In this document: positions 1-64,000 of the stretch, piece by piece
Position numbering within the stretch: the stretch's first letter is position 1
How the letters are laid out: every line of letters starts with the position of its first letter
Origin: Mantamonas sphyraenae STR306
Lineage: Eukaryota; Protista; CRuMs
Direction: 5' to 3'
Assembly (NCBI GenBank): GCA_026936335.1
Contig: JAPMXV010000029.1
Location: forward strand, 310,001 to 374,000
DNA: 64,000 bases
Notes under the pieces: generated by a model
What the model was told of the DNA's origin: nothing
Databases searched by the model: none
The model's input: only the letters and a program-made list of their open reading frames with translations
Made by a program: the position numbers and the translations under genes

Positions 1-601
1 GCCACGGCGTCAGCCGCAAACACTGCGTTGACCTCGTGGCGCACGTCAATAATGCGGATGCCGCGCTCCTTGGCGCCGACAATCATGGGGCTGATGTGCC
101 CGCCAATCAGGGTGAACAGAAACTCGACGCCATGCTTCTGCAGCACTGCTCCCACAAGGTCACCAGCATGGCGCACCTTGCCCACAGGCTCACGCGGACT
201 GAGTGCATGCATCCAAACCATGGCCGTGTGTCCATGCGTGTGTCAGCGCAAGTCGAAAAAGCTCGTCCGTCAAAAAGGGCGCCAACACCGACACGTGGTC
301 GCCCCCCACCCCTTCCCTCTCTCTCACTCTCTCACGATGTGAAAACATACTACGAGCTGTCTGCCTTTTCCGACACCAGCCACTTGATGGCATAGATGAC
401 TGTCACAGCCATGAGGACGTAGAGGCCCAGGCCCAGCAGCCACTGTTCGGGCAGCTCGTTCGGATCCAGGTACTTCATGCCCAGCGTCCACGCAGGACCA
501 AACTGGAACCGGATCAGGTGCTTGGCACGGTCCAAGTCGTTCTTCATGAATTCTTGTGTGGCAGCCCATGCTGCCCAGAAGGTCACCTTCAGCTCGTCCA
601 T
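1..601 (-). CDS. ILVBL: Acetolactate synthase-like protein / 2-hydroxyacyl-CoA lyase 2 (TPP enzyme); 5' part only, runs off the window start
   Basis: Not in the ORF track as a unit. Exon 1 (601-351, MDELKVTFW...[24 protein letters not shown] anchor) joins via a GTATGT..CAG intron (350-199) to [66 protein letters not shown]. This matches the ILVBL N-terminal TPP-binding motif (FTLxGGHISP...DxRHE). Confidence 0.85.
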
Positions 602-672
602 GCTTCTTCTCTCCAGTGGCAGCACTCGCAGCGCAGCGCACTCCCTCCACCAACACGTCTCCAAAACCCCCA

Positions 673-2398
673 ATGGGAAACACGTCCAGTGGTCATCCGG
701 ATTCTTCTTCGTCTTCTTCTTCCTCCCAGCCATCTTCCTCAGCGTGGGCCAACTTCTCCTCGCCCTTTGTTCAGGACCTTGCCCATGCCGTCGCCCGTGT
801 TGGACTGGCTCGGCAGAACTCTCTCGGTGCGGATGCGTACGAGGACGACGACTACTTTCCCCCCATCCTCGAACTCCCCCACGAGGTCATGGTCAACATC
901 TTCCGCCACCTCTCGTGCGTCACATGCCCCCAGCATCCTCCTCCCTTTGCGAATTCTGGACCGTCGCTGACACATCTTGCCCCCCCCCTTCGCGCCTCCC
1001 AGTGACGAAGAGAAGTGTTCCTGCATGCTTGTGTGCCAGGACTGGGAGTACACATTGCGTTCGCCTGAGCTCTGGGAGCATGAGCCCAGCGTACTGCAGA
1101 AGTACCAGGGGTTGATCACCGACGAGTACCTTGCCAAACTTTGCTCCACAGTGCTGCAGTACGCACAGCACGTGCGTCTCGACTGGTCCGAGGTCTCTGC
1201 AGATGGCTTCCTGGACTTTGCAAACATCTGTGGGCCCACCCTTCGTTCGCTCAACGTCTCCCATTGCCCAAACGTCGGTCCTGCCCTGGACTTGATGCTT
1301 CGCCTCATGCCCCAGCTCAGACAGCTCAGAATCGCTTCCACGCGCTTCGACCGCGCCATCTTTGGCCTCATCGCAAAGAATCTTCCCGACCTCACCCTCC
1401 TTGACCTCAGCTACACCTCTGTGCGCGACGACGACATCATCGACATCATTGAAGCCTGCCCGAACATCCAACACCTCCATCTCGACGGCTGTTCCGACCT
1501 TGAGGGCGCATTCTTTGCCCATTGCCAACACTTGCGTTCCCTGACCATCACCAACTGCTACAACATCCCCTTCGAGCACCTGGACACCCTTGCCGCGAAC
1601 GCAACCAATCTCCATGTCCTCGACGTGTCCACTGTGGCCAATCTCAACTGCACCGTCGTCATGGACATTGTCGAGGCGTGCACTCACCTGGAAGAACTCA
1701 CAGTTGGCCACCTGCAAGAAAAGTCGCACACCGAAGCGAACAATCTCCCAGGGCGCTCCGTCACAAACACGTCCCTCCGCACTCTCATCAACCGTGGTGG
1801 CCCTCTTCCCATCATCGATGAGCTCGTGCGATCCGCTCCGCAGCTTCGCGTCCTCCGTCTCTCCTCGGGAGGGTGGAAACCACAGAAGAACATCACATGG
1901 GCCACAAACCCACCCTGCGCAGAGTCTCTCCGTGAAATCTACCTGGACGGCCAGATGTTCCATGACTACGATGACATCCACGCTGTCGTGACTGCCTTTC
2001 CCAACATCGCTCTGTTCTCCTGGAAGCCATGGGTGCACTCCATTTTCACGACCGACAACTCGGACCTGGCCAATCTCCTTTGTTCTTCTTGCCCCAACCT
2101 TCGACACATTACTGTACACAACCGTGCTCTCGGCCCATGGATTGGCGTGGACAAACATTCCCCAGCGGCCACCCTCGACCACCTCGAGTACCTCGACGTG
2201 AGGCAGCTCCACAGCATCCGTCAGGATGAGCTCACCCTCAAGAGCATCTCAACCCTGTTTTCCGATTGCCCCACACTCAAGACCGTCAACTTGCAGGGCC
2301 TCCACGGCAAGCCGTCGACAACCCCGTCAGTGCAAACGCAGGCAAAGACCATCGCCTTCAAACGTGGTGCAAAACTCTACATTTCACAAAATTGGTGA
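673..2398 (+). CDS. F-box / leucine-rich repeat protein (FBXL-like)
   Basis: Intron 915-1002 (GTGCGT..CAG, branch GCTGAC) joins LELPHEVMVNIFRHLS|DEEKCSCMLVCQDW (F-box). Cys-containing LRRs follow (LRSLNVSHCPNV, LTLLDLSYTSV, IQHLHLDGCSDL). The N-terminus MGNTSS fits an N-myristoylation motif. Confidence 0.85.
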
Positions 2399-2406
2399 TT
2401 GCGAAC

Positions 2407-5400
2407 TCACTCATCCGGTGGACTCAACGTAAATGCCTCCTCATGCTCGGCCACAAACTCCTCAAGCCCGCCCGAAAACAGAAAGTCGGTGGCTGCCTCC
2501 AACGAGTCCCCGTACTGCTGCAGAATCAAAAAGTACACACCCAGAGGATATCGCTCGTCACCCATCATCATATGCAGCTGCCTTGCGTTGTCCCATCGCC
2601 CCAGATCCCGTGCGCTCAATCCGCTTCCTCCGCCACTGCCTCCTTCCGCGCCTGTATCCACACCCAAATCTGCACTGAGTCCTCCCACGCCTGCTTCACT
2701 TGTATGCACCCCTTCGTCACCATCTACTGCTTCGTCGCTGTTTCCGCCTGCCTCCAAACCCTCGCCTCCCATTCCCATCATCCCACCACCCATCATCAAG
2801 AAGACACTGCCTTCCATGGGTCCCTGCATCATCATCATGCCGCTGCTGTGCGCCGCTTCCGTCTGCATGATCTCCTCCAGGTCCTTGGTTGCCTGCATCA
2901 GGCCTGGCAGCTCGCTTCGCACGTACGTCAGGAACGTCCCCACTCCGGCTTCAAGCATCACCGAGCGAATGTTTGCGTCTCCACTCAACGTCAATTGACG
3001 CACAACTTCCACCACACTCTGCTTGAACACAAGGTCACCCATGCGCACGCTGCCCAGCAGGTTCTGAACAAGCACCTTGTCGTTTGCGAGCACTGCCGCC
3101 ACGCTGCGTGCGCTGTTGTGCGCGCAGCATTCCATCAATGCACGCACCATTCCTTGCATCATGGTCTCCTCATCCCGCGTCCAATCCCGCTCGGCCCCGT
3201 TGATCGGCAGCGTGTTCATCAACGCCAGCAATGGTCGCAGTCCGCCTCGCTCCTGGAACTCCTGAACGTTGTTTGCGTCCTGAATGCTGTAAGCAACCGC
3301 ATGTACAGCCGAAGCACGCACCGCAAGCTGGCTTGCACTCAGCAGCGAAATCAGCGTCTCCAAACCGCGGATCTCCAGCAGCTTCTTCTGGTTCTCCGGA
3401 TGCTGCAACGAGTACGTCAAGACCCAGCATGCCCTGCTCGAAACGCTCACCTCGTCGTCATGCACCATGCCCAGCATCTTTTCCAGCCCTCCAATCTGTT
3501 GCATCTTGATCTGGTTCTTCTCGTCGCTCAGGCTGTTCAGCAGCGTATCCAACGCACACACACGCATGCGCCAATCCTCACTGCTGCACAACTCCAACAC
3601 CTGAGACAGGCGCTCTCCTACCGCCATCATTTCCCGAAACTGTTTGTACAGCATCAGCTTGCCCACCGCATCGAGGCTGCGCTCGGCCAACTCGCCGCTT
3701 CCGTGCTCTTTGCTCAGAGCCAGATACTTTGGCAGGATGTCGATCGACTGCAGAGCCGCCAGATTCTCCTCTCGAATCGAGGCGTACTTGTCCACCACGC
3801 CCTCCAGAACCACCTCGTCGCCCGAGTACGACGTTGACACGCACGCGTACAGCTCCGTCCCTTCAGCGCAGTGCACGCCCGTGTGGCACACCCCCTGGTC
3901 CTCTCCGTTCACTTCGAAGCGCAGAGTCTCTTCCACCGCGTCGTAGACCACATCCAGAACGTCGCCCGACTTGAGCTGGCATCCATACGAGTCCTGGCTG
4001 CCGTTGCGGTACCGCGTCGAGCTGCTCGTTCCGCAGTACCACGTCCAACCTGGGTTCCCTGTGCTGCCCACCCAATCGCTTGCCGTCGGTTTGCCTTCGC
4101 TCACTCCCACAAACATGTCCGACACCTTGTTCAACTTCAGCCGCCAGCGCGTGTTGGCCGTCAGCGGCCTGTCCGCACACACGGTGCGCCATTCCCCGCG
4201 CAGCGAGCGGAAGTGCTTGCCTCTCGTGATCACGCTAAAGTACTCCGTCGGGCAGTACGTATCTGTGTCCCAAGCAAACAGCTGTGTCTCTTTGTCGCCC
4301 ATCTCAATCACCAGATCGTGAGTTGTCGCCCACCGCGATTCAGACCCACACACGATGCCGTTCAGCTTGGACACTCCTTCAAAGATCTGATCTGCGTCGC
4401 CTTCGTTCAGCAGCCAGTACGCAACCAGGCCTCCTGTCTTTTGCGGGTGTCTCCTGAACAAACTCTCCTGGATCTCTCGCACACTGCGTGCCACGTTCCA
4501 CAGGCTCAAATGGGTCATTGTGCCTTCAAAGTGGTTCGTCACCAAGTTGGCCAACGTGCGTGCGGCTACTCGCTTCTCACGCACCTCCTCTGCGCTCGCT
4601 GCAAAGCCGGATCCGCCCGAGGACGAAGACGACGACGATGCGTTCGCGGCCTCCACCTTCAGTTGCGACTTGTATGCCTCAAAGTCTGCCTCCGCCCCCT
4701 CGAAGTAGTAGTCCATCTGCTCGTTCATGTCCGTCGGCTTCTTCTCCACAATGAACTGCGCCAGATCCACCGGCAGCTTCGTGCCCGTGTACATCATCGA
4801 CGTGTCCATCAGCTGGATCACAGCCGAACTCACGTCTGCAGCCGCCTCCCAGTCGCTTCCCGTCGTCAGGTTGCTGCCCCGCATCGCCTTGACCTTTGTT
4901 TGTGCGCTGCTCAGCGTGAGCTGACTTGCTTTCAGTTGCATCTCCATGGCGCTGTCGTTCAGGTAGCGCACGTTCAGCTCCACGGTTTGATCCTCCATGC
5001 AGGTGCCCGTCACCTCCAATTCGCTCTGGCGGATGATCTGGTCCCCAAACCCAATCTGCTGGAATGGCACCAGGCCAGTGCCCTTCACTTCGTTGCTGCC
5101 GCTCTCCTGCGTCAAGACCAGGCTGTAGTGACTGCCGTCGTCCACAAACACGGTAAAGTTGCCCGACACGTTCCATGAAACAGGTGCGTCGCCTTTCGCC
5201 TTGCCAGCCTCACCGCTGCTTCCACCATCGCCGTCCTGCACCTCCACCACCTCACGCTCGTGAGTCCTGACAAACTCGGCGCCCAGCAGCCAGCGACCTC
5301 CTTCGGGCCACATGATGTCCATCGGCATCGAGCCCATCTTGCGTCCGTACACAAAGATCGAGCCCCGCGTCCCATCAAATGTCACCGTCACCGGCGCCCA

Positions 5401-8400
5401 GCGTCCACTCAGAGAGCCCAAGTCTGTGCGAATCACCTGAGCGTTTGCGGTCTCCGAGCTGCTGCTGCTGCTCCCACCCGTATCACCTTCACCAGCGCCT
5501 TGCTCTTGACCTCCATCGCCTTCCGCCAAGCGACGGCGGATGTCGCCCACTTCGGCACGCTCCCGCTCGTCCATGGATGGAGTCGATCCCAGGTGTACGC
5601 CGTTGTGCCACCCAAACTCCAGGTGCTCGCCGTGCATGCGAAGAAACACGGCCTCGCCGTATTCGTTCGAATACGAGATGATGTTGCCCACGCCACGCGA
5701 TGCAAACTTGTCCATGTACACGTAGAGGTCAATGCTAAACGCGTTGCTGATGCCCACTCGTGAGTCTGAGTCCACACCCAGGTACACGTACGAACCGGGG
5801 CCAAGCGAGAGCGCTCGGTTCGCCTTGTTGGCCATGCGCGACAGGATGTCGATGCACATCAGCTGCACGTCTGGGGAACCACTGTAGTACGTCATGCAAT
5901 CGGCCACATGGCTCAACAGCTTGTGCTCGGTCACAAAGTGCTGGTTCGCGGGCGATGTCACACACTTTTGGATGTACTTCAGCGTCTCCACACGCAGCTT
6001 GTCGTTCTTTCCCGACAAGCACTTGTGCATGTGCTCCAAGTTGTAGTTGTGCAACTCCATGCACGATTCTGCAGCCACGCCGGTGCCGTTCGTCGACAGC
6101 ACTGTGATGCGGTCGTTCAGGCTGTAGAAGCTGATACCAGCGTACAGCGGGCCTGTCAATCCTGTGTACGCCACACCTAGGTCCTTTTCGTTGTGGATGT
6201 ACGACAGCGTGCCTGCGTTCAGGTCCAACTTGACGCACACAACGTCGCCCGTCTTGAACGACCCGCCGTACGTCTGGCTCGACGCATTGTGGTATGTACA
6301 GCTGCCTGCGCCGTAGTACGACCATCCCTGAGGAGTGCTGGACCCGCCAATGTAAGACGTACTCGTGCCAAAGTGCTTGGCGTCCTTGCACACGCCAATC
6401 ATGATGGTTCCCGACTCGGTGGCGTCGATGCGCAGCGTCCACTCATGTCGTCCACGAACAAACGGCCGTTTGCCAAACACGTTGCTCCAGGTCGATGTCG
6501 ACATGTGCTGCGCCGTTACACTCTCGGTCGAGCGGCGCGTAAACTCGAAGCGAGAGCGTTCGCAAAACTCGGGCGACATGATTCCTTCTGCAGACAGCGG
6601 CGCGGCAAAGCGGCGCTGTTTCTGGCGCATCGAGTCAAAAAATGCATTCTGGTCGATGGCGTCGTCATCGATGACGCAATCGTTGAGACGCGTGAGCGCA
6701 TACTCCAGCACAAAGTCGCTTGTCGAGCGCAGAAACTGCATGAAAACGGGCACGCCTCCGGTGTCTCGGAGATACAGGTCGTTCTCTTCGTTCTCGCACA
6801 GCTCGACAATGGCAGCACTGGCGTCTTCAAACAGATTCACCTCTGAGCTGGTCACAAAGCGCATCAGGGCACTGAGGATGTTGAAGCGCTGCAGCACCAC
6901 CTTGTTCGTTTCGTTCATGGCGGCAAAGCGCACGAGTCCACAGGCATGCCTCTGGATCGTCATGTCGTTGCTTGTGCTCAAAAGATGGTAGGCCTTTTCC
7001 AGGACGCCCTCCTCGCGCAGACGCACTTGTTCCGACTCCTGCTGTGCAATCTGCTCCAGGGCGTGGCACGCCAAGCCTGTGAGCTCCATGGCCCAATCTG
7101 GACTGATGACCACGGGGCTCACGTCGGCATGCTCGGCCGCATATCCGATGACGTTGTGCAACAGCTGGCGGCCGTCCGTCTGGCTGTTGAATCCCATCAT
7201 GGGCTCGTGCGCCGACGACACCGGGAACAGGTTTACAAACAGGCACAGATTGCCGACATCCTGCGAGCGGCGCTCGCTCACGAGCACCACATCATCGTCG
7301 TAGTAGGCGAGCACGCGGCAGCTCTCGTCGTTTACCATGACGTTGCCCAGCCCGACAAGGCCAGACACAATGTCCTGCACACCCTGCATGATGGGATGGT
7401 CCTTGTCATATGAACCCAGCTTGCCCTCGGAGGAGGCTACGCGCGGTCCAGCCACGTACGGCGCCACCGCGAGTGCAAATTCACCCGCCAAGGAGCAAAC
7501 GTCGATTCCAATACCTCCCGCGCACACGATGCACGCGCCGCGTTGGTACATGTCCAGCAGCAACTCGGACAGTGCATGCATATCACACCAGCAATCCTCC
7601 GGTGCCGTGTACACAAGCACCACCTGCGCCTTGTTCAACTGTGCATCCGTCACGGACGGAACCACACCGCCTGCACCCACATTGAACGGCACGGCACACA
7701 CCTTTCGGTCGCCAATCTTCGGCATGCTGTCGATGCTGCTAATCAGCACTGTGTTGGTTGTGTTTGTGCTCTCCACAGTGGGCATTGCGCCCATCACCGC
7801 CACAACAATCGCATCGTCATCCTGCACACCGTCCAAGTCTGCCACACTGGCTTCCACACCGCCACTGCTGCTGCTACTGCTGCTGCTGCTGCTCCCTGCA
7901 CCTCCATCGCTGCTGCTGCTGCGTGTGGAAAAGCGTCGGTTGTCCAATGAGGCCATGAGAGCTGGCGACGATGACGGGGTGACCACAACCACATCGCCTG
8001 AGCCCGAGTCGGCCTCCTCGCGGAATCGCTCAGCCGGATCCGGCCCATGTCCTTCAATGGCATCCAGAAGCTTTTCGCGCGTGTCCAACAGTTGCGTGAG
8101 CACACCAATACCACCCAGCTGCGACACGGCCTTGACGTTGCGCGTGTCGCGCTCCAACACTGTGTTCAGGGCGCGAAGCGTTTCCACGCGGACCTCGCTG
8201 TCGCGAGCTTGCAGCATGTTCACAAGCACCCCCAAGGCGTTCATGTGCGTCAGCAGGATGTACGCACCCTCGTCGCGCATGCTATACGCAAGCGTCAGCT
8301 GTGCGTTACGCAGCACTGGCACCGATTCTTCGTCCTCGTCCTCCTCTTCGTCCTCGTCTGCCCCCTGATCCTCCGAATTCTGTCTCAATTGGGCATCCTG

Positions 8401-11400
8401 GTGTTCTCGCACCATCTCCACCACCTTGGCCACTCCACCAGCCTGCGAGAAGCGCTCCAAGTTCAGCGAGCGCTTGCACGCAAAGCGCATCACCTGCATT
8501 GCCAGGCCGTGCATCTCTTCCAGATCCTCGTTCTCCAGCACACCCAACAGGCTCGCCATGTCCTCCTTTGTCAAATGGTGGCCAGAAACACCGGTGGTGG
8601 CCGAATGGTCACCCAACATGGCCGATGCCACCATGAGTGCATTCTGGAGCAACACTTCTTCGTCGGTGCGCAGCAATGGTTGGATTGCCGAGAAGATGCT
8701 TGCGTCGCGCATGTGAGCAACATTGTCCCGCGCCAGACTCTTCAGCGACCCGCTCCAAGAGCTGCTCACCACGTCGTCCATGGTGTACAGCGACACCACA
8801 GGGTACAGATCCTGGCGCTGCAGGCTTGTTTCGGACGTGTACGCAAGACCAAAAGCCTGGCCATCCACCACAAAGGACAGAGTGCCCTTTTCCGGGTCGA
8901 AGGTGGTGGACACCACGCTGCCGGACTCTAGCACCTTGCCGTAGTTCTTGCTGGAGCCGTTCTTGTAGACATACCCTGGCGTCGAGCCGTAGAACGCTGC
9001 CCCCTCAAAGCCACTCCCACCCACATACGTGTTCAGGCCGAGTTCACCCACACCCACAAACACTTGGCCAGACGTCGTGCGCGGCAGAAACACGTCGAAC
9101 GTTGTTCGTCGCTTGATGGGCTTGCTTCCGTATGCCTGGCACCAAACAGACGACGCCTTTTGGGTCACGGTGTCTCCTTCAATCACAAGCGACGGCGTGC
9201 TGTGTTCTGCAGACCAGCGCACCACGCGGCTTGTCTGCGCCTCTTCCCCATTCTCCTGCGCCTGCTGGCCACCCTTGCCCACGCTCTTGCTGCGCGGCCC
9301 CTTTGGATAGCACATGTTGCGCAGGGTGGTGAGGATGTAGTCGCTCACCTCGTCGCTCTGGTCGGCTTTGCGTAGCAGCGATGCCAACTTGGCCACAATC
9401 TTGCTGCGTCGGATCATATGCAGCAGCGCCACGTGTTCGCTGGCGTGCGACAGGAACGAACACACAAGTTTGGTCAACGGCAAGTGCTCGTGATCGATCA
9501 GGCGTGCACATTCGCCAACCACACCGACATACTCCATCATTTCTCGCTGGGTGGCCCCTTTGGCCAGATTGGAGCACGCGTGCACCGCGTTTGTCATCGC
9601 CCAAAGGTACAGCGGGTTGCCACTGTCTTTGTACCCACACTGTTCGGCCAACAGCCTGTGTACGTCCTTGTGTGCTCGCACCACCTTGCTTTGCTTGCGC
9701 AATTGCGAAAGTTGGCTGATGGCACCCATGCATGCACCGCGCACGCGCAGGTCTTTCCGTTCCAGCAGCGGCACAAGCGTGTCCACCACGCCATCCACAG
9801 ACACAATCATCGCGCTGACCTTCTTGCTTTTGGCCGCATTCTCCAGACACTCACACGCGTTGGCCGTAATGGAGTCGAGCGTGCCCGAGTTCAGCAGGGA
9901 CACAAGAATCTGCGGCCCGCTCAAATCGCCAAAGTCACTCTGCATCGAACTGTCCAACAGTGCCGACTTGAGAGCACCTGTAGCTTGCATGACCAACTCC
10001 GAGTTGTGCGATTGCACAAGGCGCACGAGCGTGTCCACCGCGCCTCGTTGCTGCATCAACTTGCGGTTTGCTCCCAGCATGGCGCAGCTACCCAGCGCGG
10101 CACACGCGCCTTCCAGCACCGCCACCTCGTCGCGCTCCAGCATATCCATAAGCACAGCAATACCGTCACATTCGCCCACCTCTCGCTGGGTTTCCTTGTC
10201 AACACAGTAGTTGCGCAGAGCCAGACAAGCCTGCTTCACAATGGACGCGTCCTCTTCGCTGGCTATGAGCTCCAGCAGCCGCTTGGCTGCCCCCAGGCTG
10301 CGCAGTTGAGTGCGGTTCTCTGCGTTGGTTGCACATGCCACCAGGGCGCTGCATGCACTCGTGCGCAGCTCACCCACAGAGGATCCACTCGATGTGGCAA
10401 GTGTCAGGATGGCGCGCAGGCTCGACTTGTCCATTTTGCTGTCTGTGCCTGTGCCGGAGCCCAGCAACGCCACAATGGCGTTGGACGCCTCTTCGGCAAC
10501 TTCTTCCACCTCGCCTTCCTCCAACAGCGGCACAAGCGCAGCCATGGCACCCTCTTCCACCAGCCTGGGCATGTTCAGCGCCACCGTGTCTGCCAGGTAG
10601 CCTGTATCGGCATGTGTGGCGTACGCCGGCTCGAAGCGCACGCGGTCGTCCAGGTCGTACAGAGACACGGCGGGGTACAGCACAGAGTGGTTGGCCGGCA
10701 CGCGGTACGCCACCCCCAGGCTGATGCCATTGTGCATGAAGGACAGATCGCGGGTCACACTGTCCCATTGCACGCGCACCACGTCGCCGGTCGACCCAGC
10801 GTGGCCATAGTTGGCACTCATGCCGTCCTGGTACTTGTAGCCCGGCGAGCAGGTGTAGTACGACGCACCGTAGTACGACGAAGACTGGCCAACATATGCA
10901 CCGGACTTTTGGTGGGACGGTTCACACACACCAATCATGATGGTGCCGCTCTTGGTCTTTTCCAGAATCACATCCCACTCCTTGGATTCATCCAGCGGCT
11001 GGTCGGTCAAAATGTTTGTGCTCCACGACGTTGTCTGCGTGCATCGCAGCACGTTGCCGTCGCCCATGATCTGCACCACACTGTCCAGTGTGTCCTCTTT
11101 GTGGAACGCCCACGCGCCCTTGGCCATGTGCGACTCGTAACGAAGGTCGGGCCGGTCTTCCCAGCTCGCCCCTTCTCCGCACAGCACCATGGGGCCACCA
11201 CGACGTACTGCATTGGTGGCCACACAGCCCAGCTCGTCGTTCAACGACCAGCAGCCAAGCAGCTTGGCCACGTTTGTGGACACAAGTGCATGCTGCATCT
11301 GGCGAATCTGCTCTGCGTCCATACGGTAATTCCAAATGCGCACGTCGGCCATCTGGCCGACAAATAGATCTCCCATGCGCGACGAGAGACCCTGGATATG

Positions 11401-14400
11401 CTTCAGTGTCGTCGAATTCAGCTGCACACCGGTGCCGCGTTCGTTGCCCACACCGCCCGACGCTGAACTGGACGCCGATTCACTCAGCAGCAGCTGTTCG
11501 CGCTCCTTTTCTTCGTACTCTGACATGTGCTCCAGAGCCCATTCGGCTTGCTCGTTCTGGTCGGTGCTATGATTTACGGCATCGCGAAGCAGCTCTTCCG
11601 TGCCAGTAACGAGCAGATTGCGCAGGCGTTCGATGTCCAACTGCTTCTTGCGATCCAGTTCCTCCTTTTTCTTCTCGTGTTTCTTGTTCATCTCCACAAA
11701 CACGTGTGCAAACGACTGCTTGCGCCCCAGCAGCTGCGTGTACACGTCCTCATCCTCCGACACAGTTGTGTTGTCACCCAGAGACACGCCACCCGCTGCA
11801 AGGTCGCCGTGATCCTCACCAAACATGGTGGCGCCCACAAGCCACTGTGCATTGTTGGCCACTGTGGGAAACATCTGTGCGTGTTCGCCCTCGGCCACCA
11901 GAGTTCCGTTGCGGTACAGCGCAAACGACGACGAATCAAACACGCCGCACCAGTGCACCCACTTGTTGGCGTCCGTCTTTTTGTCCAGTGCGACACTCAC
12001 AAAAGCCTCGGATGTCGAGCTCGAGTGCACGTCGCTGAAAATGCCCATCTGAAGGCGGCCCTTTTGCACACGCATGCCCATGCTGTACCCGCTGTTCTCG
12101 CTGAGCATGACCAACGTGTGTGCAGATTCGTGCGCAGGCGATGTCTCGCCATCGGAGGCGGCGTCTGCATCCGTGCCAAGCACCACAGCCTTGGGCAACT
12201 TTACGCTCAGCTCCACGCTCACCCCCTTCTCGTTGGCCATGTGCTCCAGCTGGCCGATGTAACCAAACGAAGTGCCTGTCATTTTGAGGCACATGTTGGC
12301 CTGCGAGCTAAGCTGGGTCACCAGCGTGCACAACTCCATTTGCAGCTCCGGGTCGCCAACCTCACGCATGAGGCGCATGAGGATGCCCACGAGGTCGAGT
12401 TCAGACAGAATCAGTTGGTTCGCAGAGGACACACATGCGCGCTTGAGAAAACGCACGGCCTCCAAACGCATCAGCAGCACGGTGTCGGGCATCAGCGTGG
12501 AACGGTCAGGTTGCAGCAGCTGCAACACAATCGAAAAGTGTTCGCGCGTAAACAGGGATACGTACACGTTGAGGTCGGTAGCAAATGTGCGCATGACCAC
12601 ACTGTTGATCACCTCCAAAAGGTGTAGCTGTGCCTCGGGCGACGGCAACCGGAAGCAATCCAGCAACTTGTGCACGACACGTTTGTGGCGCAATTGTGCT
12701 CGTGCAGCCGTGTCGTGACTGCAGTGTGCCAGGACGTTGGCGACGCCTTGCAGGAGCATCATGTCCGCGTCTGGCGACAGCAGATCGATCAGATCGGCCA
12801 GCATGCCCAGGTTGTACGCCTGTTTGCGCAGCGTCGACGAATGGCTCAGTGCGGCGATGGCGCCCACCACGTGGCATAGCAGCGGTACGTCGTGTGTGTG
12901 CATCTGCGCCATCAACCTCGGCAGCACGTCCGTTTCCGTCAGTGCATCGCGGAAGTGCTTCACGGTGGCACAAACCCAGAGCGCCGTGCAGACAATCTTG
13001 TGGTCGTTCACGTCCACGCTGCTGGTGCTCATTTCGGCGTCACTCACATCCAATGAGAGGCAGCTCAGCACATCCTGCATCGTGCTCACTTTCACCTCCA
13101 CCGGCGCAGCCTTCTTTCCCTTCTTGCCCTTCTTGCGACGCCTGCTGACTATCACCTGATGCATATTGGCCAGCATGCGCAGCACACATTCGTTCACCAC
13201 CTGGCTGTCGCGGTCGGCAAGACTCAACTCTCCGCCTGCGCCAACTGCGCCTCCACTGCTGCTGCTCGATCCTCCCTGAGTCAGCGCCGCGCCAAACAGT
13301 TCGTCCTCGTCGCCCAGCACGATCATCTGCTCGTCTTCGCCCAGGAGCCCTGTGTCGTCGATTCCCTCTGCCGTCGACGCAAACAGCCCGGCCATGCGTG
13401 CCAGCAACATCTTCTTGTGCGTGCCAAAGTGGAGGCTGAACTGCATCAGCTCCATGGCCTTGGTCATGAGCGACGCGCGGTCTTCGATGTCGTTGTACAG
13501 GTCGGCTGCGTCGACGAGCACGCGTTCGCTTCGCTCGAGCGCTGCAGCGCCATGTTTGTAGTCCAGCAGCGTGCGGACAAGATCCAGGCGCATTTCGTTC
13601 CACGCACTGCCCACGTCCTTGCTGCTCTCTGGCTCGTCCGCCAGGTTCATGGCCGCTTCGAAAACGCGTTCCGACTCATCGTACCAGCTGAGCACCGTCG
13701 GCACGCCTTCGCTCGAGTTGCTGCTCAGGTAGCGCTTGGCCTTCTCATGGAACACCATGGCCATGTTGAAGTATGCCAGGCCCATCACTTTGGCGTCGCT
13801 GTTTTCGTTGCACGAGTTGACGATGGCGTTGAACTTTTCGCACGCGTTGTCGTACAGGTGCTGGCACTCTGTGCCCTTCTTGCGCGCCGCCTGCTTCGTC
13901 AGAGCCTTGCCCCAACGCAACAGCGAGTTGTAATTGTCTGGCGACGCAGCCACACTGGCCTCAAACTTTTTGAAGGCCAAGTGGAACAGACGGTCGCTTG
14001 CAGACGCGTCCTTGCGCTTCTCGGCCTCCATGGACAGGGCCACGCCGAGTGCGTGGTCGATGATGTTCATGTGCTTGACCTTGGCGTCGATCGACGCCAC
14101 ATCCGAGTCCACCATGACGAAGCTCTCTGGATTTTCGCGCAGCTGGTCCATGGCGGTTGGAGCCAGCGCCATGCCCGTCATCTCTTGGATGCGCGTAAAC
14201 AGAGCAAATTTGTCCACTTTGTCAAAGAGTGAGTAGTGCGGCTCCATCTCCTCTCGCGACAACGCTGGCTCGTAAAACTTGTCCTTGATCTTTTCCTTCA
14301 GAACCAATTGCCAGAAGGTCTGGCTCTCTGTGCGATTGCCCAGGAGCTTATTGAGGAACTCTTTGATGACGTGACGGACGGGTTCCTCCATCGGCGTCGG

Positions 14401-17262
14401 GTTCTCCTCCATGGTAAGTCGGATTTGTTCGCGCAGCATGTTTTTGCAAACACGCGCCACCATCTCGATCAGCAGCACTGTGCTGACATCCTTTTGCTTG
14501 ACATGGTGTCGAATGAGGCCCAGGAATCGCACATTGATGCCTTCACGATGCATGCCCTCGATCAGACGGTAGTCTTCCACCTCTTTGTGGCGCGCGTCGA
14601 GCTGGCGGGCAAAGTTGGGAATGACCTCGTTGATGAGGCGCAGGGAGGCCTCTTTGACTTCACCGTCGTGCGTGTAGGCCTCCTGCGGATCTTGAAAGTT
14701 GGAAAAAGCGTCGGAGCTTAGGGGGACGCGATTGCGCTTGACAAACTCGGGCCGCAGCAGGCGGTAGAGGTGAGATCCCTGGGGCGCGTAGCGGTCGGGA
14801 AACTGGGCAGGCATGCTGCGGGCGAAATCGAGCAGGTAGAACTTGCCGTCTGTGCCGAGGTGGCCTTCGATATCGGCGGGGCCGTAGATCATTTGGCCTT
14901 TGCTGTGGTGACCCTTGAGGCCAAGCTTGTGGCCTGCGGTGGCCATAAGCTGGTTGAATTCTTGGTTGTCTGCGTGGATGATATGCTCTGGGTCGGAGGC
15001 TTCGTCCGTGCCGTAGATGAGCGAGTTGTTCTTGCTGTCGATGGGCAGAATGGAAACGGCAATGAGCCGGAACCCCTTGTAGTCGACAAGGGCCATGAGC
15101 GGCACATGGAGACCCTTGATGTGGACCTGGTAGAAGCTCATGAGGCCCTTGAGGTCGTGGCCGGCGGCCTTCATGGCGAATTCGTCGCCACGATAGAGGC
15201 CGTGTGAGTCGAGGGCAAACTTGAAAAGGATGTTCTGTACGATGTACTTTTCGCCACCTGCAGCGCCTCCTGCGTCGACAGGAGGGATGGTCTTCATGTC
15301 GTTGGGCAGATAGCGCTCGCTGATGATGATCTTGCCGTAGAGAAGGGCGGCGTAAACAAAGTCGTGCGCGTGGTTGGCCAAGCGTGAGTAGAGCTGGGTG
15401 ACCTGCTGTTCATCGAGATCCTCCTTGTCGAGAGACTCTGTGAGGATCTGGAACTCCTTGTTCCAATCCTTCTTTTGCACGCGGACCTTGGGCTTTGCAG
15501 CGGCCTGGTCCTCAAAGGAGAGACCTGATGGGGAGTTGTAGAGAGAACCACCGCCAGCGCCGGCGACGCGAAAGTTGTCGTAGCCCGAACCGGTGCCGAA
15601 CCCAGAGGTGGCGGCGACGTTCTCAAGGGAAACCTGTTGCGTGCCGGCGCCGAGATCGCCCGAGACGGCAATGTCAGGTTGATCGAATTCGTACTGGGAA
15701 TCGAGGCCCTCTGTGGACTGGTTTGCCTGGAAGTTGGAGCCGTGCTCATCAAAGGGGGCGTATGGAGTCGAGGTGGTGGCGGCCTGCGAGGTTGTGACTT
15801 CGGGCACGGTAAACTCCATGGAGGATCCGAACATATCTGCACCGGTGGAGGAGGTGGAAACTGTGGAGGAGGAGCCATCGTAGGTGTGTGTTGTGAGGAT
15901 GGCGTCTGTGTTGGCAAGTGGAGTGTCGGAAGCGGAGGAAGTCGCGGACTCGACGGTGCTGTGCATGGGGGAACGGTCGCCGCCAAGGAGGGTGTTCAAA
16001 GTGGAATCCATGGAATCTTGGTGCTGAAGGCGAGCGACGCCGTAGGACGAATGGTCGCGCACAGAGGTGTTTGCGGAGACGCGTTGTGCAACAAGGCGCT
16101 CGGTTTCGTCGAGAACGCGTGCGGCATAGGGATTGCCTGTGCCAAGCAATGCTCCTCCTGTACCCTCACCGTCGTCGAGGGCGAAGGAAGTGGAGGCGGC
16201 GGCGGAGGAGGAAGAAGAGGAGGACGCAGGCGGTGTGGTGGCACGCGAGAGCTGGTCGAGATCAAGGCGAGCGCCGGGATGGACCTCTGGGCTATGAAGG
16301 AGATGTTTCTCCACATCCATGTCGTTGTCAGAGGTAAAGTGGTCTGTGGCAATGCGAACGCCGTACATCTTGTGCCGGTGCTCATTGGACTCTGGCTCGT
16401 GGGGTTTGTTGAGAATGTTGCGGGCGATGTCGGTCTGGCGAAACTTGGCCGCGCTGACCTGGGCGCCCGTGTGCGGGGCCTTGCCGGTGATGACTTGAAA
16501 TGATTGGGGAAGGCGGAAAGTTGGGGCGTAGGGTGGGCGGGAACGAGAAGAGTGAGCGAGCGCAGTGTGTGCTGGGAGTGGTGGGGTTGTGTTTGCGAGA
16601 GAGGGGGGGGTTTGAAGGAAACGAAAGAGGGCGAGGGACTCACCTTCGGTCTCATCCAAGAGGCCCAGGAAGGCCTTGTCGCAGATCTCGCTGAGATCCG
16701 TGACCTGGAGGGCGAATGCTAGCTGGCCGAGCTCCTCCTCGATGTCCTTGATGGAGGTGCAGCGGCCAAAGTAGAGAAACTCGAGGAGTGGACGGACGAG
16801 GCGCCACGGCTTGTCTGCCAAGGACCACTCTGCTACGGGACCCTCCTCATGGCATAGGGTGTTGAAGACGGGACAGCTGATGAGGAAGCAGAGGGATGGA
16901 CGGAGGATGAGGAGGGCGTGTGAGCTCGGAGAGGATAGGGGGAGGAAGGAAAGCAAATGATGGAGGGGCATGAAGATCGGGGGCGGGGCCGGCCGACGAG
17001 GTTGGTCCGGGAAATGGGATCGAAGAGAGGAGGAGTGGAAAAGAGGACTTGGGGAAGAGACGCGAGCATGTGGGAAGGGAGAGAGGCAAGGGTGGAAAGG
17101 GACGTACCGCTGAGCGAGCACCAGGCGATGTGCAGGGACGCGGAGTTTGCCATCGTCGGTGCGCTGGACCTCGAGGTCTGCCTCGAGGAGGGTGCTGTCG
17201 TCTTGGACGAGGACGGTGACGTCGCTCAAAAACGTAGAGAGGAAGAGCGGGCGGACGTCCAT
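2407..17262 (-). CDS. Giant multidomain protein (~4,820 aa): BTB - Clu - TPR-like - ARM repeats - 2x LamG/ConA-like - 4x SPRY - GATase-like insert - UBA-like motifs
   Basis: BTB: FLSDVTVLV...VPAHRLVLAQR|CPVFNTL...LLEFLYFG. Clu motifs: DWNKEFQ, GGEKYIVQNILFKFALD, KAAGHDLKG, PLMALVDYKGFRLIA, HLGTDGKFYLLDFAR, LLRPEFV. SPRY motifs: IMIGV...Y...GDVV.V..D....L.F..NG...G.AY...LYPAVSLY, four times. LamG motifs: KWVHWCGVFD..FALYRNG; FVGQMADVRIWN; FEGTMTHLSLWN. Probable introns 17107-16877 and 16643-16494. Confidence 0.85.
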   Translation of the reverse strand: MDVRPLFLSTFLSDVTVLVQDDSTLLEADLEVQRTDDGKLRVPAHRLVLAQRYVPFHPCLSPFPHARVSSPSPLFHSSSLRSHFPDQPRRPAPPPIFMPLHHLLSFLPLSSPSSHALLILRPSLCFLISCPVFNTLCHEEGPVAEWSLADKPWRLVRPLLEFLYFGRCTSIKDIEEELGQLAFALQVTDLSEICDKAFLGLLDETEGESLALFRFLQTPPSLANTTPPLPAHTALAHSSRSRPPYAPTFRLPQSFQVITGKAPHTGAQVSAAKFRQTDIARNILNKPHEPESNEHRHKMYGVRIATDHFTSDNDMDVEKHLLHSPEVHPGARLDLDQLSRATTPPASSSSSSSAAASTSFALDDGEGTGGALLGTGNPYAARVLDETERLVAQRVSANTSVRDHSSYGVARLQHQDSMDSTLNTLLGGDRSPMHSTVESATSSASDTPLANTDAILTTHTYDGSSSTVSTSSTGADMFGSSMEFTVPEVTTSQAATTSTPYAPFDEHGSNFQANQSTEGLDSQYEFDQPDIAVSGDLGAGTQQVSLENVAATSGFGTGSGYDNFRVAGAGGGSLYNSPSGLSFEDQAAAKPKVRVQKKDWNKEFQILTESLDKEDLDEQQVTQLYSRLANHAHDFVYAALLYGKIIISERYLPNDMKTIPPVDAGGAAGGEKYIVQNILFKFALDSHGLYRGDEFAMKAAGHDLKGLMSFYQVHIKGLHVPLMALVDYKGFRLIAVSILPIDSKNNSLIYGTDEASDPEHIIHADNQEFNQLMATAGHKLGLKGHHSKGQMIYGPADIEGHLGTDGKFYLLDFARSMPAQFPDRYAPQGSHLYRLLRPEFVKRNRVPLSSDAFSNFQDPQEAYTHDGEVKEASLRLINEVIPNFARQLDARHKEVEDYRLIEGMHREGINVRFLGLIRHHVKQKDVSTVLLIEMVARVCKNMLREQIRLTMEENPTPMEEPVRHVIKEFLNKLLGNRTESQTFWQLVLKEKIKDKFYEPALSREEMEPHYSLFDKVDKFALFTRIQEMTGMALAPTAMDQLRENPESFVMVDSDVASIDAKVKHMNIIDHALGVALSMEAEKRKDASASDRLFHLAFKKFEASVAASPDNYNSLLRWGKALTKQAARKKGTECQHLYDNACEKFNAIVNSCNENSDAKVMGLAYFNMAMVFHEKAKRYLSSNSSEGVPTVLSWYDESERVFEAAMNLADEPESSKDVGSAWNEMRLDLVRTLLDYKHGAAALERSERVLVDAADLYNDIEDRASLMTKAMELMQFSLHFGTHKKMLLARMAGLFASTAEGIDDTGLLGEDEQMIVLGDEDELFGAALTQGGSSSSSGGAVGAGGELSLADRDSQVVNECVLRMLANMHQVIVSRRRKKGKKGKKAAPVEVKVSTMQDVLSCLSLDVSDAEMSTSSVDVNDHKIVCTALWVCATVKHFRDALTETDVLPRLMAQMHTHDVPLLCHVVGAIAALSHSSTLRKQAYNLGMLADLIDLLSPDADMMLLQGVANVLAHCSHDTAARAQLRHKRVVHKLLDCFRLPSPEAQLHLLEVINSVVMRTFATDLNVYVSLFTREHFSIVLQLLQPDRSTLMPDTVLLMRLEAVRFLKRACVSSANQLILSELDLVGILMRLMREVGDPELQMELCTLVTQLSSQANMCLKMTGTSFGYIGQLEHMANEKGVSVELSVKLPKAVVLGTDADAASDGETSPAHESAHTLVMLSENSGYSMGMRVQKGRLQMGIFSDVHSSSTSEAFVSVALDKKTDANKWVHWCGVFDSSSFALYRNGTLVAEGEHAQMFPTVANNAQWLVGATMFGEDHGDLAAGGVSLGDNTTVSEDEDVYTQLLGRKQSFAHVFVEMNKKHEKKKEELDRKKQLDIERLRNLLVTGTEELLRDAVNHSTDQNEQAEWALEHMSEYEEKEREQLLLSESASSSASGGVGNERGTGVQLNSTTLKHIQGLSSRMGDLFVGQMADVRIWNYRMDAEQIRQMQHALVSTNVAKLLGCWSLNDELGCVATNAVRRGGPMVLCGEGASWEDRPDLRYESHMAKGAWAFHKEDTLDSVVQIMGDGNVLRCTQTTSWSTNILTDQPLDESKEWDVILEKTKSGTIMIGVCEPSHQKSGAYVGQSSSYYGASYYTCSPGYKYQDGMSANYGHAGSTGDVVRVQWDSVTRDLSFMHNGISLGVAYRVPANHSVLYPAVSLYDLDDRVRFEPAYATHADTGYLADTVALNMPRLVEEGAMAALVPLLEEGEVEEVAEEASNAIVALLGSGTGTDSKMDKSSLRAILTLATSSGSSVGELRTSACSALVACATNAENRTQLRSLGAAKRLLELIASEEDASIVKQACLALRNYCVDKETQREVGECDGIAVLMDMLERDEVAVLEGACAALGSCAMLGANRKLMQQRGAVDTLVRLVQSHNSELVMQATGALKSALLDSSMQSDFGDLSGPQILVSLLNSGTLDSITANACECLENAAKSKKVSAMIVSVDGVVDTLVPLLERKDLRVRGACMGAISQLSQLRKQSKVVRAHKDVHRLLAEQCGYKDSGNPLYLWAMTNAVHACSNLAKGATQREMMEYVGVVGECARLIDHEHLPLTKLVCSFLSHASEHVALLHMIRRSKIVAKLASLLRKADQSDEVSDYILTTLRNMCYPKGPRSKSVGKGGQQAQENGEEAQTSRVVRWSAEHSTPSLVIEGDTVTQKASSVWCQAYGSKPIKRRTTFDVFLPRTTSGQVFVGVGELGLNTYVGGSGFEGAAFYGSTPGYVYKNGSSKNYGKVLESGSVVSTTFDPEKGTLSFVVDGQAFGLAYTSETSLQRQDLYPVVSLYTMDDVVSSSWSGSLKSLARDNVAHMRDASIFSAIQPLLRTDEEVLLQNALMVASAMLGDHSATTGVSGHHLTKEDMASLLGVLENEDLEEMHGLAMQVMRFACKRSLNLERFSQAGGVAKVVEMVREHQDAQLRQNSEDQGADEDEEEDEDEESVPVLRNAQLTLAYSMRDEGAYILLTHMNALGVLVNMLQARDSEVRVETLRALNTVLERDTRNVKAVSQLGGIGVLTQLLDTREKLLDAIEGHGPDPAERFREEADSGSGDVVVVTPSSSPALMASLDNRRFSTRSSSSDGGAGSSSSSSSSSSGGVEASVADLDGVQDDDAIVVAVMGAMPTVESTNTTNTVLISSIDSMPKIGDRKVCAVPFNVGAGGVVPSVTDAQLNKAQVVLVYTAPEDCWCDMHALSELLLDMYQRGACIVCAGGIGIDVCSLAGEFALAVAPYVAGPRVASSEGKLGSYDKDHPIMQGVQDIVSGLVGLGNVMVNDESCRVLAYYDDDVVLVSERRSQDVGNLCLFVNLFPVSSAHEPMMGFNSQTDGRQLLHNVIGYAAEHADVSPVVISPDWAMELTGLACHALEQIAQQESEQVRLREEGVLEKAYHLLSTSNDMTIQRHACGLVRFAAMNETNKVVLQRFNILSALMRFVTSSEVNLFEDASAAIVELCENEENDLYLRDTGGVPVFMQFLRSTSDFVLEYALTRLNDCVIDDDAIDQNAFFDSMRQKQRRFAAPLSAEGIMSPEFCERSRFEFTRRSTESVTAQHMSTSTWSNVFGKRPFVRGRHEWTLRIDATESGTIMIGVCKDAKHFGTSTSYIGGSSTPQGWSYYGAGSCTYHNASSQTYGGSFKTGDVVCVKLDLNAGTLSYIHNEKDLGVAYTGLTGPLYAGISFYSLNDRITVLSTNGTGVAAESCMELHNYNLEHMHKCLSGKNDKLRVETLKYIQKCVTSPANQHFVTEHKLLSHVADCMTYYSGSPDVQLMCIDILSRMANKANRALSLGPGSYVYLGVDSDSRVGISNAFSIDLYVYMDKFASRGVGNIISYSNEYGEAVFLRMHGEHLEFGWHNGVHLGSTPSMDERERAEVGDIRRRLAEGDGGQEQGAGEGDTGGSSSSSSETANAQVIRTDLGSLSGRWAPVTVTFDGTRGSIFVYGRKMGSMPMDIMWPEGGRWLLGAEFVRTHEREVVEVQDGDGGSSGEAGKAKGDAPVSWNVSGNFTVFVDDGSHYSLVLTQESGSNEVKGTGLVPFQQIGFGDQIIRQSELEVTGTCMEDQTVELNVRYLNDSAMEMQLKASQLTLSSAQTKVKAMRGSNLTTGSDWEAAADVSSAVIQLMDTSMMYTGTKLPVDLAQFIVEKKPTDMNEQMDYYFEGAEADFEAYKSQLKVEAANASSSSSSSGGSGFAASAEEVREKRVAARTLANLVTNHFEGTMTHLSLWNVARSVREIQESLFRRHPQKTGGLVAYWLLNEGDADQIFEGVSKLNGIVCGSESRWATTHDLVIEMGDKETQLFAWDTDTYCPTEYFSVITRGKHFRSLRGEWRTVCADRPLTANTRWRLKLNKVSDMFVGVSEGKPTASDWVGSTGNPGWTWYCGTSSSTRYRNGSQDSYGCQLKSGDVLDVVYDAVEETLRFEVNGEDQGVCHTGVHCAEGTELYACVSTSYSGDEVVLEGVVDKYASIREENLAALQSIDILPKYLALSKEHGSGELAERSLDAVGKLMLYKQFREMMAVGERLSQVLELCSSEDWRMRVCALDTLLNSLSDEKNQIKMQQIGGLEKMLGMVHDDEVSVSSRACWVLTYSLQHPENQKKLLEIRGLETLISLLSASQLAVRASAVHAVAYSIQDANNVQEFQERGGLRPLLALMNTLPINGAERDWTRDEETMMQGMVRALMECCAHNSARSVAAVLANDKVLVQNLLGSVRMGDLVFKQSVVEVVRQLTLSGDANIRSVMLEAGVGTFLTYVRSELPGLMQATKDLEEIMQTEAAHSSGMMMMQGPMEGSVFLMMGGGMMGMGGEGLEAGGNSDEAVDGDEGVHTSEAGVGGLSADLGVDTGAEGGSGGGSGLSARDLGRWDNARQLHMMMGDERYPLGVYFLILQQYGDSLEAATDFLFSGGLEEFVAEHEEAFTLSPPDE

Positions 17263-17376
17263 GTCCGAGCTGTGTGTTTGTGGTTGGCGGGTTGTGCGCG
17301 GGATGCGCCAGCTGCGCACCGTACATACTTCTGGCAGGAACGCAGAACAGAGGAATCCACGGGTGGGGAAACGACA

Positions 17377-18161
17377 ATGAGCACACTGCGACAGCGAGGA
17401 GCATCGTCAAAGAATCCAGACGGGAGCGAGAAGGAGCGGACACAGTGGACGTCGCGTACGCTGACGGAGGAGGATGTGATGCTGATGGACATCGATGGTG
17501 GGTGTGGACACATGCGTGGAGACTCGGGAGATACAGAGGGAAAGGGATCTGGAGTGACTGACCAGGGGATTGGGCGTGGCGAGGGCACAGAGCAACGGCA
17601 GGTGATCCAAGACCTGCTGGACGAGAACGAGCGGATCAACAACTCGTATGCGTACCTGATGATGGGAGTGAGCGTGTTTGCGGGGCTAGTACTGAGTGTG
17701 CTGGGGCTGATGGTTGTTTACGGGCACACATATGGTCTGCAGAGGCTGTTTGCGCCGAGGTAGGTGATCGGACGGTGGGGCGAGTGGTGCGTGCCGGGGG
17801 CGAGGCGAGGAGCGCGCATCTGACGCGGAAGTGGGAACACAGTCACAGCAAGTGGGTGATGGGAGCCGTGCTGTTTGTTCAGAGTGGGACGTGCTGGGCC
17901 ATGTCCCAGTACGCGCGGCACTACAAGACGGAGCGGCGGAACGAGTACTACAGCCCGGCAGTGGCGTGTACGCTTCCAGGAGTGGTTTACTGGTTGTACA
18001 TGGTGCTTTCATTCCACAACGTACCCATGGCGCTGTACCTGTTGCCGTTTGGACCCGTGGCGCTTGTGGCTGTGCTCGTGTACGGTTCAGGCCAACTGCG
18101 CCAGAGCACCAGCGAGTGCATGGCTCTCTACGACCAGACCTATGAATACAAAGACATTTGA
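17377..18161 (+). CDS. Uncharacterised multi-pass membrane protein
   Basis: Two track ORFs join through intron 17760-17842 (GTAGGT..CAG, branch TCTGAC). A probable in-frame intron at 17498-17590 gives MDIDEQRQVIQDL. About four hydrophobic segments; C-terminus LYDQTYEYKDI. Confidence 0.65.
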
Positions 18162-18176
18162 AGGGAGCTGGAGATC

Positions 18177-19727
18177 ATGATTGGGTGCGCCCCGTCGGCC
18201 AAGCCGAATTGGGAGGAAGAGAGCCTGAAGATGAGTGCGTCGCCGAGGTCGCCCATGTCCCGGTCGCCGAGGACGCCTGGATCGGGCACCAGCTCTCCGG
18301 CATCGAGTGCAGGGAACTCTCCAGTGAAAGGGATGGCGAGGCAGCGGCGGTCCACGCGCAGCCGCAGGGAGTCCACGAGCAGCAGAGCATCTTCAGGCCG
18401 GCTGTCGGGGACGCCAATGCTCGGAGAAGGCGGACGCATGGTGAATCTGGGTCGATTGGATGCACATGGAGTTCATGTGGCGATGGATACGCCAAAGAGC
18501 GTGCTGGAGCGACGTGTGGGCTCGTCGTTGTTGTCTGCGGAACGGCGAAGGTCCAGTGGAGGCGAAGCAGGCATAGAGGGGGACGGGGCAGACAATGATG
18601 TGGAGACAGTGCAGATTGTGGTGCCTCAGGTGCAAGAGGTGCAAGAGGTAGAGGTGACGGAGACGGGGAGGCCTGTGGCGCGTGAGGAGCAGTTGCGTGA
18701 GAAGCAGACAAGGACAACGGTTGGCACTTCGTACTGGGCGTTCTTTGATGCCCTGGAGAAAGAACAGGAGGCAGAGTCAGAAGAGCGCAAGAGAGAAGGA
18801 TTGGTCGTATCTCCTGCGTTGGCGCGGCTGGAGGAGCAGTACAAGGAGGAACACCAGGAGCAACGGCGGAACGGGCAGCGGCGGCGGATTCTGGATTTTG
18901 ACCCGCACGCGGTGCTGGACGGCATCGACATCGACATGAGCTTGCAGAACCATATGGATAAGTTGGAACGGGCGAGTCAGGCGACAGAGCGGCGGCTGGA
19001 AAAGCTGGAAGCATGGGGCGAGGAGCAATTTGGTCGAGTGGCCATGGCTTTGCTAGAACGGCCAAAGTCTGTGCGCACAGCGTCGAAGCGTAGGGGAAAC
19101 GTGGCATCTGCACATGTATACGCGAGCAAGACGAGCAGGAGACGTCCTCAATCGTCGTCGCACGTAGGCAGGGGCGAACGATCGCTCGGGGAGCAGGAGG
19201 AGGCATACGAGCGGTTCCTGGACGTGGTTAGCGGTCCTCCGTCGTACACGATGCGCAAGGCCCAGAGCGAAGAGTACGAAGAGCAACTGGAGGCACAGCT
19301 ACGGTCGGGGGGTGGGGATCAGGTGTGTCAGGGATGGGTGAAGCGCGAGATGCAGACGAGGTCGTCCAAAGACGTGGATGGTCGTAAGGTGGAGTTGGAT
19401 GAGGCATATGATGCACGTGAACAACGGCTGCGCATGCAGAGGCAGAAAGAAGCAAGGAGGAAACAGCAGGAGGAGATGGACGGGCGGCGAGAAGCTCGTG
19501 TGCGCGAATGGCAGTCGATGATGGTCAGTGGGTCGAGCAAAAGCTCCTTGAAGGCCAAAAGCCATGACAAAGATGCACAGGAGCGGCGACGTGAACAAAG
19601 GCAGCGACGCATGCGACGCAAGAAGGATGTGTCGCTGGAGGACTTTGCACAGGTTGTGAAGCAAAGGGACCGCAAGAGCGTGCCAGACGAGGTTATCCAA
19701 AGGTTACCATGGTTCCAACACAAGTGA
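18177..19727 (+). CDS. Uncharacterised charged / coiled-coil protein
   Basis: 516-codon uninterrupted ORF with a Ser/Pro/Arg-rich N-terminus and E/R/Q-rich helical stretches. True start may be the ATG at 18231. Confidence 0.6.
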   Translation: MIGCAPSAKPNWEEESLKMSASPRSPMSRSPRTPGSGTSSPASSAGNSPVKGMARQRRSTRSRRESTSSRASSGRLSGTPMLGEGGRMVNLGRLDAHGVHVAMDTPKSVLERRVGSSLLSAERRRSSGGEAGIEGDGADNDVETVQIVVPQVQEVQEVEVTETGRPVAREEQLREKQTRTTVGTSYWAFFDALEKEQEAESEERKREGLVVSPALARLEEQYKEEHQEQRRNGQRRRILDFDPHAVLDGIDIDMSLQNHMDKLERASQATERRLEKLEAWGEEQFGRVAMALLERPKSVRTASKRRGNVASAHVYASKTSRRRPQSSSHVGRGERSLGEQEEAYERFLDVVSGPPSYTMRKAQSEEYEEQLEAQLRSGGGDQVCQGWVKREMQTRSSKDVDGRKVELDEAYDAREQRLRMQRQKEARRKQQEEMDGRREARVREWQSMMVSGSSKSSLKAKSHDKDAQERRREQRQRRMRRKKDVSLEDFAQVVKQRDRKSVPDEVIQRLPWFQHK

Positions 19728-19767
19728 GTGAGCAAGTGGGCAAATGCATTGCATGATTGAGATTCCA

Positions 19768-20881
19768 TCACTCGTCATTGGCCTCTGCCCACTCCAGAAT
19801 GGCCGCAGCGACTTCCTCGGGCTTCTCCTCGGGCGTCCAGTGACCGCACTCGGGGATGTCGACCATGCGGATGTTGGGTACCCACTTTTTGTCCAGACCA
19901 TGGTTGCACTCGGGCATGAGATGCGGGTCGTTGGCGCCAAAGAGGCAGAGGGTGGGCATGGTGATGATTTTGGGCTTGAGCTTGCTGGAGAACATGCTGC
20001 GGTAGTAGTTGATCTGCGCAGTCATGGCATAGGGTTGGAGCCAACCAGCTACGGTGAGTTCAGCCTCGGCCTTGGTGATGGCACCCTTGTTCTTGCGCGC
20101 CTGCTTCATGTGCGTTCCCACAGCGTCCTTGTCGGACGTCACGAGGAATTCGGGGACCCAAGGCAGTTGGAAAAAGATCATGTACCAGCTCATCAGCTTC
20201 TGGCGGAAGCTTTTGTTCCACTGCTTGAAGACTGAGCGGAAAGCGGGTCAGGAACCGCACACACACAATTCGGAGGGGGAAATCACGAAAATCGGGCGGA
20301 AACTCACAGGAGACTGGATGGACGCCATTCATGAACACAAGTCTGTCCACAAGCTCGGGAGCATGCATGGCAGTGTTGACGGCAACAGTGGCGCCCCAAT
20401 CGTGGCCAACAAGGAGAACCTTGTCCTCGGGGGAAAAGTGCTTGATCAGCGCCTTCATGTCTGCAACGTGGAACTCGGTCGTGTACTGAGCCTTGCCCTT
20501 GGGCTTATCCGAAAGGCCGTAGCCGCGCATGTCCGGGCAGACGACGTAGTAGTCTGCTTCGACGAGACGGGGGATGACTTTGCTCCAGGCGGCCCAGCAG
20601 CTTGGGAACCCGTGCAGAAGGACAGCCACGGGGTTTGTCGGATCGCCCGAGGTAACGACGTGAAGCGTAATGTGGTCGAGCTTGACGCGGCGGCTGGAAC
20701 AGGGCGTGGTGACCTCATCAAGTGCAGCCTGGTTGAGGCGTTCGAGTTGGCCCGCGACTGCCTGCTGACGCTTCCAGTCCGCAGTGAGCACGTACATGAC
20801 GAAGCGGTACACGATGAGAAGCGGGAGGAAGCACAGCAGAAGTGCCGTGCGAAAGGCAAGCTTGAGCACCGATTTGGCCAT
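19768..20881 (-). CDS. Alpha/beta-fold epoxide hydrolase (EPHX3/4-like)
   Basis: Motifs LLHGFP, PDMRGYGLSDKP, nucleophile GHDWG, SWYMIFFQLPWVPE, INYYR, GAND and catalytic GHW. One intron, 20307-20232 (GTGAGT..CAG). N-terminal hydrophobic anchor. Confidence 0.88.
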
Positions 20882-20929
20882 GGAGTTTGGGGATTCCGTG
20901 CCCCAGCGCGTGCACTACAGAGTTTCGCG

Positions 20930-21543
20930 ATGTCCAATGCTGGTGATCAGGAACTGATTGACATTGGCAAGGCGTTGGAGAAGAAGAGGAACCCGTGGCA
21001 GGTTGTGTGGACAGAGGCAATCCTGTGCGTGGTGGTTCTGGTCATGATGGTTGTGCTGGTCGCGCAACCCAAGCTCTACACGGACACATTCGGCAACAGG
21101 GGGGCGTCTGCGCTTGTTGTTTCGGGAATTCCCATTTTCGTGGGTCTTCCTGTGGTTGCGTACCGCCTGTGGACTCGGGTGCGCTTCTTGTCGGGCAGAG
21201 GCAGCTCGGACCTGGAGCTGATGCAAGGAGAGTATTCTGGTGGCATGGGAGGCATCTTTGGCAACTTTGTGTGGCCTGTCGTTGCCATTTTACTCTTTAT
21301 TTCGGTACGCTGGGATGTGGGCGAGGGTTGAAAACGGGCGAGCAAAGCACTGACACCAAAAGACGACACCCATGTTCACTGTCACAGGCCATGGCTTCAT
21401 CTCAGTGGCTGGTGACTTTCGACGTAGGGGTGGCCTATCTCGTCGTGTCGGTGTCGGTGGCGTTGCGCGGCGCTGTGGCGATTGCGAAGTTTGCGGGATA
21501 TTTTGCTCACGATTCCGATTCGCAGCCGTCAACGGCAGCATAG
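20930..21543 (+). CDS. Small uncharacterised 4-TM membrane protein (~176 aa)
   Basis: Starts MSNAGDQELIDIG. Intron 21305-21387 (GTACGC..CAG, branch CACTGAC) joins LLFIS|AMASSQWLVTFDVGVAYLVV. Four hydrophobic stretches. Confidence 0.6.
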
Positions 21544-21600
21544 AGAGTGCGACAGAAGAACAAAGCACATCCATATTCCATCTTATCACTTCATCCCCCC

Positions 21601-23321
21601 TCAAGCCACCACTTGCCCTGTATTCAGCCCAAACATCGCTGCGAGTGGGTAGTAGAAAATGATGGTGCCAAGGGCAGACGCAGGCAGCGTGACAAGCCAG
21701 CTGAGGCCAATTTTGCCCAACGTGCGACGGTCGATCTGACGCCAGTCATCGACGCATGCAATGCCCGCGATAGAGCCAATGAGGATCTGCGAGCTGGAAA
21801 CAGGGAGCCCGAGCCAGGAAGCGACCAGGACCGCTACAGCTGTGCTCACCTGCGCGCTGAAGCTGCGTGAGTGCGACATGGGAATGATCGACTCGCCCAC
21901 CGTCTCGATGACGCGCTTGCCAAATAGGGCGAGGCCGAGCACAATGCCCACGCCACCAATGATCATGATCCACACAGGCGCCACCGCGTCCACGGGATCG
22001 CCACGCAGCAGCTGCACACTTGTCCATACGCCAAACAGCGGTCCCGCTGCATTGGCGACATCGTTGGCTCCGTGTGCAAACGACACGCCCACCGCGCTCA
22101 CCACAATCAGCGGAACAAACAGAAACTCCGCCTTGACGAGCGAGCGCACACGAGCACTCGACGCCCCATCGCTGTCGTGACTCGAAGCACTGTTCCCACT
22201 CTCGCCGCTGTCGCCACTGTCCCTGCCGCTCCCCTCTGAGCTGCTGCTGCCACCCTGATTCTGGCCGTTTGCCTCCTCATCGCCTTCCGTGGTACTGCCG
22301 TACCCTTCCTCTGGGTGCTCCTCGTCATGTGCTCGCTTGTCCTGGTCATGCAGAATGCTCTGTGTGCTCTCGTGGTTCGGATGCACCGACAGGCCAGCAG
22401 ACAGCGTGCTCATGCCCTCCCGGGTCGCCGAGTGGGCACGAAGCAACGTCAATGTGCGCGGCACGATGAAATACCTCATTGCCAGATAAAACAACAGTGC
22501 ACAACCCAGTGCAATCAGTGCTGTTTGCCAGAATGGCAGCTCCACGCCGGGGATCCCTTTCTGCACGATGAAGACGGCAAAAACAAACGCCGTGGCCGCC
22601 CCCACAAACTGCACCCCCACCCTGGCGCTCTCAAAGGGGTCCTCTGCATGAAGGATGTACTTGCGCAGCAGCCAGAAAACGCCGTAGGCGATCAGCGCAC
22701 CCAGGATCGGCGACGTCACCCATGACAACGCGATGCGCAGAAGCACGTCTGCGTGGACGTGCGACACGTTTACAGCCAGCAACGCAAACGTCACCACGCT
22801 GCTCACGATACAGTGCGTCGTGGAAATGGGGAGCTTGAAGTACGTTGCGATTCCCATCCACACCGAACCAGACGCAAGCACGGACACAAAGCCCACCATG
22901 AGATTCAGCACAGCTTGTCCACGAAACAAACTCGGTTCTACCACGCCGTGCTGGATGGTCCCTGCCACCTGAGGTGTTCTCAATGGGGTGTCAGCGTGCG
23001 TTTGGGCTTCACACCAGGTTGCAATCGCCTCGGTAACGCGGGTACGTCGCCTACCTGAGCCCCCAGTGACACTGCACCCGAAAACTCGCAGATGCCACCG
23101 ATTATCACTGCGTTGCGCAGTGTCAACGCCTTGCTACCCACCGCAGTGCCCTGTACACGTGAAACAAAGAGTCAGACGACCACCAGCTGAACATTCTCAA
23201 ACCAGCGCCCCACACCACAACCTACAAACGCATTTGCCACGTCGTTTGCCCCAATGCCCACTGACATGGCAAACGACACCACGATGGAGATGCCCAAGAT
23301 CGCGTCTGCCACACCAGACAT
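21601..23321 (-). CDS. PiT/SLC20 (PHO4-family) inorganic phosphate transporter
   Basis: Two GANDVAN signature motifs, plus LPISTTH and GLPVSSSQ. Introns 23225-23151 and 23054-22969 give a continuous frame. Confidence 0.92.
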
Positions 23322-23460
23322 CACCAAGACGTTCCTGTTTCCTTGCCTCGCGTGCAGCATCCTTCTTCATTGTGTGCCTGCACACAAACCCACGACACAC
23401 TCAAAGCGCACCCCATCCATGGTTCACTTCCGCCATGCACTCAACAAAGTCTTTGGTCAA

Positions 23461-24099
23461 TCACCTGGGTGGCTCAGGTTCCCCTGGTCCATCCGCCTTT
23501 CCCTTGTGGTCCACCTCCTCTTCGCCACGCATGCCGTCGCGGTATCCCTGCAGAAACTGGCCAATGCTTTCACGCACCACGGCAAACCGCATCATCAGCG
23601 TGTCCTGCAGCATGGGGGCTTGCGTCGCCAATCTGTCCTTGGTTTGGTTCGCCGCTTCCATCAGCTGCTGCATCGCTCCTTCCCGCTCTTCCTTCTCCTG
23701 CTCATAGCGCACCAGTTCTGCGTCTTGTGACTCCCGGTACCGCTTCCACGACTGCTTGTACTCGCCCCACGCCTCTGAAAACGCTGTAGCGTGCTCAGCC
23801 ACACTCTTGCGTACCCCCGTCTCCACGTGCTCCGGCGGGTTTGGCAGCGCTGGCGGGTTCACGGCGTCCCACAAGTCATTCCACACTGACTCGTGTCCGG
23901 TATTTGCGCTTCTTGCTTCACCTTGACCCTCGCGGGCCTCTGGTCTCCGCCCTGTGTCCTCCTTCCCTTCCTGTGTCGCCATCCCGCGATGCCACACGCC
24001 ACTCACCCGTGCATGTGTGCCACCAAGTGAAACTTGTGTCCTTGACCATGTGTTGCGTGTGCATCCAAGGCCCATGTTGCCTGTGCTGCGCGCCCACAT
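23461..24099 (-). CDS. Uncharacterised, probably mitochondrial, coiled-coil protein
   Basis: Arg/Ser/Thr-rich N-terminus lacking acidic residues (MWARSTG...WHRGMATQ), resembling a mitochondrial presequence. Helical C-terminus VRESIGQFLQGYRDG. Confidence 0.55.
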   Translation of the reverse strand: MWARSTGNMGLGCTRNTWSRTQVSLGGTHARVSGVWHRGMATQEGKEDTGRRPEAREGQGEARSANTGHESVWNDLWDAVNPPALPNPPEHVETGVRKSVAEHATAFSEAWGEYKQSWKRYRESQDAELVRYEQEKEEREGAMQQLMEAANQTKDRLATQAPMLQDTLMMRFAVVRESIGQFLQGYRDGMRGEEEVDHKGKADGPGEPEPPR

Positions 24100-24142
24100 C
24101 CAAACCCGCAGCTTACCTCTGTCTCGACTTTGGATTGTCGCC

Positions 24143-26652
24143 ATGAGCGCATCCTCCCTCAAGTCGCTCGGTTACATGGACGACCTCATCCGCGAGTACC
24201 TTGTCTTTCGTGGCTTCATCAACGCCTTCCGTGCCTTTGACAACGACAAAAAAACTGATCGCCTCAAAGGGTTCAATGTAGACCGCCTCGTCGACTCTCT
24301 GTACAGCCACATCCAAACCTTTGACTACAAAGGCATGGTGTCCTTCTGGCAGTACCTCAACCAGCGTTTCTTCTCATACCTCGACGGCGACTACGACGAC
24401 ACCATTGCCAAACTCTTTGTCTCCCTCCAGCGTCTCTATGTCGTCAACTGCGTCCGCTTCCGCCGCACAGACAAGCTTGAGGGTATGTGCAACCTTTCAG
24501 CCCGATTCTGCTTCTCCTGCTTCTCTGTCCGCTCAGAACTGTTCTCTTCCGCCCGTGGTTCACCCGGCCCCTCTCTTTGTGTACTGACCCCCAGGCCCTT
24601 CGCCGACGCCTACACGCGTGTGCAACTCCCATCGCGTCCATGCATCGTCCCCACCCACTCACAACAGAGTTTTTCACCGCCAATGTCGATGAGCTCACCG
24701 CAGGCACGCAGTGGCAGGCCTGGTTTGGTAAGTGTGTCGCTGCGTGTACCCGGCGCCCCAGGCTCGTGTTCACCTCTGCACCGTGCTCGCCACTCACGGC
24801 CCGCGTCCACATGTTCCACAGCCCTGCCGTACATCAAGTCTCCCGAAACAGATCCCACGTTTGAGGTCTATTTCAGCAAACACTGGATGGAAACCTTTAC
24901 CCTGTCCCTGCAGAACTTCCTGAGCACCGTCCTCCGCTCCATGGGCTTGCCCAAGCTGCTCAACTTCAACACAGAACGCCTGCTGCGCGAGAAGCTGTCT
25001 GAGGATCTGCGAGCAGCCAAAGCCGAAGCCGACAAGCTCCGCGCCGAACTGCACGCCCTCCAAGAGGCCCAGGCTCAGGCTCAGGCAAGCCAGCAGGCCA
25101 TGGTCAACAGTTCAGGCACTGCAAAGCGCAGAGAGACCTTTTCCCTCAAGGATGTGTTCAAAAGTAAGCGGCAACCCGGCGACCACTCGGTCCAGCACCC
25201 ACGCCACCTCTCACACAGTCACACTCACGCCCGCCGCCTTGCTCAGAGTCTGGAAAGACCAATTCGCAGGCCAACATGAGCGTCAGTGTGCCTTTGGATG
25301 TCTCGTCGCCGTCACGTGCAAACATGGTGACCTCGGAACGCTTGCGCGACTCGCTGACCACGTCGTCAGTTTATCCGACCGCGTCGCCCGAAGTGCTCAA
25401 TCTCGATGAAAAGTTGTACAGCGTCCGAGAAGAAGCTTCCGGCGGCGACGAAGACAACGGGGCCAACGAACAAGACGTAGATGGCGCAGACAGTGACGAA
25501 GAGGCAGAAGAGGCAGACGAAGCGGAGCCTGAGGACGACGGGGATGCAGTCGGCGACGACGACGCCTTGGATTACCAGGTGCAACTGCAACGTGTCATTG
25601 CAGGCCACACCGCAAGTGTGACGTGCGCCAAGTTCTCCACCACGGGTACCATGATTGCTAGCGGGTCGTCCGACGGTACCGTCCGCGTGTCCAACTTTAA
25701 CATCGACGACAGCAGCAGCAGCAGCAGCAGCAGCAGTCCAGGCGGCACAGGGAAGACCACAAGCGTGTATTGCGGCTCCAAGATCCGCTCGCTGTGTTGG
25801 GACAGCCGCGCAAGCAAAATCCTCTATTGCGGCTCCTCGACTCGCACAGTCGTCCTGTGGTCCAGTGAGACCAGCCAAGTGTGCGGGGAAATCCTCAGCT
25901 CCGCCTCCATGCCTGAGATATCCGCCCTCGTCACGTCACCAACAGACCCATTGCTGGCCATGGCCTCCTCGTCTGGTTCCACGGGTGCCGACACGGGCGA
26001 ACTCAGCGTCTGGAACGTAAAGACGGCCCAACAGCTTTACTCGCTCGCTTTGGATCCGGCTCCCACGTGTGTCAATACCATGTGCTTCAACCACAACGGC
26101 AGCATGCTTTTCACAGGCGGCGCGGACGGCATGATGCGCATCTACGACATGAACTCGGGCAACTCGCTCATGGGCTGGTTTGCGCACGAAGGCGCCGTCG
26201 CTTCGCTCGCCCTCACCGCAAACGAAACGTCCATTCTGACTCTTGGAACGGACGGGTCCCTCTACGAATGGTCACTGCACAAGTTTGGTCACCGGTCCAT
26301 GAGCCTGAACCTGGGCCAGTTCCGCCTCCCGCAGCACAACCCGCAGGGACTTGGGCTGCAGATGGCCCTCAACGCAGACTGCTCCAAGGTTCTCCTCACC
26401 TCGTTTGACAACGATGCCCGCCTGTACTCTCTCCGCTCGCAACGCCTCCTCCAAACCATTGGCGACCACGCCGCCCCCGTCGTCACCGTCGATTTCCATC
26501 CCACCCAGCCCATTTGCCTCACGGGCTCTGTAGACCACACCCTCCGCGTGAACCGCCTTGTCGGCGTCGAAAAAGGCAGCATGCGATCCTCCTCCTCCTT
26601 CATGGACAACTTGGGAGGCATGGGGGACGCCAGCGCCAGCGCAGCCACGTGA
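24143..26652 (+). CDS. WDR91: WD repeat protein 91 (SORF1), endosomal
   Basis: N-terminus DDLIREYLVFRGF..AF..D...D..KGF.VD...FWQYLNQRFFS, then WFALPYIKSPE.DP.F..YFS..W...F.LSLQNFLS, a coiled coil and C-terminal WD40 repeats (FNHNGSMLFTGGADGMMRIYD). Three introns (approx. 24483-24667, 24728-24820, 25164-25246). Confidence 0.9.
25710..25736. repeat. (CAG)9 microsatellite encoding poly-Ser in WDR91
   Basis: Directly visible. Confidence 0.9.
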
Positions 26653-26693
26653 CCAGATCCAAAGTTGAAGAATACACCCAATCATCAACACCA

Positions 26694-27925
26694 ATGTCCA
26701 GCAACACCGATAACACAGACACCGACACATACGACGCCGGTGCAGACTTCAAGAAGTTCGACAAGATCGGGCTGACATCTGCCAAGTTTGCGTTCAGGTC
26801 GGTCAGGGACGAGCGCAAGATCATGCAGCAGACAGACTGGGTAGCCACCGAGAAGATTCATGGCTCCAACGTGTGCTTCAACGTGTTTGGAAGCGACAGG
26901 GACACAGTGACGCTGGGGCGGAGGAACGGGTTCATCACGCCGAAAGACAAGTTTTTCTACACCGCTGGTGTCGTGGAAGCGTACGGCGACAAGGTCAAGC
27001 AATTGGCAGCGTATCTCATGGACAACAAGGAAGCGGTTGAGTCTTCGCTGGCCTCTGTCGAGCGTGTCTCTGTGTTTGGCGAGCTCTTTGGCGGCGGCTA
27101 CCCGCACAAGGTACGTGCGAATCAGCAGAAAACACACACTCCCAAAACCCTCAGAAGTGCAAACGGTGTCGGTTCCACGAATACCGCCACTGACACCCGA
27201 ATCCCCTTTGGTTCGCACAGGATGTGGAGCAAAAGGAGCACACGATCATCCAGGAAGGTCTGTACTACACGCCGGACATTGACTGGTGGGTGTTTGACAT
27301 CTACGTGGGAGGCGAAGACGGCGAGGGCCACCGATACGGCAAGTACCTCGACTACGAGGACACCATTGCTCTGGTGGACCAGTTTGAGCTGCGCAGGGTG
27401 CCCGAACTGCACCGTGGCTCGTTCACCGAGTGTGCAAACCACGAGTACTCGTTCCAGACCACGGTGCCCGACGTGTTTGGACTGCCTCCCATCGAAAACA
27501 ACACCGCAGAAGGTATTGTCATCAAGCCCGTGCGCAACCACAACGTCTTCCTCAAGGGCAACGCACGCATTGCCGTCAAGATCAAATCCGAGAATTTCCA
27601 GGAAGTTCATCCCAGCCAATGGAGCAACGTCAAGAAGCTCAACGGCATGTCACAAGCAATGGCCGCCATGTATCTGGCCGCAGAGGAGCGCATCAACTCG
27701 CAGCGCCTGAACAACGTCGTCAGCAAGTTTGGTGAGCCGAACAAGGACGACGGCCCTGAACTCGTATCGCTCCTCGTTGAGGACGCGTTTGAGTCTCTGT
27801 TCGAGGACGTTGCCGAAGGGTATGCCCAGCTGACCTCTGGCGAACAATCGCGTCTCACGGGTGAGATGAACAGCATGGCCAAGGCGGTGGTGAATCAAAG
27901 CAGCTGGATGCGTGCCACGGAATGA
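26694..27925 (+). CDS. ATP-dependent RNA ligase, Rnl2 family (T4 Rnl2 / kinetoplastid REL-like)
   Basis: Nucleotidyltransferase motifs I (EKIHGSN), III (GELFGGGYPH), IIIa (VFDI), IV (AEGIVIKP) and V (VKIK...F.E). Rnl2 C-domain RLNNVVSKFG...LVEDA. One intron, 27111-27220. Confidence 0.88.
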
Positions 27926-27951
27926 ACTGCTCATTTCGTCAACCTCACACC

Positions 27952-28770
27952 TCACACACACTGGTTGGCAAGTGCTTGCAGACCCGCTCGGGCCGTCTCC
28001 TGGTCCCGCAGAGCACGGCCGTGCGCGAAGGAAATCGCCTGCACGTCCCTGTCCTTCAGCGAGAGCACAAATTTGCGACACGCATCCTTGTCCTGCATCA
28101 TGAACCAACGGTGAATGCGCGAAAACTTGGGCGTCTTTCCGTCGCCAGCCGTGTCCAGCAGCAGCTTGAACAAGGTGGTGACAAAGCCGGTGAGTTTCGA
28201 GCCGTCCAGATTGAAGGCAAAGTCGGTGAAGAGCAGCACAACCTCGTCAGGTTTGTCCGCGTTGTGGTGAAGAGCCACAACGTAGCCTGCGTCTGCCTTG
28301 ACTCCATCTGCCACCAGAAGCTCCACCTCTTCTTGATCCTGCACGAATTCCTCCAAGGAACGACCCACGACGCCCTTCTTCTGGAAATGTTCCTTGGCAC
28401 TGGATGGCCACACGCACATGGCGTTGGGGAAGCGTTTGCTCCATTGAAGGATGTCCATGTCGTGCCAGGTGTTTGGGGCGCACACGACACTGACCGTCCC
28501 CAGTTCTTCGATCTGCGCGAGCAGCTTGTCGGGAACACAGATGGCCGAAAACACCATCAGGTCGCCCTCGTTGAGACGAAAGATGGTCATGACGCGCATG
28601 AGACCCTTGGGCATGATTGCACGCACCTCCCACACGCGCTCGGTGAGTTGGTTCAGAGGCCCAACCTTTTCCGGCGTGTGTGCCTTCCACGAGGGATCGG
28701 AGGTGCCGTAGCTGAACGTTGCGGCAAATCCAACCACAATGACAATGACAATGAGCACGAGCCACCACAT
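27952..28770 (-). CDS. DUF4336-family (metallo-beta-lactamase-like fold) protein with N-terminal signal anchor
   Basis: MTIFRLNEGDLMVFSA...IEELGTVSVVCAPNTWH...W..RFP.A, FTD and AHG motifs. Intronless. Hydrophobic N-terminus MWWLVLIVIVIVVGF. Confidence 0.72.
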   Translation of the reverse strand: MWWLVLIVIVIVVGFAATFSYGTSDPSWKAHTPEKVGPLNQLTERVWEVRAIMPKGLMRVMTIFRLNEGDLMVFSAICVPDKLLAQIEELGTVSVVCAPNTWHDMDILQWSKRFPNAMCVWPSSAKEHFQKKGVVGRSLEEFVQDQEEVELLVADGVKADAGYVVALHHNADKPDEVVLLFTDFAFNLDGSKLTGFVTTLFKLLLDTAGDGKTPKFSRIHRWFMMQDKDACRKFVLSLKDRDVQAISFAHGRALRDQETARAGLQALANQCV

Positions 28771-28863
28771 GTTGCCCTCTTCTTGTCCGTTGCATGCGCG
28801 AGGGCAACAACGACCGCAGTCAGTCAGCAGGGCCTGCGCTCTCAGTGCCAGCGCAACCTCGAC

Positions 28864-29623
28864 ATGGATCCTTCTGGCTCGGAATCCACCCCGGGTGTCA
28901 TCTCACGCGGCCAGGTCTTCCCCGAGGATGCCCAAACGGAGGAACGGGACCTGCACAGGTTGGACGAGCACGCACAACGCTCCAGCGGCAATGCAGACGG
29001 TAACGACGACCAGTATTACATCCCCAGCGACTTTCAGGTGCCCGGTCTCGAAGTTCCCGACGATCCCAAGCAGGATGAGCAGCAGAATGGCTTCATGATG
29101 GGTGACATGGACGTGCCGGGCATCGAACCCGTCGCACCGCCGCCCGAACGCGAAGGCGCCAGTGCAGGTGCCATGGGCTACGCCGCTCCCATGGGCTCCG
29201 GTGTATATGTGAAAAAGGGCGAGGTCGTCCACCAAATGGAGGGCATGGGAGACATGATGCGCAGGTACGTCTGCACACACCCGTTTTCCTGCGCCTTTCC
29301 TCGTGCACCGCACACAGTCCGTTTGACACCCTTGGCTCGCACACACACACGCAGAATGTCTCGTTCCTGCACGCGCAAGTGCATCAAAAAGTACAAAGAC
29401 GGCCACTTGTTCGAAGGCGAATACACATGTCTGGACAGGTACGCCTACTGCAGCCGTGCGCACCCCTGGTGCGCATTCCACGTCGCCCCACACTTACACA
29501 ACGCCCCTTCCCGCCCTCCTCAGGTGCACTGAAAAGTACATGTCCGTCACCGCACTGGTGGGCAAGCGCATGATGGAGGCCCAGAAACGGGCCATGGAGC
29601 AATTGCAGGAGATGCAAGGATGA
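28864..29623 (+). CDS. TIM10: Mitochondrial small Tim chaperone Tim10 with long acidic N-terminal extension
   Basis: Introns 29265-29354 and 29439-29523 give MEGMGDMMRRMSRSCTRKCIKKYKDGHLFEGEYTCLDRCTEKYMSVTALVGKRM, a twin CX3C motif with the Tim10-type GE..CLDRC..KY. Confidence 0.85.
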
Positions 29624-29649
29624 AACAAACGTCCATTTCAAAAACTCCC

Positions 29650-30855
29650 TCACAGCGTCTCCACCAGAGCACGCTGCATCTTGGCAATGCGCGACTTGAT
29701 CGACAAATCGATCTGCTGGTCCTCCAGATCCACAGTCAGACCGCCCAGGATGCTCTCGTCCACCTTGGTCTTCAGCTCCAGCTTCTGACCCTTGGACACG
29801 AAAGCCTGCAGCGCCTCCGTCAGCTGCTTCTCGTTTGCCTTGTCCAGAGGCTGCGGGAGAGTGGTGGTGGAGTGTGTGTGTGTGTGTGTGTGCGTATGTA
29901 TGGTGTGTTCGGTGTCAGCAATGTGCCCCTTTCCCGTCACAAAACGCTGATCTGCTGCTTCGCCACATGCCCTCGAGCTGCCGATTCCTCGGCTCCGACC
30001 TGCTCCCACACGCCAACTATAGCTCCTCCACGCTGTGTACACCCAACTCACCGTGGCTGTGGTCACGGTGGCCTGCACAATGCCCTTGTGCGCAAGCATC
30101 ACCTCCTCGAATGTGTCCAGGATCGCCTGCGTCTTGTTCAGACGGCCGTTCTCAGCCACCACGCGGAAGAAGTCGCTCGTCGTCTTGTTCGCGTTCAGCT
30201 TGCTCAGCACACCGTTCATGGCGGCAATCTTGGCCTTTGTCTTCACCAGCGGGTTGCCTGTGTCCCATCCCATCGTCATCCCGCCATCCGTGTCAGCCTC
30301 TTCATCCCTACGCCGTTTTTCTCCCCGAGAGGGGAAAATCACCCGCCCCGCGCGCCAATCCCCTCCAACCGTCCGTCCGCCCATCCATTTCCCACCAACA
30401 AGCCCACGCACTCCCACAGACTACCCATGCCTCTGCTCGGCCCTTCCACCCTCCTCATCGACTTACCCAGTGTCTCCTGCAGCTCCTTGGACGAGTCCAG
30501 AGCCTTGCTCACGCCAGCCAGGTCCTTTGCCACCGCGTCCAACGCCTTGTTCTTGCTTGCTGCGCTGTACAGCGCGTTGCAGTAGCGTGCAGACAGGCCA
30601 AACAGACGCTTCGGCGGCTGCACCATCGGGCTGCTCGACACGTCGACGTCGCCACCCTTCTTCTTCGCCGCCTTATCGGCGTAGCCACGCTGCGGAGCGG
30701 TCCAAATTTCCTCACAGCCTCGTCAGCCTCATGGGTCCGCTGCTCCCCTTTACCACCCACACACCACTCACTCACGCGCAACTTACCACAGACACGGCAG
30801 ACACCACCTCGCTGCGCACCAGACTGGAGCTCGACTTGACACTGCGGACAAACAT
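29650..30855 (-). CDS. ATP5PO: Mitochondrial ATP synthase OSCP (subunit O)
   Basis: Presequence MFVRSVKSS...RGYA, then PPKRLFGLSARYCNALYSAA, NPLV, VAENGRL, ATVTTA and VDESILGGLTVDLEDQQIDLSIKSRI. Three introns. Confidence 0.92.
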
Positions 30856-30923
30856 GCTGATCAAGTTGTGGGGTTTGGAGTGCCGGCCCGTGCGCTAGAG
30901 CCACCAGCACACTCCCAAGAACC

Positions 30924-33900
30924 ATGGACATCTTCACCAAGCTGGCCCTCCTCATCCTCCTGGCCCTTCTCGGCCGTTGGCTGGCCAGCTTCCTGCTCCT
31001 CTACCTTGGCCAGCGCCTCGCAGGCGCTGCCTTCAAGTTCGAGCAGCTCGGCTTTGGCTACTTGACCCGCCTCGCCTACGACACACAGCTTGAGGCCCCT
31101 CCCACACACCACTACGACCTCTCACTCGTCCTCCACAAGCTCGCCATTGTGCCCAATTTCTCCTTCCTCCCAGAGCCCTTCCGCTACAGCTCAGAGTTGG
31201 CTGTCCCGGCCCAGCGACTTTTTACGATCCATTTCGACTCGATCTCTCTCCGCGCCTGCCTTGCAGACGGCCCCGCAGAAAGCCCATCCCCCTCCACCAT
31301 GCCGTCCTCTACCAAGCCTCTCTCTCGCTCCTCCTCCACCACCGCCTCCTCTTCTTCCAAACTCAAGCAGTGGCTCCTCGAGAAGGGGCTCCTCTTCCTC
31401 TCTCGCTGGTTTGAACTCGTCATCGACGACCTGCAAATCCAACTCCAGATGGTCCGTGCCATGCCTCCTGCCTCCCTTCCCTACCTTTCCTGCCCCGTGC
31501 ACTCGATTCCCAGCTCCCCCACACACCACTTTCGCTCGCCAAGCCATTGCGCCCTCCCGCCACACGCCCCACCTCACACACGCGTTCCTGCACACCCCCG
31601 TCGCCCCGCTGCCCCACCCCTGCACACAGCCCGAAGCCACAGTCTCCTTTTCTTTGCCTCGCCTCACCGTCGACACAGCATACTCCTTCCAGAACAACGT
31701 CGTCCTCGCTCGCGTCAACACAGCCGGTGCCGCCGTTCGCTTCTGCGACACCGAACGCTGCACCCTCCTCGACCTCGACCGTGCCTCCCACCAGGCCACT
31801 CTCGACGCCTCGGCCGTCCATCAATGTGGCATGGCCCACTCCTGCTCCCTCCTCTCCGTGCAGCCAGTCTCCCTTGAAGCAAAGGTGACTCCACACCGGA
31901 ACAGGCCCGTCTCCCTCACCCTCTCCACACAGGGACTCCACCTCAATCTCGACAACGTCCTGTTTTCACGCATACACGCCCTCATGGACCAGCTCGCAAA
32001 TCACCTGCCCGTCCTCCCCAACAAGAAGGCTGCGCAGGTCAACCCCGCCGCAGAAAACGACATTCACGCCCCGTCTGCAAGCCCTAGGCCCACCGCAAAG
32101 CTGTCAAACACATCCAGGCTCTATTCTCTCATCCCAGAGTCTTTTACCATCCGTGTGGACACCCTCTCTATCTCCATGGCCGACGACAAGGCTAGCTCGC
32201 TCACGCTCGCCTTCGACTCCCTCGTCGCCGCCTCATCCCTCTCCTACATCCAGGACGCACAGTTCACCACTGAGCTTGCCACGATCTCTGTACAGATTGA
32301 CTTTCGTGGCCCGTCCCTGCGTTGCGACAACATGCCCGACGTCCTGCCAAACCAGCCCATCCTCGACACAACCACAAGCGTCCGCATCGAGGCCCAGACC
32401 AAGGAGAAGCTCGTCAAGGTGCCTGGTACGGACAACATGCATACCTCCATCTACATTCCTCACTCCATCACCGTGGACACCCTCTTCCAGGACCTGCAAC
32501 TCAACCAGGCTGGCCAGACCGCCATCACCTGGCTCCTCTACGCCTGGAAGCAGCAGATGATCTGGGCTCCACGCTTCTCTCGTGTCCAACGCACCCTCAA
32601 GTCCTTCACCAAGAAGGCCGACACCGCAAAGAGGCGCGGTAACATCGACCAGCAACACTCCTGGCTCAACGCAACCCTTGGCCTCACCTGCAAATTCACC
32701 AACGCGCATATCGGCCTCGACAACATCACAGGTGCCCCTCTGGCTTCCCTCAATGTCCAGGCCATCAGTCTTCTCGCAGAGACTGCCGGCAATCCGTCAG
32801 TCCAGTCCCACGCTCTTCGCCTCAATCTCACCGTCGAACAGCTTGCAGGCACCCTCGCTGGACAGAATGCTCCCACTGCGGCCTTTGCACGCTCCTATCC
32901 AACCCACATCCCAGGCCGCCTCCTCTCCACAGACTCCCTCACCCTTGACACCGAGCTCACTCTCCAGACGCGCAAGCTCAGCAACATCAGCATTGCCGGC
33001 TCATCCATACATGCTCAGGCAAGCTCCCAGCTCATTGCAACAGCTGTGGAGCTCATGGATTGTCTCAAGCACCCGCTCAGCAAGGCCCGCAAGTACGCAG
33101 ACAAGGCCAAAGAGATCAAAGCCAAGCAGCAGAAGGAGAAACTCGAGTTCAAGTTGCAGCTGCAACAATCCTCCGACCCCGCCTCCTCCACACACACACC
33201 ATCGGAGGCAGACTCTCTCCAGGGCGACCTTTCCTCCGACAACGAACCCAGTACAACCACAGCCCTCCGGGAAAAGGGTCTCGAACGGCCCGACCAGCCC
33301 ATCCGCGCGTTTCTCCAGGATGTCCGCATCGCCGTTGTTGACGACCTCAAGCGGCCCCGCTGCGGCCTGCTTTCCCTCCACTTTGAGCTGATCAACCTTG
33401 AGGACGACGCCGTCGAACGTGTCCGTCGCACAAACATCCAGGACATCTTTGTTCGCGTCAGCACTCCCGTCGCCTCTACCAGTGACCACGCCGCCCAGGA
33501 ACACACTCTCCTTGCAGTCACCAGCGTCCACCTCGTGCGCACACGACTCCCCGGTCGCGTCACACGGTATGCCGACCAGATCAAGGCCCCTAGCATCGCC
33601 GTCGAGTGGAATCTCAACGCACACTTTGGCCTCACCAAGCTTGCCTTTCACTTGAAAGACCTGGTCGAGCTCAACAAGCACTCCTTGGGGCTCGCGTCCA
33701 AGCGCAAACACAAAAAGAGGCAGGATGCAGCGGATACCGCTGTCGCACACAATAGCCCATCGGCCGCCAACTCCAGTGGTTCACACACTTCTTCTTCCTC
33801 CTCATCCGATGCATCTGCCTCGAAACTGGATTCGGAAGCAGATCCCGCTGATTCCGCACAACTTTCCCCAGGAAACGATGCCACGACTCCGTCTGCCTCT

Positions 33901-36900
33901 TCCCACGACGTCGACATTGAACAACTGGTCCACGAAGGACTTGTCCGCTCCCGCTCCTTCCGCTCCATGAGCATGAGCCGAAGTAGCTCTTCCGCAAACC
34001 TTCTTCCGTCGCCAATCACCTCGGCAGGCAACAACACCGGCCGATCCGACGACGGTTCGTCCGCCTCACCTCCTACCGATGGTGTGGACATGGGCGATGG
34101 ATTCCTGGACTTCTCTTCGCCAAGCGCGTCGTCAGCCACGTCCACCAGCGACTCTCTTGCCCGCCGTGTGACCCTGGAAATCGACCAGATCGACGTCACC
34201 GCCCAATTCCGCGACGAGAACCGTGTGCATGTCTGCGTGCAATCTGTGCGAGGCAACACAGCCCCGGCAAAGGAGTTTGCCGTTGGCGAGGTCACCGTGG
34301 CCTTCAACGGCGTCTCCTCTCTCCAACTGCGCCGCAGCACCGTTGCCATCACCGAAGCCTCAGCTTTTGACGACTCTGGTATGCCCATGGCCGGAAGTCC
34401 TTTTGTCATCGCCACCCTTGACTCGCTCGAGTTCACCCTGGCCTGGGGCTTCAACCTCGGCGCAGTCGTCGACGATATCCAGTGGCACGCCAAGACGGCC
34501 ACGCTGCTCACCAAACAGCTCAAGAAACAGGCTGCCGCCTCTCACAACGACCAGGGCAAGGCACAGGACAGTCCGTTCCCGGCCTTCCACCTGCGCATCC
34601 ACGACTTTGTCCTGGAGTTTGCCGACGATCCATTCCAGATCAGCCTTTCGATGAGCCATACCCTGGGACAAGACGAACAATTGGCCCTGGAGGTGTTGGA
34701 AGAGACCTTGGAAGAGAAGCTGGAGCAGATGGCGTCTGCGGGCAACGTCGTGTCTGCTGAACACAAGCAAACCTTGCGCATGCGCATGATTGCCAAGCAT
34801 GCAGAGCGCTACAAGAACCGCATCAACTATCTCAAGCAGCAGTTTGAGTCACGTGAGAAAAAGTGGACCCTCATGCGAGCGTCTGTGCAATCGATCGACC
34901 TCGTCGTGCGCCACGATCCGCAGCTCGTCGAGCGCGTGGACGTCGAAACCACCCTGATGGCCTACGACAGTGCAAGCGCAGAGTGCCACCACATGTTGGA
35001 CCACGAGTTTGCAGAGATTTGGGGCCGCAAGATCAAGCTCGACCTGCAGGGTGTCGAGGTCGGAATGCGTGACTTTACCAAACCCCTCTTGCGCAGTGAA
35101 CGCCTGTCCATTGACGGCACCCTCATTGCCGCGCAGGTGCAACCCACAGCAGACACGGCCTTCCTCACCCAGGAGTTCACCGTCGGCCAGGATAGACTCA
35201 ACGTGCGCCGCTCTGTCTCCCCGATGAAGTTCTACTACGACCTCAACATGGACGCCAAGGACCTCAAACTGGCACATGGCCTGTGCTACGCCCCCGTGCT
35301 GGCTGAAGTGTCCCTGGCTGCGTCGCGCCTCTCTCCATCTTCCCCCGACCCAAGCGCACCGCTTGCCTTTTGGGACAAGCTGCGCTTCATGTTCCACGGC
35401 ATGCTCCAGGCACACATCCGTGGATTTGAGCTGTGTCTCATCACGTCCACCAACCCGTACGACCTGTCTCGCCAGCTCGTGGTGGAAACGAGCAAGGTCG
35501 GCCTAGACATCAGCCACAGCCACAAGCTGGCCCAGGAACGCAGCAAGGACCATTCCATCCTGTTGCAGATGGATGGCACCAAGGTCGAGCTGCTTGAGAG
35601 CATCGGCAGCACCGTCAACGTGACGGAAATCCTCCTGCTGCCCAAGTTTTCCGTCAAGCTCATCTTTGATTGGCTGAACGATAATGTGCGCGCGGAGGCC
35701 CCCGAGTGGACACGCTGCCACTACGTTACTGCACAGACTCAAGAAGCCATGTTCCGTCCCGGGTTCAAGGATACGTTCCTTCCGTTCCGCTCCACCGGCC
35801 TGGACGTCGATTTGCAGTTGGAAACACACAGCAACCTGGCCAGCAGCGTGGATCTGCAACTCAATGCCCAAAGTGCAGCGTTTGTCAAGTATGTGGGCGA
35901 CCTGTACAGTCAACCGTCGCTGCACATCCGCAAGAGCACGGAGCTTGGCCTGCGCCCTCCGCAGCCTCCGCAAACTGTGATCACGGCACACATGCGCACC
36001 CTCCAAGCCAGCCTGTTTTTGCAAAAGACCGAAGTGGACATTGAGCGCGAGGAAGGCTTTGGCCTGCTCTTTAGCTCTCAGCTGCTCGAGTTCAACGGCA
36101 CCCTGCTCATGGCTCCGCGGGAGATGCGACCGCTGCCGTCGCACATCCCTGACTTCCGCAAGCGCGCCAAGGGATGGAAGGTGAGCACGGGAAAGCTGTT
36201 CTTGGCTGCGCCCGAAATGCGCTTCGTCACAGAAGAGGGGGCACTCAAGTTTGAACAGCTGGCCATGTTGCGCGAGGCAAACGCAGACGGCGGGTCAGAC
36301 ACCATGAACGCCATGGATCTCAGTGTGGCGTCTCTCAACCACAGCATGCGCTCCGTGCAGGAGGAGTACGAGGGCGACTTTTTCTTTGCCGCCAACACCG
36401 TGTCGTACACCATGGTGACGACACCGAAACCGGCTGCAGGCAATGCTGAGGAGGATGCGTCGTCCTCCTCGTCTCGTCCTCGTCCTCGTCCTCACAGCCG
36501 CAGGTGCCCGACGACGAGACAACCTACGAAAACCAGGTGGTTGTGTCGGATGTCAAGATGCTGTGGACGCTGGAGCTGCGCAAGACGGTGAGCGTGTGGG
36601 TGGATGTCCTGAGCAGCATCAGCGCACCCGAGGGGCTTGATTTGGACGACGACGCAAAGGGACGAGGGGCACCACGTGAAAAGGCCAAACGCAAGCGGGC
36701 AGCGACGTCGGCGCATCTGATCAAGATGCTGCACTCGTTTGCCAACGACACGGATGTGGAAACCGGATCTCCGTCGCAGAGCGACATGCTGGACGACCCG
36801 TGGGTCAGGCGAAGGCAGGAGATCACCGACGTGGCAGGCATGCGACGCATCATGCACGTCAATTTTGTGCGTCCGCAGATCAACCTGCTGGATACGGCAA

Positions 36901-39272
36901 ACGGGTCTGTGTTGCTGACAAGCGAAAACTCGACGCTGGCCATCTGCGAGGGCACGGACGCACTGGGTCCCGGGGCTCACAAAATGCGCGTGGTCAATGA
37001 GTGGCACAACATGCAGCTGTACACAGTGCCCGATGTGGTGGAAGGCGAGCCCATTGTCTGGTGCGACGACCAGGTGGACGTGTATGCGGCCAGTGCAGAC
37101 CGTATCGGCAAGCTGCAAAAGGCCATCAGCAAAACCAAGATGTTGCTGGGTTACCAGTACGTCAGTGACATGTCCAGCGGCGACACGAGTCTTAGCATGC
37201 AGGACGACGAGGCCATGGACACAGTGACCCTCATCCTGCCCAACGTGCCCATTGCCATGACCGGCCAGCAGTTTACGGTGTTGAACACGGTCATTTCCAC
37301 GGTGCTTCTGACGCGTTTGGCCAAACACGTCAACTGGCAGGACGAGGTGCAGTCGGTGCAGTACATGAACCAGCTCAATCCCGAAATGGCCGACAACTAC
37401 GTGAGCATCAACGCCGAACTGAAGGAGGTGCGCAACAACATTGCTGCGCTGGAGAGCCACATGCGTCTGCTGCAGCAGAGTGCCGATCCGTCGTCTCGCT
37501 CTATGCTCATGGAGCTGGAGAGCGACCTGCAGGAGCTCAAGGGCGAGTACGCGTCCAAGAAGCGCAGCATGAAGATCCTCATGCAGAACGCAAAGCATGA
37601 ACGGCACCAAACTTCCGCTGGTGGCGATGGCGAAGACGTGCACGACTTTAAAATCGAATACTTCCTGGAGGAGGCATCCTGGATCATGAAGTCACCCACC
37701 GAAGAACACCTGGCCTCGCTGACGCTGGCTCGTTTGGAAGGCACCATGTACTCCAACGACGACAACAGCGGCTCGACGATGGTCAACCTGCAGGAACTGT
37801 GGCTCAAGAGTCTGCGCACAGATCAGCCCTTTGTGGACCTGCTGGCACTGGACGAGCACGTGCCCTCCAAGCTTCGCGACGAGGCAAACAACAAGCACGA
37901 TTGGGTGCATCGACCACCCATGCTGCGTGTGTACAACAAGAAGAACGCGCCCGTGGCCGGCATCCCCAACTACGAGAATCTGCAGATCAACATTGTGTTT
38001 CCGCTGGTCATCCAGCTCACCAAGAAGCAGTTTACAGACATTTCCCGCTACTTCTTCCCCGAGGCGGCAGAGGCCACGGGCGACGTTGACATGGAAGCCA
38101 GCAGGCTGCAAGAAGGCGTGGACGACGCTGTGTCCTCCTCCAGCTCGTCCTCCTCCACATCTGTGTCGCGCGGCTCCTTTGACATGTCTCGTGCGTCTTT
38201 GGATGTGCCTCGTGACGGTGCAGCGGGTGACGAAGACGGGACGGCAGGTGGTGGTGGCGGCGGAGGTAAGCGACCTCGCAGAGGCCACCGTCGCACGCGT
38301 TCATTTCAGCTGGAAATGGATGGCAGCACTGTGGCACCGTCTGTGTCAATGGTTGGTGAGGGTACGCCGGCAGACACGGAGGCTGCAAGCGGTGTGGGTG
38401 CCGGTGAGGCAGCCGCGGCAGTGACAAGGCGCAAGCAATCGTCCAAGAACGCGGATGTGACGGAGATGATGAAGCGAGCGTCGAACAACGTGACGTTCAA
38501 CTCGTTCAGCATTCCGCAGGTGGACATGATTGTGACGTTTCGGGGCGAGGGCACGTTCCAGAAGTTTGATCGCTGGTCTTTGTCGCTGGCCACCATCTCC
38601 TACAACGGCATCACACTGAGCTGGACGGATCTGTACGTCAAACTGTACAAGGATGTGCTGTACACGCTGTTGCCGCAGACGTTCAAGCAGAAACTGCGTG
38701 GCAAGAACAACGACGTGCACAAGGAGGGCAAGTATGGCGGCGCAGCCATCGAATCCGGCAGCAAGTCCAAGAGCATGGGCAGCAAGGTCAAGTCGCTGTT
38801 CCGGTCCAAGAACAGCGACGAGGACGACCAAGGGGTCAGTCCCAACGAGGCGGAGGCCAGGCAGAAGGCCAGGTTGCTCATGGGATCCATGGGCGAGCGC
38901 AGCGTGGAGCGACACTCGCGTGTTCGCAAAGCAAACGCCGCCGCTGCCGCCGCCGCTGCCGCTGCCACGGCAAAGAAGCCTCCGCGCGCTGGACAAACCT
39001 CTGCGCGAACCAGTTTGGACGAAGGAGGAGACACAGGCCGCCGATCCCTCAGCATGGGTTCGGACTCGTTCGGCGACGGAGACGACGAGCACGAGCAACC
39101 CGTGCAGACACAGCTCGACTTTGACGCCATTGCTCTGGGCGCTAGCGAAGACGGCGAGGCTGAACCGGAGGCAGAGTCGGACGACAAGGTTGGCGATACG
39201 GACAGCGAGGATTCTCAAGAGCACGCACACGACAAGACCAAGGGTGCAGGTTTGGAGAGTCTGTTGCTGTGA
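30924..39272 (+). CDS. BLTP2: Bridge-like lipid transfer protein Hobbit/FMP27/KIAA0100 (BLTP2); one gene with an apparent frameshift at ~36473
   Basis: N-terminal TM. Motifs SPMKFYYDL, SPDPSAPLAFWDKLRFMFHG, TNPYD, PVAGIPNYENLQI..FPL.IQLT....FFP, EMMKRASNNVTF and YNGITLSWTDL. Intron 31452-31629. The two long ORFs overlap across a (TCGTCC)n tract with one unit missing a base. Confidence 0.88.
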
Positions 39273-39318
39273 GTGAGTTTGTGATGATACTGAATGCAAC
39301 GTGACGTTCACTGTTCTT

Positions 39319-42300
39319 TCACCTCGTCCAGCGCGTACGCATGGCTTCCATCTCGAGTGCAAGCTGTCGCGCACTGCCGTTACCCATGGCGTTGAGCTGA
39401 TCGAGGAGCAAGCCGAGAACCTGTGCAAGCTGGCCACGCGTGAGCTGTCGGAACTTGACCAGCTCGGCCTTTTGTGCGTGCCCACTGTGCACATAGTCCT
39501 CGTAGAGGATGAGCAGTGCATGCATCACTTGAATCAGGTGAAGCAGGCAGGCCTCACGATCGTCTGCAAATTCGGTGCCCGCGAGGAACGTGTCGATCTC
39601 GTCGATGAGCTTCTGATACTCGTCGACCAGGACGAGGAAGGGCACACCCACGGCACGCATGACCTGGATGACCCAGTCGACAGGCCAAGAACGGAGGCCA
39701 CGCGCCGCGCTGGCAAACTTGAGCTCTTCCAGGCTGCGGCAAATGCTGTACACGGGGAAGAGATCATCCAGGGGAAAGTAGGCCTTGCCCAGTTGGATGA
39801 GCTTGTGACCAAACGACTCTTGGTTGAGACGCAGGCCCCAGCTCTGAATGATGCGCTCCCAAATCTTCTGGCCCAGCTTGGGCGTGCTTGCGTTCATGCT
39901 GCCCACATACATGATGGACAGGGCAATCTCCCAAGCCTCGAGGGCAATGGCGTCGCTGAAGAGATCGTTGACGCTGACCTGCGCAAAGTTGCGCTCAAGC
40001 GACCTTGCCATCTCCTCCAAATCGTCGCGGGTCAACGTTGCCTCGCCTTCCTCATCTTCCGTCACCATGACGCTCGACATGCGTCGCTGGATCTCGCCAC
40101 GCAGCGTACGCGTGATTTTGGCCAGCTCCAGAAACTCCTGCAGCTCCTTGAGGTGCTGCTCGCCACCGCGCACGTTGCGTGCGCTGGCAGTGGCGCGGGA
40201 CAGGTACTCCACGCGCTCCTCAAGGGTGAGACTGCACCTGTCGTCCGTCTTCATGGCCATGTGCTCGTACAGCTGCGCAGCCTGCTGGTGGTTGCTCTGA
40301 CGCACGTAGAGGTTGGCGAGCAGCAGGGTGGCAGACAGCTCGTGATAGCCCTCTGCATCCTCGGCCTCGCTCTGCGCCAGCAGGTACTTCTCCAAAAACG
40401 ACGACTTGATCTCCAGCAGCTCGTCGGCGTGGCCCGAGGTGATGAGGGCGTGGTACAATGTGCGATGCAACAGCTCGTCCTTGGACAAGACAGCACGTGC
40501 AAGCACAGCCTGGCGTACGCGCCTCTGCTCGTCCACGCTGATGATCTGCATGCCTGCACCCACAGACGCACCTGCGTCATCGCCAGTGTCCAGAAACATG
40601 GCCTGCACAATGCAGTCGTAGCATTCCTTGCGGCTCTCCAGTGCCTTGCGCGACTCGGCCGTGAACTGGTCACTCTCCACAGCCAGCATGGCCAGGTTCC
40701 TGGGATCCAGCTTCTGAGCACGACACAGACAGATGTCCACGAGGGCCTCGTAGAAGCCGAGTTCACGCAGTCGCGAACAAAGCTGCCGGATGCGGATGTG
40801 CTCCGCCACGCTCAGATACTTCTGCAAGGCCTGGTGCATAAGGGCACGCTTGTCTGCTGGTGCAATGCCAGGCACAGCAGCTTGGTTGAGCAAGTCAAAG
40901 GCCTCGAAGCGGATCTTGTCAATCTCGTTGAAAAACGACTGACAGCGTGTGCGCATCAGGCGCGACAGGCGGTCCACGGTGCCCTGGTCCTGCGCATTCT
41001 GCCTAAACAGCGCTGTGATCAGCTGTTTTGCATACTTCATGCCCTCGGGTTTCACCACAAGCTCGGAGAACTTGAGTCGGGCCAGCTGCGCCTGCGCATC
41101 CTCATCAAGGCGCTCCACCAAACTGGGCAGGTCGTTGCTTTCCATAATGGACATGAACGACAATGCCTCAATGGACCGTTCGAGAAGCGTACGCAGGCCG
41201 CTGAGCATTTTTTGCTCTTCATGGATGGCCTGCCGTTGCAGCTGGTCTTCGGTGGCCGTGCTCAGGTCCAATTCGTCCTCCACATTCATTGTAGAGGACG
41301 ACGACGCCGTGCTTGTGTTCAAAAATGAGCTATTGGCCACTTGCGAGCGGTTGAACGAAGCCGAAAATCCACCAGCGCGGTGGTTGCTACCGCTGCTGCT
41401 GCTGCTGCTGCTGCTTGACGATGATGACGACGACGACGACGACGACGACGACGAGCTGCGATCAGAAAGCGCCTTGATGTTGAGGAAGCGGTCCATGATG
41501 TGAAGCAGGCGAAGCAGCGGGGCTTGAACTTCGAGCCACTGGGCGCTGGTGAGCCTGCTCTTCTGGTTTGTTTCGTCCGTGCCCATGGTCAGGTTGACGT
41601 TGAACTGCCACACGAGACGCAACAGGCGAGTAAGATACAGAGTGAGGCCCGTGTAGCCCGAGGAAGCCTGGACACCCGTGTTCTTCTTGAGCACCGTGAC
41701 TTTGCCCTTGGAGAGGCTGCTCTTTGTGTATGTGGGCTTGCCACCGTAGTTGATAAACACAGTGATGGCTGCGTGGACCAGAGAGTCGTCCACAGACTTG
41801 ACAAACAGAGTGTTGCTGTTCAGCGCGTCGTCGTTGAGGGTGGACAGACTGTGCGAGCTTGCAATCTGCAAACACATGGCGCAGACCTGCTCCTTCCCGT
41901 AGTGTTCAACAAACGAGTTCAGCTTCTCAGATGACTCGGCACCGTTGCGGTGCAGCAGGCGTGCGAGCTTGTCCACCGGCCGCAGCTTGACCAGAAAATG
42001 AATGGCGCGATTGGTGAGTGCAAGGAACTGGCGAGGCGGCATGAGATGCATGACCGCCATCTCGTTACGCACATTGAGGGGTGCGAGCACGCTGTTGATG
42101 CTGGAATAGCTGGGCGCCTCCGGGGCTGCTTCAATGGCCGGGGAGGCGACGCGTGCAAAGCGGAACAACGGCAGCGGGTCCTCGACGAGATCCCACACCT
42201 TGCCTCCCAGTTCGACTGTACACAGGGTTTCCTTGCTCTTGGAGCGGCCCACGCTCTGCTCGGGGGAAACCATGATGAGCTGGTCGCCCTCAGCATCCTC

Positions 42301-44311
42301 GTCCTCTGCGCCAATGTCCGTGCTGTTGCGATCGGACTTGACGGCAATGAGAGAGACCCCATGGGAATGCAGTGCTGTGTGCACGCTCTTGGAGACGTTG
42401 GGAGGGTTGCGGCAGGAAAGAGGAAACAGGGCGTCGGGGCGGTCGCTTTCGCTGTGCGCAGAAAAGTACGACGTTTCGCTGGGCGACTGTGTGTTGAAGT
42501 AGATGCGCTTGCCGTCGTTGGTAAGGGCCACGAGGCGACAATTGGTGGGTTCAGCTGCGCCGACGGTGAAGATACCGATGACGGAGAAGGACTCGGTGCT
42601 GTCCACGCTTGTCATGAGGTGCCTGCGCAAATTGTCTGCGGTGCAGTTGTAGCTGGCAACCTTTGTGAGCTCGGTGCCTGTGTCGCCCATGTCGTAGAGG
42701 GTGATGACGGAACGGTCGGAGAGTGTAAACATGAGGTTGCGCGTCTGGTCGATGGCCACGTCTGTGATGCTGTCCTCGGACCAGCTGACGAGGAAGGTGG
42801 GCAAATAAGTTGAAAAGGCGCTCTGAGAGCAGTTGAGCTTGCGGCACTTGCTGGACCTCCAGCTGTCTTGTGCGCTATACTCCAGCTCGTACAGGTTGCC
42901 GTCAGAGCCGCAGAGAAAGATGCGGCCGTTGAAAGTGCCTGCCATCTTGAGGATGTTGATGTTGTCCGTGGCGGTGGACAGGTCGGTGGGGTACAGGATG
43001 AGTTCGCCGTTCTCAAATGCGACGCCAAGAAGACGGATCTCGACGGTGGTTGCGACGACAAGCACAAACTGGATGTGCTCCTTGAACACGCCTGGCTTCG
43101 GGTAACACAGGGCCACCGAGACGATGAGCTGGTCGAGATCGTCGTAGACGACAAAGTCTGTGCCTGTGCTTGTGTAATTCCACAGCAGCAGCTTCTCGTC
43201 CATGGTAATCCACACGCGGTTGATCTCGGGGAAGACGCCCATGAAGCAGCTGTCTTCCACGCCATCATACATGTCCAGGATGGCTTCTGGCAGTTCATGG
43301 ACACGATCTTGTACAAAGCCCTCGAATTTCTGGTGTGGTCGTGGGCGATGCGGGCCTAGGGTGAGCGGGAGGGACGGGTGTGATCAGGGCATGCAAAAAG
43401 TGCGACACGGAACAACTCGGCATGGCCAAAAACACGCGTGTGTCGCGTCGTTCACTCAGAAGACAAAGGTTAGTATGTTGAGTTGATCTACAAGGATCGG
43501 AGAATCCGAATTCAGATCAGGTCTCTCAATGTTGCTCATCACAGCGAAACGACGCGACACCGGCAGGTGGAAAATGGGCGGTGGAAAAAGCGCGCGCAAA
43601 CGAAAAAAGGGCGAAAAAGGGCAAAAAGGGGCGTACCTCGGGCGGATAGTTGGCTGTAAACTCCCACTGGGAAGGCAACATGCCGCGGTCGACCGAGATC
43701 TGACGGTCGAGTTGCGTGTTTGTGGCTGCAAGCGAGGTAAAGAGCTCCTCGTAGGAAACGTGGCGCTCGATGCTCTGAATGCGGCCGAGCGAGTCTCGGT
43801 ACGCCGCATTGTCCATGCCCATGGTTGTAGACAGGTTGGCGTCACTTGAATTGAGCGAGGACAAGGAACGGTTGGGCACGTAGCGACGGCGGGGCGTACG
43901 TGTTGCGGATGCCGAGGAGGAGGAGGAGGAAGAAGAAGAGGAGGAAGAGGACGACGAGGACGACGAGGATCCGCCGCGGACCGCGTTGGGCGACGAGACG
44001 TTTCCAGCAAAGGCCAGACCCGAGCGACGAGGCACAATGGTGCTTGTGGACAGGTTGAGGTTCAGAGAAGTATTGACAGAGTGGTTGCTGCTGTTGGTTG
44101 CAGACTGGTCGTCAAAGTCGTCGCGGCTGCGCTTGTTCAGGCCGTACCTTCCGGCAAAGTAGCGCTTACGCGGCGTCGGTCTGCTTTCGCTACGACTGGC
44201 CGACGACACGCTGCGGCCCTCTGTTGTTTTCCGGCTCGTGTACGGTGTGGATGCAGCGCGAATGCCCGACTTTTCCAACGACGACGACGCGGCCGAGGAT
44301 AGCCGCGTCAT
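39319..44311 (-). CDS. NUP155: Nucleoporin Nup155/Nup170
   Basis: MGVFPEINRVWITMDEKLLLWNY, PKPGVF, GRIFLCGSDGNLYELEY, KCRKLN, DELLHRTLY, LTLEERVEYLSRA. Exon 1 (Ser/Arg-rich, ends YPPE) joins via intron 43636-43330. Start codon uncertain. Confidence 0.92.
41392..41452. repeat. Compound (GCT)n/(GAC)n microsatellite encoding poly-Ser in Nup155
   Basis: Directly visible; (GAC)9 at 41426-41452. Confidence 0.9.
43451..43547 (-). ncRNA. Candidate intronic box C/D snoRNA in the Nup155 intron
   Basis: Minus strand: C box GTGATGA (43542-43536), internal CTGA (43520-43517) and terminal D box CTGA (43459-43456). Closed by a TTCGC/GTGAA stem and a perfect 13-bp inverted repeat (43440-43452 / 43548-43560). 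An AT-richer island in the longest intron identified. Confidence 0.72.
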
Positions 44312-44530
44312 GTCAAGCGAGAAACTGCTATGCATGTGCGTGTGGGGTGGCTCGTTGTCGCCGAATGGACGGCCGGGTGATGGGTGATGTGGGTTTGGAT
44401 GGATGAGCTGGGTCGGTTGGCGCAGCGGCGCAGCAGGCGCATCCAGGTGGACCTCACCTTCATTCTTGGTTGAATTGGATCCATGTTTCATTTGTCAACA
44501 CATGCACTGACCGGTGCCCCCCTCCGAGCC

Positions 44531-45681
44531 TCAGTTGTCGGAGGAATCGGCAGAGGCGTTGCCAGAGACCGACGCCGACGCCGACGCACCTCCCTGCGGT
44601 CCGACAGTGACGTTGACCGTGGCCGAGTGGCGACGGCCGAATCGCATCTTGGGCAATTTCCAATCCGGTTTCCAGCTCTTTTTGGTGGTGGGCAGGCCCG
44701 AGGAGTTGCCGCCGAGCTTCATGGCCACCTCGTGGCCCGTGATGGTGCCGTTCTTCAGACCACAGATAAACCAGAAGAGGACAAGAGGCGAGACCACGAC
44801 AAAGATAGCAAACTGGCTGATGCTCATCATGTTGGCGAAAAGGTAGGCCCAGCTGTTCTGGCCGGCGGACCCGGCGGTGGTGATGTAGTCCAGGGCACAA
44901 ATGCGTGCGTCGGGACACAGCTGGGTGCCCAGACCCAGACCCTTGCATACAATCTGGCAACTGAGACTGGACTTGGGGAAGCAGGACGCACACGCTGGCG
45001 TGAGGGTGTTGTCGCCGACCGCACATTCGCGGCACACGCCAGACATGCACTGGCCTTGGTATTCCACAATACGGGCCGTGCCGTTGTCGTTAAACTCGGC
45101 GTGGCCACAAAACATAAGCGAGTTGACTCCCTTTTGCACGTTGGCGGCCGTCACCAGCGGGTCGCACGTGCGGCCCCACTTTGTTGCGTCACGCGCAGCA
45201 CACACGCCGTACGACGACGACTTGGGGTCAGAAATACAGTAAGCACCTGCAAGGTGGCGTGGATTATTTTCGTAGGGTGTGCCCACACATGTGTGAGCCA
45301 AAGGCGCATCTGGGGTCTCTGAAGGCACCAAACGGGCAAAGCCTCCCAACAACACACACACTTTCGCCCCTCACGTGCACGTACCAACGTCGCACTGGCA
45401 ATCTTTGTTCGGCAGCGTCGGATCACATTGTCTGCACTCCATGATGGTCTGGTTCTTGGTGTTGGGGATGTTCAGACATATGGGAAACGCGGGCTCAGTA
45501 CCTGTTGGCCAACGGGAAGGGGTGTCAGCGAGCCGTTATCGCACACACGCGCCCCTTGTCGTTTGCCCCCCCATCACCTACACAGGTTGGCCTTGCCCAG
45601 AGGTGGTTCCCCGCACTCGATGTACGCGGATACCCCAGCGACTCCGAGCAGGAGCACAAGCATCATCCACCGGACTCCCAT
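44531..45681 (-). CDS. Cys-rich type I membrane protein, paralog A (unrecognised family)
   Basis: Signal peptide MGVRWMMLVLLLGVAGVSA. Introns 45581-45502 and 45384-45247. Ectodomain ECRQCDPTLPNKDCQCDVGAYCISD...MFCG...EYQGQCMSGVCREC...CPDARIC...NSW, then a TM and cytosolic tail. Confidence 0.8.
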
Positions 45682-45725
45682 CGTTTCTTTTGCGGCCGCG
45701 GCCGCGCCAGCAACCCGAACCCGTC

Positions 45726-46701
45726 ATGATGCGCATTTTCCTCCTGGCGCTCGCCCTGGCTATTGTCTCCACGCATGCAGCAACCCGCTGCGATGTCAAC
45801 GGGGTTCCTGAGGCCAACAAGTGGTACGTGTTGTCGTCTGCACGCCACCCGAGCCTGACCATGCCCCGCCAACGTTTGCGCTCACACCGTCCCCGCGTAC
45901 ACACTCGCACACCACTTGCACACATAGCGCTGGCACTCCCTCCACACCATTCTGTGTGTTGACCTCGTCCGTCAACTCGACCACGTACGAGTGCATGCAG
46001 TGCGACCCGCGCGCTGCAAACAAAGACTGCGACTGCGCGGTTAACTTCTTTTGCGCCTCGGATATCAACGCTGTACGTTACCCCCTTCTCACCGTGCTTG
46101 TACACAGCCTGAGAATGCACTCGGGCTGGCCATAGCCGTGTGCATGAGACGTCCCGTGTCCACTGGCGGTGCCTTTCGCGCCGCCGCGTGAGTGCGTGCG
46201 TTGCAAAGTAGCTAACGTCTCTCGCGTGCGCCCCCCCCCTCCCTCCAACCACAGGAGAAGTTTGGCACGTGCGTGGCCAAGAACACCACCAAGTACGGCA
46301 CGTCGTGTGATCAGCGCCTGACGGCCGCCACTCTGAAGCGATCTGTCAATGACCGCATGTACTGTGGCGAAGTCGTTTACGGTGACAACGATCAGGCCCG
46401 CACAGTCGAGTGGTCCGGCGCCTGCATCAAGGGAGTGTGTGCAGCGTGTGCTCCGTCCACCTTTAGCGGCCTCGTCACTGCAAACTGCCCCGACGGCCGC
46501 ATCTGCATCGACGGTGCCGTCCGCTACGCTTCGGCTGGCTTCAACTCGTGGAGCTACTTTGCCCAGAACCCGATTGTGTTTTTCTCCTTTTGGAACACTG
46601 TCATCCTTGTGCCTATTGTATTCTTTGTCTTTGTCAACAAGTGCCGCAAGGGTGAGTTTGGCGGCTTCAACTGCTGTGGCAAGCGAGTTGGCGGAGCATA
46701 A
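45726..46701 (+). CDS. Cys-rich type I membrane protein, paralog B
   Basis: Signal peptide MMRIFLLALALAIVSTHA. Introns 45824-45927 and 46073-46254. ECMQCDPRAANKDCDCAVNFFCASD...MYCG...EWSGACIKGVCAAC...CPDGRIC...NSW, then a TM. Confidence 0.8.
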
Positions 46702-46756
46702 AGTCCTTCACAACACGACGTCGTGTCCTCATCCTTTGACCCCTGGTGTCCATGTC

Positions 46757-49493
46757 ATGCTCGCTGTCCCTTTGACCGAGCCTGTGCATGGCCTTGCTCC
46801 TGCTCCGATCCACCCAACGGAATCCCAGATGCAGGACGCGGTCGAAGCCCAGGAGGCGGCCGTCGAACGCGTCGCCATGAAGCTCAAACACGTCGAGGAT
46901 CTCGACCAGCGTACGTGTCCCCTTGTCTTGCCGCAGCATGTCCCTCAATCTCCATGCACTCACGCCGCGTGTGACCCTTCCAGTCGAGAGCATCCGCCTC
47001 GACTTTATGCGCCTCAAGGGTTCCGTCGATTCGCAGCTGAAAACCGCCGTCCAGTCCCAGATTGACGAGGTTGCTGCAGGCATGGCCAAGCTCCATCGCG
47101 CCCAGCAAGAGTCTATCAAGGTCCGCCAAAGGTTGGTCGTCCGAATGCGCTTGTTCCCGGCCACGATGTGACCAGCGTTGCGTTTGCCAGCGAACGCTTC
47201 TCCCTCCCGCTCACACGCATCTTGCGTGCCTCCGCAACTCACTCTGACCGCGGCCGTGCTCGCCACCTACCCGTGCGCCAGTTTTGCTGCTATCAACAAG
47301 GCTTGTCACGATTGCATGTCACTGTTGGAGAACTACGAGGTGATCAAGCGAGTCAACACTGTGCGCTCGAATCTGCTCAACACCAAAAAGGAGCTGGAAC
47401 GCATCACCAGCATCCCAGACACGGTGGCCGAGCTCCAGGCCGCCCTCGAGTCGGAAGACGCCGACCTTTTGTACATCCACCAGGAGATTCGCATCCTGCA
47501 ACAGCGACGGGACCTGGCTCTCGCCGCCGCTGAAGATCGCGACAAACCCGTCCTGCGCGACATGTTTTCCCAGGTCAAGGTGCTCAGCAACCAGTTGGAG
47601 CAGATGCTGTGGTCGTGCTTGCGCAACGTCATCGCACGTGCACAGCACACCCCGGGCCGGGTCGTCCGTGTCCTGCAGATCATTGAGCGCGAGGAGAGGT
47701 TTGACCAGTATGTACTGGAGCAGCAGGATGTCGCCTACAGGCAAGCTGGCAGTGCCGCCGCAGCTGCTGCCGCCGCCGTCGCCTCGCTCAGCCCTGCCAC
47801 CTCGGCCGAGCCGCTCGGACAGAGTTCGGGCGACTCTGTGTCGGCCACCGCGTCGTCCTCCTCCTCATCAACATCATCATCCACCGCCCAGGCTGCCCAG
47901 AGCACCATCTTTGAAAACCACCAGGACAAGCTAGTACAGACCAGCAAGGCGTCTCAGGATCTCAAGCATTTGAAAACACGGGCCTTGAAGATGGAGGCCT
48001 TCAACGTGATCCGCAGTGCCATCTCGGCTCGCTTTGAGGGCGAGTACGCAAACATGCAGACGCTGGACGAGGTGCTTCAAGCCAGCGAGTTTGTGCTGGA
48101 CGACCTCTCGCTCGTGTTGGACGTGGTGGCACCCTGCTTCCCGCCGCACTATGAAATCTTTATGTTCTACGCGTCGCAGTACCACCTGCGCCTGTACAAG
48201 CAACTCGAAAGCGTGGCTACGCACGATGCGGAAACCAGCGAAATTCTGGACACTGTCAACTGGATCAACGAGTATGAAACGCAGATCCGCCGCCTGGGCG
48301 CAGATGTCAACGAGCTGGCACCGCCTATGATGAACGCCGTCCAGAAGCTGCTGAGCAAGTACATCGAAAAGATCAACACAATGATGGTCGACTGGGCCAA
48401 CCGCATTCTGAAGGAAGAAATCCATGTGCAGGAACCGGAGGTCATCCACGGCCTGTTTCACACCATGGGCCACCGCGATCTCTTCCAGATGCTCAACTCG
48501 CAGATCGAGGCTGCTGTAAGTAACAGTGCAGGTGGCGAGGGTCGCTTCCTTAAGGACGTGGCCACCGAATGCCTGTGTGCAATCGAGATCTACCAGAACG
48601 GAATGCTGGAGCACCTGTACCGGGGTATTGACGACGAAGAGGGAATCAACGGGTTCAACTTTGGCATCACCATCGCCATTATCAACAAGAGCATGCAATG
48701 CGTGGACTATCTGAGCGAGTTTAGCGACAAGGTGTGCCTGTTGCTGCAGCCAGAGGTTGCGGACGAGTTTACGCAGTTTGTGGCGCCATACACACACAAT
48801 TTTGGCAAGATGGCCAAGGTTGCGCTTTCCAACATGGCAGACCAGATGTTTAGCGTGGTGGCAGAGGAGATGGACATGTTCTTCAACGTGGAGGCGTGGG
48901 TGAGCCAGAATCCGATGGGAACGGTGCTGGGCACGCTACGGGACTACTTTGACAACGTGTGCAAGGTGCGCATGGAGGAGATCTACACAAGGAAGCTGGC
49001 CGAGGAGTGCTTCAATAGGCTGATCCGAGGCTACCTGGGACCATTGTGGTTGCGCAAGCACGGCCTGGTAAACGGAGCCGAGGTGTGCACGCTGATCAAC
49101 AGTGACTACAATCTTATCAAAGAGGCCTTTGCAGAGTATCTGTCGCGCAAGAAGCTGGACAATTCCATCCAGATCATTGCCGAGGTGCAAAAGCTGTTTG
49201 CAGCCACCCCGGACGACTTGATCATCATCTACTCGGGTTTCCTGAAGGCCTATCCCGAGTGTACGGTGGAAATGATCGAGGTGATCCTGAATATGCGCAA
49301 TGACTGGCCAAAGGCTGCGTCTTCCGAGCTCTTGGGCGACTGCCGCAACCTGCGCGAGAAGCAACTGCAAGGCAAGACTGTCAAGCGAGGTGTGCTCCAC
49401 GAGATTGTGCAAATGATGGAGAAGGATCACGGATCACTGGGCAAGATCTCGCGTGTGCTGACGGTGCGAGGGCGTGCTGGACATCACGAATGA
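46757..49493 (+). CDS. EXOC3: Exocyst complex component Sec6/EXOC3
   Basis: KGSVDSQLKTAVQSQID, VVRVLQIIEREERFD, DDL..V...VAPCFPPHYEIF.FY...YH, DLFQMLNSQI, GTLRDYF. Two 5' introns. Start may instead be 46829. Confidence 0.92.
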
Positions 49494-49540
49494 GACATGA
49501 GATACATGTATTTTGCTTGCTTCCCACCTCAACTCTTCAG

Positions 49541-51556
49541 CTACAGCTCGTCCTTGCCATGGTCGGCCCTCTTTGGCTCTGGATGTTCGTCGACGTTGTT
49601 CTGTGTGGGTCCATGCTCCTTTTCCCAGGCACCGACGCGCTCGTAAAGATAGTCCAGAATCTGGCTCTGCTCCTCGGCGTGTCGCTCCTTCCACTTGCGA
49701 ATGAAAGCCTTGCTAGCCTTGCGGGCGACCTTTTTGATCTTCTTCAGGCTCTTGCTTGTGGCGCGCCTGAAATCAAAGCGGTGAACCTCCTCGGGCATGA
49801 CGCCGTCGATGGGGCGAGTGCTGTTGCTGTCGAGCTGTACGTTTGTTTCGATGGCATGGTCGCAGTAGCTGTGTACGTTCTTACGCGGACAAGGCTTGTA
49901 GTACGGGCCGTCCCTGTACTTCATTTCCCAGATTTTGCTGCAGATGGGCTTGTACACCAAGCAGAACTTCTGCGGCAGGTTTTCGTGCTCGCAGTCCCAA
50001 AACAGTTCGTTCTGTGCACGCATGGTGTGAGTACGGCCCTAAATGGGATGTGCCTGGGTAGGGACGACGGCACACAGTCGCTGTACATACCTTAAACTCG
50101 TTGTAGTTCCAGTAGTTGACAAAGTTTTCGCTCATGGCAATGCTTGTCTCGATGACATAGGTGGCGTGATAATAGTGGCCGCTCCAGAAGAGAATCTCGC
50201 CTGGGTTGAGGATAAAGTCGTAAAACGGCTTGGCGTGCTTGAGGGAAGGCGCAGTGGGGCGGTAGACGTCGTGGGCGCCGTCTGCGAGAGGTTCAGCAAG
50301 GTAGCCCGGGTACAGGCGCCAACGCTTGCGGCCGTACACCTGCACGCTGTACGCAAAGGTAGCCAGGGCGTCCTGGTGGTTCTCGATGCCTGCACGTCGT
50401 AGGCAAGAAGGGTAAGCAGAACGCACGGGAGGGGGAGAGATGGGGCTGGCTGCGGGCGACAAACTCACCCGAGTGCTTGGCTCCGATGTACAGGGCGCGC
50501 GCAGTCGTCTTTTTGTGAGGCTGGCTGTGGGATGGAGTGGTGGGTGGTGTAGGGAGTCGGAGAGAGTGGAGTGCAAGGTGTGAGGGTGTGTGCACGAGGC
50601 TGTTTGGCGAAAGGAAGCTTCACGAACCCTGTGCAAAGGACCATGTAGTCTGTGCAACGAAGAAACGGGGACATGGCACGCAAAAGGTGTGTTTGCACAT
50701 GTCGAGATGCATGAGGGGAGGCGGATAGAGCTTTGTGTGAGCGTGGGTGCCAAAGAAAACCAAAAGGTGGCCGGAGGAATAGGAAGAACACGTGTTGGCC
50801 AAACGCACCGTCAGCAAAGTAGTGGGGAATCTCCACGTCGTCCATGAGGCCTCCACTGTTGATACCCAGTTGGTGGGTGCCCATCTCACCGTAGGCCGGC
50901 ACACGAGCAGATGAATTGCGCATGTAGGCGAAAAAGTCTGGCAGGCGCACGTATTCGGTGCCGCCAAGGCCTTGGTCGCTTCCCCACTCCTTCTTGATCA
51001 TAGCGTCCGGAAACTGCTTCTCCAGCCACTCGGGCGTCCATTTGCCCACGGCAGGCCACTCGGACGCCACGCCCGTGATGATCACCGGCGTGCCCGTGGC
51101 CATGTACTTGAACACTGTGTGTGTGTGTGTGTGTGATGTGGCGCAAACACCCGGCGTCAGTCAAGCGCACACCTTTCCACACGTGCGACAAGCAAGTCAG
51201 GGCTTCCATGAGCCCAAGTTGAACTGGCGATAGGGCCATGATTGTGTACACTCACCAAACTCGTCGTAGGACAGCTTGTGGCGTCGGTCAATGGCCATGC
51301 GTCCGCTCTCCTCCCCGACCGGTTCGATGGGGATGGGACCCTCAAAGTCGGCATGGTTTGGGTCTGTGCGCGTGTCATACTTGGGGTCCTTGGGATCCGT
51401 GACAAACTTCCACTCGTTGGGCTGGAAGCCCTCGGCGTCCGGGCGGAACCCATCGGTTCCTTTGGGCATGTTGACAGGCGTCGAGTCCCTTTGGGCAAGC
51501 ACACCGTGCAACATCACGAGGAGCGCAAAGGCGACCGCGATTCGACGGGGCATCAT
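49541..51556 (-). CDS. Secretory-pathway JmjC/cupin 2OG-Fe(II) oxygenase with C-terminal KDEL
   Basis: Signal peptide (MMPRRIAVAFALLVMLHGVLA). JMJD4/6/8-like motifs IDRRHKLSYDEF, PVIITGVASEWPA..KWT, H-Q-D...GRKRWRLYP and LNPGEILF...YYHAT...ENF. Cys-rich C-terminus ending HGKDEL-stop. Several introns. Confidence 0.78.
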
Positions 51557-51673
51557 TGGAGCAGGTGCACGCAAGGAACGCATGAAAACGTGGGGTTTTT
51601 TGTTTTTTTGTTTCTCCACGTAGCGCAGCCACACCGGGCGTGGGTGTGGACCACACCATCCGCAATGCGGCGA

Positions 51674-53748
51674 CTACTCAGCCTTGAGGTGGTCGCCAGA
51701 GGTGGTGTTCTCAGCGGGGAGCTCCCACTCACCCAGCTCGCGAGTGAGCTCGTCGTCATCGAGCAGGTTGCGTCGCTTGTAGTTGACCCAGCACGGGGCG
51801 GCAGGACCGGCCACCATGTGGTTGTAGTCACACGGCGGGATGTCGCCGATGACCTCAAAGTCGTACAGACGCAGCAGGGTGCTCCAGATGGTCTTGATCT
51901 GCATGTAACCAAACTGTTCGCCCAGGCAACCGTGGCGGCCTGCGCCAAAGCCGATGAAGCTGAACGCGTTCTTCTTGTCCTCCTCGCGGCCCGGGCCAAA
52001 ACGGTGCGGGTCAAACTTGTCCGGGTTGGTGAAGAGTTCGGGCAGACGATGGGTCACCTTGGGGCTGACGGCCACAATGGTGCCCTCGGGAATGACGTAG
52101 TCCTTGTAGGTACGCTCCTGCTTGACGTAACGCATGAGCATAATGAGAGGAGGGTAAAGACGCAGGGTCTCCTTGACGGCGTTGTGCAGGTGCTTCATGT
52201 CGTGGAGTGCGTCGTACGTCAGATTGCCGCCGTACTCCTCAAGCACGGTCTTCTGCTCCTCAAGGATCTCGGGCAGGAATTCGCGGTTCTTGAACATCAG
52301 CATGCCGGTCCAGGTGGACGTGATCGAGCTGGTGTGCTGGCCTGCAAACAGACCGGCGACGAGCATGCCGGTGATTTCGTGCACCGTCAGCGGCGTGCCG
52401 TCCTTGTACGTGGCATCCATGAAGAACTGGAGCAGATCGTCGCCGACGTAGCCGCTCTTCTTGCGCTGTTCAATGACGCTCTCAAACAGCTTGCCCAGTT
52501 CGCGACGCGCGTTGTCGCGCTTGAATGCGCCTGGCATGGGCAAGTTCGGCAGGAAGACACCCACGGGGTTCAGTGCAGCCTCCAGATCGTGGTACAGGTC
52601 TGCAAACTTGCCGCGCTCCTGCATCGAGTCGCGGATTTCAGGGCCCAGCAGGCAGCGGGCGGCCGTAGAGATCGTCAGCTCGCTCAGCGCCTGGTGCAGG
52701 TCCATCTTGCCTCCTTTCGGGTGGCTGCAGAGGGTGTGGCGTGGGTCGCATGTGAGCACAGAGAGAGTGCATTCGTGGTGAGCGGGGTTGGGGCAAATGC
52801 ATGCATGCACAGCGTGCAGGGCCTGGGGGAACCGGCGTTGGGAAAAAATGCAGCGGGGCACAACTCACAAGCGCTCCTTGACAAACTGCTTGGTTTCCTC
52901 GATGATGATGGATGCATACGAGGCCAGCTTCTCCTTGGTCAGGCCGTTCTTGGTGATCTTCATCTGCTGGGTAAACACGTGCGGCTCGGCGTCGTACACG
53001 ATGCCCTGTAGTGTGGACGCAGGCGTGAAAAGATGCGGATGCGCACGGGGGGTGAGAACTCGTGCTGCGGCGAAAAAGAGCAAAGGCGGACAGACGTCCA
53101 CGGTTGTGTTCATCCCTCCTCCCTCGTCCAGAGCATATAGGGTGCACACATGTGCCTGGGCAAAGTAGCAGGGGCGAATGGGCAGCCACATACCTCGCCA
53201 AACACGGGCTTGACAAACTCGTACACCTCTTGGGGTGAAAGCTGGGAGTCGTTGGCGCGGAACAGCACGGCGTTGGCCTCGCTGCCACACAGGATGGTCA
53301 CCTCCTTGCCAAACAGCGTCACAGTAAAGATGTCACCCAGCTATACAGATGGACACGACGGACAACACGAAAGGAGCACAGCGTGCAGTTGTACGCAGGC
53401 GCGGGTGTCAGCTCATGGCGTGGCCAGCGAAAATTCTGCAAGGAAAGTTCACGAAGAAGAGGGCAAAGAGGTGTGCTGTGTTTGTGACGGACATGCAGGG
53501 CCAATGGGCACTTCACAGGCACTTACCTGCTTGCGCATGTTGGTGATCATGTTCACCGGCGACATGGCAAACGGAACGACGGAACCGAACCACGGCAACC
53601 AGGAGCGCACGTACGGCGGTGAGTTGGCCGGGCGCGGCCAGTACACGTACGCCAGGTAGATGAGACCCAGGGCAATCATGGCAGCCTGGTTCACGGTGAG
53701 GCCCGCAGCTTCGATTTGTGCGAGCACCTGATCCTTAAGGTTCTCCAT
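51674..53748 (-). CDS. CYP51: Sterol 14-alpha-demethylase (cytochrome P450 51)
   Basis: Motifs PVFGEGIVYD, AGQHTSS, KETLRLYPP and heme-binding FGAGRHGCLGE. N-terminal TM. Three introns. Confidence 0.95.
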
Positions 53749-53812
53749 GCTTTCGACTTTGCGGTGTCGCCGCTCGCGCTGACCAGCGCAAGACGTTTCG
53801 CCCATCAACAAC

Positions 53813-54724
53813 ATGCACCTTCCGCGGCAGCTCTTGGCACTTGCAGCGATGTTGTTTGTCATCCATGTCGTCATTGGCCAGAAGGACTGTGGCACAGGCG
53901 AGGGCGTCAACAAGGTGGGCAAACCCAACCTGTGCGAAAGCGAGGAAGGTCTGCCCCTGTGTGTCCTCAAACCCTCCAAGAACAATGACACCACCGACAG
54001 GGTCTACCATTGCTCTGCGTGCGACCCCACTCTGCCCAACAAAGACTGCCAATGCCCCGTGGCCTCGTACTGCGTCTCGGATCCTGCAAACGTGTGTTGC
54101 CAGCCCCCCTTTGCACAGCCAACGCCTTCCCTTGCCAATCCCACACACCACCACCCCGCCACGTATTTGCCGTGAACGCATGTCTCCATCCGCTCGGTAG
54201 CCCCCCGCGTGTGCCCCAGCCCCTTCCCTCATTGAGCCCCAAGACGACGGCTGCCGCCAAGCCGCCAACGGTTGGTTGCAGGCGTTTCGCCCCCTGGCCG
54301 CTCACACACTGCCTTGTCTCCACAGGAAAACTATGCCAGCTGCCAGCCACGTGACTATGCGGCGTATGGCAAGCCCTGTGTGCCCAACATTGTGCCGTCA
54401 GAGGAGCTGAAGAACGAAAAGATGTTCTGTGGCAAAGCCATCTTCAAGGACAAGAAACTGTCCGTCATTGAGTGGCAAGGAAGCTGCGTGCGTGGCGTCT
54501 GCCAAGAGTGCGCCGTCGCAGGTTTCCTCTCCTACCAGTCACCCATCTGCCCCGACATGCGAGAGTGTCTGCCGGCCGGCTACATTGTCAGCGGCACGGC
54601 GCGTGCCAACAGCTGGTCCAACCTTGCCGACAACGCCATTTCATTGCTCCAAGCCATTTGGTTCCTTGTGCCCGTGCCCATGCTCCTCACCATGGCCATC
54701 TGCTGGTGCAGCCGCTCGCGATGA
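53813..54724 (+). CDS. Cys-rich type I membrane protein, paralog C
   Basis: Signal peptide MHLPRQLLALAAMLFVIHVVIG. Intron 54092-54325. CSACDPTLPNKDCQCPVASYCVSD...MFCG...EWQGSCVRGVCQEC...CPDMREC...NSW, then a TM. Confidence 0.8.
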
Positions 54725-54730
54725 TGAGGC

Positions 54731-56254
54731 TCACGCAGGAATGTGTTCAATGCTCTCGGGCCGCACGTGCTCCGGATACTTCGGGTACACGCGCTTGTAC
54801 AGACTCATGCACACGGTGTCACTAAAATCCACTTTTCCGTCAAAGATGCAGCGCATGTGGCCGTGCTCGCCCACAGGGCACTTGATGTTGCCGATTCGCC
54901 CTCGCTTTGTCCACAGTGCCACGGGCTTGAAGTAGCGTACGTCGTCCACGTTCCAAAACATGAACCGCACCACCACGCTCTTCTTGTGCACGCGGAACGG
55001 ATAGCCCGTGAGCACCACCCGCTTCAGCACAATGCGGTCGGGGTCCGTCGACACCAGCGTCCCGCTCGCCACCAGGATCGGATCCCCCTCCTCTGGTTGC
55101 ACGTACACAAGTGCATTTGCAGGCGGATATTGGATCGGCGCATAGATAGTGGCCACTGAGAACCGATCGTGCAGCAGAAAGCGCTCAAACTTGTGCTTGT
55201 CCACGTTGGGCGAGTCTTCCGAGAAGATTGGCTTCGCTTCAATGCCGTTGTGGAAGCCGCAGCTGAAGAACAGTGTGTCCTTCGACTTGATGGGCTCTGT
55301 GTAGTTGTTTGTGCGCTTGATCTTAAAGTGAAGCGTGCTCACCTTGTTCTCGTGTTGCAGCTGGCCGCTCGCAATCACGGGCTCCTCCTCATTGAACTCC
55401 TCTGCAATGTCCACAGGCACGTCGCGCAGTTGAATGGTGATGTATGCCCCCGCAGGCACCGTTCCAAACTGTGCATCGCTCAGCACCGCCTTCTTTGTGT
55501 GCTCAAAGTTTTCAAACTGGAAAATCGTCCCGTACTCTACAGGCAGCGCCAGCTTCGGATCCCACTCCGAGTGCCGGAAGCTGTCCAGCTTGCGATACTT
55601 CTGGAACCGCTGCCTCGCTGCAATCTTCATCGGTGTGTCCACTTCGTCCGGCCATTGTGCATCCTCCGCCTCCCGCTGCATCATCAGCTCCCTGCGTGCC
55701 CTCTCCTCCTCTTCCTTGTCGTACTCCTCCGGCTCCACGTCATCTTCGTCATTGCTGTCCACCAGAGGCACCCACTCGGTACCGTCTGTGCCGTAGCCCA
55801 GTTCGCTCAACGCCGGCACACGGCTGCCAAATTCGGGCGCCTGTCCCTCGCCACCATTGCCGCTGCTACTGCTGATAGTGCCTCCGCGCACCTGAGCCCC
55901 ACGGGTGCGATCTGTGTTGTCCACTTCCATGTCGCGCTGCGACACGTAGTCCTCGTCATCCGCGTCGATGAACGCGTCCTCTTCGTACATCATGGGCGCA
56001 TCCGGGATCCACGCCGCCTGGTAGGCGTTGAAGCCCTTGGGAACAAGCTTTGTCACAGTGCGCTCGTTGTCGTACGCATCCGGCCACGTCTGCTCGTTCT
56101 CCAGAAGGTCTGGCGTGTTGAATGCCACTGGATCCTCGTGCTCGTCCTCTCCACACACATCCAACACCGCGCCTTCCTCAATGTCCTCCAGTTTCCACTT
56201 TCGCTTGCCTTCGTCCAGATCCAACTCGGCCGTGTTGCCGGAGGAGGAAGACGA

Positions 56255-56287
<33 letters not shown>

Positions 56288-57369
56288 TCCTCCCTTCCTG
56301 CGACGCATGGGCATCGGGTCTACGCCACCTTCGATGCGCTCAATGGAAAATGTGTCAAAGTTGGTGAGATGGACCAGCTGGGTGGCGCTGAGGGGCAGAC
56401 CACGCAGGTAGCCCGAGATGCGCAGAGAACACAATTGTTCGTCGTCGCCGTCGTCGCCCACCTGATCGTACCCGTCCGTCGAATACTCATAGTTATCCAC
56501 GAGCATGTATGGATGACGCTCACGCCACAAAATGCGCTTGACCTTGGCCTCGCACACGGCGCGAACAAGCAACCGTGCGGACGCGCCTCCATCGTCGTCG
56601 AGCTTGACGACCTTGTGGTCGCTGCCCAACTGATACTGGAGTGCGTCCGTGTGCATCTTTTTGGTTTTGTTGCGGTGCTTGGTGGGCACCGCGTCCAGAT
56701 CCACCAGGGCGGTGATGGACGTGGGCATGCCCTGATACATAATCTGCGTCAGCAGGCTCTCTCCAAGCTCGTCCGCCTGGTCATGATTCACCGTATGCAC
56801 CAAAAGCACCACATCAGCCACTTTGGCCGCATCCAACACGGGCGTCAACTCGCGCACGGGTGTCACCAGTGTCAGCCGCTGCTTGAACTCCGGCAGCCGC
56901 ACCGTCTGCGGACCCGCCAGCACATCCAGCTGCTCCTCGTTGTTCTCATTGTGGGCGTCGATAAACACAGACTTGGCCGCCATCACATCCACGTCCTCGT
57001 GCAACGCCAGGATCATCTGCAGGTGGTGGGGGAGCCGCCTCGTGAGCAAAATGCAAGGCTGGAAAATCCGGCCCCAGCGCCTTGGGGTCCACACAGTCCC
57101 ATGCCACTTACCAGGATCTTTGGAGGGCCTCCGGAGCCCCCCATCTCTCGGATGCGCTGCTTGGCGGCTGCTTTTTTGTTCTCGCGCACCTGCTTGGCCG
57201 TGTTGCGTCGTTGCTGCCTTCCTTCGTTCACCAGCGAGCCCACGGACTGCGTGCGGATCGAGTCTCTGTGGATCTTGCCTCCACTGGCTTTCTTCAAGCT
57301 ACGCTTCGACCGATGCTTGCCCCCCTTGTGTGGGTTCTGTTTCTGCTTGTTCCGGTGCACGGTCGACAT
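54731..57369 (-). CDS. TSR1: Pre-rRNA processing protein TSR1
   Basis: KQKQNPHKGGKHRSK, LDAAKVAD, ENEQTWP, VPKGFNAYQAAWI, PDEVDTP...ARQRFQKYR.L.SFR.S.WDP, GEHGHMRCIFD, DTVCMSLYKRVYP. One 5' intron. Confidence 0.95.
56256..56285. repeat. (GAC)10 microsatellite encoding poly-Ser in TSR1
   Basis: Directly visible. Confidence 0.9.
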
Positions 57370-57448
57370 GGGAGCTGGTTTCGGTGGGCAGGCAAGGGCT
57401 GCGTCTGCGCCGCCAGCAGCAAGTGACATCCACACGCACACGTTGAGC

Positions 57449-58575
57449 ATGTCTGCAGGTGACACTGTCGATGCAGCGGGTGTAGACAGTGATGGTGACC
57501 TGGAAGAACTCGACTTTGACGTCGAAGAGGCCATGCACTGGCAGGAAGACGCACAGCTTGCGTCCCTACTTCCACACACAGACGTTTCAGAGCCCGCCCT
57601 GGCACAGGAGGGAGTTGTAGTCGCACACACAGGGGAGAGTTTGGGCCACGCCGACTCTTTGGAGAAGTACGGTACATCGTCGTCCCAATCCAAGGCGGCA
57701 GTGCGCGCCGAAATACTCGACGGCGTTGAACAGAGCTCGGGCTCATTTGAGGACGACATGGATCAGCTGCAGTCCGCGATGGAAGGAGTGATGTCTTCGA
57801 TGATGGGCATGCAATCGTACGAATCATTCTTGGGGATGTTCAGCCATCTGACCGCCGGGGAGGCGGCGAAAGAGTTTGATCTGGAGGCAGAGATCAGGGC
57901 CGACCTCGATGCCGCCATGGATATCCTCAACACCAACACAGAGGCCCAAGAAAGCGTGCGCAAGGCAGCAGCTGAGCAGTTGGAGCAGTTTGAAGCGTCC
58001 CTGTCCCGACAAAAGGCCAAGGAAAGGCGGTTGAAGGAGCTGCTGAGTGATCAACCGTTTGTAGGCGGCAGTGAGGAAGGCACAGAGGCAGGCGGTCGAG
58101 CACTTCTGCACCGGCGTACTACAAACCCATGCACATGAAGAGCACCGGGAGTGGGCATGAGGAAGGCGTGGAAGAGCTGGAGCTAGGCCGGGGCATGACA
58201 ACTGTGTTGGGCTTCAGCGAGTTTTCGTCGTCTGCAGCAGTAGACACGTACTTGGACAGCAACGTGGACGAAGAAGACGGGATGTGGGAAGACATGTACA
58301 GTGGCGGCAGCAGCAGTGGGGTCGGGTCAAGCAAGGCAGGAGTAGGGTCGGACGACTCTACGAGCATCACGGTAGTCGGCCACGATGGGCAGATCAGCCA
58401 GGTGGAGCGTGAAGAAGAAGTTTTGGTGACAGCGGATGTGGAGGATTTTGAGTACGATGCAGAATTTGATTACGACAACATTGACGCGAGCACGCTGACG
58501 CCCAAGTTTGGGCCGCAGAGTGAGGAAGCTCAGGAGGCTTTCAGGCGATTCAAGGGCAAGGAGGCGGCCGAATAG
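57449..58575 (+). CDS. IFTAP/C11orf74-like intraflagellar transport-associated protein; apparent frameshift at ~58095
   Basis: QSYESFLGMFSHL and the C-terminal DFEYDAEFDYDNI...LTPKF resemble the two conserved IFTAP blocks as I recall them. The two blocks lie in different frames. Confidence 0.55.
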
Positions 58576-58601
58576 CCTGCCCCGTCGGATCTGTGTTCAT
58601 G

Positions 58602-59049
58602 TTACATGTCCATGGCACCGCCGAGCTGAGGATATGAGGGAGCAGCAAGGCGTGTGAGCGGAGTGGGAAAGCGGGCGGAAGTACGCGGACAAGGTGATCG
58701 GGAAACAGCGAACAAAACACACGTTAATCATGTCGATGACGGAATCACTAAGCTGTGCAGGACTAAACACCTCCCCAGCTTCAAAAAAATCCAGGTTCTG
58801 GACGTCGTCGCCTCGTGTCTTGACGCCGACAACGGGCTGAGAGGGCATGTTGGCCCACAGCAGCGCTGACGAGCCACTGGAGACCCCACTGCTGCTCACG
58901 CTGCTGCTGCTGCTACTACTGCTGCCGCCGCTACTCTGTGCGTTCTTCACCGCATTGTGCCCGTAGCGGAATCGGATGGATGGTTTCCTCATGGCGTGCT
59001 GTGCAAAAGACCTGGAATGTCCTGGCGGCGGATGGGCGGTGGGCAGCAT
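58602..59049 (-). CDS. KGD4/MRPS36-like alpha-ketoglutarate dehydrogenase adaptor subunit
   Basis: N-terminal RKPSIRF, a Ser-rich linker, and C-terminal LSDSVIDMIN|LGGA formed via intron 58722-58626. Start may instead be 58992. Confidence 0.6.
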
Positions 59050-59104
59050 GCAGGACGGAAGCGACTGTGGAAAAGCGACCAAGGATTGTGGGAGACGACA
59101 GACT

Positions 59105-59893
59105 CTATTCCTGCTTCTCCTGCTTCACAGATTGGCCCTGCCCGTTCTTGGAGAGGGACAACTCGCGAGGAAGCTTGACCAGCAGCAAGCCAAACCAAAC
59201 CACAAACATGACAAAAAAGAAAACGGACGAGATGGCACACTGGAGGGGAAGTGCAAACAGACTGTCTTGCACAGGGATGCCCTTCACCTGCGCGTACCGG
59301 TAGAGGATGTACGGGAAAATCGAGACGCGGCACACAAAGTACGCCACAATCAAAGCCACGTAGTTGAGTCGGTAGGCCAAGGTGTCACGCATGCGAGACA
59401 TGAACCAGCGGAGGTTAAGGAATACAGTGCTGGTCTCGGTGAGCATGAGGCAGGCACAAAAGAAGCCAGCAATCTGCACGTACCCAGCAGCAACAGAAGC
59501 TGCCAGGACGACGGCGTGGTGCACAAAGATGGAGAAGCCATACGGAAGCTTCTCCTCCTTTGCCGCAGTGGCGGCATCGACGACTCGGTAGGTGGCAAAC
59601 GAGTCGTAGAGCATGTACCCGGCGGTGATTCCGCAGCCCGTGCTTGCCAGCGTGTTCCATCCGTGCACAAGATCGGTCGAGATGAGTGGATCGTTGAACT
59701 GGACCACAGCAACCACAGAGCAAAACGCGGCGTGCACAGTGGACACAAACCGCACAGCTGTGTCCAGCTGAAGCGAATAGGGCGACGCGAGGTACCACGG
59801 CGTCTCGTTCAGCACCAGAACACACAGCATGTTCAGCGCCAGACATGAGAAGAAGCCCACAAACATCCAGGGCAAAAACAATGGCCACACCAT
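59105..59893 (-). CDS. TLC (TRAM/LAG1/CLN8) domain membrane protein, TLCD/TMEM56-like
   Basis: VSTVHA, GYMLYD, FVHH, TETSTVFLNLRWF and FVCR motifs; multiple TM segments. Confidence 0.85.
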   Translation of the reverse strand: MVWPLFLPWMFVGFFSCLALNMLCVLVLNETPWYLASPYSLQLDTAVRFVSTVHAAFCSVVAVVQFNDPLISTDLVHGWNTLASTGCGITAGYMLYDSFATYRVVDAATAAKEEKLPYGFSIFVHHAVVLAASVAAGYVQIAGFFCACLMLTETSTVFLNLRWFMSRMRDTLAYRLNYVALIVAYFVCRVSIFPYILYRYAQVKGIPVQDSLFALPLQCAISSVFFFVMFVVWFGLLLVKLPRELSLSKNGQGQSVKQEKQE

Positions 59894-59946
59894 GGTGTGA
59901 GAGGATGCAAAGAGCTGGCCGGACAAGCGCAGCTGCGCCAAACGCA

Positions 59947-62426
59947 ATGCTCGCCAGCACCACGGCGGTGCGCGAGTTCATCGTCACCGCTCTGGAGCAG
60001 GAGCAGGATGAAAAGATGGGGATGCGCGAGCTCCAGGCTCTTGTGCACGCCGTTTTCCACCGGGATGTGGAGGTTCGCGGCATCGTCTTGGCCGACACAG
60101 AAATGTTTGCCGTGGTGGAAGACGATGTGGAAGACGACGACAATGGCAAGGAAGAGGGCTCAGGAGTGAAAATGGAGGTGGTGAGCTATTGCACAACCAC
60201 ACTGAGTACGCACACGTGCAAGTCAGCCAATGGCGACTGAGCGCCAAGAACGTTGCGTCCGAGGTGACCAGTCGAGAGGCTCTGCTTGAACACGTGGCAA
60301 CGGTGGTGCATGACTACATGCAGAGAGACCCATTGAGCAAAGGCATGCCTCTGGATAGTTTGGCAGAGTGTGTGTCGACACGCTCCGTGTTTGTCGCCAA
60401 CAACCCCGAGCTCGGCGGCATCCTCATGGACAGCGCTAACCTGCCCAAACACATCGACGTGCAAGAGGAAGTTCGCACATTTGTCGAAAGTTCCGGCAGG
60501 TTTGTGGTCCTGAACGGGTGGAGAGGACGAGACGCAGAGCCGGTGGTCTTGGTTGCATTGCAAGAGACAGACAAACGCAGCGACGCCATGGCCATGCAGG
60601 ACATGATCAATGAGACGTCTTTTGTGCAACGAGCGGCTCGTCGCATTGCCGACGAGCCACAGGACCAGAGATTTGTCAGCGACAACAGCCTGGTGTTTGC
60701 AGAGTACGCAAAGACCTTGATGGTGTCCAACGGCGGATGGATGACACTCCAAGCGCTGAAACGAAAGCTACAGGACCCTCCGTCGTGCACCAGTGCGGGA
60801 AGACAGCCCCTGCAGCAGTTCTTTATGAATCACGACGACTTTGAGGTTGTGTTTGAACATGGCCTGCACGAGGGCGAGGTTTACGACGACAGCAGCACCG
60901 TGGTGCGAGCGCGTGCTTGGATGGTTCCAGACAAGGCCAGCGACGAAGCAACTGTGAAGCAGGTGGCTGAGCAAAGACGCGCCGAAGTGCTGACCAAGCT
61001 TGCCGATGCACGTGTGGGTGAGGCCCACGGGTCATCCAACTCAAACACTCTCAAGGAAGAGGTGCTCAGGTCACTTTTAATGAGCCACGGAGGTTCAGCT
61101 TCGCTGGAGATGTGTCAGGAGGAGGTGGAGGCGAGTGGGTACAGAGATGCCTTTGTGGAGGAGAACCTGGTCGAGTTTGTCCGCAAACGACCAAACGCAT
61201 TCGTCCTTTGTGCCCCCAGCATTGACAGTGACGATGTACAGCAAGCAGGAAGCGGCCTGTGGAGCAGCCTGTCACCCTTTCCGTCTGCCAGTGGGATCTG
61301 GATCATGACGGCCGAGCACGCAGTGCTGCGACTGGATCCGTCACCGCGCAAGCGTGGTAACACGCGTGTACAGAGCAGCGTGGAGACGAGCGTCCTTGTG
61401 CAGACGGTGGTGACCGTCATCCAAGCCTACACGGCGGAACTCGCGCGCAAGGAGAAACGCAACGCACGACTGCACCACCGCGCACTCAAACAGCAAGTGC
61501 TCCGCCAGGCCAACGACGACATATACCAAGAAGAGGCCAGGCGAAGGACTGAGGCGCAGGTGAAGCAAACGCTGCGGGAGATGCACGCGATGAAGGTGCG
61601 CCAGGAACATCCGCTGACGCTGGACCATCTGGAAGAGCGTCTGCAGACACACTACGACGGATGTATGGAACACTACCTGGGAGATCTGGAAGCATTCCTA
61701 CGCAGGCATGAAGATGTGTTTTGGATTCGCAAGGTGGCGAGGAAGCAAACTCAGCTGCAGGTCCGCGACGGGATCCTCCTGGACGTGGACTGGGACGATT
61801 TTGAGGAAGATGACAACGACAAAGGCGACAATGACGTCTTTGGAGACAATGAGGATGATGGCAGTGAGGACGAGGGACAGCCACGTGGTCGATGGCTGAT
61901 GGTGGTGGGACTGCAAGAGGACAACCAACCACGCAGCGAACGCGGCGACGAGGTGCTTGTGCAAAGCGTGTTGCAATTTTGCGAAACGGTGCTACAAAAC
62001 ACTCCGCGTGGTGTGATGGAGCTCAGAACGTTGCAGGAGCAGGTTATGCAATCGTTCCCAGACACTCTGCGCTCATTTGCTTCGCTGCGCCATTTTCTGG
62101 CGGTGCACGCTGGCAACGACATCAAGTTTCAATCTAGTGGAAGCTCGAATGACCCTGAAGACTGTGTGGTGATGCTTACACGTCACGAGGGTCAGCTGAT
62201 GTACGTGGAGCCTGTTCGGACCGCCAAGGATGTTGCGTTTGTGGTCGAATGGCTGAAGACCACCCTTAGCATGCAGCTACACGGGTGCATGGAGAAGAAG
62301 CAACTGCAAGCGTTGCTGGATGAGCAGGAGTTTGGCGACATTGGCAGATCGCTCGACTGGATGTTGGCGGAGGTCGGCGCGGTGACGATGGCAACGGAAC
62401 GGGGCACATTTGTGTTTGAAAAATAG
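59947..62426 (+). CDS. Uncharacterised protein with repeated winged-helix-like (LOTUS/Egalitarian-type) modules
   Basis: Recurring G...L..L....//.L..F...(H/R)P..F pattern. The 5' ORF (59947) and the main ORF join by either a 68-nt intron (60181-60248) or a 1-nt frameshift at ~60182. Confidence 0.55.
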
Positions 62427-62450
62427 AGACATTGTGGAGTAGTTACCCAC

Positions 62451-63137
62451 ATGGACGGCTTCGTGGTTGTAAACAAGCCTTCAGGCGTGTTGTCGACACA
62501 CGTGGTGCGCAAGATCAAGCAGCTGACTCCGCGCAAGACAAAAGTGGGTCACGGAGGAACTCTGGACCCTCTTGCTTGTGGTGTACTGGTGCTGGGCATT
62601 GGCGACGGATGCAAACGGCTGACGGAGCTCCTGTCCGGACCCAAATCGTACGTGGCACACGGGCAACTGGGGCTCGCCACGGACACGCAAGACTGTACGG
62701 GAGCTGTGGTCCGCAGGGCAGACTACGGCCACGTTACGCGAGAGGATATCGAAAGGGTACTTCGTATGCAGTTTACAGGACACATTCGACAGCGTACGCC
62801 TCTGTACAGCGCTGTCAAGGTGCGCGGGATGCGCCTTTACGACTACGCACGCAAGGGCATCCCCATAGCAGAAGAGGACCTTCCCATGCGTGACATTCAT
62901 GTTCCACACATCCAGTGCACAGACTACACCGCTCCCCATGTGGCTGTGGAGCTTGAGTGCAGCGGGGGCACGTACGTTCGAACTATCCTGCACGATCTCG
63001 GCCTAGCCCTCGGCACGGTCGCCAATATGACCTATCTGCAGCGTACGCGCCATGGTGTGTTCTCTTTAGCCCAGAGTATTGATTTTGAGCATCTGGATTC
63101 CGTGGAGTCACTCAGGAAACACCTGCGGAGCGATTGA
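62451..63137 (+). CDS. TRUB1: tRNA pseudouridine-55 synthase TruB family
   Basis: NKPSG, KVGHGGTLDPLACGVL (catalytic Asp), KSY, YSAVKVRGMRLYDYAR and CSGGTYVR motifs. Confidence 0.92.
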   Translation: MDGFVVVNKPSGVLSTHVVRKIKQLTPRKTKVGHGGTLDPLACGVLVLGIGDGCKRLTELLSGPKSYVAHGQLGLATDTQDCTGAVVRRADYGHVTREDIERVLRMQFTGHIRQRTPLYSAVKVRGMRLYDYARKGIPIAEEDLPMRDIHVPHIQCTDYTAPHVAVELECSGGTYVRTILHDLGLALGTVANMTYLQRTRHGVFSLAQSIDFEHLDSVESLRKHLRSD

Positions 63138-63970
63138 ACTTCATTTCTTTCGTGAGACCGACTCGTCGATAGACTGCTCTTGCTCTTGCTCTTGCTCTTG
63201 CTCTTGCTTGCTCCTTTGGTCTTTCGCGAAGATTCTTTGCGCAGAGACGAGGGCTTGGTGGACAGCGACTCTTGCTGCTGGCGTGCCATTGCCCGCTGCC
63301 GGCGTTCCAGCTGGCGCTGTTTGTGCCACACACGGTACCGACGACGATAGATGTGAGATCGAAACGCACGTGCGATGGTTTTCTGTGCATGCGTGAAGCG
63401 CTGGAGCTTGAAGTTCACCATGAGTTCGTTGTGGAACAGGCGGCGGTACTTGAACGCGCAAATGTTGGTCACTGCGTTGAGCAGACACGCATCGTGGCAA
63501 AAGAAGCCACAGCCTCGGCAACGCCTGTTGACTTGCTTGTGAATCAGTGTGTGGCTGAGTCCCAGCTCATCCACATTCACCTTCAGCCGCGTGCCACACT
63601 CAGCACACATCTGATCCTCCTCAACGGCATCTTCGTACACCTCAAAGTCGTGCGCCACCTCACTCATACCCAGCAGCCCCTCCACGTTCATGCTCGTTTC
63701 GCCACGCTCGTGGTTGGCGTCCACGAGAATCAGAGGCTCGCCGTCGTCAAACGTAAACTCGTTCAGCTTTGCATCGTTGTCCAACCACGTGCCCAGACGG
63801 GGTCGGAACAGCTTCCAGTCCTCGCCCTCTGCCTTGAAATCCAAAATGAACTCGGTGAACGCAGGGAGCGGTGTCTCCATGACTGCGTCCATGACTCCAA
63901 AGCCTCCAGGACCGCCCTCGGACAGCTTCTTCAGGTCATTCATGCCCGGTGCATTCTCAACATAATCCAT
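63032..63970 (-). CDS. C1 (Cys/His zinc-finger) + IQ motif protein; probably the 3' part of a gene extending past the window
   Basis: HDF..CAEC...CRGC.FFCHDAC........C fits C1 spacing. TIARAFRSHIYRRRY is IQ-like. Lys/Ser-rich tail; the 3' end is uncertain because it overlaps TruB. Confidence 0.65.
   Translation of the reverse strand: MDYVENAPGMNDLKKLSEGGPGGFGVMDAVMETPLPAFTEFILDFKAEGEDWKLFRPRLGTWLDNDAKLNEFTFDDGEPLILVDANHERGETSMNVEGLLGMSEVAHDFEVYEDAVEEDQMCAECGTRLKVNVDELGLSHTLIHKQVNRRCRGCGFFCHDACLLNAVTNICAFKYRRLFHNELMVNFKLQRFTHAQKTIARAFRSHIYRRRYRVWHKQRQLERRQRAMARQQQESLSTKPSSLRKESSRKTKGASKSKSKSKSKSSLSTSRSHERNEVQSLRRCFLSDSTESRCSKSILWAKENTPWRVRCR
63175..63207. repeat. (TGCTCT)n hexamer repeat encoding a KS tract
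   Basis: Directly visible. Confidence 0.85.
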
Positions 63971-64000
63971 TCTGCTTGCGTGTCGCAGGGCGTGTTGATC

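Follow-up and report, generated by a model that had tools for sequence, protein, structure and literature searches.

Three paralogs of an undescribed, patchily distributed family of cysteine-rich, putatively single-pass proteins in Mantamonas sphyraenae

Gene models and cysteine scaffold

The window, a 64,000-nucleotide stretch of the Mantamonas sphyraenae STR306 genome, contains three genes, here called A, B, and C, which exon-by-exon translation and reading of the DNA identified as intact spliced paralogs. An earlier note, made from the letters alone, had spliced these loci by hand (44531-45681 on the minus strand, 45726-46701 and 53813-54724 on the plus strand), and its gene structures were borne out by the translations, the canonical introns, and the similarity between pairs. 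The parts of the three genes are as follows, with membrane anchors placed at hydrophobic stretches.

45582..45681, minus strand: gene A exon 1, with start codon, putative signal peptide (MGVRWMMLVLLLGVAGVSA/YIEC), Cys1, and the first base of the Cys2 codon; donor GTAGGT
45385..45501, minus strand: gene A exon 2, Cys2 to Cys7, with a conserved N-x-T sequon and CDPTLPNKDCQC
44531..45246, minus strand: gene A exon 3, Cys8 to Cys16, with a 4-Cys insert, NSW, a tail of ~75 residues, and the stop codon
~44756-44812, minus strand: putative membrane anchor of gene A, within exon 3
45682..45725, no strand: A/B spacer, 44 bp between start codons, holding GCGGCCGCGGCCGC at 45692-45705
45726..45823, plus strand: gene B exon 1, with start codon, putative signal peptide (MMRIFLLALALAIVSTHA/ATRC), Cys1, and two bases of the Cys2 codon; donor GTACGT
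45928..46072, plus strand: gene B exon 2, Cys2 to Cys8 (CMQCDPRAANKDCDC...FFCASDINA)
46255..46701, plus strand: gene B exon 3, Cys9 to Cys16, with NSW, a Cys-rich basic tail, and the stop codon
~46573-46629, plus strand: putative membrane anchor of gene B, within exon 3
53813..54091, plus strand: gene C exon 1, with putative signal peptide and Cys1 to Cys8; the N-terminal module has no intron
54326..54724, plus strand: gene C exon 2, Cys9 to Cys16, with NSW, a 4-residue tail, and the stop codon
~54653-54709, plus strand: putative membrane anchor of gene C, within exon 2

All five introns run from GT to AG, three of them with the donor GTACGT. The start codons and junctions are predictions, the latter based on the reading frame, the splice consensus, and co-linearity without gaps to homologs, for which intronless paralogs and cDNA-derived homologs served as references. 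The product of gene A exon 2 is 75% identical to P0093, a transcript product of Mantamonas plastica. As for the spacer, the GCGGCCGCGGCCGC palindrome occurs once in the genome and was ruled out on that ground as a common promoter motif; a scan of the spacer for sigma-70 promoters and terminators was empty, such a scan not being applicable to a eukaryote.

Every element of the cysteine pattern proposed in the earlier note was found in all three proteins. The family alignment has 16 conserved Cys columns in fixed order, a scaffold that includes P-x-C, CxxC, (D)CxC, G-x-C, FCG, W-x-G-x-C-xx-G-x-C-xx-C, and R-x-C as well as a W close to the membrane; A, B, and C all conform to it. The ectodomains of B and C contain 16 Cys each. 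That of A contains 20, the additional four being carried, as had been remarked, by an insert (23 residues) in the Cys14-Cys15 loop, a variable loop of the family. The N-termini are hydrophobic with small residues at -3 and -1, as would suit signal peptides, and the best 19-residue Kyte-Doolittle windows of the C-terminal anchors score 2.0-2.6. The type I architecture proposed earlier (signal peptide, Cys-rich ectodomain, one C-terminal anchor, tail) is supported at the level of sequence, with the proviso that tail length varies. Because gene C and the copies on contig C44 have tails of just 4 to 8 residues, a GPI anchor may replace the membrane helix in these proteins.

Single BLASTP comparisons gave 3e-30 at 35% identity for the C-terminal exons of A and B, 6e-22 for C against B, and 1e-11 for the N-terminal modules. 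The 12-residue CDPTLPNKDCQC is indeed exactly shared by A and C; seven of its 12 codons differ, all synonymously, which argues for selection on the protein rather than recent gene conversion. A quick tree did not resolve A, B, and C as one clade, and we therefore claim no order of duplication. Nor was any internal duplication detected between the N- and C-terminal halves of the ectodomain (hhalign probability 16% over 10 columns).

Copies in the genome and distribution among protists

The earlier description of a three-member, lineage-specific family requires correction on both counts. The genome (25,061,354 bases in 78 contigs, 59% GC) carries 12 members, located on contigs C29, C44, C34, C25, and C3, with gene C three genes away from the A/B pair. 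Nor is the family private to the lineage: an exhaustive profile search returned 238 protein clusters at E≤1e-3, 102 of them at E≤1e-10. The named matches come from Mantamonas plastica, from Amoebozoa and Metamonada (Vermistella, Balamuthia, Pelomyxa, Anaeramoeba, and Trimastix), and from the cryptophyte Guillardia, and every one of them is annotated as hypothetical. A, B, and C belong to an undescribed, unnamed family that occurs patchily in several eukaryotic supergroups.

A strong hydrophobic helix follows the ectodomain in 84 of the 85 aligned members. P0001, P0010, and P0093 originate from the transcriptome of M. plastica, so the family is expressed in this sister species, and orthologs are retained between Mantamonas species. 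A word-indexed protein search gave few matches (none for A exon 3, three for the 85-row profile) because the method depends on shared words.

Known domains and alternative readings

The ectodomain had been called unrecognized, and Pfam, the PDB sequence profile, Foldseek, and VIA-align all failed to return a convincing match over its length. The exons of A, B, and C were searched singly; three intronless paralogs (L004, L006, L010) and two full-length homologs (P0001, P0002) stood in for the spliced proteins. Pfam returned nothing above threshold for any exon of A, B, or C, for eight paralog pieces, or for 85 homologs. A PDB sequence profile that included the membrane helix retrieved membrane-helix noise only, and one of the ectodomain without the helix matched Dickkopf-4 alone, at E 5.4. 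AlphaFold2 modeled one paralog at pLDDT 86.9 and the ectodomain of the closest full-length homolog at pLDDT 90.9 and pTM 0.85, with all five models of the latter at or above 89.8. The homolog is predicted to consist mainly of disulfide-pinned beta hairpins, with the N-terminal module packed on the C-terminal module. Foldseek found no structural match in the PDB for these stand-in models, and neither did VIA-align (a wide search and a second look) or an ESM Atlas shape search; an Atlas feature search gave leads no higher than 0.84. Repeats of the EGF, TNFR, or furin-like type were likewise not recovered, there being no Pfam match, Foldseek values of E≥1 and TM<0.2, and no internal repeat by hhalign. 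Structure aligners cope poorly with small disulfide-rich folds, and the absence of a match does not, therefore, prove a new fold.

That these loci are chance open reading frames or decaying pseudogenes in GC-rich DNA, joined by hand, is scarcely credible. As previously noted, the mechanical list of open reading frames does break up all three genes, and overlapping frames abound in this GC-rich sequence. However, similarity among A, B, C, and the family is significant both pairwise and by profile, the canonical introns restore a gap-free match to cDNA-derived homologs, divergence under the conserved CDPTLPNKDCQC is purely synonymous, hundreds of homologs share the architecture, and the fold prediction for homologs is confident. 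Quite unlikely, too, is the reading of the earlier note as a whole, in which a lineage-specific trio of receptors or adhesins includes A and B expressed from one bidirectional promoter and forming a heteromeric complex, possibly with C. A and B do lie head to head, with the 44 bp between their start codons on opposite strands corresponding exactly to 45682-45725; the palindrome in the spacer is unique in the genome, and in the C44 cluster the inner two genes form a second divergent pair. Yet short gaps are usual around these genes (39 bp from the A stop to the next ATG, 6 bp between the stops of C and Tsr1), so that 44 bp is not special and is by itself no sign of co-regulation. Moreover, the ATGs of the C44 pair are ~474 bp apart, the pair in Guillardia (the sole other species in which adjacent copies were seen) is convergent rather than head to head, and the lineage-specific trio is refuted by the 12 genome copies and the 238 clusters in distant protists.

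The genomic arrangement also invites comparison with variable surface coats, in which alternative, loop-diversified coat proteins are amplified near chromosome ends, as are Giardia VSPs and trypanosome coats. No more than 30 kb separates seven of the 12 copies from a contig end, and four of these are 5.5-12 kb from TTAGGG repeats; tails may be very short and basic, one paralog ending in CRG; and the Cys14-Cys15 loop is variable. Nevertheless, we judge such a role improbable, for the copies number only 12, are old and divergent (27-50% identity), and have orthologs retained across Mantamonas species, while the A/B/C trio itself sits in the middle of a 751-kb contig. No Pfam VSP match occurred among the exons of A, B, and C, the paralog pieces, or the homologs, and just two CxxC motifs are present. 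Kinship with the Dickkopf, prokineticin, and colipase group would make the N-terminal module a true Dickkopf-type domain in a distant membrane-anchored relative, with function (receptor or lipid-surface binding) following that group. Dickkopf_N (PF04706) was the commonest sub-threshold Pfam match (14 of 85 members at E≤5, the best at 0.0022), Prokineticin appeared below threshold in four of the 85, Dickkopf-4 was the sole PDB sequence match named above, and the Atlas lead at 0.84 was to a basidiomycete cluster auto-named Dickkopf N-terminal. Against this, all scores amount to 8-16 bits where the gathering score is 25 bits, and the matches span profile positions 1-19 or 1-33 of 51, that is ~20-35 of 160 ectodomain residues. 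A, B, and C all lack a Dickkopf_N match. Foldseek and VIA-align retrieved no Dickkopf, the one prokineticin-family chain being 1imt at E 6.3 and TM 0.18, and our literature search found no paper linking Dickkopf with Amoebozoa. We thus hold this kinship to be unlikely.

Proposed function and comparison with known systems

Our preferred reading, to which we assign a probability of roughly 0.7, is that the 12-gene set within this patchily distributed, undescribed family includes A, B, and C as intact spliced genes, and that their products act as type I receptors or adhesins. The designation "receptor or adhesin" is most likely, although generic, and follows from architecture. A cleavable signal peptide would direct each protein into the secretory pathway, where the ectodomain of ~160 residues would fold as one compact globular unit, its 16 conserved Cys probably forming eight disulfides, and could carry an N-glycan at a conserved loop. 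The anchor would be one hydrophobic helix, placed C-terminally, and beyond it lies a tail that is short, basic, and variable and that often bears Cys. The ectodomain may then serve as a rigid binding module, either at the cell surface or within an endocytic compartment, with specificity varied through the Cys14-Cys15 loop, the site of the insert in A, and with the diverse tails perhaps coupling it to different sorting or signaling partners. For A and B, the likeliest origin is a local duplication accompanied by inversion, and the two would share a very short upstream region, their 35% identity not implying recency; gene C would be a dispersed copy.

A further possibility, which we entertain only tentatively, is that the family represents a new disulfide-rich fold from early eukaryotes, retained by four or more supergroups (CRuMs, Amoebozoa, Metamonada, and Cryptista) as a conserved surface receptor module for the recognition of prey or substrate, with the Mantamonas paralogs giving different specificities. 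Most of the named source species are phagotrophs. CRuMs, the group that includes Mantamonas, branch deeply near the base of Amorphea (PMC10492846). Extracellular protein modules common to deep protist lineages are poorly catalogued. Because its 16-Cys scaffold is fixed, its predicted structure confident, Pfam and PDB matches absent, and its homologs numbered in the hundreds across supergroups, the family is a candidate for a new domain entry and should lend itself well to structure determination and ligand screening.

Several known systems offer partial likenesses. Shisa-like single-pass cysteine-rich adaptors, which reportedly bear PPxY tails, similarly have a single membrane helix and an N-terminal Cys-rich ectodomain, and PPxY-like tail motifs occur in one distant clade of the family; A, B, and C, however, have no PPxY, no Shisa was among the Pfam matches at E≤0.01, and the Cys pattern and domain size differ. 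Furin-like, TNFR, and EGF-type repeats (R-spondin Fu domains, 4-1BB, Pfs25) occupied the top Foldseek rows and share a composition of mostly disulfide-pinned beta hairpins. The Dickkopf, prokineticin, and colipase group is the only known family to recur in sub-threshold matches, and a short stretch at about Cys4 to Cys8 (C-x2-C ... D-C-x-C ... G-x-Y/F-C) is similar to the opening third of Dickkopf_N. Dickkopf proteins are nonetheless secreted, two-domain, and animal-specific, whereas the present family combines 16 Cys in one compact unit with a membrane anchor. The family is like Giardia VSPs and other CXXC-rich protist surface proteins in its type I topology, in its Cys-rich ectodomain, and in having part of its copies clustered near chromosome ends; several copies also resemble VSPs in that their tail is basic and very short and has a juxtamembrane Cys. 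VSPs, by contrast, have many CXXC repeats in long arrays and a conserved CRGKA tail, while the family described here holds its ectodomain at a fixed 160 residues, in copies that are few, old, and orthologous across species.

Structure and kinship of the three genes

The window is eukaryotic DNA with a GC content of about 59% and short introns. Reading of the DNA, with translation exon by exon, gave the following models for the three genes under study:

Gene A: 45681-45582, 45501-45385 and 45246-44531, minus strand
Gene B: 45726-45823, 45928-46072 and 46255-46701, plus strand
Gene C: 53813-54091 and 54326-54724, plus strand

All five predicted introns, 80-234 bases long, have GT..AG borders, and three of them share a GTACGT donor. 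The splice junctions are predictions, for which the best support here is that the exon pieces, when set beside intronless paralogs and cDNA-derived homologs, tile without gap or overlap at the predicted positions. Queries in every search were single exons, or intronless paralogs and full-length homologs standing in for the spliced genes. The first introns of A (45502-45581) and B (45824-45927) interrupt the same conserved Cys codon at positions one base apart, splitting it after T in A (TGT, phase 1) and after TG in B (TGC, phase 2); the offset suggests that the intron has moved by one base between the paralogs.

An earlier note had described A, B and C as relatives built on a common Cys scaffold, a description which the exon alignments bear out. 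Every element of the scaffold is present in all three, the C-terminal exons align across the entire ectodomain portion and the membrane anchor, and the N-terminal pieces are likewise alignable. In pairwise BLASTP, A matched B at 3e-30 and C matched B at 6e-22, while the N-terminal modules matched at 1e-11. The ectodomains of B and C each contain 16 cysteines and that of A contains 20, the additional four sitting, as had been noted, in an insert specific to A, which we find to be 23 residues long and to fall after the 14th conserved Cys and before the 15th. The stretch CDPTLPNKDCQC, said to be exactly common to A and C, is indeed identical residue for residue despite synonymous differences at 7 of its 12 codons, and such differences argue that the identity reflects selection on the protein, not recent gene conversion. 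Each protein begins with a hydrophobic, signal-like segment and carries, on its C-terminal side, a single stretch of strong hydrophobicity, beyond which the tail runs for about 75 (A), 21 (B) or 4 residues (C), as counted from the sequences.

Genomic setting and copy number

The start codons of A and B lie on opposite strands and are separated, as previously claimed, by exactly 44 bp. Common regulation of the two is plausible, though putative, as for any gene pair so near. Within this spacer, at 45692-45705, stands the palindromic GCGGCCGCGGCCGC, composed of two overlapping NotI-type palindromes and present as a single copy in the 25-Mb genome; it may serve as a factor-binding site. The other divergent family pair, the two inner genes on contig C44, has start codons approximately 474 bp apart. 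The stop of A is 39 bp from the next minus-strand ATG (44491-44531) and that of C is 6 bp from the stop of its convergent neighbor (54724-54731), gaps so short that UTRs must overlap the adjoining genes; beside these, a spacing of 44 bp does not stand out. The neighbors, as identified with Pfam, are:

47178-49493: exocyst Sec6
50465-51115: cupin/JmjC-like gene
51674-52861: cytochrome P450
54731-57094: ribosome biogenesis factor Tsr1, convergent with C

The first three lie between B and C, and none of the four has an evident connection to the Cys-rich family.

For Mantamonas sphyraenae, the published FALCON assembly comprises 25.06 Mb in 78 contigs with 59.19% GC (PMC10492846). Profile searches of the whole genome (25,061,354 bases, 78 contigs) placed the family at 12 loci, where three members had been proposed:

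Contig C29 (751 kb), mid-contig, in the window: three loci (A, B and C)
Contig C44: four loci
Contig C34: three loci
Contig C25: one locus
Contig C3: one locus

Seven of the 12 genes are close to contig ends. C44 ends in TTAGGG telomere repeats, and its four-gene cluster (G000:C44:553300-559830; loci L013 and L016) is 5.5-12 kb away from them; the three-gene cluster on C34 (G000:C34:709979-728020) is 12-30 kb from the end of that contig. Intron positions differ among copies; some paralogs lack introns where A, B and C have their predicted junctions, and the copy on C3 consists of one uninterrupted reading frame.

Relatives in other protists and a proposed role

A word-indexed protein search for relatives returned no match. 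As Pfam was also blank, and as the claim of lineage specificity hung on the absence of relatives, an exhaustive profile search was performed. It recovered 238 clusters at E<=1e-3, of which 102 also passed E<=1e-10 and 17 passed E<=1e-30, with a Mantamonas plastica transcript as best match (2.6e-59). Named sources included the Amoebozoa (Vermistella antarctica, Balamuthia mandrillaris, Pelomyxa schiedti), the Metamonada (Anaeramoeba flamelloides, Trimastix marina) and the cryptophyte Guillardia theta, a distribution at odds with a lineage-specific family. The named homologs are all annotated as hypothetical or bear plainly spurious automatic names, and the majority of the remaining matches are unnamed metagenome proteins.

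In a quick tree, which does not resolve the trio, A, B and C share a subclade with two metagenomic proteins, P0021 and P0002 (the full-length homolog nearest to the trio), as well as with four unnamed matches that form a clade, the C44 and C25 copies, and P0001 of M. plastica. The C3 copy groups with another M. plastica protein, P0010, in a different major clade. Exon 2 of A is matched at 75% identity by P0093, a further product of the M. plastica transcriptome, so this sister species expresses an A-like gene. The likeness of P0093 to A stops directly after SDPKS, to be followed by V and unrelated residues; the break suggests that an intron has been retained, at the intron position of B and C rather than that of the second intron of A. 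In Guillardia theta, two near-identical members of 382 residues stand in inverted, convergent orientation (L020; JH993041.1, 313668-331223) on either side of three unrelated genes, namely a cyclophilin, RNase PH and a small ORF; the pair is an inverted segmental duplication.

An alignment of 85 members contains 16 conserved Cys columns, ten of them invariant in every row, and a strong hydrophobic helix follows the ectodomain in 84 of the 85. The tails are highly diverse (median about 18 residues, range 0-164), the part next to the membrane being usually basic and often containing Cys. PPxY-like motifs occur in the cytoplasmic tails of several members of a distant clade in which KCA replaces FCG, and one other member has a tail with an SH3 domain (homologs listed for the two features: P0059, P0086, P0097, P0112 and P0021). 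Such tails hint at ubiquitin-ligase or signaling coupling in those members; the tails of A, B and C contain neither feature.

An N-x-T sequon upstream of Cys4 recurs in the Mantamonas copies. Together with the signal peptide, the even number of conserved cysteines, the single anchor and a membrane-proximal Trp, it indicates that these proteins are probably type I glycoproteins of the secretory pathway. The signal peptide would direct them into that pathway and the anchor would hold the ectodomain on the cell surface or inside endocytic compartments. A GPI anchor may take its place in the copies with short tails (C and those on C44). Judged solely from architecture, the most likely role is that of a receptor or adhesin. 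A rigid scaffold with one variable loop would serve for binding, and freely varying cytoplasmic tails for different intracellular couplings, an arrangement that fits a reusable binding module.

Comparison with known domains and folds

The domain had been called unrecognised, and a confident match across the whole ectodomain was sought as refutation; sequence and structure comparisons returned none. Pfam gave no above-threshold match for any exon, paralog or homolog. An AlphaFold2 model of one paralog was confident (pLDDT 86.9), as was that of the P0002 ectodomain, built from a 94-row alignment (pLDDT 90.9, pTM 0.85; all five models at least 89.8). From the latter, in which the N-terminal module is packed against the C-terminal one, the ectodomain is predicted to fold as a single compact unit and not as beads on a string, and hhalign detected no internal duplication within it. 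Foldseek against the PDB produced no row below E 0.97 and TM-scores <0.2, its top rows being generic Cys-rich repeats, and a shape search of the Atlas reached TM 0.32 at best; such aligners, however, have difficulty with small folds that are rich in disulfides and poor in regular secondary structure. The ectodomain possibly has a new fold.

The earlier reading thus stands as regards an unrecognised domain and fails as regards lineage specificity and a membership of three. What emerges is a genuine family of protist ectodomains, so far undescribed and fairly widespread. Among known domains, Dickkopf_N was the sole family to recur below the Pfam threshold (14 of 85 members at E<=5, best 0.0022). 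The located matches score 8-15 bits where the cut-off is 25; of the 51 positions in the profile they cover only the first 17-33, and they fall on the stretch around Cys4 to Cys8. For its part, the single row returned by the ectodomain profile from all PDB sequences was Dickkopf-4 (E 5.4).
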